Below, piece by piece: positions 1-64,000 of a stretch of 64,000 nt of DNA (its first letter is position 1; the number at the start of each line of letters is the position of its first letter). The position numbers and the translations under genes were made by a program. This stretch comes from Perkinsus chesapeaki ATCC PRA-425. Its lineage: Eukaryota > Protista > Perkinsozoa. The stretch is taken from NCBI GenBank assembly GCA_013115145.1, contig JAAPAO010000093.1, positions 1 through 64,000 on the forward strand, written 5' to 3'. Under the pieces are notes generated by a model. It did not search any database. It saw only the letters and a list, made by a program, of their open reading frames with translations, and had not been told where the DNA came from.

Positions 1-452
1 TGACACAATTTGCCATTGGGTCAATAGCACACAATGCCAGAACACCCTAATAGATGTCCAGTAGGTTCTGTATTGGTATCCGGAGCCAAGACAGGCAGTG
101 ACCGGCACAACTGTTCCATGGCGCTGCGCAATATTCTTGTCACAATACGCGTTGTGCTGTACGTGTGCACAAAGCGTCTTTCTAGCGTTAAGCTAGTAAC
201 CGTTTCGTGACTACTACACTTATGACTAAGTTATATATTTCTTGTATTTTCCTAATTATTTATGTCCTCCAGTATTTCTCAGTCTGCGTTGAGTTCAACT
301 TAGAGCATGGTCCACTTCATTTGCGAGGGAGTCGCTCTTCGATATTTGATGCTCATCTGCGAGTTGTCATACAATGAAGGCTCTCAAATAGAGCTTCTCG
401 TAACCCTTATTCTCTTGAGGCACATACATCTCATTTTCAAGTAGGGTATCAC

Positions 453-678
453 TCATTGCGTTTCGTAGTACAGAATAGTCCGAATCTACGGGGTGTTGCG
501 TTTCGTTCAATTGCCGCCATTTGGCTTGTAAGGCAATAACTATGCCACCAGCTGCGTTACTACTATAGACTTTTACAAGAATGCAGTCATAGAGTATGAC
601 TCACAGTGAGACAAGACTCTCTGTCGCAGCGCAAAACAGCAGGAAGCTCCAGGGTTCAGCCTCAGTGCTCTTCGCCGA
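453..678 (+). pseudogene. Decayed LTR-retrotransposon (Bel/Pao-like) reverse transcriptase, 5' part, interrupted by the younger element
   Basis: Translations across frameshifts and stops give SLRFVV (453), YGVLRFVQLPPFGL* (487-531) and VLFA(D) (665-678). Removing the younger element and one TSD copy restores ctc ttc gcc gat gat = LFADD. Confidence 0.5.
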
Positions 679-679
679 T
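675..679. repeat. Target-site duplication, left copy (CCGA 675-678, or CCGAT 675-679); right copy at 7437-7440/7441
   Basis: CCGA(T) immediately precedes the 5' LTR and immediately follows the 3' LTR. The T at 679 can belong to either the TSD or the LTR. Confidence 0.85.
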
Positions 680-863
680 ATTCTCATCGCGAAGATTATA
701 AGTATCTTTCGTTATCGCGCGCCCTACTAGGCCGTTTCACATCGGAGTAGTATCAAAGCATGATGACTAATTAAGTAATCTTTTTGCCCTATTCCCATGG
801 TTGAGTTACTCCACGACATACCCGATCCATCTAACGAGACCATCCCCCCGACCAATGAGCACA
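679..863 (+). repeat. 5' LTR (185 bp, TATT...CACA); contains the ORF1 ATG at 797
   Basis: Identical by eye to 7252-7436 (offset 6573). Imperfect terminal inverted repeat TATTCTCAT / ATGAGCACA. Confidence 0.92.
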
Positions 864-1120
864 ATCATCCGAGAAACGACATCGCCGATATTCGTCGATC
901 AAGGCGACTAGCCGGCGAGCTGCCTACGCCAAGAAGCCTGTCAGAAATTCAGAGACAAGCTAGACGCCGCGATTCACATCATGGACTAGAAGACCATCAC
1001 CACGAACAGTTCGCAAGAAGACCACTGCAAGAGCATCAGCGGCTAATAAGAGATCATACGGTCCAATACAATCCGTGTCTTCAAGACACGCTACCCGTGC
1101 TAACCGCTCGGCGACATAGT

Positions 1121-1233
1121 CTACCCCAGGAATTAGACATCAGCCCTACCGGTCAGCGACAACGTCTACCCCGAGAGTTCGACGTCAGCCCTACCGGTCA
1201 ACAACAGCGGCTACCTCAGGAGTTCGAGATCCC
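1121..1233 (+). repeat. 45-bp (15-aa) tandem repeat x2.5 in the gag N-terminus
   Basis: LPQELDISPTGQRQR / LPREFDVSPTGQQQR / LPQEFEIP; units start at 1121, 1166 and 1211. Confidence 0.85.
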
Positions 1234-4200
1234 CGACAAGGCCCAAATCCTCAAGAGTCGGCAAATGGCTCACAATTTCGATGAATACAAACCAACTGCG
1301 CAACCACAATCTCGCCGCGCCCAGAACAACGGTCACGCGAGGCAGGCGTTCGAGGTTCGTGATCACCGAAATGAAGACTATATCAAGTACCCAACAACAA
1401 AGGAGCCGCCCGCTGGCGTCAACGACATTATAGCAGAGAACGAGCAACGTGATATTCACCGAAGTGCTACCTACCTGGCCGAAACCTGGCGCAAGAAAAA
1501 GCTACCGGTGTATACTGGCGAGGATGAGACCGACGGTGGTATCAGCTTCTCCAATTTAAGAAGGAAGTGGGAGGCCTTCTGCCAACAAGAATGGGTGTCT
1601 CACGAGAGTCCAGCGGCGGTGAGAGCTTTTCTGTCAGCATGCATCAGTGAAGAGCTGGCCGTCGACATCAAGGACGACCAGTATAACTACGTGGATGTTC
1701 AGCCTAATCGAAGAAGCTACTACAAGCAGTTCTACCACTACACTCTACGGTACCTGGGAACCAACCATCAGGACAAGTCCGTCATTACCGGGCTCATCCA
1801 GCAGATCCTCACCGACAAACAAGGCGGAAGGAAACTGAGCGATTTCTTCAAGGCCACCAATGAAAGGCTAAGGGAATTGGAGTACTGCAGCGTGGACAAG
1901 CACTCTCAGTTGCACCCCCTGCACGTTGGTTTCTCATTACAGGCATGTCTGGGAGCGCCTTTCAGAAGCTGGTGGTACGATGTATGCAAGGAAATGGGTG
2001 GCTCCGACAACATCACCACGTTCGACGATCTCAGGCATATTATGCGGGCCCTAGTAAAAAAGGCCCAGGCTCTTCGACAACAACGCCCCGATGGTTACAA
2101 TGCTGAAGGCCAGTATGTAGGACTTCCAGGAGAAGGACAGGTCTACTATGCCAACAACAACACCAACAAGAACAATCAATATCTAACCCTACAACACGGT
2201 CACGCTCCGGCTCCGACCACGGAGGAAGAAGCTCTACAACAAGCACGTCAGACTACCGGCAAAGGAGAAGACAGTCGAGTACGACAGCAGAACTACATCA
2301 AGGACAGCAGGAAGCCCAACTGCCTCCGATGTTTTGACCGGAACGGCGACCACGACGACAACTCTTGCCCGGAGGAAAAGCCCAAGCGTCAGCACGCGCG
2401 GTGTCGTTGTGGCAGCGCCCGTCACCAGCAACAAAGCTGTCCGTTATCGGACAAGGACCTCAAGTGTTTAAGATGTCACAATGATGAAAGAGCTGGTTTG
2501 CCGCATAGGTCCGGGATGTGCCCGCTGTCACTTGAGCAATTGAAGAAGGCCGATGACGACTACCAGCAGAACGAGTTCATGGAGGCTGGGTCACATCCTG
2601 TTGCTACAAGAATTTGCGTCGGCCCTCGACTGCTCGCCGATGTCATACTGGACTCGGGAGCGGGGAGATGCTATGGCCAAGCACGCTTCCTGAGGTGGCT
2701 GGCAGGCCAGCAAGGAGTTCAGCTAACTTGGGACGACGCAGAAGTCAACAACGCCGTTGGTCCTGTGGGAAACAGTCTGGACGTGAAAGGTTCCTGCAAA
2801 TTGGTGGTGTGGCCCCAGAAAGCGGCTGACGACGACAGCAAGGTCAAGATCAAAATTTATGTAGTCGAGAGGCTCATTCCCCAGCTCATCATTGGTGTCA
2901 GTGGCCTACGACTGCTGCGAGTGGGTTTGATGTTTGGCCCAGATGGCATCAGAGGCTACTCAGGGTTGACCCCGCCAGTTCATCTTGAAAAGGTAGACCG
3001 CCAGATCGTTCACAAATACATGAGCAAGGGCACAGAAGAGACCGTCAATCAGGAGGCCGACAATATCACATGCCTTTTTGATACTGTGAACTTCGTTGGT
3101 CTATGCGACGAGCCCGGCGACGACTACACTCAGGATCTGCTCATACCTGCAGGTGTCGCTGAATCGGAGGAGGCCAAGGTGACCACCGGTGTGTTAGCTA
3201 AAACCAAGCGAGGTCTCTCGCTCATAGAAGCACTGCGACATCCACTTGGAACTTTTCGAGGTATTATACTCGATGAGAAGAACTCCACCAACGAGCATCT
3301 GAGTTATAGAGCACTGCATGACTTCAATTGGACGAGAAGGCCAACTCCGACCCCAACCAACAGGAATGCAACCGAGAGACAGGCTCACAAACTGTTCAAC
3401 ACATTATCGAAGAAGAAGCTTCAGGCAGCTTACAACGACGTCATTAAGCAGTATGAAGAATTTGGTCATATTAAGAGGATCGCCCCCAACCAGATCGACA
3501 ACTACTACTACACACCCCACTTTCCTGTGGAGAAGGCTGACAACAACCGTACTACCCGCATAAGACCAGTCTACGATTGGCGGCGATGTAACCCGCTGCA
3601 ACGACTACCACCACCACAAGATGTTTCGATGTGGCCCAGCATCACGGTGACACGCTGCTACCCCTTTGCAGCTTGGTCCGACCTGAAGAATGCTTATCTT
3701 TTTGACCGCACCCCTCTAGCTACAAGAAGATCACATGGGTTTATGTTATACGAGGTGGAGAAAGGCGTCGCTTCCCTACGGCACTACCACTTCCTTGGGC
3801 TGCCTATGGGATCTAGCTCTTCAGCAGCAGCACTGCAAACCACCACAGGCATCCTGATGGAGATATCCAATGAAGCGTCGGTGGCCAGGATGTGTAGCGA
3901 TGTTATCACGCCAGCGGCGCCAATATGGGATACCTTGGTTGACCACCAAGCGGACGAGGAAGAACTACAAGGCCTACCAGAAGAAGATCTCTACGGTCCA
4001 AGTCCGGCAGCGTTAGCGCTAGCCGAGATCCTGCAACTACAAGATGAAAGCAAGAAGATGGTAAGTGCGGAAGACAGTCCAGACGGTGCTTGCAATTCAG
4101 TACACCCGAGGTGGTCGATGCTATGGAAAAGTGGCTCCAGAAGAGTGAAGTTTGTGGACGATGTCACCACCGGCGCCCAAACCAAGGCTCAGCTGCTATC

Positions 4201-6796
4201 TCTTCGGCAAGACGAGAAGGTATGCGCACAGAAGATTGGGCATATGTTCAACGACGCCAAGGAGAAGCACAGCGATGATGATAAGAGTGCCGAGGGCTTC
4301 GGACTAGTCTGGACAGGAGCAGCTGAGGGAGACCAGCTGAAACCAAGGAAGGTGAAGATTTCTTCAGCAGGGTCCGGCGCGATCCAGAAGCTCACGGTGC
4401 GCAATGTCTTATCGCTACTACATCAAGCCTACGATATCATTGGAGTGCTATCATGGACCCTTATGCCCATCAAGCTGATCCTGCGACAGTGCTACACTAG
4501 CAGGCTGCAATATGACGACTTCATTCCCGACAAGCAGACAAACGAAGTTCTGAAGACTATCGACAACTTCAACAAGGCCATAGATGAAACAACGATACCC
4601 AGATACATCGATGTGTCACGAGTGGTGGTACTTTATGCTGACGCCAGTGCCCATGGATTGGGATACGCCATCAGTAACGGTAACCCACGGGAGATTTATG
4701 TCGCTAGCAGTAAGCTCGTTCCCTTGCAGTCGATGCGGTATTCAATACTATTGAATCAATAGTTCGCAAGGAAACTCTCGCATTAGAGCACGGGTTACCT
4801 GCATTGCTGGAACGTGCTAGGGACTTCCCGTATTCGCCTCATCGTGTTTATTACGTATTAACCGACTCGAGTATTGTTCTTCAGAGAATCGAGAAAGTCC
4901 TGCGCCATAGAAGCGGAGTCACCAAAACTGTCTGGAAAACGCCCAAAGGTTGGAGTTCCTGGGAGGTCAATCACTGCAAATCTATCGTCAACCTCTTGCA
5001 CGAGCTCGAACAACTGGCAGGCGCTGAATCGGTCCATTTCGCACATTGTCCTGGTTTGGCCAACCTAGCTGACGGCTACAGCCGAGGTAGCAACCCCTTC
5101 AATGAGCACTTCTACGAGGTCGAGAACTTCTTGCACGAGCTCAACTCTAATATCAACAAAGGTCCCGCTCTTGGCACTAACCACCTTGTTGGCTTCGCAG
5201 CTGATCTAGAGGAGGAGACACAGCTCATGGACACGCCCAAAGAGAACGAGGTTACGGAAGCAACTGCGAACCTTTACAAGGAGATCGTCGACGCCCAGGC
5301 CGAGGACCCTTATACACAAATATGTGTGTTCCTACTCGCTGAGCAGGACACCGACACCAACAATCTCTCGAGTCATCTCCAAGAGCGATTGCGGGAATGG
5401 TCCCATGCCGAGCGAGCAAAGGTCCGAGCTCTATTTTTCGCCAGAGTAGAAGATGGAAGAAAGGTGTTACATTTGGCGGTAGGCCGTACTATTGTGGAGA
5501 ACGATGAGTCCAAGGCCCCTCTATATATACCAGAAACGGTGCGCGGCAGCGTTATCTCTAAGCTACACAGTTTTTATTGCCATCAGCCCGCTAAGTTTTT
5601 AATCGCCTATGCCGAAAGGCACTACTACTTCAAAGGATTGCGTAAGGCTATCAAGGCCTACTCGCGCAGTTGTCCGGGCTGCCAGCGAAGTAGAGGTCCG
5701 AAGGTATGGCCTGACACTAGACCAAGGGTGATACCAAGAGATTTCGAGGTGAACACTGTGTTAGCGCTGGATTGGGTCGGACCGGCTCGGGACCCAACTG
5801 ATAGTGGCACGGCAGTTCCCTTCGTTGGTGGTCACGGGCAACTGCTGCAACCTCTGACCGATGACCAAGCTCCGAAGTATGCGCTGCACATCTACGACAT
5901 CGTCTCTCGTTACAGCGCTTACTACTTGGCACAAGACATTGTCTTGAAGACAAATCTGCCCAATCTGCAAAGATCTTGGTCGACTTTCACCTCACCAAGC
6001 ACGGCTATCCGCAATACTTCGTTGTAGATCAAGACAAGAGCTTTACAGGAAAGCTCTTTGTCGGATGGGCGGCTTCCCTAGGTATGGTGGTGGTTACCCA
6101 AGCCCCGTATGCGGCATTTCGACGGAGTTATTTGGAGAGGCAGCACCAAGAGTTTTGGGCCCTTATAAGAGCTATTCGAGAAGAACAACAAGCAAAAGGT
6201 TGCCCTTTATCCCCGTGGTATACCATAGTACCTCAAGTATCAGCGGTGCTAAACGCTACCCCTATTGTGGACGACATCTCACCCAACGATTTGGTGTTCA
6301 ATACTCCGCCGAAGCCGCCACCGTCGATTGCGCCTAGACCCCACCATTCGCCGAACCTCGAGGCTTTCATTTCAAGACACGAAAGTGCCCAAGTATACGA
6401 CGACGATAAGTACAAGCAATATGTGGCGGAGAAGAGAGACAGCTACCAAAACATGCTGAAGACCTTCCACGAGCACACCTTGCAGCGACTACGGCGCACA
6501 GCCATCAAGATGGCTGAAAAAAGCCGCCGCCGCCAGACTCCTACCATCACTCCGTACAGGAAGGGCGACCTACTGTGGTTAGCAACTAACGGTATCAGCA
6601 AACTAAAGCCACGTTGGACTGGCCCGGTACGGGTGGTAGGTGGCGAAGAAGTTACTGGCTCAGCACAGCTACTGAGCATTGCGTCTCTAGGAGGCCGACC
6701 ACGAGGACAAGTCCACATTGCCAACGTCAAACTAGCCATTCTTGATGCTCATCAGATCGAGATCTACACGAAGATGGAAACGTCGGAACCGTCAAA

Positions 6797-6821
6797 TACT
6801 CGGCAGCACTGCTGCCGAGTA
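6797..6821. repeat. Perfect inverted repeat, 12-bp arms, 1-nt spacer
   Basis: TACTCGGCAGCA c TGCTGCCGAGTA. Confidence 0.95.
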
Positions 6822-6826
6822 CCACT

Positions 6827-6883
6827 GGACACCGGAAATACCCCAGCCTGCTGCCGCAGCAGGCTGGGGTATTTCCGGTGTCC
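6827..6883. repeat. Perfect inverted repeat, 28-bp arms, 1-nt spacer
   Basis: GGACACCGGAAATACCCCAGCCTGCTGC c GCAGCAGGCTGGGGTATTTCCGGTGTCC. Confidence 0.97.
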
Positions 6884-7251
6884 GGAGATATCCCTATGGT
6901 TAAGTCCGACAAGTTCCCCGACATAAGATACTTCATGATGGAGAGCGACAAGGAGGACAGTCACTTAGTGGTTGCGAGGTCAGTGGTACCCTTGAGCAAG
7001 TCAACAGGTTTATGGTTACAGTGCGATCAGTGCGATATATGGACCGAATCTACTCCCGAGCTATATGACTCCTACAAGGGTGATGCTCCATTCAGTTGCG
7101 GTGTTCTCGGCGTTCCATGTGTGTTTCAGGATGTGTAACGATTCACTGTATATCTAGTGTATTGTCGATCATTGTTTGATTTACTCCGCGGCCTCACGCG
7201 TATATATTGGAGTGGTAGCAACCAGTAGCTACACCTCCCGTGGCCCGCCAG

Positions 7252-7436
7252 TATTCTCATCGCGAAGATTATAAGTATCTTTCGTTATCGCGCGCCCTAC
7301 TAGGCCGTTTCACATCGGAGTAGTATCAAAGCATGATGACTAATTAAGTAATCTTTTTGCCCTATTCCCATGGTTGAGTTACTCCACGACATACCCGATC
7401 CATCTAACGAGACCATCCCCCCGACCAATGAGCACA
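7252..7436 (+). repeat. 3' LTR (185 bp)
   Basis: Identical to 679-863 and followed by the TSD CCGA(T). Confidence 0.92.
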
Positions 7437-7440
7437 CCGA

Positions 7441-7910
7441 TGATTGTTGAAGAGGTTGTTTTCAGCGAGAAGACAATTCAGACTCATTCTTAGATCCCCC
7501 CGTTGAGTACTCAATAGAGCACGTGGCGAGTTAAATGCAACCAGTAGTTGATTCTTGAGCTCTTATCAGTCATATAAACCACCATCATATAGTTATCAGC
7601 TATCCCAGCTTAATTGAGCCGTGACCTTTCGGAAACGTTGGCCTCACAACCATTCCAACAACGAGTCGGCCACACAGTCGCAGCTCTCTTTGAAGGAGCG
7701 TGGGTACTCAAGGAGGGCACATCTCATTCTAGCGTGATAAGGACCAAGGGCCCAACGTCAGGGCCTTGAAGATAGGACTTCAAGGTAAATACTGTAGTTA
7801 TACCGCAAGGAGCGACGATCTCGCCGGAACCGCCACGCCAGAACCAACGAACAAATGATTCTGTCGTGCAACTTGCATGAAAGGCGCATAATGAAACGCA
7901 TACGTGAGGG
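7441..7910 (+). pseudogene. Decayed Bel/Pao-like RT/connection domain, 3' continuation of 453-678
   Basis: Begins with the DD of FADD. Later fragments (SYTARSDDLAGTATP, CMKGA**NAYV) loosely resemble the Pao S..a..yDplG...P and lw..g..WD motifs. Many stops. Confidence 0.35.
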
Positions 7911-9937
7911 AATCTTTCCGTGACTTGTGCACTTGCCAGTTGCCCCTTGTTTGACAATCTCCTCTCCGCGGGCAAGTCAAGCAATATCACAGGAGAGGGC
8001 GCTGCATGCCTTCGAGCTGGCCGAGTTGATAGGTGTACGGCGAACACCAGAAATGATGTAATTTACACGCCCGGGTGAGCATTAGTGTGGCGAGTTAGAT
8101 ACGAGAGATGGATGGTTCATCAAGCCATAACGGCAGCGACAAGGGAGAGCGAACTGATGGTAGAGGAACATAATAACTATTACACTCTAGATGTCCCGCA
8201 ACGGAAAGAAGATGTCGATAAAAGGCACTGAACGCCGGGCTCGGTGGAGAGGAATCGGCGGGTTCGATCAGTTACGCGGAGCAAATTCGCTACCACAAGG
8301 AGCAGCTATTGGAAAATCGAAAGCGATTAAAGAAGGTCCTTCGAGAGCAGGCGCGACCGTTGCCGTCTGAGGCGGCCACATCGGTCGCTGTCGGGTAGCG
8401 GATTTGGTGTCTTGTTCACAGTAAGGTGTTCGCAGTACTCCGCGGTGCTGGAGGGACCGCCGACAAGGAACGCCGGAGAAGCGGAAACTGCTCAGCAGCA
8501 CGCCGGAATCGTTCAAGTGGGATGCTGCTCTGGGAGAGTTAATTGCTTTGTTAGACTTCGGCTCGGCGATGCATCGAGGAGTGAATGGAAAAAGGGCGGC
8601 GCCGACGGCTCTGGGTAGTAAAGGGATGGTCGGGAAGGCTGAAAGCTGCATGGTCAGTGAGCACGGGCTGGAGTTCATTGGGCCGCTAAAGCCGACAATT
8701 CCACGAACTCCAAAAGGAAGGGAGGAGCGTAAAAGTGAAGGGAATAAGGCTATCAGTAAAAGTGATAGAAATTTGGGAAGTTCTGATGCCGCCTGTAGGG
8801 TCGCCATTTCGGAGGCGAGACGTGTTCAGACCTGTAATGGTCAGCCCAGGTCAGCAGTTATGGAGTGATGGTAGGTTGGGGATTATTCCTGTCGCTTGCA
8901 GCTCGTCCGGATCTGGTGAAGATGGGCCGACAACGCGGAAAGACAACTTCGTTCGAAGCTTGGTTGCAAAAACAGAGGGAGATTGAGGCCAGGTACTCAC
9001 CTACTTTTGTAGTGTCCCTTCCAAATCCACTAGGCACATCGCGATCGTTTAAACGTAGTGTTACGATATGACGGTGACATATTAGTTAGTGCCTGTCGTT
9101 TGACAGGCACGTCAAAGACAATGCATAGGTACTAATAGTAAATTGCTATATAGTAAATAGTGCCTAATAATGCGAGAGTTATGACATCATGAGGAGTATC
9201 CATTTTTTCTCAAAGCTGGTCAAAATTTCTCGAACACTTTTTTCGACCAGTCTTGATCGTGCTGCTCTGAACATGCTTCAGGAATGTGAAAAAGGGGAGA
9301 TAGATATAAAGCTGTTTGTGACATATTTCCTAAGCTTTAATATCATTATTAGAAATCGATCAGCAGCAAATTTGCTATAATTGAACCGATAAATTAAGAT
9401 GAGGTCGTTGTGGTATAGAAGGATGCATAGTAGTATAGCACTATGGGGGATTCTGCTAAAGATATGCGATATAGCAACCGGTATAGCACTATGTGGAGAT
9501 CGGACGGGCGATACACCATGTCTGAATGGCCTAGCCTTCGTTTGTATTGGTTCCCTACCGTCCTTCAGGGAAGCCGATCGAGCTCGAGCGAGAGAGACAA
9601 CGGGAGGACTGCTGCAGCTGGTGAAACCGTCTTCTAGGTGGTTCCCTGACATTGTTCTCGTGCATGAGTGTAGAGGTGTGGTATTCAGGCCTACCACTCC
9701 ACGTAAGAAGAGTATCGTACTAGAGGTCCCTGTGGACCTCGGCAGTCACAGCCATGCGGCGGATCTAGTTCGCAGTAGGACTCTACAAGTAGAATCGGTT
9801 AGTAAAGGTAATAGAGGGGGAAAGCACAGTCCGTGGTGGTATCCGGCGTGGGCTTCCATTCTGCAAGGCGTCGGCTTAGAATGCGTACGGTGTCGAGCGA
9901 TGTATTCGGGAGGGTATGGGGAGCGCAATATGGAGAG

Positions 9938-11466
9938 ATGATTTACTCAGTGCCCGCGGGGGAAGATCGAAAGAAGGCTCAGAGCGAGGCATCTCTGTCG
10001 AGCTCCCGAAACTCTATGGATGATTTCCTTCTGAAGCGAAGACAGAGGTTGCCTATTAGAACATCGGGGATCCTGTAGTTTCACCATGGTGTTAAGCGAT
10101 TATAAGGTGATTTAGGTTTAACAACAGTCTGTTGTCCTGCGATCTCCATCCTACACTGGAGATGTTGCCGACGATATTCATGCACATTGTTAGTGATGAG
10201 GAGACTCGGTTGAGGGAGCTTGCAAAGGTAATGAGGTGATAGAGCGGATGCGGTAGGACGTCGGGAATTTTTAACTTGGCTCAGTTTGCTCCGGGTTATC
10301 GACTAGGGGGTGGGTTTCGCTTTTGGTTACCACCATTGTCATATTAATACTACTGAAGATACGTATATTAATAATTAAGTTGATGTGTTCAGCGATTGCG
10401 GCGCCGAAACTGATGCGTTTGATAGTGCGGGAGTCTGGGAGGCTTATTCCAAAGAGATTTGAGATCTATGCTTTTCAGCGATACGGCATGAGCATTCTCG
10501 ATGCTGAGAAAGTGAAGCAGGAATTCGATCGATTTGACACCGACAAGTCCGGAGCGATCGAGAGGGTGGGCGGCGGAGAGCGGGTGTTTTGTTATACTGG
10601 ATGTGAGCGGATCATTTAGGAAGAGTTCGACAATATTGTCCGCACGCTCCTCGGGGCCAAGGAGAAGTATGATCTCTCGGAAAAGCGGTTAGAGGTAGAA
10701 AAGTCGCTATGAGGGCCGGGGCGACTGTCGGCTGCTATCTGAGTTGAATAAACCAACGGAGTCGGGCGTTGCCTTTGTTAGCAGTGAATTACGCTTCCGC
10801 TGAGATGGTTGCTCTGCCGTCTCAGGAGTTCTGGAAGATGTTGGACACAGACGGCTCTGGGTCGGCTAATCTTGAGGAGTTCCTCGGCTTCTTTCGCAAG
10901 TACTTCTGGAGTAAAGATGGGGATCCTCCGGGATCCCAGCTCAACCTTGTAGGCCTTCTCTTTTGCATACGGGCTATGCGTATTTTTGCTTATCAGCTTG
11001 ACTGTATTGGGAGGGTGCCGCCGTGGTCGGAGGAGCGGATTGATGAGATCGCCTTCCGTAAGCGTTTGGGGAGTTTTTTCCCATATTAAAGCTGCGGCGT
11101 CTGTTTACAAACCCACCCACAAAATCATCATCACGCATGCATTCAACAAGATTTCTCGTTGGTTATTTAGCGTGGCAAAAAATTGTTAGATGAAAACTCG
11201 ACGCTTTCGCGCTGCAGCGTTGCTTTATTTCTCTCCTCTAGCCGAGCTGCGCCAACTGTTCTTCGAGGAGCTCGAGCCGGTGGGTTCGGATAGCAGCGAT
11301 GGTAGGGAGTTACTGAGTACCGATTGTTGACCTGATCATCTTAGAGGAAGGAGGGGAAGGTGAGGAGACCTATGTGGAGGTTGAGACCGGGAGGACCAAG
11401 CTGCAGAGAGCGGTGCTCTTGGGCACTTTGCAGAATAAGCTTCGAAGAGCAGCCACTGACTGATTG
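9938..11466 (+). CDS. Multi-exon EF-hand calcium-binding protein (gene ends approximate)
   Basis: Spliced exons from 10479 to ~10950 give FDRFDTDKSGAIER|EEFDNIV...KRLE|EFWKMLDTDGSGSANLEEF, two EF-hand loops, with GT-AG introns at ~10565-10620 and ~10695-10825. Confidence 0.6.
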
Positions 11467-11895
11467 ATGCCACGATTCTTGTACACGATTGTCACCCTGT
11501 TGTCCTGACAAGCTGCTGTGTTGTTGCTGTTACGTGGGCTATGGGCGTGCCCAATGGGTCTGGGGTAATAATTTCACCCCCTCCCTGAGATGCGCCTGAT
11601 ACCTCTTCTTGGAGGCTCAAGAAGTGTGGCTAGCTGCCACGGTGGAACAGCGCTGAAAATTAAGCGACGGCCGACGTTCCAGGGCAGACTGGATGAGCTT
11701 GACCAACGAGGCTTAAAAGCTTGAGTGCCAGAAAAAACCCACTCATCTGTCAATACTAGATTCAACACTTCGCCTTTGTAGCTACTTGATGTGCATGAAG
11801 AAGAAGAAGTGTGTAAACTGCATGAGCCGCAACTGCTTAGAGTCACTGCAATGTTTTTGAATCTATTTCGTCAGTTCTGGCCCCACTACTTTGCT

Positions 11896-12093
11896 ATGGC
11901 CCCATTGGTCCTCTTCATCCTGGCATCTGCCCTCGTAGTACACGGAATTGCAGTACGTGGCAATCCAGCAGCTTTGCGCATCGGCGATGGAGATTTCGCG
12001 GCGCGTGAAGCTCGTGCGAATGTGCTGAGAGCTCAGACAGAGGAAGCGATGAAGAATTATGTACAGGGAGTGGACGGCTTGCTGAAACAGTAG
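11896..12093 (+). CDS. Possible small secreted protein, or first exon of one
   Basis: MAPLVLFILASALVVHGIAVRG looks like a signal peptide; no recognisable domain. Confidence 0.3.
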   Translation: MAPLVLFILASALVVHGIAVRGNPAALRIGDGDFAAREARANVLRAQTEEAMKNYVQGVDGLLKQ

Positions 12094-12959
12094 GACCCTT
12101 GTTCAACCTAAGATACTCGATGTCTCCGGGGATGATGCCAGCCTGGCAGTACTGTGTTGTACTTTTCCTTTGTAGAGGCTTTCGCACAGCCCCTTCAGGT
12201 CTATAAGGCTTCACTGAGTTATGTGTAGGTATGGCGGTGGCCTTCCACCAGTTCCCGGGAGCAATATACTAGCGCCGGTGCCGGTCGCCGCTAGCATGCC
12301 GGCAAGACAGCCAGCAGCAGTAGATGGCTCACCGATGCAGTTGATTTTACTCAGTACAGCTGAGAGGGGTAATTCATGGCGCGTGACGGGCACGTTGTTC
12401 AGGCTGGGCACTGTGTGCGCTGCTACTGGGGGTTATTGCCGTTGGAGCTCTGTGGTACACGAAGGAACAAAACAAGGGGCGAGTGAAACCACAGAAGAGG
12501 TCGAGTCGAACTGCTCTCAGAAAGGTGAGGGCTTATCTGCGCTCTCTGGTGTCCCTACCTGGAGGGGCCGAGGGAATCGGTGTCTTATTTGAACAGAGAA
12601 AATTATATAAACCCAATAATTTTTTGAAACCCGAAGTGAATGGGGTTCGTCAGCAATGTGTTTGATAAATGAGATAGGCATGCACTTGGCAATCGCTGTG
12701 TTTTAGCGTTTGACCATGCGGGACAAGGTCCGGGCATACTACGAGAGCAAGGAGTCCTTCTGTGGATCAACAGGTGAGTTCATCAGCAGCGCCGACACGT
12801 CCGCATCTTTGAGTATCTTCAGCAGATTCTTCTGGAGCATCGACCTCATCGAGCTGTGAGGCTCGGGATGAGTTGGAGAGTAAGTGTCTGTTTTATGTTG
12901 CCTTCACAGCTCTGCTTTCGTGCAGCTCCCACGAATCGCCTACAGCTGCCGGTAACAGT

Positions 12960-15900
12960 GGTGTCGCCAGAGGATGCAATAGAGGCGATAGACAGGAGAA
13001 TTCAAGCTGTAAGCTCATCGAAGAGGAAGCTTTCGGCTTTCGATTGGAGCGTTCTCATTGCTCTTTCTAGGCTTTCACGCCATATAGGAACAAGACGACG
13101 GTAGGCCCCTCCAGCGCGGGCTCCACTATCTCGGGAAGGTCGGTTGTGTTCCCTTTTCTTAAGTTGTACTTTATGGCTTCTCAGCTCGGCTTCGGGCGTT
13201 GCTTCTACAGCAACCTCTGGCAAGACGCTTCACCCTGTCCTTCAAAGGCGAGCCCAGGCAGAGGCGGCTACCGCTGCGGCTAAATTGGCCGAGCAGGGAA
13301 GCAACGAGACGGCTCTGTCCGGTGAGGAGCGGCTATCGGCTCAATTGCATTGTCTTTTCAGGCACTACTCGTTTGTGATCCCCATTTATGCTGTATAGTT
13401 GTTTTTTTTCTTATTACCTTGATTGTTGTAGCCTCGAGCGGCGCCCATCCTCCTCCTCCTCCCGCTGCTGTCTCTGGTGGCAGTGGTGGAGAGCCCCTTT
13501 CGCGCGGTGCCAGTGTGTGGTCGTGCATGTTAGTGATGCCGGTGATAAAGTCGACGTTAATTGTATCCTTGGAGGCTTTTGCGTTGTTAACACCACCGGG
13601 CAGTCGTCGGCATAGTTGTTGCATGGCGACTCCTCTATGAGAGCCGCCTTCACTGGAGCGGGAAGCTGTGGAACGGAAGACGACTCTTCTATCCTTTTCC
13701 CCGAATCCTTGTTCCCTGAGGTCTCAGTAGTGCCTTGTTGCCGAAGGATTCCTGCGCAGGTTCGAACCTCGCGGCCGGAACCTCTGCCGTACCCCTACGG
13801 TCCGGCTTGCTGCGACAATCACAGCTTAGCAGCTGCAGCATTATTAAGGAGATCTAGGGAGAATGTGGGGCGCGTGACGGAAGTAATCATTGTCGATCAC
13901 TTTGTAGGTCCTGTCAGAGCTACAGGATAAGATTGCCCGAGTTCGAAAGTACCCGGGGTTGAACGGGAAGGTTTGGGTTGATTGGCTGCTGGACATCTCT
14001 GTGATGGCCGAGGCATCTCTAAGGGCGCTGAGGAAGCTGTCTGAGGTGGTGGTCGAGCGAGCGGTAAGAATTTTTTACGGAAAGAGGGGAACGGAGATGT
14101 TTAGGGCCGAGATGCGACGCTTGTTAACGAAGTGACCCGGGGGAGGTCGCATTGTGAGGAGCAGATGCTGACACTTCTGCAGAAGGCAATTCATGTACCG
14201 CAGGGAGCTAGAGGAGATTCGGGAGTTTCTGAACGAGTAGATGCAAGACTGGGCCGAGGCGAGTGTTAGGAAAATCGACGAGCTGACAGAGAAGAACGCT
14301 CGGCTTGTCGAAGCCAATAGCGGTCTAGAGGACAGGTGGGGGGTCAAATTGTTCGGCAGCCCAACTTCACCAGGTGCCGGAAGCTGGGCATTTCTCTTGC
14401 TGCGGCGCTGAAGAGGGGCGAGGTCCTTCGCAAAAGGGAGTTGTCCGTTACCGCGTTCCCGCCGTCGCCGTCGCCGCCGCTGCCGAGGAAGGTAATTTGG
14501 TCTTTTGAGTAATTTTGGTGGTTACCTGTGTCCTGCTGGGGCATCTCAGCTGGCTTGCTAGTCTTCCGTTCCTTAGGGTCGGTTGCCTGGCAAAGTGGGA
14601 GAAGTTGAGCGTAAATCTGACGATAAACCGGCAAAGTAGAATCTCGTTTCGGATCTCGTCAGTTTGGAATGCAGCTCACATCTGGACCCATCGGTTGTTC
14701 ATGCTGGCGGGAGCCAGTATAGCGTTCCGGTGGGCGACCTCGGACAGAGCAGCAGTCAGGTTTCTGAAGCGATTGCCAAGAAGGTCGAGGATAACGTATT
14801 TATGGCAGCCGCTGTGGCACCTCAGCCTAAAGTGAGAAGAAAACTCGTAGCTGTTTGTGAGGCACCACTCGGAATGCTTCGATTGATTAAAGCAATCCTG
14901 TGAGCATTGCAGCGCCATAGACCTGCGCGACTCCTGAAACTTACCTCGGGAACATGGCTTTTCTCATATGCTCTCCTCAGGCTACCCTCGAGGGTGAGAT
15001 AGTAGTCGCTCCAAGAATGGTTAAAGTTGGTCAGATTAGAACCGAAAATATTGCGAAGCCTAAAATTTTGCCACACGCTGTGGCGAAGCAATCTACTAAA
15101 GCTACACGTGGGACTCCGGTTCTCATCGCGAGCGCTCATAGACCAAAAGACCTAAGTGTGGTGACGTTGGGCAGAGCTGATGAGGAAAATGGTGGCCAAA
15201 AGAGAGTGGCAGATCGGGAGGAGCATACTGGGGAGGAAGCATTCCCAAAGCCTTCAAGTGGCAAAGGTATTGAGAGAACCGGTAGCTCCTCGGTGGTGCT
15301 GGCCAGTGAAGGGTGTGCTGAAATGAATGGACAGAGTGACGGTGGCCGAGCTGTGATCGAGGAGGACAGATTCAGTCGTGAGCGGGTGTTCGGACAGAGC
15401 GATAGGAGCAATACACTGCAAGATGGACTAATCGCTGCGGGGAATGTTAATGTTGCTGGTGGTTATGGTGGTGGAACTGTTCCACCTGGTAGAGATGGAA
15501 TGATCGTGCGAATTGTGGCTACTGCTGTTGAGAGTAAGCGAGACGTTCTGAAGGGAAATCAGGCTGAAGAGACACATCAGGAAGACGCGCTAAATCGATC
15601 TGCTACTGTTTTCGGTTCTGCGCAGCGTCGGGGTGGATGTCTCCGCGACACGTGCTCTGGAGGGGAAAAGACTGCCAATGGCGGTGGAGCCTGCAATGAG
15701 CAGCCTCATAGAAAGGACAAGAAGGAGATTGATTCCCAAGATAAACCGAGGATAATGGATGAGGGCGAGGATGTAGAAACTGTTGAAGCAGAGACAAGGC
15801 CGATGGAGGACCGAAGTGGCTTCTTGGATGCTTGGGGAGATGTGGCGAATGAGGAGGAAGCTGTTGTAGCTTGGACCAAAAGACAAGAGCCGGATGCCGA

Positions 15901-16456
15901 CCCGGGGGGAAACTCGAGTGTGTCCCCGACTGAAATTGGTGAGGCCGTAGAGAGGAGAATGCCAGCCGACGAAGGAGCCGCGTATCGATCGGAACAGGCG
16001 AGATGCTTGACGGGCGAAAGGCGACAGAGCGGCCTGAAGCGGTGTTCTGTGCAAGGGGTGAGAGAAGCGGATGGTCCCCAGATGACGGATGAGATGAAGG
16101 CAAGATTTGAAAAAATTGCAAAGTGGTGAGTCAGCATATGTCTTCGGTGTGCAATAGAGCTTTTACTGGGATCAGGTCTAGGCTTGTCGAGCAGATTCCA
16201 GATGCTGATTTGCAGGCTCACTTCAAGGAGGTAGGATACTCCCCTCTGCTGGCGGGTGGATAGATGTTTTAGATTATGGCTGATATGCAGCGAGGTATGC
16301 AAGTCCAAGTCGAACATGTCTGTCGCTTTTGTCGGCGACGGACGAGTGCAGCAGCTCCAGTGGTGGAGGTCCGATCGAGCACAGCACCGAGTGGCGAGGC
16401 GAGGTCGTAAGTGCCATAGTAAGCCGCTTGGTTCGGTCTCATATCATCTATACTAG
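12960..16456 (+). CDS. Uncharacterised multi-exon coiled-coil / low-complexity protein (boundaries approximate; one apparent exon has an in-frame TAG)
   Basis: Exon-like segments flanked by GT/AG (e.g. RELEEIREFLNE*MQDWAEASVRKIDELTEKNARL) and a 391-codon charged ORF at 14954-16129 ending at a donor-like gtgagt. Confidence 0.45.
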
Positions 16457-17170
16457 TACCGTTCTCAGCCCGTTCTATACATTCTTATATAGCCTGATCG
16501 GTATTTCACATGTAACAGTTATGTAAATTGTTTTTGGCCTCACTTTTTTTCACTTCTACGGATGAGAGCTCGAACATTTTCAATAGTATGCACATGTACA
16601 GTGATATTCGTTAACAGCCTTCCCTCGTAGACTACCTAAGTTGCATTGCCACGACCGTAACGTTTTTTTTCTCAGTTCGATTCTACCCTCCACCGCGGCT
16701 TCATATCATCCGGGGGCATCGTTCCCCAGTGAGGGTAGCAGAATTGGTGCGTTGACCGTTGAGTTTTCCCGCCACACTTTGCAATTTTCCAGATTGGTAT
16801 CAGTGGTTGCACAGCTCTATCGAGTCGGGCATGCCCCGTAAAGCATCACGCAGCAGTGAGGCGGCGGCGCTACCGGCAACTCCTGCCTCGGTATGCCTCC
16901 ATTCAGATTCCGCTGTCGAACTACCGCGGGTTGTCGGACAGAGAGCTTCCACGTGAACTGGTGACCTCGCTTGTGATTTATTATTTTAGTCTGTCAGATT
17001 CATTAAAAGACGCCTCGTTTACACTTCTCAAGACAGAAGGCGAAGCGCTGATGCCTTTTGGCCGCCACATGCCTGATATTCCCCTTGTGCTTATGCCTGA
17101 GGGTTGTGTTGTTAGTTCACAAGTCGCGAGTAGAAGTAGTTGCCCGGAAGCAAGCCTTGTTAAGAGGCGG

Positions 17171-17637
17171 GTGAGTTGAGTGAGATATTGAACTGGCGTT
17201 GAAGGCTGCTTGTTGCAGCCGAACGGTGGTCGGTTGGGGCAACTGGACATAGTCTCCACGAGCAATCCTAGGGTTGTCGTACATGAATGTAAAGTGAAGG
17301 TCGATGGGATAACCAAGTAGGGGAGAATGATCAGTGATATTCTTGAAGGATTCTGGTCAGGTACTTGGAGAATCACGAGTTCACGTTTGATCGGGCCTAT
17401 TCGGAGCGTTGCGGCACTGGAGAGGTGTATTTATTAATGGAGGGCCATGATGTTATGGAATCCCTTTGTAGTTGTACAGAACATGCATTGAGGTGCCTGC
17501 GGAGGAGGTCCTCCAGGAGGGCGGCCGGGAAGAGTGGGATGTGGCTAGTCGCTTTGCAGCGGCAAATAGGTTCTCAGTTCTTGCATACGGCCAGGCATAC
17601 TTCTGAAACATCTACACGATGGTTCAGGTACAAGCTA
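17171..17637 (+). pseudogene. Degenerate partial duplicate of the kinesin-13 motor exons
   Basis: Near-identical to 21453 to ~21920 (offset 4282). The P-loop AYGQTGSGKT has become AYGQAYF*. Confidence 0.85.
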
Positions 17638-18719
17638 AATTGACAGATGTGAAACGTAAGGCTGTTAGTCACAGTTTGTTTCACGTTATCGGAACTGCAT
17701 GACACCTTCGGCTGTGCCGGGGTTTCTGGCTTTTGTGTTGGAGCAGTTGCCGGGTGAACTGCTCGAACATGCTAACGCTATTGAGATCTGTAGACTACCC
17801 GATTCCATCCTCCCAGGTGGTTGGTTGTCGATACCCGAAATTGGAGCCCGGAACCCGCGGCCCGTACACCGCGGTAGGGCTTGCAGTATGATACTGGCAA
17901 TATCGTGGTACTTAGCACTCGGCCGATCAGGCCATCGGCAGTCATAATCTAGCATCAGAGCATTAAACACTAGGCTAGCTGGGGAGCCGAGAATAGTCTG
18001 GTGGGGAGACGCTTCACCAGAGCAGGAGGGTGTGGAAAATGGGAAGAATAACTACAACTCATTGAAGTTGAATGATCGAACAACCATTTCAATGAAAAGG
18101 CGAGATGCGGGAGGTGGGCGGGAGTCCAGCTCGCCCGCCCGACCTCATCGCACTCTAAAGAATCTACGTCACAAACCCGGCGGTAAACTTGGTCAACTAC
18201 GTTGACCCTTTGTAGAATTGTCTTTGCACTTAACAAGAGCCGTTTAAGGTGGTTCCAATAAAGTATTAATACATACAGTAATACGTACGGCGTAAAGGAG
18301 ACAGCGCGCGCACTTGTGCGCGCTTGATTGTCAATCAAAGATAACGATTGTGTGCACATTTCATCAAACCCTTATTCAGAATAAGTTATTCTAATCCGCA
18401 TTTATTGTTGTTTAAAATGCTCTTGCATAGGCATTAACTCTCACATGTGTGAAAAGAACTCACTGAACACACTGCCATTAAGGTTTCGAGAAAATGCTGA
18501 TTAATGAAGATGATACTCTAACGACAACTACGTCCCCTCATGGGGAGCCTTCTTCCATTCACTCACTGTCCTGAGAACAGTGCTATCTCATAATGATATA
18601 GCCATAGATTGGCCTGATTAGGAGCGGGCAAGTTTTACAGTTGCACGCAAGCTCCTGAACTACAGGCTTGTATATAGGAGTCCTATTATAGGACGGACTA
18701 AGACATCATTCGTAAATAA

Positions 18720-19223
18720 TTAGATGATGTTGGTTCTGTAGATCATATAGTGACCCCAGAACCTAGGCCGAGCCAGTGCCACGGACACCGAGGACATTGG
18801 AGGAATATCGCGTTGTAGAGCTATAGCACAAGATGAGTAGACACCAACCAATACGTCCAGGTCTTCGTCATACAGTAGGTGGTCCAGATTCCCGTCGTCA
18901 GCTGGGCGGTCACAACGCATGCCCTTAACTGAGTCTATGAATGCGACGTAGTCCTGCTGACTAGCTGCGTCGATTATAAAATCATTTGAGCTGGGCTCTT
19001 TGTAGTGGAGAATGACCGAAGACTTCTCCTCACCCTCACATGTGACTTTCAGAATTACCGTTGGAGTTTTCGCAACTTGCCAGCTGACTGAAACAGCCGT
19101 TTGGCTTGTTGCATCTGGATAGCCTTTAAAGGTTCCCGTAGGGAATGGAATGCCGGGAAGGCCATCTTTGGATTCACCGATGGCCAAGCTGCAGAGAATG
19201 CTGAGAATAACGAGGAGGGGCAT
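18720..19223 (-). CDS. Intronless lineage-specific secreted protein (paralogue of 23071-23493)
   Basis: Signal peptide MPLLVILSILCSLAIG. Shares PTG..G, SV.WQ, LKVTCE, SS..LHY, DY..F..SV..M.CDR with the paralogue. Confidence 0.72.
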   Translation of the reverse strand: MPLLVILSILCSLAIGESKDGLPGIPFPTGTFKGYPDATSQTAVSVSWQVAKTPTVILKVTCEGEEKSSVILHYKEPSSNDFIIDAASQQDYVAFIDSVKGMRCDRPADDGNLDHLLYDEDLDVLVGVYSSCAIALQRDIPPMSSVSVALARPRFWGHYMIYRTNII

Positions 19224-19944
19224 TATTGAGATGGTTGCACTGAATAAGTAGCGAAAGGATATGCTAATGGAAAGGCGGCTGCGGAAGGAAGTAACCGCGA
19301 AAACGCGCGTTGATAGAAATGTTTTCCACGTAATACGATCCACCGGATAGGGAACGACTCAACGGGAAAAGTTTGGTAGTGATACCTGCACTCGCCATAG
19401 CAGTAGGGATAAGTTTCAGAAAAGCCTGCAAGCTAAGTTAGCTAACCACGAGATTTAAACTTCGAACAGCTGTTCTGGCTCCAGCCAATAATGAGGGATG
19501 TACTCGTGGCGCACACAAGGATTCCGGTAGCCTGCGAGGAGGACATTACTTGGGTGGTATATTGAAGGCTATATGATAACAAGATTCTCTGAGCTGAGGG
19601 CACAGACTCTCCGGCGGAGCAGGATCACAACAAGCCAATATTAAAAATAAGTTACAGTACGCGTCATCGAGAACGTCTAGAGTGTAAGATGACTCTCATG
19701 GGAAGGGGGATCCACCGGAGCCGCTCCAGTGGATCAAACAGGGTTTGACTAAAACGTGTGCGAACCCTAGTCCACTCGTCAACGCTGACAGCGTCGATTG
19801 TGCTACACTGCACGGGAAAGCTTTTAAGTGTGAACGCCGGGAACCAGCAGCTGAAAGAAGTACCTCATTCCAGTGCAAACGCGCTCAGTTACGAAGGGGA
19901 AAATGGGTGCAGGCGCGGAGACAATTCATTTGCTTGTTTTCGAG

Positions 19945-20351
19945 GTGTAGAGGTTGTGTCACGTACTTCTGTACGATAAGTGTCCCCGATATTCGGTTAT
20001 ATTTTTGCGAGAGTCGTAGAGTAAGCGTATTGGAGCATCGCCTACAGGTCCTGAAAGTTTCAGGGGATCTGTTGGGGCCGAGACAAACTATAGCAAATGC
20101 AAGGCTTTCATCAGCAACTTGACCGTCCGACCCAAGCTCACTGGTAGGGTGTCCAGCTCGAGCCAAGCGGAGCTGGTCATGGTAGTAGTTTTCTGCGGGA
20201 ATTCCCTGGCCCTAAGGCGGGCCCCGTATGATATGGTCGGGATACCAGCACCGGCCAGAACGCTAGTGTCAGTGAAGACTCTTAACTTCGCTCGTACACA
20301 GACTGTGTCCAAGTGTTCAACACCATTTCTTCCTTGCAACTTGGGCCACAA
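19945..20351 (-). mobile_element. Possible decayed retroelement RNase H fragment
   Basis: One frame with an internal TAG reads LRVFTDTSV...SSAWLELDTL...*...IRLLYDSRKNI, i.e. D-E-D in RNase H order. Confidence 0.3.
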
Positions 20352-21029
20352 CGAACAATTCTGATTTTACGGAGGGAGAAAAGGCCTACAGTAGGGTTTA
20401 CCTTTCAGCGGACCATTCAGGAATCAGGGCGGGCTTAACATTCTCAATTCCGCTCTTTGGATAGGCTAATCACAAGAACATGACGGAATGCGGTCGCGCT
20501 ATGGACTCCGGCCTTCCGAGGAAGCAAGCACACAATGTTTTGCTAGCGATCCGCTATTAGTACTGCCACTATTACACCAACCACTACAGATTCTACGAGA
20601 TACCTCCTTGTACAGCAGGACTAGGATGGCTATTGTGACTGTGTCTTTTGAGCCTTCTATGAGCCTCTTTATACAGCCTCACGTGCATGAGATGCTTTTT
20701 CAATTGGGCCCTTGTGTGAATCTCCATGACTTGCGTCGTCAGTTCAGTTCTCACGGCACCGGAGTGAGCGATTCTTGCAGTATCATGGCTAAGAACGATA
20801 AGTCCAAGCGGTTGTATACTGCATCTCGGCCATGGATTTCCCCGGTTTACAGGAGCAGTTGTCCAGCAGCGAGCATGGCAGTCTCTGGGATGAGTATGAG
20901 AGTCTTGCCTGGAGCTTTAATCTTCTCTTAGGTAGAGCAAGCAAGACACTCCCGGGATCTCCGAGACTTGAGGGAACTGGGCAGCCTCAAAGTGAAGTTC
21001 CTTACTGCTCCGAGAGTAATGGTTCTCAG

Positions 21030-26183
<5,154 letters not shown>

Positions 26184-26525
26184 GCAGAGGATAAACGAGA
26201 AGGTATGTCTGCTCTCTAATGAGAGGTGCTGCTGCTGGGAGGACTTTTTGTGCTTCAGCCTCAGGTGAAATCAAGCTAAGATATTCACCAAACATATCTC
26301 CGCTGCGTTGTGTGGCACTGTCTCCCCATAACCGCTCAGACAAACCCAGAGATTTTTCCTAATAGAGATTCTATTATTTAAAAATGCACATGCACGGCGA
26401 GTTAAAGAGCGTTGTCACATTTCGGTCGCTGCATATGTTTGGTTAGTTCGCTCCTCGCCAGTGGTACACAGTTCTGATTTCCGCTATTCAGTTTCAGTTG
26501 ATTTATTGTGATATTTATTTGAAAG

Positions 26526-27406
26526 ATGCCTTCCGTATTGGTTGCTGTTGCTAACGACTCCGAGGAGATCGAATTTAACGCTATAGTTGATGTTCTCGTT
26601 CGCGGCGGTTGCAAGGTTACCATAGCGTGCCCTGGTCGCGATCGTAATGTGAAGCTCAGCAGAGGCGTACATGTCGTGGCTGATATGACACTGGAACAGG
26701 TAGCGTGTTTTAGCGTACAACGGCTGCTTGTTAGTCTTTACTCAGGCCTCTGAGATGCAGTTCGATATGATCGCCTGTCCTGGTGGTATGCCCGGTGCCA
26801 AGTACCTGGGCGAAGATGCCTTCCTCTCCACTATGTTAAGGGTAAGACCCGATGTTGGTGACGATTAGGATTATTGCTCTTCTGTTCTCAGACCCAACAT
26901 AATGAGGGCAAATGGGTCGCTGCAATTTGCGCTTCTCCTGCGGTTGTTCTCGCCCCCAATGGAATTTTGGATGATGTAAGCTTCGAGGGGCTTACCTTAC
27001 GATTCTCTTAGGATTCCAAGGTTCTCGCTCTTCGATCAGGTTGAAAAGTGTACTTGCTACGACTCACCTGCATTCCGTGATGTCATCTCTGACAAGTTGA
27101 GCCCTGAGCGCGTTGTCGTTTCCAACAAGGTAGCTACGTTATGCTAGAGCGAATTGTACCATCATATTCGAATTCGACAGGTTATCACCAGTATTGGACC
27201 CGGCTCCGCCATCGAGTTTGGTCTCGAGTGCTTAGCCCGCCTTCAAGGTCGTGATAAGGCTGTAAGTACAGATATCCTCTCCGCTAAACGTTCATTGGAT
27301 CCTGAGCGTTTGAAATCTGTGCTGTTTCCAGGTTGCTGTTGCAAAGGGCCTCCTTGTTACCCCTGATGTTCTCAAGCAACTCGAAACTGCCGAGAAGAAG
27401 CACTAG
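26526..27406 (+). CDS. DJ-1/PfpI family protein, 6 exons
   Basis: SEEIEF, ACPGGMPGA, VAAICASPAVVL (catalytic Cys), VITSIGPGSAIEFGL; short GT-AG introns. Confidence 0.93.
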
Positions 27407-27721
27407 AGGAGATCTTCATTGACATCGTCAGCATATAGACTATTGTGAATCTTATTCCCTTATGTGGTTCTCATTTCATCTATCCTCTTGAGTTCTTTAA
27501 GTGGTATCGTGGGTCATAGCTGCTGAAGTTGACTAGAGGAATACGTATGCAGTTGACCCTGCTGTTGCAGTAGTAGGCAGCTGCTCGGTAAGGGTAACGT
27601 TGTTTACTATATCGTCTCTTGAGCTAAAATCAGCACAAAGGCTTGATGGGAGGCAGGCTAGTTCTGGGAATTGACATGCTTTTTCTAGGCTCGTTTTAAT
27701 GGTGCATCGCACTTCGTCTCA

Positions 27722-27997
27722 TTGTGGTAGGTGGTATGGACATGGCACTGAATACACAGTCTGGGCGCTTTGTGGTGCTGAACAACTGTAGATGCCTAAC
27801 CCGATATCCGGATAATGATCCACATAAATTATCACGAGGGAAGCTCGTAGAGTCGGAGGCCTTAGAAAAACAGGAAAGGGGACAACCCAATCACTGAAAT
27901 GGACACAAACTGATAAATAGGCTTCCACGGCCGAGAATTGAACTCGGGTCTCCTGCGTGACAGGCAGGAATACTAACCTCTATACTACCGCGGATCT
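27722..27997. repeat. 276-bp duplicate of 29079-29354 (TANGO2 exon 2 plus tRNA-Asp)
   Basis: Offset 1357, two mismatches seen. TCGCACTTCGTC (27707-27718) also matches TANGO2 exon 1 (28850-28861). Confidence 0.93.
27923..27994 (-). tRNA. tRNA-Asp (GTC), copy 1
   Basis: Acceptor TCCGCGG/CCGTGGA; anticodon arm CCTGC CT GTC AC GCAGG; T arm CCGAG TTCAATT CTCGG. Confidence 0.96.
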
Positions 27998-28836
27998 CAT
28001 ATTCATGTACCTTTGGCACGGTCTGTCATGCTAATGTTTACGTCACGTCACGCTGCAAATTCGTCCTGCCGTATGCTCCACCTGCATTATTTGGAACGTT
28101 TGCCACATATTGCTTTCCTCATCAGCTCTTGATCTTCCTGTTGGAACAACGTTTCGCAGCGGCCTAGGTGTTGCAAGTGAAGCAAAGAATGCGAAGTCGT
28201 CGCTGAGTTTGAGTCCCTGGCGCGCGGCTGTCTCCATTGGAGACTCTTTAAGCAGGTCCCGTCCTTTTGCTGTAGTCAACTCCGTCCAATTTCGATTAGA
28301 ATGATCATGGTAAGGTTATCGCCAGTATTGGGAACGACTCCGACATCGAGTTCGTCGCGAGTGCTCGGTCACCCTTCAGGATCGTGACAAGTCTGCAAGT
28401 ACATGTGCCTCCTCCGCAGAACGCTCTTTGGCACATGTTCGACACTCATTGCCTCCCTACCATCCTTAGGTTTCAGGTGGACAGGGCTTCGTTACCCTGA
28501 TGTAGTAAGAAGTTCGAAACTCTCGAGACGGAGGACTAAAGGCGATTTTTTAGACCGCTTGACTAAAGCGACTGTTCCGGAGCATATAGACTTGCTCAAG
28601 ATTATTTTTCTATGTGAATTAAAGTTATCATGTTTTGATCATTTGAGTTAATCATTGTGTGCGACATGATAACTACGTTGGTCAACAATGAAGGTCGCTG
28701 AGATCCAGGCACACTACGTTGTCGTATTATACAGTGATTAAATAAAGCCTTTGCGGTGAACGAACATCTCAGTAGTAGACGTTTTTTCTCACCCTAATAT
28801 TGGCCTATAATCCGTCGACGGGCGTTTATCCTGACA

Positions 28837-30377
28837 ATGTGTATTTTACTCGCACTTCGTCCGGCTGGTCCAACTGTGCGCTTCCCCCTCATCATTGCCC
28901 ACAATCGTGATGAACTCCGCTGTAGACGAACTGGCGAGCTTGCTGTGGAGGCTTCGACAGGGTTATGTTGTGCAAGAGACTTCCAAGGAGGTAGCAGAGC
29001 TAGCATTATTTCACGGCGCTTATCGGTGGTGCGCCGCCGCACTCGGGCCCTTGGTCAGACTTACTCTATATTTTAACGTTGTGGTAGGTGGTATGGACAT
29101 GGCACTGAATACACAGTCTGGGCGCTTTGTGGTGCTGAACAACTGTAGATGCCTAACCCGATATCCGGATAATGATCCACATAAATTATCACGAGGGAAG
29201 CTCGTAGAGTCGGAGGCCTTAGAAAAACAGGAAAGGGGACAACCCAATCACTGTAATGGACACAAACTGATAAATAGGTTTCCACGGCCGAGAATTGAAC
29301 TCGGGTCTCCTGCGTGACAGGCAGGAATACTAACCTCTATACTACCGCGGATCTGATATTACATTCATTTCGGGTGGCTCTTCCGTATGAATTTTTTCAC
29401 GTCACGTTCGCCCAGAATCCAGCTGCCGTTTTCCAAGCTTACGTCACAAACATGTTCGTAATGTATGATTCCAGATGATCCCTACTACTTGTTCTCTGTT
29501 GCTACAACATTTACAGCGGTGCCCATATTCCAAGTAAAACGGCATGTACCCAAACATCCTGCCTCGAACATAGATTCTGTGGAGTGGGATGAGTCAACTG
29601 TGGTTCCCGAAGATGAAGGTAATTATTGCTCCTCCACTTAACGCCACACACGCCTGTCAAAGTGCCTTGGATTTGTTCAGTTGTTGTAAAGTCTAACGAG
29701 GTGGGCTGGTCTGAGCATCCTTGGCCTAAGTCAGAGTTCCTGAGGGAGTGTGGTCTGGATCTCATCGCTGGCCTTCGTGGCAAGCCGTCCGTGGATGAAG
29801 CAGCTGCCGCGGTGATGGCAGCAATGTCCCACTCCGAACCCGTCTGCAGCAGAGGTAGCTCGTGAAACTCTAACTTTGCACCAATGATGTTTACTCAGAG
29901 CAATGGAGGGCGACGCCCTCAGATATCGCATCGTGGTCGCCAGATTCAGCACGCGAGTGGTGGATAGTTCAGGCCCCGTTTCTTGCCAGCACCAAGGAAT
30001 TCTCTGCGTATGTCATCATTTCATTCATTGTGCCATGCAGTGTGAACTCCTGCTTGCCCGTGCTGTCACTATTGCCGAATACTGATGTCATAACCGTACA
30101 AAATCCACCTAAAGGCTGTTTCCCACGGTGTCACGAGACGCGACATTACTACGTCACCGCACAGCTCGTGGGCGAGCGCAATCCATTACATTCGCTCCCG
30201 TCCCCTGATCATAGCTACCATGCTACCAGTGTTAGGTACGGTACAGTCTCCCAGACGCTACTCATGGTTGACCGCGAACTGCGTGCGACACATCTGTGGA
30301 TGCGGCCGGTCACCGTGGACGAGGACTCGAGAAGCGTCCTCGGTGATTGGACTAAGTTCCACTTCCCTTGGCCTTAG
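28837..30377 (+). CDS. TANGO2/NRDE family protein, multi-exon
   Basis: MCILL...AHNRDE..RRT, RDFQGG, GRFVVLNN, SRGKL, SNEV...PWPK, YGTVSQTLLMVD. Confidence 0.85.
29280..29351 (-). tRNA. tRNA-Asp (GTC), copy 2, antisense within a TANGO2 intron
   Basis: Identical to 27923-27994. Confidence 0.96.
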
Positions 30378-30728
30378 CACATCCCGATATTCATTTTTAT
30401 TATCTTCTAACTTTCATGGTACCACAGTTCTTTCTTGAGTTGCTTGTGGCGTGAGATTGAGAATAAATCTCTCGAAGAGTGAGGCATGCCTTCCGGCTTT
30501 CGGAATACAGCAGGAGGAGGACCATCGTGAGGCGTGGATTTTTCTTTGAGCAAAAGGATGTGGCTCATCAACCCGAGGACAGATTCCCTATGACTTCAAT
30601 TGATCCTTCGGGGCTTGCTTTTATTGTTGCATCTTAACAATAGAGAGGTGTTTGGGAAATGTAACCGTCACAATCTTCGAAGTTACTAACCATCTCGCCT
30701 TCGCTCAGTATCCTCTGTTCTCCTTCAA

Positions 30729-31214
30729 ATGCCCGTCGTGTTCGTGAGAGAACATACAAGAGGTTGTTGCGCCTGGTACGGCAACTTTCTTTGGATCCTT
30801 CTGGCTGGATGGTACACCGCTCTCATCTGGCTGGCTTTCGCCATCATCCTCTGTATAACCATCGTGGGGATACCCTTCGGCAAGCAGTGCTGGAAGATGG
30901 CAAAGCTGTCATTCCTACCGTTTGGCTACGAGGTGGGCTATCTGTGAAAGCTCACAATATCGCATTTTCTATTTCAGGTACGAAGCAAGGCTGAACCAAC
31001 GTGTGGCCATTGCTGTAGTTGTTGTTGCAATGTCCTTTGGTTTATTCCCGGATTAATTATCGCCCTCTTCTATGTGCTGGCATCACTGCTTTTTTTCATA
31101 ACCATAATCGGGATCCCATTCGGCATACAGTGCTGTAAATTAGCCCGTCTTGCACTCACCCCATTCGGTTACGAAGCAACCCTGCCGAAGACAGTGGTTG
31201 TGTCGAGCGTTTGA
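30729..31214 (+). CDS. YccF-domain (inner-membrane component) protein 1, two exons
   Basis: GNFLWILLAGW...CITIVGIPFGKQCWKMAKLSFLPFG | CNVLWFIPG...ITIIGIPFGIQCCKLARLALTPFG. Confidence 0.88.
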
Positions 31215-31748
31215 TCGGCTCGTAAGCACATTCGAGGAGACAGCAGTTGTGTCGCTGAGGTTGAGGCCTCATAGCTAAGTTGCACGCAAACCTGATCTTA
31301 TCCTTCTTCGGTACTCGTACGTACATTGCCATCCCTCTCAACCCTTTCCTCTCATTGACCACAGATATCTCGCGCCGTGTTGAGTTACCGTGTAAGTCGT
31401 TCATTCAGTCGCACATTCGCCCGGGACAAAGGCTGCGCAGCTACGTGAACTCACTCCACGTGAGTCCAACCCTTTCGAACCACACTGTAAGGCGCTATGG
31501 TTTTGCTTTATTTCAGCGATTGGCTCGCTGATAGACTCTCACCGATTTAACTTATCCAGCGAGTAATTCAAATCACGGAAGATATGTTATCGTCTTGTGT
31601 CATTTTGTGTCGTACCTGTCCACATCGTCGTCCCCTTCGCGACCTAGCTGTGGCCCCTGCGTGATGACAGTTAGCGAAGGCTAACTTCTTGTGCGCTAGC
31701 ATCGAATATTTATTAGTTATTTTCATATCCATTACTGTTATTTGAATC

Positions 31749-32257
31749 ATGACAGAGATAGTCGTCAGTCAAGAGCAAGCCAGAGGTTGCTGCGCAGGTT
31801 TTGGCAACTTCCTCTGGATAATTTTAGCTGGCTGGTACACAGCCCTCATTTGGTTCCTTCTCTCTGCTATCCTATGCATAACAATAGTGGGAATACCGTG
31901 GGGAAAGCAATGCTGGAAAATGGCCAAACTATCATTCTTGCCGTTTGGCTACGAGGTACAACACGTCACACCGCGTTGTAGACACCAAATTTCCCTCGGC
32001 GAAATTACAACTACTCTCTTCTTCTTCAGGTGCGCGAAAAAGAGGATGCAGGCTGCTGTGGTTGTTTCTGCAATTGTCTGTGGTTTATTCCCGGTCTGAT
32101 CATTGCGATATTCTACGTGCTAGCCTCGTGCATATTCTTCGTAACGATTGTCGGGATTCCCTTTGGTATCCAATGCTGCAAGCTCGCCGGTTTAGCCTTC
32201 AGCCCCTTTGGTCATGAGGTTGTGGTTCCTAGTACAGTTCAAGTGGTTGACGTTTAA
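31749..32257 (+). CDS. YccF-domain protein 2, two exons
   Basis: Same two-repeat pattern; intron ~31956-32029. Confidence 0.88.
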
Positions 32258-32642
32258 ATGCAGCGTTTTATCTGTTAAGCTATTTTGTATCACAGGGCTT
32301 ATTTCTCTCTTCGCTTGTGATTCACTGGCATTCCTAAATACAACTATGATTCTTCGTATTTCGCTCAAAGGAGCGACTCAGCAACGCAGCTAATCTGCAC
32401 TTTCCACACAACTCAAAGCCTCGTGTTTGGGGTGTTAATGTTCGTGAATATACCCGGGTTATTGCATACGTTGCATTTCGCGATGGCAGAGATCACTGCC
32501 ATTTTACAAAATCGAGTGGTTCACTTCTGCATCACAGTTGAGGATGGACAGTAACAAGTGCTTCAACCCGTGAGCCGTTGATTGGGACAATGGTTGTGTC
32601 GAAGTGGCATCGTTCGTTTAGTTTATATATCTTCCCCTTGTA

Positions 32643-33223
32643 ATGAGTTCGTCTTCAAGCAGTGATAGTTCAGAAGGTGAAACGTTCCACGTAGAACGGC
32701 GCCGTGGGTGGGCAGCTTGGGTATGTAACCTATTATGGATATTGAGTGGTTCATTCTTTCCTGCCCTTCTTTGGTTTGCCTTGGCGCTGCTGTTGTGTAT
32801 ATCTATCGTCGGCATACCGTTCGGCGTTCAGTGCTATAAAATGGGGAAACTGGCGCTTCTGCCCTTTGGATACAAGGTAGGCTTTCTTGGCGCGCTCTGC
32901 ACTTTGGTCTCTCTAGCGTGGCGTTGCAGCTGCTCGCCAAGCTAGCGTGGCATAACTCTAACGTTGACGTGCAAACTATTTGCGATCAGGTTGTCGATAA
33001 GGGCGGAATTCTTTGCTGTGGAATCGATTGGTTGTGTAATTGTATATGGTGGATTCCTGGACTCTTAATTGCCGCTTTTGAGGTTATCTGTGCTGTAATA
33101 TCATTCATCTCTATTATCGGTATACCCTTCGGTATGCAACACTGTAAGCTTGCAAGGCTGTCGATGCACCCATTCGGACTCGAAATTCAAGTGCGCCGTG
33201 AAGTGCAAGTTCAAGACGTGTGA
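32643..33223 (+). CDS. YccF-domain protein 3, two exons
   Basis: CNLLWILSG...SIVGIPFGVQCYKMGKLALLPFG | CNCIWWIPG...GIPFGMQHCKLARLSMHPFG. Confidence 0.88.
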
Positions 33224-33348
33224 GCTCATCAGTTTCGACATTCTGTTCGGCAATTGTATTTACTTCGCTTAACTTAGGGTTTCAAAATCGTGTTCGTCTT
33301 CTCGTTAAAGTTGTCGGGCACGCGTCCAATTCAAGTTGTATTTTTCAC

Positions 33349-33837
33349 ATGGCTGAAGCTTTCAAGGTTGAAGATCGCAGAGGCTGTGGCCATTGGACCT
33401 GCAATGTTCTGTGGATATTGAGCGGCGGCTGGGTAGCCGCCCTTTGGTGGCTCCTTTTCGCATGCATCTTCTGTATCACCATCATTGGTATCCCGTGCGG
33501 CATCCAGTGCTTCAAGATGGCAAAGCTGTCATTCATACCATTTGGCTACCGAGTAAGTTATTTACTTTTGTTCTCCCAGCAATGTTTTTCGTCTCAGGTT
33601 GAAGATAAGGGTAGCTCACCGTGCTGTGCCTGCCACTGTCTTGGTAACTGCCTCTGGTTCATCCCTGGTTTAATAATCGCCATCTTTAATATAATTTCCG
33701 CTATTCTTTGTTTCATTTCTATAATCGGCATTCCGTTTGGAATACAGTATTGTAAGCTGGCCAGACTAGCCTTCTCTCCATTCGGTTTGGAAGTCACTGC
33801 CGACAAGGTTGTCGCTGTTGAAGTCGTCAACGTATAG
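33349..33837 (+). CDS. YccF-domain protein 4, two exons
   Basis: CNVLWILSGGW...GIPCGIQCFKMAKLSFIPFG | GNCLWFIPG...GIPFGIQYCKLARLAFSPFG. Confidence 0.88.
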   Translation: MAEAFKVEDRRGCGHWTCNVLWILSGGWVAALWWLLFACIFCITIIGIPCGIQCFKMAKLSFIPFGYRVSYLLLFSQQCFSSQVEDKGSSPCCACHCLGNCLWFIPGLIIAIFNIISAILCFISIIGIPFGIQYCKLARLAFSPFGLEVTADKVVAVEVVNV

Positions 33838-34252
33838 TCTGTCGTCAGTGTACTCCAACAATTGATTCTAATTATTTCCTTATTCGATTGTAGCTTTTCT
33901 TTTGTAATTCGAGAAATCAGTCAAACTATACTTCCTGTAGCGTTGTGTTTTTTGCAAGTTCCGTGGGCACCAGAAGTCACCTTTGCAAGCTTGACCTTTG
34001 TTCATCGAAGGCAGTCACTAAAAGCTTTTGATTTTCCGCCAGGTCACCTCAGTTCCCTATTACTAAGTCAATAGCATTTGACCTTACTGCGGTTCCTTGC
34101 TGGTGGATAAACCGAAAACTTATTGAAAATTTATGATAGGGTTTTTGCACCTTGTATTGTGGGTTCAATGTCATTCAACGCAAGACCATTGTAACGCGTG
34201 AAACGAATTAAAATAGCTTCATATCTACCAGAATCCACCACCACTAGTCTCA

Positions 34253-37200
34253 TTAAAGTTGAACTTGACATGCATAATATATTTCATTCTTACCTGAAAT
34301 ACATTTGTCAAGTAACAGTAGCGCCTCTGTATGGAAGCTGACTTGTGCTGTGTTGTATACTATGAATTCGTTATATAAAAGAGAAGCTGCTTCCCCTTGC
34401 AATCTAGCCTCCCTCTCCACCTCCTCACTAGCGTCGATCAAGGGCCCCATGGGAACGCTCACCTCATTGAGGGATGGTAGCTGAACGATGGTGATCTCAG
34501 CGAGTGGCCGGCAAATGCCCTCACCTTAACCTCCTTGGCCGGATCTGGAGCTGTTTTGCCCATACCCCAGGTGCTGTGTGCTTTGGCCTTCCTGGATGAT
34601 TTCTTGGCTTCGTATTCTGCAGCAACCTTCTTATATTGGTCACCTATGGATGCTTTGCAGTAGGTGAGTTAGAGAGGCCACCCTACCCAAAGCCACCTCG
34701 CACAGGACGAGCACACCGTATGGCGAACTAGGTGTGGCGAAGCAATAGTTGGCGGACTTCGAGGAACAGTCTGAAAAACAGCAAGACTAGCCAGAAAAGC
34801 GGCGAGCGATAGGAACCTGCGAAGTAGAGGCCTTTGCCGAACATGTATCCCGTCACTGGGGCCTCTTTGGGAGCGATCTTCAAACCCTTGCTCAAGATCG
34901 ACACCCAATTCGTGAGCCGACTGCCGTGCCAAAGAAGACGGCGGTTGTGCGAACAGACGGGGAACCTGAAGCGGCAAATCCGGCCAGAAGCCATGGCTCT
35001 TCTCACCCCTGAAATTTGTCCCACTCCTCATCGCGTCTGACTTCGAATGCCGAGACGATCTCCAGCTTGTAACCATCATGGGTCGGTGCGTGTGTTGTGA
35101 GCATACAGTCATTTATGACCTTGAAGGTTAGACTGAGAAAAATGATATCAAAGATGACACAGGCGGAGCGACGCACCTTTCTGTCGGCACCACTTCAAGA
35201 TGCACCCCGAGAGCGTTGAACTGTCTGTCGAGCACGTGCCCTTGGCCGCTTGCTGCTCTATCTCGTGCATCCGTGAAGTCAACGATCGACAGAAGGTCCG
35301 TCACATCTTCCACCTGAGACGACTTCCCTATTCATACGATAACTGGCAGCTCTCGTCCGTCGCACCGCTTTCTCGAGTTTCTTGAGCGTGTTCAGCTTGG
35401 CCTTGGCCGCTGCTGCTGTCGTCTTGGAGATCGTATGGGGTATGAGCGTATAGAACCTGCACTTCCCTTTACAGAGCTACTAATCATAGGCTGCACAACA
35501 AATGCACTCCACTTCCCCACGGTATACAGCTGAACAAATGTTAAGCCACGAGGTGAAGAAGAAATACACGACGGTCAGCCGGCTACAGCGTGATAACGTT
35601 GACACCTTTACACTAACTTGTTCATACCACACAGGTCCAGAAATATGCGATATGGGCTACTTCCCCACCTGTTGGTAGCATCCCTGACTCTGAGATCGAA
35701 ACCGTGTGTGGCACGCCTGGTGGCTTCATCAAGCCGCATGAGTGAAGAAAGCTCAGAGAGGACCTGAAAGCACGCCAGGACGACTAGCTCGGTGATTCCT
35801 CCCAGCACGGTAAGGCGCCGTTAGTATGAAACGTATGGGAGCATGTCGGCTTCTCGGACTCACCTCAAGGCCCCGCCTGAGCTGTGCTGCACTGAGTGTT
35901 CCCAGAGGCATCTTAGCCATGTCAATATGCAAGACCTTGGACATATGCTCTTCAATAACCTTCTCGTCGAATATCAGTGATACAAATGATCTCACGGCCG
36001 GCGTCAAGGAGCACACTACACCAGCGTTGTCATCTGAATGTAACGGTACGCGCTGTGGCAGGCAGGAGGGACTTGGCAGACCTTCTTCAGCGACCGCTTG
36101 AGTGGTTCTTCGCTTGCTGGAGTCAGAGCTGGTTCCCATTATCTCCACCATATTGTATCTATGCAGGGAATCTCAATGGAAAATCTAACTTGGCAGATCT
36201 CGCACCTTCCAGGCCGTTGCTCGAAGCTGTCCCTCTCCCGCCAGTCTGTCCCGGTCAGCTCAGTGAACTTGGTGAGGAACATATCAATGGCCTGATCTCA
36301 AACTCCGCTCGTTGGGGCTCTTCGCGCCTCACCTCTTCCCGGGCTGCCTTGCCCGATCCACACCGCACCGTCATCGAGTCGTTAGCCTTGGAGTCACTGC
36401 CACCAACCCGACCCCACTTGCGGAAGACAGCGTAGCGATTACGGGACGACCCGTGGACGAGGACCTGGTCGGTGGTACACCCTTGAGCGGAGCGAAGCTC
36501 CTTACTTGTATTTTGTAGAATTTATTAACATTGGTGGTAGTGTCAGTCTTGGTGCACATGACATGGTACACATTATTAGCGTTGTCCACATAGACCTAAC
36601 ATAGCAAATCAAAGCGGCCGTCGTCGAGACGGCCCCACCTGCGCATCCCTGGCAACGGAGCCGCCGACCTCTTCGTCGACCTCGAGCGCCGGGCTTCCCT
36701 CCTCTGGTGGCAGCCTCCGCTTTGGTCCTGCCCACATCCTAACTGCATCAGTCAGCTTGTCTTACCTCGCTTCACACTCTTTTTCTCGACCGCTTTCACC
36801 TCTCCGCCAACAATTTTCCGTCCTAGTCCGCCGTCGACCTTCCACAGCTTCAAGTGTTTACGCTGCCTCAACTTAGCGCCTCGCATTTTAACCCTGGCAG
36901 CAGCAGCAGCAGCATCCACTGCCTCCCTCGTGGTCGGAGCCTCGACTATCTCGCATTCTTCAATCTCGACCTGCGGGTCCTTCTCGAACTTGACGTCCTT
37001 CCCTCCAAATATCGACCAGCCTGTCGTCGGCGGCATCTCTCCCTCGGCCTTGCAGTAGCCAAGATGGCCCGAGTTGTCATCCAGTTTCTCATGGAGCTTC
37101 CACTTCCCGCCCTTAGCAGCATAAAAGCAATAGATGGACTTCCCCAGGTGCTTGAATGCCGGGCGCCCGTTGTGGTCCTGGTCAAGTCTCTTGTACTCGC

Positions 37201-38616
37201 CGTTGATTCTGCTGTTCTTGGCTTCACTACTGCGGCCCCTTACTCGGATGCCCTTTGCCGGCGCGGCCGCCTCGGCCATCGGTTCACCGTCGTCCGAGCC
37301 TGTCTTGTCACACAAAGCGTCGATGAACTCTGTCATGACGATAGGTAGACCATGCTGCAGCGCGCCGTCGTAGGCCAGGCCGTGGGGATCCGCATACAGC
37401 TCCTCCTCGCCGATAACAACGTGAGTGGTCCTGGCGGCGTCGAAGGCCTCCATCACATGCCCACCACTGTCCTTGATCAATTTCCTCAAGCGCTTGGCCT
37501 CGTCATCGTCGACACCCTCGAAAACGAAGCACATGTGTTTGGCCACCTCATCACCCTCATCCTCGGAGGCAGAGTCCAGGACCTCGGCAGCGGCGGCACT
37601 TGAACGTTGGAAGGAGGGCTCGACGCCGGTGAGCTTGCCGAGAATCTTCTTGCATTCCGCAGGGATCTCGACGCTTGCGAAGGCCTTGTGGCGCTGAAGC
37701 TCCGCGGGAATGCGGAGCCGTCGGTAACGCTTTAGCTTCTCCATGGTCACCACATCTCCGGTGGGCACCGCGAACTTCGGGCAGGCTGAGGTCTTGCGAA
37801 CTCGGGGGAGCATCTCGCGGTAACGGAACTTGAAGTCACAGCGAGTAGAGGCGGAAAAGTACCCCTGGCACCTGACGAGGCCCTCGCTGCCGATCAGGCC
37901 ATCCTGCCCACCTGACATCCTCTCCCTCTTGGACCAAGGATCGGTTGCCGCAGGTGGGACACGGCGGGAGGAGGCCAAAGAGGATCTGGTCGGCAACAAT
38001 GTAGGCTAGCTTAGGAGCCGGCCACTTGTCTTGGAAAAATATACCGTTTTCCGTCAGCACCTACAGTGAACTCGAGCTTCTCTCTACGGGGACAGCCGCC
38101 GCCTCTTCGGCCCACCTGACGCAATATCTTTGCATTCCCCATGGCCTGGAGGTGATCAGCTATCTCGGCCCTATAAGTTATATGTGTTGCGGCACGCAGA
38201 ATCTCAGGATTCTTGGCGTCGGGGGCGTCCAAGTCCAACACCTTGGCGAGGCGAAGGATATCGCTCCACCTAAGATGCCATCACGAACAGCAAGGCTCAG
38301 ATGATCTCACTTCAACCGTTGCCAATGCGCAAGCTCCTCCAGGCTCTCCAAGCCGTAACTGCTAGCGCAGGTGTCGTGGACCCAATGGACGTCGAAACCG
38401 TCGTGGAACGGCGACTGGACCTTCTTCCCGACTTTAACCTGCCAAAGCCGTGGCTCGACCCCACCCACGTTGCACGATGTTGCTCACTTTGCCTTGCACC
38501 AAGAGGGCCTGGCATCGTTTACAGGAGGCTCTGCTGGTGGGGGCGTACTCCACCATGAAGGGCTCTGGCAGCGCTGGTCGGGTTGTAGTGCTGCCCACGG
38601 AGGAACGTCTCGGCAT
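34253..38616 (-). CDS. PARP1: Poly(ADP-ribose) polymerase 1-like, multi-exon
   Basis: zf-PARP ([13 protein letters not shown]...WVHDTC), PADR1/Zn3 (ADQILFG..PCPTC), BRCT, WGR (NKFYKIQ), regulatory domain (MPLGTLS), catalytic [25 protein letters not shown] (H-Y-E triad). Confidence 0.95.
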
Positions 38617-38733
38617 TATCAACTTACGTGAGTTCTACGCTGGGCTAGCCCTGACGGGGCCTCCACTTCAACTCAAAGGTCGAGTAGGTAAAAAACAATA
38701 ATAACATTAAAACTTAATACGTTCATCAACGAC

Positions 38734-41700
38734 CTAGCTGCCGGCAGACCCTCTCATTTCAGCTATTATGGACGACGGAACGGCACCATCAACCCTCAGC
38801 GGTGGGGGCATTGGGAGCTCTCGCGAGGAAAACTGCAGGTACCTCGGTGTAGCCGGGGTAGGCTGACCGCTCGAGGTTCTCGTGGCCGGCCCTCTCTCTG
38901 GTGTGGATGGCCCCGGGATGGGGCTGTGACCGAGATGGTGTGCTAGTAACATGTTGCTTGTGATACAGAGACAGATCTTCACAGAGATCACTATTGTGTA
39001 CTCTACTGCGAGAGTCGCCACTGTCATGACCGGCGAGCCCGGGGACGAAGCCGCGAGGCGTATGAGGAAGCCGGTTATGTTATTAATAAAAGTGGCGACA
39101 ACAAAGCAGACAAACCACCTGGCCCAAGGCGTGTAGGAGAGCACCACCCACACAGCCCCGAGTGTTAAAGCTAGCAGGTCCCCGAGCGGCGGCAAAACTA
39201 ACTGGATGAGGAAGGCAACTGGAGAGATGCCGAGGTACCACGTCAGCTGCATGGCCGTCAGAGTGGCATACACCAGGAGCAATAGTAAGACAGAAGCCTG
39301 CAGGGCAACGCGAGACATGATTACTACACGGTGCTGGGGCCGGCGGTTCGACAAGGAGACCTTCACCGGCGACCAGAGACCTTGTCCGATACTGGCCAGC
39401 AGGCTCGGACTGGAAGTGCTATATGCCCAGCGGAACGCATACTCGTGGATGTCCACCTCTTCTAGGGTAAATTGTGTGGCCAAGTCCAAAGGGGATCCTG
39501 GACACGCTGAGGGGACATCGGTGGGTCGGAGGAAGAAGAATGGCCTGTCGGACCTCTGTGGTGGGATGGAGGGGTCGTCGGAGTTCACCAAGACCAGACA
39601 AATCTGGCGGGTTTTGCAGAAGCCGGGAAAGCGAGTGCTCGACGAGGAGTTTGCAGCGATGACGTGCTCCACATTGCTGATCTGCTCGAAGGAACTGTAG
39701 CCCCCCAGAAACGGATCGGACGTGCTATCCCCGGCTGAGGCGACTCTCGCCGTCTCATCCGCCACGGCTGGCTCTGCGCCAGGCGGTTCCGGTATCATGA
39801 CCATCAGCGCCCGGATTCCATTAGGCACCAAGAAGGCATCGCTAGCTCTTCTCAAGGTAGCACAAATGCTGGAGAGCTCGGCGGGCGGCACCAGATCGCC
39901 ATGGAAGGTCATCGGCAGTAGAGTGTCGTTAACATTGGCAACAAAGGATGTCCACCCGCTGACGTCCTGTGGCATTACGGCCAGCCCGCTGGCCATCGGG
40001 TCCCATCCCGGACGGGGTATCCGCAACGGTGACATGTATGAGCCATCACCGCTGAGCTGGATGAGAGCCGGCAGGCTGGGGCTCGACTCCCAGTGCTCCA
40101 CGCGGACGCTCATGTCGAGCACATCAATGTGGGCCTTGGAGTAGGAACCATCCCGGCCGCCGTCACACCCGAAACGAATGGTGTAAATGCGGCCCGAGCG
40201 CCGCACCGCATCTGCCCTCCACAGAGATTCGTCACCTGACTCGGCGAAGACGACATCGCAGACGGTCTGGGAGCGACGCTCTTGTTGGCTCCTGCTGAGC
40301 CAACGCCATAGGGGGTAACAAAAGACCGAGAGGAGGGGTCGGGCCCACCGACCCCACAAGTTAATTAGCTGCGCCGCTGGCCCGCGGCCGCGACTGTTCA
40401 CAGAGGTTGCGAAGGAGCCCCATTGCTGGAGGCTCACCAACTCGGCCACGCACTGCGGAAGGTCTCCCAGCGATGGTGGCAAGCTGAAGGGGTCGGCGGG
40501 GATGTTCGCACCGTGGAGGTAGAGCCGGGAGACATGCCGAGGAATATCGTCCGCCGTCATCACTTTCCCTTCACCCGCCGCCGCCGAATCGTTCATCTCT
40601 CCTACGTCATCGCCCCTCGACCGCTTCCGAATCTCGGATGTAGCTATGGATGCTAGGAGCGCGAACAGCAGCACCAACAGCAAGGTGAACGCCCCTGGCA
40701 CTCCACCGATGAAGGAAAGCGTGTACTGCCACGGGTTCAGGCAGGCCGGGTTCTGCGAGACGTCCGGGTAGCCCGGCAAACAGGCGTAGGGGCAGTCCGG
40801 ATCCTGAACCCCCTCCTTGGTGTAGTTACTGACCCCCCAAGGAGCATTCGTACAAATGTTACACACGGGACCTCCGGTGCTACTCCAGGTCCCTCGAGGA
40901 CAGGAGGCGCATAGAGCACCGTGACGGCCGGATGGACAGGGAAGAATCTGACCCACATGACCAGGCTCGGCACCCGTCACCTCCAGTGGACCAGCGAAAT
41001 CATTCTCGCCGACTTCCGGGCCCAACCAACTGATGCCGATAAAGCCACCACCACCGTCGCCGCCCTTCAGGACCGGCGGGCCGCTACCGTTCCCTCCAGC
41101 CGCACTCACCATACCAGAGCCGACCAAGGAGGTGTTAACCAAAATTAAAACCGAGCCGCCGGCACCACCACCGCTGCCAGAAGTATCGCCGACGGTCCAG
41201 CCGCCCCGGGCGCCGTCCGAGCTCACGTTGCCATCTATCCTGGCCTGGGCCGCTGAGATCCACACCACGCCACCACCGGCACCGCCCTCCTCCCCTCCCC
41301 CTCCTGAGGCGCTGGCTGACGGTATCACGCCGGTCTCGAGGGGATCCTGGTCATCGTAGGACATGCCTTGGTTACCGCTGCACCCCGGAGCACCAGACCC
41401 AACATGCCCCCCACCACCTCCCCCACAATGCCCATCTCTACCGGGGCCTCCACTGCCCCGGCCCTCCCCTGCTGGGCAGCCACGACCCTTGGACGACACC
41501 TGCCCTCGAGGAGGCAGCTCCAGTTGACCTTGTGGCGAGCACATTATAACCACAGGAGCGTTCACAGACGCACCGGTGCTGAGTCTCATCCCGCCCGTCT
41601 TGGCCACAATCATGGTTCTGAGAGGCACTAGCCGATCCAGCCTGCCGGGGTCGGCCATGCACAAGTCTGGTGGGTCCTCTATCCACAGTTTTCGCTGCTT

Positions 41701-43577
41701 GCAGTAGGTCGCCGGCCCGAGGGTGATATTGCCGGACACGATGACATCACCGCGGGTTGCCCGGAACTCACTGAGGCCTGCCGGACTGGTTATGGTGCCG
41801 AGAGTGAGTCCAGCACCGGCCGACACAACTATCGGGACTTCCACTTCAGACACAACCTCCGACAGACTGATGGTCCCCGCCGCGTCCACATACAGGCCCG
41901 CGTCCTCGGTGATCCAAGCCGGCCTCGCTCGCCCCTGGCCGCGTATTGAGATTGTTCCGCCGGCATCGATATCACCTTGCGTCGAGATCTTCATACCAGC
42001 CGGGCCACAAGTTACACTAGATTGCCTCTCCAAGGCCACAGTCCCTCCGTTGCGTCCGACTATCCCAGAAGTCGCCGCTAGGATGCTCAGACTCCCCGCC
42101 GTCTCGACTGAAGAGCCCTTGCCGACTCTCAAACCGCCGTTCCCAACTGACATCACCATAGAAGAGCCGAGGCTGCTGCCCGAAGGACCAGCGAGTTTCG
42201 CTCCGCCGAGAATCGATGTGCCTTCGTCGGCCGAAATAGATACCTGCGTGTCGGCACCACCGGCACTGTCCACACAGGAGTTGCCGTCATCCTCACCGCA
42301 CAGCCTCACCGTTACATTGCCATCGATCACAATGAAACCGCTGACCTTCACCTTCTGCGGCACCACGGTCGTTTGGGCGCACCTATCACTTCCCGGCCTC
42401 CCTCCCACCGTCACAGAGGATCCATTAGCGCCTGCGTAGTAGACCGTGCCCGGGCTGCCGCAGAGGCATTCTGGGAGGCCGGCTCCTGACCCTCCGTAGG
42501 CGTGAATCTCTTCGCTAGGTGATACTGTGCCGTTCTGGCTGGCCAGGTGTATGCGGCCACCGCCCCCACAGCCGAGCTTCCCAGAGCAATCTCCGCCATC
42601 AGCTTGGACCTGCCCAGCCAGCACACCCAGTACCCCTGTCATCGACACCGCCCCTCCGCTGCCTCCACCACATTGCGCGTGAGCGTCAGAGCTGGCACCA
42701 TTAGCCTGGACGCAACCGTCAGAGACAACGTAGCCTTGGTCACTGATGAGGACGACCCCGCCTCCCCCTCGGCACTGGACAGCAGTGCCCTCGCCAAGCA
42801 GATCATCCGGCATGACAGTGAAGTCAATCCCACGGACTTGGTCACCCCTATCACATCGGCCCAGGGCCCCACCGGAGCCTCCAAGACTGCCACCGTAGCC
42901 TCGCTCGTCGTCTGTGGCCTCACCGTCAAAGACTGTAGCGGTTGAGTTTATGAGGGACGTCTTATCAAGAGTTAGGTTGCCTTCATGAGCCGCTATCTTC
43001 AACACCTAAAGGGATTAATATGACCACATGGATGTGAAATTTCTCCCAGATTTTTGCACTTTGCAGCATCGCCCATAGAGGGTGTTTTATAACTTTGTAA
43101 GCTACTTCAGTGAGCGAGATGAGGCGGTACATTACCAACATAGCAATGCCGTCACGCGCCACGAAACTAGGAGCCCTTTGAGGTGGTTTTTGTGCCGAAA
43201 TTGCCTTCACTGACCCTAATCGCAAAACTGAAGGTGTTTCCCGACGTCACTAAAGACGACCTTCATTGATACGGTTCACAGCCTACGAGAAAGGCAGCCG
43301 CTGACCACTCCCGACTCACCGAGCATCCACTAATGGTGGTGTTCTCCAGAGCCACACCGCTATGAAGGGCCTCCACCAGCAAACTGTTCGTACACTTCCA
43401 AGTAGCATTTATGAAGTGTACAGAGCCATTGCCTTTATAGGACAGCTCCGCTCCGCCAGGCAATGCCGCACGAGTCGAGTTAATCACACAGTTACCATCA
43501 ACCACTGCATCACACTCCAGGGTGGAGGCGAAGGACACGGTGAAAATGGCGAGGATCCATGCCGACAATATCACCAT
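38734..43577 (-). CDS. Large secreted/membrane glycine-rich protein (GGGSGG/GGGGRI repeats, Cys-rich module, TM helices), resembling the plant At5g11700-type family
   Basis: Signal peptide in exon 1; 1423-codon exon; CPSGRHGALCASCPRG, CPYACLPGYP..NPACLNPW, TM segment, HVSRLYLHGAN. The family assignment is from recalled motifs. Confidence 0.8.
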
Positions 43578-43784
43578 TAAAAACGCCTGCTGGCCCACAG
43601 TGCTGATTTAAGTGCAGCTCGGCACCCCTGCGGCGGTCCTGTGTCAACTGTCATTGACCATCACATCGCTACATCCAAATCAAAGAGTATGTGCAATCCC
43701 TTGCCGCTACGAACATGACTGTTGCTAATGATCGAACGCAAGCGTCTTAGAAAGGGACTAACAGCATTGGAGGGCATGTGCGAC

Positions 43785-45083
43785 TTAGGCATACGCAACC
43801 TTTGGGTCACGGTCTAGAAGCTCTTGAGTCAGGACCTCGTAGTTGATCTCACCAGTCTTGTCAGGATCGCACTTGGACAGAGCAAAGTCTATGAAATTGT
43901 CCGCGGCCTCGCCCTCCAGTCTCTCCCCTAGTACCTGGCACGTACTTACTGAATAATAGTAAGCCAATAGGTGCTGATTAGACATCTGATAGGTTAGATT
44001 ATATAAACTATTGATAGGCGTGTTGAGAACGGTATGCCGCAAGGATAGGCCTCGTACGAATGTAAGAAGTTGCCAGACAGGTTGAGGTTCACACCGAATA
44101 CATAATCTCCATTGACCCAGACATATCTTCCACATCCTGTGGCACCAGGCAGTGGGCTCTTAGACGAATTCACCAATGTAGCACACTGGCTTTTCGCCGT
44201 CTTGTCAATTTAAGTTCGTCAGTTCCGTATGTCTCTTTTACCACCTCAGTCGTATCCATCCTATCTCACCTGCAGCATTCGACGGAGCACCTCCACCTTC
44301 AGCACCCCACGGCCATCCGGGTCAAACGCTCTGAACGCCTCCATCAGAATCTGAAACGACACCCGTTCCCTCCTCTCCCTCCGCCGTCGCTGCCGACCTC
44401 CTCCTTCATAGGGTCTTTGAAACTGTCCGACTCACAGATACGAAGGAACGTATCTAGGTCGAAATGCTTGGTACTGTTGGGGTCCCACTCCTCCACAATA
44501 GCCTCGATGTCCGTCTGGAGGCCAACAACAAGAGCAGCTGTCAGTGGCGGCATCCATAGCCGACGCTACCTCAGTCGGGTTCTGTCCAACACTTCGAAGA
44601 AGAGCTGGTAGCTCTGCGTAGTTGATGATGCCGAGCTTCTGCTTGTCAAAAATCTGACAAACGCCACACCAACCAAGACAATCGTTTTTGGGACTTCCAG
44701 ACGGCTCGAATGATGAAACGGTATTTGTATATTGTAAAGCAGGTGCCTTGCGAAGGTTTGAGGCCAGCAGGCTTAGCACTAGTGGAGCAACTATCTCAGG
44801 GATTAGCGTAACAAACGTCGCTGAAGCACTCTGTCTTGCCGGTATAATAATTATCAACGAGATCATTCTAGGTACTTCGTCATACTGATTTATTAATAGA
44901 TCTTGCCGCACCGAGGTTATATGATAAATCAATAACGATCAAACAGGCGAAAGCCGAAGGCGTTCCTGCAGGGACCCTGCAGTTCCGACGCTCCACCTCA
45001 AATGCCTCCTTGAATGCTGCCAGCTGATCAGGCGTCAACTGATACTCCTCGACAGTAGGCTCGGCGGCGGCGGTGGTCGACAT
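43785..45083 (-). CDS. Calmodulin/myosin light chain-like EF-hand protein, 5 exons
   Basis: QLAAFKEAFE|IFDKQKLGII..ELPALLRSVGQNPTE, EAFRAFDPDGRG, GERLEGE, DPDKTGEINYE. Confidence 0.9.
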
Positions 45084-45182
45084 TGAAGTCTGCCAATTTA
45101 TTGACTAACTGACACTCAACATGTCCACCAACAGGCCAACCTTAACAACATCAACGTGGCTATTATCATGCCCACTCTCCCC

Positions 45183-47858
45183 CTAGCTTTTTGGCGGCCA
45201 GCTTAGCCGCCTGTTTGGCATCCAAATCATCCTTTGCCTGCAATGCCGCGAACTTATTCATCTCCTTCTTAACCGGCGGGTCGTACAACGGCGAGATTAT
45301 GCTGTTCTTCCTCTTAGGATTCTAAGCAGCCAACTTCCCTCCTCCTCGAGCAGTATCCCTCCAGCCGGCCCTACTACCGTGACGATGCCCATGGCCTCCT
45401 TCTCCATAAGCTGCTCTCGAGTAGTCTTCCTCTTAGGTGGCGGTGGCACCTGCCCTCCGATCTCATGGAGCCGATGTCCCCGGCCACCAAGCGAGATCAG
45501 CCTGACCAACGACCCTTCCCTCCCCGAACCGTCCAGCCCTGGTCACCTGTCCATCAACTGGAAATGGTCATTAGCCTCGGCGTGGGCCACCGCAGTGTAC
45601 TCCTTAGAGTCCTCCGCGTTGAGGTCGGCCCCTAGCTCCAATAGGAGCATGGTCACTTTGATATGCCCTCCACCAGCAGCAAAATGAAGCGGTGTTCGTA
45701 GTCGCCTGATCGGTGTGGTGGTAAAGTCTGCCCGACAAGTCCCTCCTACTTGTCCCGCAGATTAACATCAGCTCCCCATTCGATAAGCCGGCAGATGCCA
45801 TCCACGTCATTGCAGGCTGTGGCCACATGTAGGGCCGCCTTACCCTCTGCATCTCTCGAATTGATCCGAACGCCGTAAGTGTACCTATACCACACTTCCT
45901 TCAACTCCTACCCGAATGTGTCATTATTCTGAACTAGTGTACTGTAACCTAGGCTGGATAACGAGGAGCTACTGTACTGTATATTATACACAAGCCACTG
46001 AGCCAGCTGTCATTTCCCTACAGGAATTCCATCATCCTATAATCCCTCTGTCGAGTGGCTATATTAAACGGCGTCTCGCCACTTTCCGTCTTAGCCTCCA
46101 ACGGTGCTCCCCTTCTATAGCACAACTTCGCTAACCCCATATTATGAGTTCTACAGGCGTATCTAAGCTTGAAGCGTGCACCAACCCTCGTCCCTGGCAA
46201 CAACCATACTCCAGCAGTGTGTATCCAGTCTCTGTATCCTTTGCATTAATGCTGGTAGTCTCGAGCATCCTCTCCAACACGTTCATCAAGACAGTGCCAT
46301 TCCTCGTGATAATCTGTTTCAAATTAAACGTCTGGCATTTCGCAGCCTCTCTCTTCGCTAGTGCCATCTTCTGCGCCTTCAATGCAGCTCCGCCGCCCGC
46401 AGCCCTACCAACCACAAGCCTTCACAGCAGCGGCGCTCTCCCCGGCTCACAGGTATCCAGCTGAGGCACTCCCCACTAGCTTCGGCTCCTCCTCAGTATG
46501 AGACACGTTCTCCTTTGCTGACGAGTCCACCTGGCCACACAGTCTTCCATCCCACTCTTCCACTACCTCACCGTCATTTCCCGAGACTGATCATCACTGA
46601 ATGATCCCCTAAAGGAAGACCATTCCCATGTGTTGAATAAGTACCTTACTCCCCCTCAACTGCCGGTAATATGGCCATTGCTGCGGTGAAGTTCTCACCC
46701 TGTCTGGCTGAGTAGCCCGGCACACCCGATGCATCCAGCAATACTATCTACGACAAAATGACGGCTTATGTCGGCCTCGTACACATCCAGCTCGATCCAT
46801 GCATTATTCCCAAAAAAAGATTCCCACCCCTGCGAAATAGGCATTCGCATCGGCTTGAAAACACGCACGAAGAGTCCAGCCTTAGTCCACATTTTCCCAC
46901 GCCATCCCACACACTACCTTCTCCAAGGCCTTGGCCATCCTCTCCAGCGTCCCCGGATCGAGCCTCTCCCACTGCGGCTGAGCCTCTGCCGACAGAGCCT
47001 CGGCGGCCGAAAGATCCTCGCTGCCTGATCTGCTCGAGTTAAGCTTCAATCCTTCTGTCTCTTCCACTATACGACATACCTGTTACCGATCTCCGTGAAC
47101 GCTGCGCCACGAAATTACCTGCGGGTGGCCAGTGTCGGCCATGAACCTCCAAAGCTCTACGCCGGCCCGATGGACCACAGAGGTAGCCATAATGGTGCAC
47201 TGGCGGCCCACCGCCCGGGACAATCTCTCGCGATAGTTCAAAATCTAAACATGCTCATTCCAGCCACCCAGAGACACTGGCATACCCATGAATTAGGCTT
47301 GCCGGGCTTCTTAGCTTCAAGCGCGGCTCCGATAATTCCGCCCGTCTTAACAACAGAAAGACTTCCTATTTCCGGTAAGCCTCTGGAGTCCCGCTCCATC
47401 AAGGCCGTCATGAAGTACCTAACCCACACTGCTCGCCGTGGGGAAGGGACAGCCTACCCTAGAGCTCTCAGAGGGAAGTAGCAACCGTCCAAGGAGAAGG
47501 TCTTGAGGCTTTTGCCCATTGACAGGAGCAAACATATGTCACTGCAGCATGTCATTGAGATATCATTATACGACACGTCGACGTGTTCCAGCGAGGGGCA
47601 TTGACTCTGAGAAGGACTGGGATCTGGGCGCCCAACACTTACAGACCTACAAGTATCTGCATTAACGTGGTGAAGCTGTTGTCAGTAAGACTGGTATCCT
47701 TCAGATCGGCCTCTGCCACATCCCGGTTCCTGTATAACACTTCCCCCCACAGGCCCCACAAACCTCTACCTCATCCACTCGTCCATGACCCCTCTGATTC
47801 GCTGCACTGCGGAGCTAACTGTTGGAGGCTCATCTGGTGTTGCATTAGTAGTAGACAT
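45183..47858 (-). CDS. Leucine-rich-repeat plus ankyrin-repeat protein, many exons
   Basis: N-terminal LEHVDVSYNDIS and LKTFSLDGC; C-terminal GYTLLEYGC, GETPFNIA, GKAALHVAA, LHFAAGGGHIKVTMLLLELGADLN. Confidence 0.75.
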
Positions 47859-47915
47859 GTTTAACAGAATAGTACTTTTCCTTCCTCTTGGATTTGATCC
47901 TGCGCGGCGTCAAAA

Positions 47916-47936
47916 GCGCGCGCCATTCTGATCGAT
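47916..47936. promoter_or_regulatory. Candidate cis-element GCGCGCGCCATTCTGATCGAT (shared with 63866-63886)
   Basis: 20/21 identical to the motif upstream of the RNR small subunit. Lies 58 bp upstream of the LRR/ankyrin ATG in a divergent intergenic region. Confidence 0.55.
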
Positions 47937-48354
47937 TTTAGGCGTCGAATCACTGCACTTCTCACTAATGCAGTGCTCAACACTGATTGAGATGAACACT
48001 GGTTGTGTTATTGATGGGTGGAGTGAAATCCAGAGCTGCTTGGGTTGTTATACAGAAAGGTTAAGCTCAGAGACATCGGTCTCGGCGAACCGCGCATCGC
48101 GTAGTGCGAAATCCAGGTAAAGCTCGCACGCTAGCAAACGACGAAAACGCTAAACGCTATACAAATCAATATGAATGGTAGATTAAAAAGACACTTACTA
48201 GCTTCAAGGGCTAAGATACTAGCGAGGTCGGCTCGGTCACGAAAAGCGCACTTGTGTTCACGCTAAGTCGTAGAGTCCACACACTTGGATACTGTTTGAA
48301 CCTATTATTATTGACCAGTATAAATATTTTCTAAATTCCTATAAAGAATACACT

Positions 48355-50879
48355 ATGTCACCTCTCACTGACGAAGAACGTCAACTTTACGACTACCTAA
48401 CATCTCCGGAGGCCCACCAAGAGCACCTTTTTGCCGGAGTGGATAATATCGAGACCAACGAGGGTAACCCAAGGGTCACTTTCACGATGACCGATTCGGC
48501 GTAGGTGCTCGAAAGCTCCTGGATCAGCTAGTTGCTGCCGACCACACGACGGCAGGTGGCCTTAGAGACTATATTGCGCGTGGTCAGAAACTGCTGAAGG
48601 AATCCAGTGAGGGAGTGAACCCTTTTGAAGGATGTACGGTTGAGGTCCCTCAAGGCGAGAAGCTTGAAGCTGGTAAGTTACAGAGAAAAAGATTCACCGG
48701 CAAAAACTGCTAAACAGGTACCCAGAAATTTTCGGAGATGGAGCAGGCCGGCATGGACTCCTTGAAGGGACTCTGCTTCTGCCTAGTTGCTGGTGGCTTG
48801 GGCGAGAGGCTCGGCTTTCCCGGCATCAAGGTACTCCGTCATCTTTTGCCGCTTGATCCCATCGCTCTCATCAGGTGGCCCTCCCCGTCGAGACCCAAAC
48901 GAACATGTGCTATCTTGAGTGGTTCTGCCGCAACATCCTAGAGATGCAGCGGGTGGCTCGAGAGAGGTCCGGCGATAACACTGTCACTCTGCCTTTAGCA
49001 ATCATGTGCTCTGCCGATACCTATCAAGGTTAGTTCCCGCTCAATGGTATCTTAGCTTCACGCGTGGATGTTATAGGCACCATAGATCTATTGAAAGAAC
49101 ACAATAACTTCGGTATGGCTGAGGGTCAAATATCTCTGATGCTTCAGGATAAGGTAAGTTACGAACTCCTTCCTATTAGTGACCCTTAACCCGTGTATTA
49201 GGTGCCCGGGTTCATTAACTCTAGTGGTAAGATCGGTGTTAAGAAGGACGATCGTTGGACCGCCGAGATGAAGCCTCATGGACACGGAGATGTAAGGGCT
49301 TGTCACTCACCAATGGCGGAAAGGTTGTCGACTCAGGTCCACACTCTCCTACTGAAGACAGGACTGGCCAAGAAGTGGGTATCAGAAGGCCGTACAAATC
49401 TAGTGTTCTTCCAGGATACCAACGCCTTGGCGATGCGCGCAGTAAGCCGAGATACTCCTAGTCAAATCCTCTTTATTATTCATCGCTCAGATCTGCGCCC
49501 TTTTGGGAGTCTCAAGGACGAACGGCTTCGCTATGAACAGTCTTTGTGTAAGTTCTCGACTCCCCCCAGTGCGGCCTCTGCAGCGCCTTCCTCGCCTCAG
49601 GTCCCTCGCGTTCCCGGTGAGGCCGCTGGTGGCTTATGCCGACTTTCCTATCCAGATGGCCGCCAGCTTACCTGCAATGTCGAGTAAGTTGGCTGCTGCT
49701 GTTGATGCCGCGATGACGATGGCTTTGTATTCATCATCAGATACAACCAGCTTGGACCACTGCTTCAGAACCAAGGCGGCGATGTTGCTGGCCCCGACGG
49801 GATCTCACCGTACGAGAGTAGCTTGCCTGGTTTCGATTTTTCCGGGCTCAGGTATCCTGGCAACATCAACTGCATCATGTTCGATCTTCCTGCATACTAT
49901 AAGACATTGGAGGAGTCAAAGGGAGTTGTCCCCGAGTTCGTGAACCCCAAGTAGGCCTTCTTACCGCCTCGAGTTTGAACCGATTGTCTGCTAGGTACCA
50001 ACCTGGCAGCAGAACCGACTTCAAGTCTGCCACGCGTTTGGAGTGTATGATGCAAGATTACGCTCGTCTCATGCACCACTGTACGGCCCTCTCGCTGCCA
50101 TCTGCCGCCGCTGGTCACTCTTGTTCCCCTTAGGCTCCTTGGGCTTCACCATGATGGAGCGTTGGTTATGCTTCTCCTGTGTGAAGAACGCTACTGCTGA
50201 TGCTGTCAATAAGGTCCAGACCGGCCTTCCCGCTGATGCAGCTTTCTCCGGCGAAGTCGAGTTTTGGGACCACAACACCAGGATGCTTCAGACCGCGGCC
50301 AAGGTTAACGGTACGTTCAATCGTCCCGGCTGGGTCAGGTGGAAGTTTGTTTCTGGTCAGGTCAGTCGTTCTCCGTGAGCCATCCCGTCAATATGGAGTT
50401 CTTGGGCCTGGCCCAGAAGGTCGGTCCTCGCGTTGTTCTCGAGCCCGAAGTTGGTTGCTGTCTTGATGAGATCAAGAGGATCGTCCAAGGCCCTATTGTA
50501 CGACTGCGGCTTACTTTTCGTGGCGAGTGACGTTTCTCGTGTGTCAGGCTCTCGGCAATGCCGACTGCAGTATGATCGTGGAGGGTCCGTGCACGATCAA
50601 GAGACTTCAGCTCACTAGTGGTGCCGTTGTAGTCCATTCCGGTACGTCGCATCATAATTCCGCGGCTTGCTGCTGAGTGTCAACTGTTCAGGTGCGGATG
50701 TTGATTGTGATGCGCCCGTGAACAACAAGGGTTGGAAGTTCGAGCCTGTCAAGGACGGCGATAAAGTGAGACCGAATTACCCAATCTCTTCCACTTGATT
50801 ATTGCCAATATCTTAGGTTGATGAAGCAACCGCCATCCGTGGGTTCAATGTTGACAAGGTTGAGGCGAGAGACTTCTAA
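48355..50879 (+). CDS. USP: UDP-sugar pyrophosphorylase, multi-exon
   Basis: LVAGGLGERLGFPGIK, KPHGHGD|VH, FFQDTNAL, NVEYNQL, PGNIN, PEFVNPK, ATRLECMMQDY, FSCVKN. Confidence 0.92.
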
Positions 50880-51663
50880 ATTGTTTTTTATGTTTCGATT
50901 ATTCGGTACCCTACGAAACCAGTGCTGAAAGTGATTTTATACTAACCTAGTAACCTGCTGCTGCTGCTCGTGTTGTTAAGTATCATACCAAACTGCGTAA
51001 TCGTGTTTTGTTAACAGTAAATCGGTCATTCAAGCACTATTCATCACACTGAAGCAATGATATTACACGATTCTATGTAATCGAGAGATAAAGAGTGTGC
51101 TCATACGTGCGACCTGGCAGCTCGATAGAGTAGAACCAAGAGCCGGCATCCTACCAAACTCCGAGACTTCCATCGTGTATGTAACAACTCGTTAGTAACG
51201 CAGCAGATATAGTGTTTGAAACTGAGTTTCATTACTGAGAATTTTCGCTCAAGAAGGGCACGGATACCACCAAGAACTGATGAAAAACCCTTGTGAGATT
51301 ATGCACCCTCAATCGGGCAACTTCAGTACAAGTTATCGTCTTAGCCCGACCTCCTGCAGTGTAAATCCTTTCCCTAGTTTTGAAAATCTAATTTCTCTAG
51401 AACGCTGGAGTCCAGCGGCTGGACCGCTTCATCATAAGAAGATCATTATCAGGCTATATGATGCCGAACGAGTCACCAAAGTATTTTCCGAAAAAGTTGT
51501 TCAAAATTTGCGATTATTTTGAAACACCTTTACAGGGTTACCCTGTAGAGACCGCGAAGGAGGACGAAGCTCAAACCCTCCGTGATAAATCGTACGGCGA
51601 AGAAATAGGAATCGGCATGCTTCTTATGATTTCGATTCCTACAGAAGTTGTCTCGTTCATCGA

Positions 51664-52851
51664 ATGGCCGCCCTTAGCTCGATAGATGTACTGAGGGTAT
51701 CCCGGCCTTGTATGTGGTTCGTCCTGATTTGGTTCTATCTTTGGCCAACTGGTGGTATATGGGAGCTCTTCACCTCTTCCAGTTTTTATCTCGGACTGCT
51801 GACATCCACCTTCCCATTTAATCTGCTTATGTTTGGTATGAACGATATGTTCGACTTTGACGTTGACCAGCTCCATGAACGTAAAGGTGGTTTCGTCTTC
51901 GGTGCCAGATCGAGCAAAAAACAACTTGCCGAGCTACCTTTTCTCATCGCTATCAGCAATGCTGTTCCCTTAGCCGTCATGCTAGCTATAACAGGAAAGC
52001 TTACTCCGCTCTTGTGGGCTGGAGGCTTTCTCTTTTGCAATCTGCTTTATAATGTCCCTCCTATGTCGCTGGCGCGGAAGGGACCTTGGGAGCTCCCTTG
52101 CGTCCTTATCGGAGTGTCATGTGTCACTGCGTTCTCTTGTGCAGTTAATGACCTTCCGCTGCCCTCGATTGGTAGGAGTACGCTGTGACCACTGTGCTCT
52201 AGTTTGGGATGGTAATTCCAGCATCGTAGAGAACCTGGCTTACGCAGCACCCGGGCTCCTTCTGTTTATACTGTTCGAGACGGTGTTCACTAAGCCGTTT
52301 CGAGCAAAGAAATACGACAACTTAATATGACAAGTATCTTTTCTATCTAGCAAAGCTGTGTAAAGCTCGAATAGTATACCAATAGTCTCATTATGACTGT
52401 GGCCTGTCGCCCAAACTTCCGATGATCCCGTTCGTTACCTCAGGCGCCTGGCTTTACCACTGGATGGTTATGGCTCGCGGACAGTTACACGGCGAGATCA
52501 TAGACATTGATGACGATACCAGAGTCGGGAAGAATACGACTGCCGTTAAGATCGGCAAGCATCTATCTCACAAGCTCATGTTGAGCCTTACCGTAGGCAC
52601 ATGTGTGGTAAGTTCGTCGTTCTCCTATAACGCCTTGTGCCCCACAGCGACACGTCTGTGAAGTAGCCTCTTAGGTCTCCTATGTCCTACTGAAGTCGAG
52701 GCTCCTCGCGGCCTACTACGTCGTTGATATCCTTCTCGCTCAAATCATTACGAATCACGATTCTGAAAAGACTCTAGTGATATTTAAAATGCAAAGTTTG
52801 ATTGGTATACCATTCCTGGGGTACGCGTGGGCGAATAAGATATTTTCCTAA
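51664..52851 (+). CDS. UbiA-family prenyltransferase (CrtEb/LyeJ-like motif), 3 exons
   Basis: VSRPCMW, FGMNDMFDFDVDQLHERKGG..GA, LYNVPP..L..K, EIIDIDDDTRVGKNTTA. Confidence 0.85.
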
Positions 52852-54035
52852 CTAGTATGGTTACAGCTTTTTCCCTGCCTCCCTTGGTCTCGCGTTAACG
52901 TGGGAATACTTACGGCTTCTATTAAGCGCTGGGCAGCACCAGGGAATGTTGGAATCATCCTATGCATGGTCTGGTATTGGTTGGCCGTAGAGACGCAAGT
53001 AGAAAAAAGTTGTGAGGTATTTTGTTACAAATCGTGTAGCAAAGGCTGCTGATGTTAAAGCTAAACACCGAGTGCATCAATTTACTCTAATGTTTGAACA
53101 CCCGCCATTAGGCAAGGTTTATTCCTAGCCTATCAAGACTCAAGTCCATGTGCATCAATCGCAACCTATGGTGTACTCCCGTGGCGCCTCGGGGAGGACA
53201 GGGTTAACACTGACATCCTCAATGACAGTAGAGCCATTATCACATAGTAATACTTACCATCACGAAGAGCAAACCCCACGAGGAAATTCTACTGGCATCG
53301 CATGAAGACAGTCCTCAGAGGACCACATCCTGCTGGGCAGCCAATAGAATCCTAACTCAAGTAAGGAAGAAGGAACATCCGAAGTGGGTGAAGTGGGCAC
53401 CCATTCACTTCATGGTGTCAAGTGGGTAGAAAATTCGATGCCAGGGTACGAGATGACGTGGACTATTCTGTCTACTACTCGGTCGGGAGACATACCGCCT
53501 TCTTCAACCGTCGATTGTAGACGTATAATTGTGGAAATTTGTTGCTGCGAGCAACTTGCTGGAAGGCAACAGCATGTCTAACCTCACCAAGCTGGGTCGC
53601 ACGCGAACATCAAACGGAGTCTCTAAATACTGTTGCCACTGAAGGCCAGTTGGACGCCTCCTTGCGGCTACTCGTATACGTCACTCCCACCTGAGCCATT
53701 CGGGTGTCTACAAGAAGCACACTCAACACTCATGCATGATGCCTCCCAACGCGTCGTACGCCATACAGGTTGAGCTTCATGATCAAGTGCGGATGCATGA
53801 GCCTTTCTTTGAGTCACAGGTCGATTTGCAAAGACCTCTTATTTTCATTTATGATGCCATGAGGCATTAAATGTGGCAGGGATGCATGGCCTGATTGTCA
53901 ACACAACTTCTGCGCGTCATGGTGACGCCGTCACCAAAGCCCTCAGCTTGTCGCACTCACTTGCGAAGGTGTTTTTCCGTCTTCATTCGAGTTGCATCTT
54001 GAGCTTTATTACGATCGCAAGAAGCCTTTATCCTC

Positions 54036-54524
54036 ATGAATGTTCAAACCTCTAAAGGCCAAGTGAGGACTCAAGAGAAGGAATGGTCTCTTTATGGCAA
54101 AGGATGTTGTATGTTATTTCTACTTGGTATGATGCTGACCATGCTTGGATATGTTGGAGGCTTTCGTGACCCTCCTCCGATGCCTAGAAATGGCCTGTAT
54201 ACTGGCCTCAGTAACAGGTATTTCTTTCGTTGGTTCCTGCATGACTTTGACGCCGAACCGCTCATGGGTAGGGTTTATATTCATGCTATTGAGTATAATG
54301 TTATTTACCCGAGGGAATTCAATGCTTCTGGTATTCTATATTGGCGTGGTGGCCCTCCAAGATATCCTATCGAACTCAATAGATCGGATGATGGTTTGGT
54401 GAACCTCTCCCGTAACCTCGGAATGGACCCCCTTGATTGGCATGGGTTCGATCACGGATCAGATTGGATTGAATTATTTGGTGGCAGACTGCGATATAGA
54501 AAATATCCACCAGACGACATTTAA
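54036..54524 (+). CDS. Intronless lineage-specific protein with an N-terminal signal anchor
   Basis: 162-codon ORF with hydrophobic CCMLFLLGMMLTMLGYVGG followed by PRNGLYTG. Confidence 0.6.
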   Translation: MNVQTSKGQVRTQEKEWSLYGKGCCMLFLLGMMLTMLGYVGGFRDPPPMPRNGLYTGLSNRYFFRWFLHDFDAEPLMGRVYIHAIEYNVIYPREFNASGILYWRGGPPRYPIELNRSDDGLVNLSRNLGMDPLDWHGFDHGSDWIELFGGRLRYRKYPPDDI

Positions 54525-55162
54525 CGGAATACCTGGTATACGGTCTACCTGGTCTTTGGACCTCGATTATAACTCTTTAGATCTGACTTGTTAAGGATGA
54601 TAGTTCTGCCTCATTATTCTGGAAAATTCTCATATTTTATAGTAAGAAACAGTAAAGGTCTCGAAGCTGGATTCCACTCGTTAATGAGCTTGTGTTAAAA
54701 ACAAGTGTTCAAAGAGCTCAATAGTTGCTTTAACCTCTACAAGTTACCTTCAAGGTAATACCTCTTCCTCTTAAGAGGCCTAATCTCAGTAGCTTATTCC
54801 AGTTCATCCGAAACAGCTCACGAAACAGGAATGATGCACCTAGTTGTGCTAGGCCCTGTTGTCTACAACCGAACCCACACAACGTGATTCGGGATGGAGG
54901 AGTGTTATGCTAGTGTTGACGTGCGAAGTGGACTCTTTGGAATACTCCTTGTACTCCTCATCGAGCACTTATTCTCGCTAATGCCTGCTGTTCGGCAGCC
55001 GCCGGCCGGCGAAGCTGCAATGCTTGCCCCAGGCCCGAGCCTGGCTTAGGCCTTATCAGGAATCAGGCTACCGTAGTGCTTCCCCGCTGGTGGATGCTAT
55101 GCCTCCGTACTATCTTGACATACTGCGAAACACAACAGTGTCATAGGTATGAAAAAAGGAAA

Positions 55163-56716
55163 TTACACAGATGATAGCAGCGGTGGGTCCAACTCGCTAT
55201 GCCGCCGTCTTGTAACCCAATGCCCAGCAGCTTGGACCAGTGCAAGAGCTACAAACATTAAGCACGCTACTGCGACAAGATCTCCTAGGTAGACGGCCAG
55301 AGTCGTGCCGGTCCCAAGAGGCACAGTACCAACGATAACCTCCTGCGTGCACTTGCTGCGCTCGAAGCCTACAACCTTGTCGCCGAGAGGATCGATGATT
55401 GCCGAGTCCCACCCAACGTCCGCCTTGACTATAGCGACTCTGTTCTCGACCGCACGGAATACCGAAGTGGCGAAGTGATTCCGAGCGCCCGACCAATCCT
55501 CGGAGGGATTTGTGATGAGAGTGGCGCCTTCTGAGACCAGCTCCCGAGCAGCGCTCGGAAAGTCCATGTCATAGCAAATAAGAGACCCCATGCGGCCGTA
55601 GTCGAACGACGAGTGATCGAGTCCTTTGACGTGCTGATCAACCAAGGCAGGGTTCAACGGGATGGTAGGGTAGCCAAAAACAAGCTTGCTCTTCTCGCCA
55701 CTGATGCGGACAGGATGCTGCTTACCATAGATGCTCTCGACTTCGCCTGTGGGACCAATCGTCATAGCTAGGTTACCCCAACCGACAGTCTCCACCCCAA
55801 CAGTCATAGCAATCTCCAGCTCCTTGGCTAGAGGACTTATATTGCGTTCAACGAACATAGTAGCTGCGGTAACATTCTCGAAGGGACCAAGCCAAGTCTC
55901 TGGCCACACGACGATTTTCGCGCCGTACTCCTCGGCGGCTGTGCGCGTGCTAGCCACTTGGTCATGAAGGCTAGCAGTGCATGATACCATTTCCCCATAG
56001 TGGGGTATCTGACCATTCGTACACAATGGGCTCGGCAAGAAGCCACCTGGCGACACTGCGGCCACGGTCACAGTTGCCTGTCCGGGAAGCATAGACGTAT
56101 AGTAGAGGAGAACACTGAAGAGTGTCCAGCCAAGGACGCCGAGTTGCCAGAGATTCAAAACGTGCCTCGGAGTAAGAGAAGTTAGAGCCTGTGCCAGTGC
56201 TGCATTGCTACACATAACGGCAAACTCAAGACTATAGAAGCCGAAGAGAGCAATTGGCTGTATTAGCACTGGTGATACGTGAAAAGGTGTTGAAAGGGTC
56301 TCCAAGGTACCGAGCATGCGGGCAGTGGCGTACATCATGGCCACCCACATGGCAGCAATCCGAAGCGAGTAGTAGGCAGAATCGTTCTTGAAGGCAATGT
56401 TCTCGAATAGGCCGGCCAACCACCACAGTATGCCCCACGCCAAGCCAATGAGCATCCCTAGCCCAATGTCGAGGCCCATGTTCCAAAGCGTGATACCAAG
56501 GGCGAAGAAGAACGTCACAACCGGCGGCCAGATGGAGTTGCTGAGTCTCTGTGCCGCTAAGAGGGGGGATATGCAGAAGAGAGAGACAGGCCAGAGCTCT
56601 AGGAGATACGGCAGACCGATATGCACAGTCCTGATATTGAAGAGCACCACTGTGCTCAGACATAGAAGGAATAAGGTCGGAGCATTCGAATTGGAGGCCG
56701 TCAGCGCGAGGACCAT
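55163..56716 (-). CDS. Apolipoprotein N-acyltransferase (Lnt)-like nitrilase-superfamily membrane protein A, intronless
   Basis: N-terminal multi-TM region; E-K-C triad in VVWPET, YGKQHPV, ICYDMDF; RAVENRVAIVKAD. Confidence 0.88.
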   Translation of the reverse strand: MVLALTASNSNAPTLFLLCLSTVVLFNIRTVHIGLPYLLELWPVSLFCISPLLAAQRLSNSIWPPVVTFFFALGITLWNMGLDIGLGMLIGLAWGILWWLAGLFENIAFKNDSAYYSLRIAAMWVAMMYATARMLGTLETLSTPFHVSPVLIQPIALFGFYSLEFAVMCSNAALAQALTSLTPRHVLNLWQLGVLGWTLFSVLLYYTSMLPGQATVTVAAVSPGGFLPSPLCTNGQIPHYGEMVSCTASLHDQVASTRTAAEEYGAKIVVWPETWLGPFENVTAATMFVERNISPLAKELEIAMTVGVETVGWGNLAMTIGPTGEVESIYGKQHPVRISGEKSKLVFGYPTIPLNPALVDQHVKGLDHSSFDYGRMGSLICYDMDFPSAARELVSEGATLITNPSEDWSGARNHFATSVFRAVENRVAIVKADVGWDSAIIDPLGDKVVGFERSKCTQEVIVGTVPLGTGTTLAVYLGDLVAVACLMFVALALVQAAGHWVTRRRHSELDPPLLSSV

Positions 56717-57608
56717 CGCAGGAAATTAGAACTACGAGGAGATCGCATTACCCTGACTGGAAAAGACATGAGTGGCTGGTGGTGGTGGCGCACAGTAAGA
56801 GGGCGCAGTTTTCTGCAGTAGCTTATCTCGAAGCACGAAAAAGGACTTTATATGCTATGCGGTGATATTACGACTAGCTGTGTGGGGCAGGACACTTCCG
56901 CGTCCTTCAGCTGATTATTCCCAACGTCTCGGAAAGGCTATCACCGGAGATACCCCCCAATTCTCAACACCAAGTTTCCGTCGAATCTCACTCAAAGAGG
57001 GACGGAGAAGTGAATGATAAGCAACACTCCACCTTGGGGTTCCCTGAAGACACAGTAAACCAAGGTGGACGCTGGAACACTGGATGAACTGGCCGAAAAC
57101 AGTTCAACGAGACCTTTCGTATTTGCCTCTCCCAACGCTAGAATACCGATGACCTCTCCGAGTCATCGGCAACGGCCAGAAGCTAGACGACTCCGAGATT
57201 CGGCGCACGACAGCTAGCGTGGAACACTCAACGATTGGTAAGGAGAATGTATCGATCATGCCCCTTCCCTATTAGAGCTCGTCTTCCCCACTTGGGCGCC
57301 GGTGGAACTTCCATCATGGAAGCAAGAAACTTGTGCTAGAGCTGTCCCCTGGTAGCTCCAATGGATACGATACGCGAGCCGTACAGCGGTTCACCTTCTG
57401 CTTGCTATTCGCAATCACGAACGCAAGACGACGACGGGATCAACAAAGGATTTTCTCTTACTGGGTTTGCTTGAGGGAAATCATCTCTGGAAGGAGGTAG
57501 AATAGGAGAAGGGGCGATCCAGAATGTACAGCATCACCCCAACACTTACAACAAAAGGCTAGGATGCAATAGTGAGATAATGTCGTAGCTTCCAACGGAG
57601 GTCTTCCT

Positions 57609-59093
57609 TTAGGAAAGCTTCACGTAGATTCCCAGCCCGTTTAGGCGCTTCCAGAAAACAGTATTCAGGAATAGTAAAAAAATCAACGGCACAACGCGCC
57701 CGTAGAGCGATGCCATTGTCGGTTCGCTCGAGCCCAGATGTACAGTGCCAGCAACAGCGTGACGCTGTGACACAGGACTCATATAGGAGGCTGTGATATC
57801 TCCTCGGGCATCAACAATAGCTGAATCCCAGCCAGTGTCGGCTTTCACAATTGGTACACGATTCTCTATTGCCCGGAAAACATAGGCTGCTATATGGTTC
57901 CGCATCGCCGACCAATCAGATGAAGGACTCAGAATCAGCTCAACTCCTCTTCGCTTCAATGAGGCCGCAGACTCGGGGAAATCCATATCGTAACAAATGA
58001 GGGGGGCCACTTTAACAGTTAAATTGCTGAGGCCGAGCCAACCACCTTCAACTTCAAGGTCGGTGTAACCGTAGGTAACAGTGCTCTTCTCTCCCAGGAG
58101 CTTCACTGGATGCATCTTCCCATAGTAACCGAGAACCTCACCTTCGGGACTTATCGTTACGGCAAGGTTAGCGCGGTCGAGGGTATGCATGCCCACAGTG
58201 AACAAAATGTGAAGCTCTCTGGCCAGCGGAGCGAAGGTCTCCGCCACGGCTTGTTCGAGCTCATCCAGGCTTTCGTATGCTCCAACCCAAGCCTCGCTCC
58301 ACACCACTATCTTGGCACCGCTCTCACTAAAAGCTCTGCGAGTGGCCTCCATCTGCTCGTCAAGCGATGCAGTGCAGGGTAGGGCTTCACCAAAATGGGG
58401 CCTTGTACCGTTACGGCAGAACAGCACTGCGGTCGGCAGGAGACCACCAGGCGATATCGCTGCCACTGGCGCGGTGGGACTGGTGGAGGAGCCCAAGGTC
58501 GAGTACTGAAGCACACTGGTTCCAACCCAAAGCGTTGTCCCCAAGATGAGCCCCTTGAAGATGCGGCGCCTACGCTGTTTAGAGGGTGTGAATAGCAGCT
58601 GAGCCACACATGCGTTGAAGGAGCCAAGGGCGAATTCGAGGCCGTAGAACCCGACCAAGGAGAGCGGCTGGATTAGAAATGGCACAACGTAGAGAGGCGA
58701 GGAAAGCGCCGGCATGGTACCAGCGATCTCAACAATCAGGTATTGAATACATGCCCACACCGAGCCCACAATGACAGGGAAAGCCGTACTGTCTCTCAGC
58801 GGGAGAAGTCGGAAAAATAGCGACCATAGCAGACCGACCACCGCGCCCAAGCACATTCCAACCGTAATGGGAACGGCGATGGTCCAAGCATAGCCAGCAG
58901 ATGCCAAGGCAAAGGTAAGAATTATGAGCCATAGCGGAGCACCGTTGCGCTGAGCCGTCAACACCGGAACTAGAACAATCAAACAAAGCGGCCAAAGTTC
59001 CAGGACCGGCCCACTGTCGAGCTTGATGGAGCGAAGTGGCCAGATTAGGGCTGTTATGAGGCTCACAGCAGCTGACCTTCTAGTGGACCACAT
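57609..59093 (-). CDS. Lnt-like nitrilase-superfamily membrane protein B, intronless (ATG at 59093 inferred; the ORF is open to 59258)
   Basis: LELWP, multi-TM region, VVWSEA, YGKMHPV, ICYDMDF, RAIENRVPIVKAD; tandem paralogue of protein A. Confidence 0.88.
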   Translation of the reverse strand: MWSTRRSAAVSLITALIWPLRSIKLDSGPVLELWPLCLIVLVPVLTAQRNGAPLWLIILTFALASAGYAWTIAVPITVGMCLGAVVGLLWSLFFRLLPLRDSTAFPVIVGSVWACIQYLIVEIAGTMPALSSPLYVVPFLIQPLSLVGFYGLEFALGSFNACVAQLLFTPSKQRRRRIFKGLILGTTLWVGTSVLQYSTLGSSTSPTAPVAAISPGGLLPTAVLFCRNGTRPHFGEALPCTASLDEQMEATRRAFSESGAKIVVWSEAWVGAYESLDELEQAVAETFAPLARELHILFTVGMHTLDRANLAVTISPEGEVLGYYGKMHPVKLLGEKSTVTYGYTDLEVEGGWLGLSNLTVKVAPLICYDMDFPESAASLKRRGVELILSPSSDWSAMRNHIAAYVFRAIENRVPIVKADTGWDSAIVDARGDITASYMSPVSQRHAVAGTVHLGSSEPTMASLYGRVVPLIFLLFLNTVFWKRLNGLGIYVKLS

Positions 59094-59390
59094 TTGGAAC
59101 CACAAGCTGTAGAGGAAGCCTTGGCTCGTAGGACGGACGTATCCTTCGCTGTGCACCACGCCACTAGTGAACGCAAATGCCGTACTGATTAGTGCGGGAA
59201 ACTCGAGTGTATAAATGACACAGAAGGAGAGATACACCACCAGCAGCAGCAGGGGCACTCAATCGAAACGTCCATAATAGCAGTGGTGACGGCCCCTTTT
59301 GGAGGGAGGCAACAGGAATGGATGTATTAGGTCAGCAGAAACAACAACAATACGTAACGCTAATAAGTATTGAATTCCTCTTCTAGTCCT

Positions 59391-61812
59391 CTACTGCATC
59401 CTCTTAAGCTCAATAGGCTCCTCCTCCTCCTCGTCCTTCTTGGCTTCAGCAGCAGCAGCTGGCGTGGCATCGGAGGAGAGGTCAGCCACGGACACTGCCT
59501 GTTCAACACAGACGTCCAACATCTTCTGGAGGCGGTCCAGGATGGTACGAGGATCCTCCACCATACCAGCGGCAATGCAGGCGTTATCAAAGAGCTGGCT
59601 GACGGCCACCTTGGCGATGTCCTCGGAGCGCGCGGCCTTGGAGGCAGCGAGATCGCCGAGCTTGCGGACTGTTGGGTGATCAGGGTTCAACTCGAGCGTC
59701 ATCGGGATGGCCTGAAGGCAATCGTCGACTTCCAATAAAAACTGCTGCATTCCCCCTTACCTGGAGCGCGTCGTTTTGATCGCCCTGGCCGGTTTGGGCC
59801 ATCATCTGCTTCATCATCCTCCGCATTTGTGGGGAAATGGCCGAGGTGACAACCGCGGGGGAGTTCACCAAACGATCGCTGAACTTCACGCCATTCACGC
59901 GCTCGCCTAGGACCTCCTTGACGAAGGACTCCAGCTCATCACGACGAGCCTCCGGCATGTCCTTCTTGCCCTCCTCGCTCTCCTCGTCACTTTTCAAAAG
60001 AGTCTTTTCTATCTCCTCCTCGCTGTCAACAGACACCAAACGCTTGCCCTTGAAGTTCTCTATGTAGCTCACTACGAAGGCGTCGATGTCCTCGGTCAAG
60101 AGCAGCACGTTGACACCCTTGTTCTCGAAGGCTTCCATGTACGGCGATGCCAAAGCCGTCTTCCTGTCCTTCGACTGGAGGTAATAAATGTTGTTCTGCT
60201 CATCGCCCATGGAGTCCACGTAGTCCTGGAGGCTCATCAACTCGCCGGCGCCACCGTTGCTGGACTCGAACCTCAGCAGCTTGAGGATAAGGTCCTTGTG
60301 GTTGCCGTTGTTATTTTGCTGGTCCTCCAAAAGTCCCGCCTTGAAATAGAAGCCATACTTCCTCCAGAATGCGTTGTATTTGTCGGCATCACGACGAGCC
60401 TGGTCGGCCAGGAACCTGCCGAGAACAACCGTCTCCAAACCAAAGTTGCCCTCCCCTCCCCACCTGAGGATCCTCCTCACCACAGCGGTGCTGAGCTTCC
60501 TCATCAAAGCCGTGTCTTGCATGTTCTCTCTGGAAATGTTTAAAGGCATGTCCTCGCAGTCAACAACTCCTCTAATCCAGTGAAGCCAGGCGGGAATGAT
60601 CTCATTCGCGTGCTTCTTGATGAGGACGCGACGACAATACAGGGACACCTGAGCCATACCGTATCCTCCGACAAAGTTCACCAATAGCCTACCTGCACGT
60701 CGGCGTCCTGCTGGAACCAACGGTTGGGAGCTTCCTCAGGGATGTAGAACACCGACTTGATCGAGAGCGGCGCATCTGTGTGGTACATGAGGGAGTACAT
60801 AGGCTCGCCATAGGAAGAGCCAGAGAGGTAGCGGTAGAAGTTGGTATGCTCCTCCTCAGTGGCGCTGCTCCTGGTCCACAAAGCATCCGTCTTGTTGATC
60901 TTCACCTTCTCGGCCTTCTCGCCCTCGGCCATTCTGATGGGGAAATCGACAAAGTTGGAGAACTTCGAGGCGGCCTTTTTGACGGTCTCTGGGTTGCAGA
61001 AGTCAGCAGCGTCCTCCTTGAGATGAAGAACGATCTTGGTTCCGCGAGGCAAGCCCTTCACTGGCTTAACAGTGAAGCTACCCTGCCCGTCAGATTCCCA
61101 AACATGTCCTTCCCCGTCCTCAGCGACATCCGCCGAACGAGAGAAGACCTCGACCTTATCGGCCACCACAAAACTAGAATAAAAGCCCACACCGAACTGA
61201 CCGATGATTTGGTTCGCTGTGTCCCCGGAGGCATTGACCTTGTCGGATGTTATAAATTCTTTAGACCCAGACCGGGCGATCGTGCCAAGATTCTCGATGA
61301 GCTCGTGCTTGGTCATGCCGATTCCCGTATCCTCTATAATGAACAGCCTGTGCTTAGGGTCGATCGTGATGCTGATCTCGATAGGAGTATCGGGGTCGGC
61401 AAGGGACTGGACCTTCCCGGCAGTTTGGAGGAACCGGAGCTTCTCGCAGGCATCCGAGGCGTTCGAGACTAGCTCACGGATGAAGACCTCCTTGTCCGTG
61501 TACAAGGACTTGGCGACTATGTCCAGCAGCTTGCGCGTCTCGGTTTTGAATTCGTGAGTAGCACTCGCGTCAGCACCGGCAGCAGCGCTGCTAAAGGCCG
61601 CGGTGAAAGCTGCCATCGGAGTCGTAGAAACCCAGGGCCTACCAGAATTCATACTCATTTACAGAGTAGCCGTCACCGCCTTACCTGAGTATCCGGCCTC
61701 CAGTCGGGGGAGGGGTCGAACGCCTGGCAGCACTTGTGGCGGCTACATTGGCAAGAGTCACTATGGATCTGTGGCTCATCTGCAGCCCTGTGTTGGACAA
61801 CTTCGATAGCAT
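59391..61812 (-). CDS. TRAP1: Mitochondrial Hsp90 (TRAP1/Hsp75)
   Basis: Presequence-like MLSKLSNTGLQMSHRS; HEFKTETRKLLDIVAKSLYTDKEVFIRELVSNASDA; GQFGVGFYS; GVVDCEDMPLNISRE; LELNPDHP. Confidence 0.92.
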
Positions 61813-62252
61813 CGCTGGATCTGCAATGGTAAATGAAACTGAAACAGAATGGATACCGCAACACCTATCAACAAAATAAAGGACGATATTACCAAATAGA
61901 AGACAGGAGGATTGTACGAAAAATGAAACTTACTCGATACCATCCAGAAGACCTGCCCAACAAATACCATGGCAGGATACTTTCCAACTCAACACGGCAA
62001 TATCCCCATCGTGACATACTTATTCAGCAAACCGAAACCATCACGGACCTTATTATAAATGCATGCATCACCTATTAGCCCGTTACTCTGGTACGGGACA
62101 TCCATGAGGTATCGAATAATAACAAACGTGGCGGAAGCGTGTCTAACCGTCACTGCTAATTTTCTATGTTACGGATTTGCGCCGCCGACCAGACAGCGGT
62201 GTCAACGTACGTATATCAGAGCATATAATAAATCTTCATTTGCAGAGTGATT

Positions 62253-63746
62253 TTAGAAGTCCTCGTCCAAGGAGAAATCGGCGCCTATGCTTTTGCGTCT
62301 CTCTTCGGGATCGCTGATGCCATTCTTATGAGCACTGGTACCAGCCATAACGCCTCCCTTTTGGTATTCACCTGAGTTGATGGAAAACCGATTACAATGG
62401 GAAAGGGGCCGGAAGACTTACCAACTCGTTTTTCGAAGAAATTGGTTTTCCCTTGTAAAGAGATCATTTTCATCCAGTCGAAAGGATTAGTGGCATTGTA
62501 CAACTTGGGATGGCCGAGAGCCTAAAGGGCAGTTCAGAAATCGGTAACCCCACCTGCGAACGTACCACGAGGAGTCGGTCAGCAACAAACTCGATGTAGC
62601 GGCACATTAACTGACTGTTCATGCCGATGAGGGAAACCGGCAAGGACTCCGAGATGAAGACTCTCTCCACGTCGACAGCTCCCTGAAATAGCCAGCTCTG
62701 AGCCTGCCTGAGCATCCCAGTCCTACCCTAACGATCTCATGAACTCGCTCATCGGGAAGACGTGTGTACTTCAACATATTGTATAACAAGCAGGCAAAGT
62801 CCGCATGCAAGCCTGGCAGAAAATGTCCAAGGAAACAAAGCGCCAGCCAACTCACCCTCATCACGGGATATAAGCTCGTTAGAGAACGTCAGCCCCGGCA
62901 TAAGCCCACGCTTCTTCAACCAGTAGATGGCGCAGAACGATCCCGAAAATAAAATACCTTCCACGCAGGCGAATGCAACCTGAAAAGCAAACGACCTTCA
63001 TCGACCCGGCGAGCAACCTCCAAAGATTCTCACCAAACGTTCAGAGAAGCAGTTGTCATCGTTGATCCATGACAAGGCCCAGTCAGCCTTCTTCTTCACA
63101 CTGGGAACCGTCTCGATAGCGCGAAAGATCTTATCTTTCTCCTCGGGGTCTTTAATGTAGTTGTCAATTAACAATGAATACCTGATTGGCGATGGCGAGT
63201 GGTAGACTGGGTCGAATTACGTCTCCGAGTGGATGTTCTCCATAGCTATCTGGAACCCGTAAAATGCACGAGCTTCCGGGCACTGGACCTCACCAGAGAA
63301 CTTGGCCGACAGATTCTCCAGTACGATACCATCACTTGCAGCGAAGAAAGCCAACACCTGACGGGAGAACGGTGCTACCAGTGTGATAGTAAGGAGCTTA
63401 CGTGGCTGATGAAGTGACGGTCATTGTCGGATAAAGTGTCCCAGTCTCTGATGTCCTGGCTCAAGTCGATCTCCTCGGCAGTCCAGAAGGACGCCTCGTG
63501 CTTCTTGTACCTGTCAGACAGGCCAAGATACTTTTGTGCAGCGCTTAACAGCGCAACTCGAGAGGAGTCCAACTACCAACGAGAATGACAAAGGACGTTA
63601 AAAATGACCGTTGAGACCTATTCAACTTACATCTCCCAGATAGCGAGGTACTTGATTGGGAACATAACGTAACGGTGAGGGTTCTCCCTGAGTAGGTCCT
63701 CCTTGGGCTCGAGAGCCTTCATTTGCTGGCTGAAAGTAGCGGCCAT
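62253..63746 (-). CDS. RRM2: Ribonucleotide reductase small (R2) subunit
   Basis: [56 protein letters not shown]-terminal FSLDEDF*. Confidence 0.96.
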
Positions 63747-63865
63747 GGTTATCAACGAGTACAGTAAATCGCTAACTGATCACAATCGGCACAAGCTATA
63801 TTAATGAACCTAGTCCTTAAGTCCGCTGATGCTTGGCAGTTTCATGTTCGCGCATCTGGTCGAAC

Positions 63866-63886
63866 GCGCGCGCCATTCTAATCGAT
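63866..63886. promoter_or_regulatory. Candidate cis-element GCGCGCGCCATTCTAATCGAT (shared with 47916-47936)
   Basis: 120 bp upstream of the RNR R2 ATG, in the same orientation relative to the gene as the 47916 copy. Confidence 0.55.
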
Positions 63887-64000
63887 CTATAAATCGTACT
63901 TTGTGGATGCGTGCTTGATGATATGGCCCAAGTTCCTGCCGTTTAGATACAGTAGGTCTCTGAGCAGATTCCTCAACTCTAAATAATGGAGCACAGGCTG

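What the first reader, a model, noticed from the sequence alone, without database searches (positions are those of the whole stretch)
6878..7138. LTR-retrotransposon integrase ending in a CW-type zinc finger: candidate histone-reading targeting module
Seen: after the GPY/F-like motif the polyprotein ends with WLQCDQCDIW-x16-FSC-x6-C, immediately before the 3' LTR. Known: zf-CW (PF07496) has WxQCxxCxKW...[WF]xC...C, and its two Trp residues form the cage that binds methylated H3K4. Chromoviruses use a C-terminal chromodomain in this same position to guide integration. Both Trp and all four Cys are present here. Inference: an independent capture of a chromatin reader by a Bel/Pao-like lineage. 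I know of no described CW-integrase element, but I cannot search the literature.
Basis: partly seen in the sequence, partly recalled or inferred. Interest (0 to 1): 0.88.

Follow-up and report, generated by a model that had tools for sequence, protein, structure and literature searches.

The report
Retrotransposon integrase carrying a CW zinc finger
A family of jumping genes in the oyster and clam parasite Perkinsus has a CW-type zinc finger, a small domain that other proteins use to read histone H3 marks, fused to the end of its integrase; the copy in this window is a decayed one, and whether the finger binds histones or steers insertion is untested.

Summary
The motif is at 6878-7138 exactly as described: W-x-Q-C-x2-C-x2-W, 16 residues, F-x-C, 6 residues, C. 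Chance expectation is about 0.01 per window. In this copy it is not in frame with the integrase. The window element (about 667-7436) has three frame changes, so it is a decayed copy.

The genome is Perkinsus chesapeaki. Three other divergent Bel/Pao-like elements (contigs C3226, C3148, C195) and P. olseni copies carry the same finger in frame at the integrase C-terminus. Two of them have 100% identical LTRs and 4-bp target duplications.

- **Homology:** single tails fall below Pfam's zf-CW cut-off, but their profile matches the host's own zf-CW domains (hhalign 97%, E 5e-11).
- **Fold:** AlphaFold models match solved CW domains first, though with low Z for so small a domain.
- **Selection:** the finger has the lowest non-synonymous divergence in the polyprotein between the two species.
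- **Range:** the nearest non-Perkinsus integrases lack it.
- **Literature:** I found no paper describing a CW-integrase.

Histone binding and targeting remain inferred. I rate this a new variant of a known kind, the reader domains captured by retrotransposons (chromodomain, PHD, MBD). First-stage notes of this scan flagged the same idea on other pieces of this genome.

The parts
667..863 (+). 5' LTR of the window element. The repeat is exact from 673. It contains the gag ATG at 797.
   Evidence: Direct repeat 673-863 / 7246-7436, 99% identical. One more copy of this LTR lies on contig C1620.
779..4762 (+). Open frame 1 (frame 2): gag, protease, reverse transcriptase and the first part of RNase H. 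It ends at a stop inside RNase H.
   Evidence: Translation. Pfam Peptidase_A17 (Pao) 36.1 bits, above its cut-off. Frame extents.
4714..6027 (+). Open frame 2 (frame 1): rest of RNase H, the integrase H2C2 zinc-binding domain and the start of the catalytic core.
   Evidence: Pfam Integrase_H2C2 37.2 bits. It overlaps frame 1 by 48 nt.
5865..6926 (+). Open frame 3 (frame 0): rest of the integrase core and the C-terminal GPY/F-like domain.
   Evidence: Translation with WTGPVRVV. Weak rve and MLVIN_C hits. It matches integrases elsewhere in the genome.
6797..6885 (.). Two perfect palindromes: 6797-6821 (11-bp stem) and 6825-6885 (29-bp stem). They sit where the reading frame changes from the integrase frame to the finger frame.
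   Evidence: Fold -83.3 kcal/mol, z = -12.6 against shuffles. Self-match on the minus strand only, with no other copy in the genome. Homology to the C92 relative in the finger frame begins just after 6885.
6878..7138 (+). ORF holding a linker and the CW-type finger (open frame 6746-7138, frame 2).
   Evidence: Translation. 46% identical to an open frame on contig C92. Pfam zf-CW E 0.036, 14.5 bits.
7013..7120 (+). The CW finger proper: W46-x-Q-C49-x2-C52-x2-W55, 16 residues, F72-x-C74, 6 residues, C81.
   Evidence: Alignment of 7 tails with W, Q, C, C, W, C, C invariant. AlphaFold model pLDDT 78. The top 10 structural matches are all CW domains, Z 2.8-3.5.
7241..7436 (+). 3' LTR. The repeat is exact from 7246.

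Best explanation
Shown. Window 667-7436 is a decayed copy of a low-copy Bel/Pao-like LTR retrotransposon of Perkinsus chesapeaki. ORF 6878-7138 is the remnant of its integrase C-terminal extension, a single-zinc CW-type finger. In related, uninterrupted elements of the same genome and of P. olseni this finger is translated as the last 45-50 residues of the gag-pol polyprotein, about 45 residues after the integrase GPY/F domain. It is conserved under purifying selection.

Inferred. The finger was captured from a host CW gene in the Perkinsus lineage. It acts like the chromodomain of chromoviruses. Its two invariant pocket tryptophans bind the N-terminal tail of histone H3 in a K4-methylation-dependent way. 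This tethers the integrase-cDNA complex to nucleosomes that carry the mark, so new copies would land in H3K4-methylated chromatin, for example near 5' ends of genes, in a compact genome. Which methylation state is read is not known. The window copy itself is non-functional.
For: - **Organism:**
- **In-frame IN-CW polyproteins:**
  - C3226 has one ORF of 1586 aa, 188-nt LTRs 100% identical, TG..CA ends and a GTAT target duplication.
  - C3148 has an open frame of 1655 aa, 286-nt LTRs 100% identical and an AAGG duplication.
  - C195 has an open frame of 1702 aa.
  - P. olseni has an open frame of 1524 aa ending in the finger, and protein P0155.
- **Conservation:** the three integrases are only 32-35% identical, yet W, Q, C, C, W, C, C are invariant.
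- **Selection:** between the P. chesapeaki C3148 copy and the P. olseni copy, synonymous sites are saturated (pS 0.85). The finger has pN 0.13, the lowest of the five polyprotein segments of at least 37 codons compared (integrase 0.17, RT 0.24, gag 0.25).
- **CW identity by sequence:** 6 of 7 tails hit Pfam zf-CW. The tail profile finds MORC3/4 CW first in the PDB. hhalign against five host CW domains, at least two above Pfam's cut-off, gives 97.1%, E 5e-11.
- **CW identity by fold:** for the C3226 tail, Foldseek's top hit is the SDG8 CW-H3K4me1 complex (probability 0.99, 0.9 A over 33 columns). For that tail all listed VIA-align rows, and for the window tail the ten best, are CW domains. The two Atlas clusters with TM above 0.5 carry zf-CW.
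- **Pocket residues:** two of the CW tryptophans form the methyl-lysine pocket (PMC9043364). MORC2, which lacks the floor Trp, does not bind (PMC5811534). Both are invariant here.
- **Host ligand:** the host H3 has the canonical ARTKQTARKS tail.
- **Precedents for captured reader domains:** chromodomain, PHD and MBD (PMC6673714).
- **Insertion context, anecdotal:** the C3226 copy lies 118 bp upstream of the ATG of a same-strand 403-aa ORF. The P. olseni copy lies about 0.9 kb from the start of a divergent thiolase gene.
Against: - No binding or targeting data exist.
- Every single tail is below Pfam's gathering score (14.5-17 bits where the score was shown, against 27.5).
- Structural Z-scores are low (at most 3.8), as expected for about 45 residues, so they are not decisive alone.
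- The third (core) Trp of canonical CW is Phe or Val here.
- Only 4-11 residues follow the last Cys. In known CW readers a C-terminal element completes the pocket and its removal abolishes binding (PMC9043364).
- Each family has only 1-3 copies in the assembly, so no insertion-site statistics are possible.
- No RNA run holds the element.
- No uninterrupted copy of the window's own sub-family was found. Its relative on C92 has the finger cut short by a stop.
Confidence: 

Rival explanations
1. The tail has the CW fold and is a functional part of the integrase, but it does not read H3K4 methylation. It might bind unmodified H3, another host protein, nucleic acid or another integrase subunit, as the MORC2 CW binds its own ATPase module.
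For: Only 4-11 residues follow Cys4, so the lid that completes the pocket in ZCWPW1, ZCWPW2 and ASHH2 may be missing (PMC9043364; alignment). Some CW domains do not bind histones (PMC5811534). The core Trp is replaced.
Against: Both pocket tryptophans and the Gln of W-x-Q-C are invariant across tails that are 26-47% identical. The non-binding MORC2 CW lacks one of them (PMC5811534). In two lineages the post-Cys4 tail is Pro-containing and acidic (CGRPQDADA, CGGPQDHTAV). From memory, not checked here, MORC3 has a similar C-terminus.
Confidence: 0.33
2. The finger is a PHD-like or other treble-clef zinc finger, not a CW domain.
For: Protein-language-model neighbours of the tail are PHD clusters (scores 0.82-0.89, leads only). 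PHD fingers fill the lower ranks of the Foldseek lists.
Against: The motif has only four Cys ligands, enough for one zinc, whereas a PHD finger needs eight ligands (my knowledge). Pfam PHD matched 1 of 7 tails against 6 of 7 for zf-CW. hhalign to host CW domains gives 97%. All the best VIA-align rows are CW domains.
Confidence: 0.05
3. The window copy is functional, and the finger is added to the integrase by programmed -1 ribosomal frameshifting stimulated by the very stable hairpins at 6797-6885.
For: The frame change is -1. The two frames overlap over 6746-6926, and two exceptionally stable hairpins lie in the overlap.
Against: The same copy has two more -1 frame changes in the middle of RNase H and of the integrase core, where no retroelement frameshifts (alignment to C3226). 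The three uninterrupted relatives need no frameshift. I saw no slippery heptamer just upstream of 6797.
Confidence: 0.03
4. It is a chance Cys/Trp pattern, or an exon of a host CW gene that happens to lie beside a dead element.
For: The single-sequence Pfam hit is weak (E 0.036). The ORF is out of frame with the integrase.
Against: Chance expectation is about 0.01 per window. The same finger sits at the same place in four other element tails. The ORF lies between the integrase and the 3' LTR. A truncated second copy on C1620 carries the ORF's end together with the LTR.
Confidence: 0.02

Closest known systems
Chromoviruses (Ty3/gypsy elements such as Tf1 and MAGGY, with a chromodomain at the integrase C-terminus; Gao et al. 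2008 as cited in PMC6673714)
   Same: A small histone-tail reader is fused to the C-terminal end of the integrase after the GPY/F domain. The proposed role is to tether integration to marked chromatin.
   Different: The fold differs: chromo barrel against a single-zinc CW finger. The expected mark differs: H3K9me heterochromatin against H3K4 methylation. The superfamily differs: Ty3/gypsy against Pao-type. No Pfam Chromo hit was found in any polyprotein here.
[quoted passage not shown] 2005, as cited in PMC6673714)
   Same: A zinc-finger histone reader is encoded by the element. By my own knowledge CW and PHD are structurally related, and they share the lower ranks of the fold lists.
   Different: PHD is a two-zinc finger. 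Here there are four Cys, one zinc site and the W-x-Q-C...W signature of CW.
CopiaMBD elements of arthropods (PMC6673714)
   Same: A lineage-restricted capture of a host chromatin or DNA-mark reader by an LTR retrotransposon. The restricted range argues for host origin.
   Different: That domain reads methyl-CpG DNA, not a histone tail, and sits in a Copia element. Its binding was shown experimentally, which is not the case here.
Cellular CW readers: MORC3/MORC4, ZCWPW1/2, ASHH2 (SDG8) (PDB 5svx, 4z0o, 5yvx; PMC9043364)
   Same: Four zinc-binding Cys, the two pocket Trp and the beta-hairpin core. These are the best sequence-profile and structure matches.
   Different: The core Trp is Phe or Val. 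The C-terminal lid region is very short. The domain is fused to a retroelement integrase instead of an ATPase, SET or PWWP module.
Bel/Pao LTR retrotransposons (PMC3118150)
   Same: The domain order is PR-RT-RH-IN. Pfam PF05380 is above its cut-off. LTRs are short and target duplications are 4 bp.
   Different: The host is an alveolate protist, whereas that survey treats the subclass as metazoan. In the uninterrupted relatives gag carries CCCH, not CCHC, fingers. The integrase ends in a CW finger.

Membership tests
zf-CW (Pfam PF07496) | Four conserved Cys with CW spacing (C-x2-4-C ... C-x6-C), coordinating one zinc | tested here: met
   Invariant in all 7 tails, including the window's C49, C52, C74 and C81. 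Zinc binding itself was not measured.
zf-CW (Pfam PF07496) | Two pocket tryptophans (W-x-Q-C and C-x2-W) that form the methyl-lysine pocket (PMC9043364, PMC5811534) | tested here: met
   W46 and W55 in the window. Both are invariant in 7 tails.
zf-CW (Pfam PF07496) | Third, core tryptophan before Cys3 (W-x-C) | tested here: not met
   It is Phe in 6 tails and Val in one. The position stays hydrophobic and is usually aromatic, but it is not Trp.
zf-CW (Pfam PF07496) | Score above Pfam's gathering threshold (27.5 bits) | tested here: not met
   Window 14.5 bits; C3226 16.4-17.1 bits; best tail E 6.6e-5; genome scan of C3148 22.6 bits covering model positions 2-46.
zf-CW (Pfam PF07496) | Profile-level homology to accepted CW domains | tested here: met
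   hhalign of the tail profile against five CW domains of the same genome gives probability 97.1%, E 5.1e-11, 47 columns. The tail profile's top 8 PDB hits are MORC3/4 CW.
zf-CW (Pfam PF07496) | CW fold (beta-hairpin carrying the W-x-Q-C and C-x-x-W strands, followed by short helices) | tested here: met
   AlphaFold pLDDT 78 and 74.6. Foldseek's top hit is 5yvx, probability 0.99 and 0.80. All the best VIA-align rows are CW domains, but Z is only 2.2-3.8. The Atlas rows with TM 0.59 and 0.57 carry zf-CW.
zf-CW (Pfam PF07496) | C-terminal element that completes the binding pocket (ZCWPW1 W303, ZCWPW2 F78, ASHH2 alpha1 helix; PMC9043364) | tested here: inconclusive
   Only 4-11 residues follow Cys4 before the stop. 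Their role cannot be judged from sequence.
zf-CW (Pfam PF07496) | Binding of the histone H3 tail that depends on K4 methylation | not testable with these tools
   A complex prediction with the host H3 tail gave no verdict (see Tried and rejected).
Bel/Pao LTR retrotransposon | Domain order PR-RT-RNase H-IN, with the Pao-specific Pfam region PF05380 | tested here: met
   PF05380 scores: window 36.1, C3226 51.7, C3148 52.8, C195 57.5 bits, against a cut-off of 22.3.
Bel/Pao LTR retrotransposon | Flanking LTRs with TG..CA ends and a short target-site duplication | tested here: met
   C3226 has TG..CA ends and a GTAT duplication. C3148 starts with TG, ends in TA and has an AAGG duplication. The window copy has a 99% identical LTR pair, but I could not identify a duplication.
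Bel/Pao LTR retrotransposon | Placement inside the Bel/Pao clade in an RT phylogeny with reference elements | not tested
   No reference set of classified RT sequences was on hand.
Chromovirus (Ty3/gypsy with chromodomain) | Chromodomain at the integrase C-terminus | tested here: not met
   No Pfam Chromo hit in any of the polyproteins. It works like one by position, but it is not a member.

The most novel reading that the evidence does not exclude
A Perkinsus-specific group of Pao-type retrotransposons captured a host CW finger once. It uses the finger to read H3K4 methylation directly with its own integrase. That would make it the first LTR element known to aim at active-chromatin nucleosomes, such as promoter-proximal ones, through a built-in histone reader rather than through a host tethering factor. 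It would be a natural counterpart to the heterochromatin-seeking chromoviruses.
Probability: 0.4. Interest if true: 0.8.

Novelty: new variant of a known kind. Interest (0 to 1): 0.62.

Why it matters
Integrase-fused reader domains are the clearest natural examples of how mobile elements choose where to land. The chromodomain is the one such domain with a functional study cited in the papers read here (Gao et al. 2008, via PMC6673714), and it reads a repressive mark.

A CW finger would add a second histone reader with a different expected specificity, H3K4 methylation, in a different superfamily and in a protist parasite with a compact genome. That gives a direct test of whether elements can use marks of active chromatin to find safe sites next to genes.

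It also widens the known contexts of the CW domain. It shows young Pao-type elements, with identical LTRs, in an alveolate. It may also be of practical interest for chromatin and gene-delivery work in Perkinsus, for which genetic tools are being built (bioRxiv 10.1101/2021.06.11.447996).

Tried and rejected
1. **Complex prediction.** I folded the C3226 tail with residues 2-36 of the host histone H3 and zinc. The score was 0.29, under the mark of 0.34, so there is no verdict either way.
2. **Word-based homologue search.** The search with the C3226 tail region found only the protein itself.
3. **Language-model neighbours.** The nearest clusters were PHD clusters at scores below 0.9. These are leads only and were outweighed by the profile and fold evidence.
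4. **Uninterrupted copy of the window's own sub-family.** None was found.
   - C1620 holds only the last 29 nt of the ORF plus the UTR and LTR.
   - C92 holds a 46%-identical relative whose finger is cut by a stop after the second Trp. Its upstream part shows no BLASTP similarity to the window's integrase tail.
5. **Insertion-site statistics.** These are impossible with 1-3 copies per family. Flanking ORFs gave no Pfam identity.
6. **Programmed frameshifting.** I considered it as an explanation for the frame change at the palindromes and rejected it (see rivals).
7. **Expression.** No RNA run holds the stretch, which is no proof of silence.
8. **Gene annotation of the P. chesapeaki loci.** Not obtainable, because records of the window's own genome are withheld.
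9. **EVE domain.** A borderline Pfam EVE hit lies on the C195 integrase C-terminus (23.4 bits, cut-off 23). I did not follow it up and do not rely on it.

I built no consensus and no joined or repaired frame.

Full report
**What is in the window**

The + strand between about 667 and 7436 holds one LTR-retrotransposon copy. A direct repeat of about 190 nt (673-863 and 7246-7436, 99% identical) brackets it. Four successive open frames lie inside:
- 779-4762: gag, protease, RT and the start of RNase H. Pfam Peptidase_A17/Pao scores 36.1 bits.
- 4714-6027: the rest of RNase H and the integrase H2C2 domain (37.2 bits).
- 5865-6926: the integrase core remainder and a GPY/F-like WTGPVRVV.
- 6746-7138: this frame contains the ORF of the finding, 6878-7138.

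This pattern occurs once in the six-frame translation of the window. In 200 shuffles the core averaged 0.01 and the full motif 0 per 64 kb.

The finger is not in the integrase frame in this copy. All three junctions between the four frames are shifts of -1 with overlapping open stretches. The first lies inside RNase H and the second inside the integrase catalytic core, judged against an uninterrupted relative. This is therefore a decayed copy.

The third junction coincides with two perfect palindromes, 6797-6821 and 6825-6885 (-83 kcal/mol, z -12.6). They occur nowhere else in the genome. Similarity to the nearest relative of the finger ORF (contig C92) starts directly after the second palindrome. 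Contigs built from public runs of a second study reproduce 6000-7148 without a difference. A contig from the other study stops inside the palindrome. The break is therefore real DNA.

I describe the breaks only.

**The organism and the family**

A protein search identifies the genome as Perkinsus chesapeaki, an alveolate parasite of bivalves. Searching the whole 41.7-Mb assembly with the finger ORF, with Pfam zf-CW and with a relative's tail gave the key result. Three other elements carry the same finger in frame at the end of long, uninterrupted polyproteins:
- **C3226.** One ORF of 1586 aa runs from an ATG in the 5' LTR to a stop in the 3' LTR. The LTRs are 188 nt, 100% identical, with TG..CA ends and a GTAT target duplication.
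- **C3148.** An open frame of 1655 aa, 286-nt LTRs 100% identical and an AAGG duplication.
- **C195.** An open frame of 1702 aa that fills a 5.3-kb contig.

Their integrase-to-finger regions are only 32-35% identical to each other, yet W, Q, C, C, W, C, C of the finger are invariant.

A profile of these regions was searched against 1.84 billion representative proteins. Among the best 150 hits, only Perkinsus proteins carry the finger. These come from P. chesapeaki and P. olseni, including a 1469-aa RT-integrase-finger protein. The closely related P. marinus protein on record is partial and ends before the tail. The next relatives, Pao-type polyproteins from metagenomes, end shortly after the GPY/F domain. 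The window element is a fourth, more distant lineage (23-37% identity in the integrase tail).

**Is it a CW domain?**

Single tails score below Pfam's gathering threshold (14.5-17 bits where the score was shown, against 27.5; 22.6 bits in the genome scan of C3148). Even so, zf-CW is the family matched by 6 of 7 tails. Further evidence:
- A profile of the seven tails finds MORC3 and MORC4 CW chains as its top eight PDB hits (E 0.006-0.12).
- Against a profile of five CW domains of Perkinsus' own genes, at least two of which pass Pfam's threshold, hhalign gives probability 97.1%, E 5e-11, over 47 columns, the whole finger.
- AlphaFold models (pLDDT 78 for the window tail, 74.6 for C3226) show a beta-hairpin followed by two short helices.
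- Foldseek ranks the SDG8/ASHH2 CW-H3K4me1 complex first for both models (probability 0.80 and 0.99; 0.9 A over 33 columns for C3226).
- With VIA-align, all listed rows for C3226 and the ten best rows for the window tail are CW domains (ZCWPW2, SDG8, MORC2/3/4, ASHH2). Z is only 2.2-3.8, which is what about 45 residues allow.
- In the ESM Atlas, the only two rows with TM above 0.5 are zf-CW clusters.

A PHD finger is unlikely, because the motif has four Cys where, by my knowledge, a PHD finger needs eight zinc ligands.

There are two departures from canonical CW. The third, core Trp is Phe or Val. Only 4-11 residues follow the last Cys.

**Is it functional?**

I compared the C3148 copy with its P. 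olseni counterpart. Synonymous sites are saturated (pS about 0.85). Non-synonymous divergence in the finger is 0.13. That is lower than in the integrase (0.17), the linker (0.16), RT-RNase H (0.24) and gag-protease (0.25). The only other segment, the 6 codons after the finger, is too short to judge. Together with the invariant residues across four lineages, this shows purifying selection on the finger as part of the polyprotein. Identical LTRs in three copies point to very recent integration.

**How it most likely works**

This part is inferred. In CW readers the two conserved tryptophans form the pi-cation pocket for methylated H3K4. A variable C-terminal element completes the pocket (PMC9043364). 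MORC2, which lacks the floor Trp, binds no histone peptide (PMC5811534). Both tryptophans are invariant here, and the host H3 tail is canonical.

The position copies that of the chromodomain in chromoviruses. Chromodomains, PHD fingers and an MBD are documented captures by retrotransposons (PMC6673714). I therefore propose that the finger tethers the integrase to H3K4-methylated nucleosomes.

The short C-terminus is the main reason for doubt about affinity or specificity. A non-histone role has about one chance in three.

The two insertion contexts that could be read are compatible with gene-proximal integration, but they prove nothing. One copy lies 118 bp upstream of an ORF's ATG. The other lies about 0.9 kb from a divergent thiolase gene.

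**Known or new?**

The ten full-text searches found no paper that describes a CW finger in a retroelement integrase. The hits concern MORC restriction factors or plant SET genes. The proteins are annotated as hypothetical. The library lacks most subscription journals and Repbase reports, so absence is not proof.

Two first-stage notes of this scan (s1-225896, s1-232669) flagged the same idea on other pieces of this genome. They are probably the elements analysed here. They are unchecked notes and not independent evidence.

I class the finding as a new variant of a known kind: reader domains captured by LTR-retrotransposon integrases.

**Verdict**

- **Observation:** partly confirmed. The motif and coordinates are exact. 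The frame continuity and the 'immediately before the LTR' are not.
- **Interpretation:** supported for identity, architecture and lineage-restricted capture. It is open for histone binding and targeting.

Noticed in passing
window 6797-6821 and 6825-6885: Two perfect palindromes (11-bp and 29-bp stems, 3-nt loops) lie inside coding sequence, exactly where the frame changes. They are unique in the genome and reproduced in contigs of independent runs. Their origin is unexplained; an inverted duplication, hairpin repair or a tiny foldback insertion are possibilities.
   Followed up: partly
L025:6560-6580 (C3226), L042:3524-3540 (C3148), L046:7810-7825 (P. olseni): The same 12-nt motif TTCTACCGGGAT follows the 5' LTR in C3226 and C3148, and about 20 nt after the repeat found in the P. 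olseni copy. It is probably the primer-binding site. It has no TGG start and lies inside the polyprotein ORF, where C3226, C3148 and C195 read S-T-G-I. In C3226 and C3148 the ORF starts within the 5' LTR. The window element lacks this motif.
   Followed up: partly
L025 ORF residues 235-300; L042 ORF residues 251-337: The gag region of the uninterrupted elements carries CCCH-type zinc fingers (Pfam zf-CCCH, zf-CCCH_4, Torus) instead of the usual CCHC knuckles of retroelement nucleocapsids.
   Followed up: partly
whole element; G000 contigs C3226, C3148, C195: These are Pao-type (PF05380) LTR elements with identical LTRs in an alveolate parasite of bivalves. The BEL/Pao subclass is treated as metazoan in PMC3118150. 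The nearest non-Perkinsus relatives come from unnamed metagenome contigs, so the origin is open: an old alveolate lineage or transfer from a mollusc host.
   Followed up: no
window 1103-1237: Three tandem 45-nt units (64-80% identical) lie in the gag region. They encode a repeated 15-residue motif (..LPQEFD.SPTGQ..).
   Followed up: no
G000:C1091:112153-115281 (L007, minus-strand ORF 1165-3039): A host gene of 624 aa holds two CW fingers, one scoring 39-44 bits against Pfam zf-CW. The window finger is 44% identical to the second over 41 residues. It is a possible relative of the captured domain.
   Followed up: partly
L043 polyprotein residues 1563-1661 (C195): A borderline Pfam EVE-domain hit (23.4 bits, cut-off 23) lies over the integrase C-terminal region that includes the finger. 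It may be spurious. An earlier scan note mentions 'a further small domain' next to a CW finger.
   Followed up: no
L046:7120-7516 (P. olseni): An array of 29-nt repeats and a 65-nt repeat pair lies directly upstream of the 5' LTR of the P. olseni element, between it and a divergent thiolase gene.
   Followed up: no
G000:C1620:17544-17868: This is a truncated second copy of the window family. It keeps only the last 29 nt of the finger ORF, the untranslated stretch and the LTR (about 97% identical), and starts abruptly at window position 7110.
   Followed up: partly
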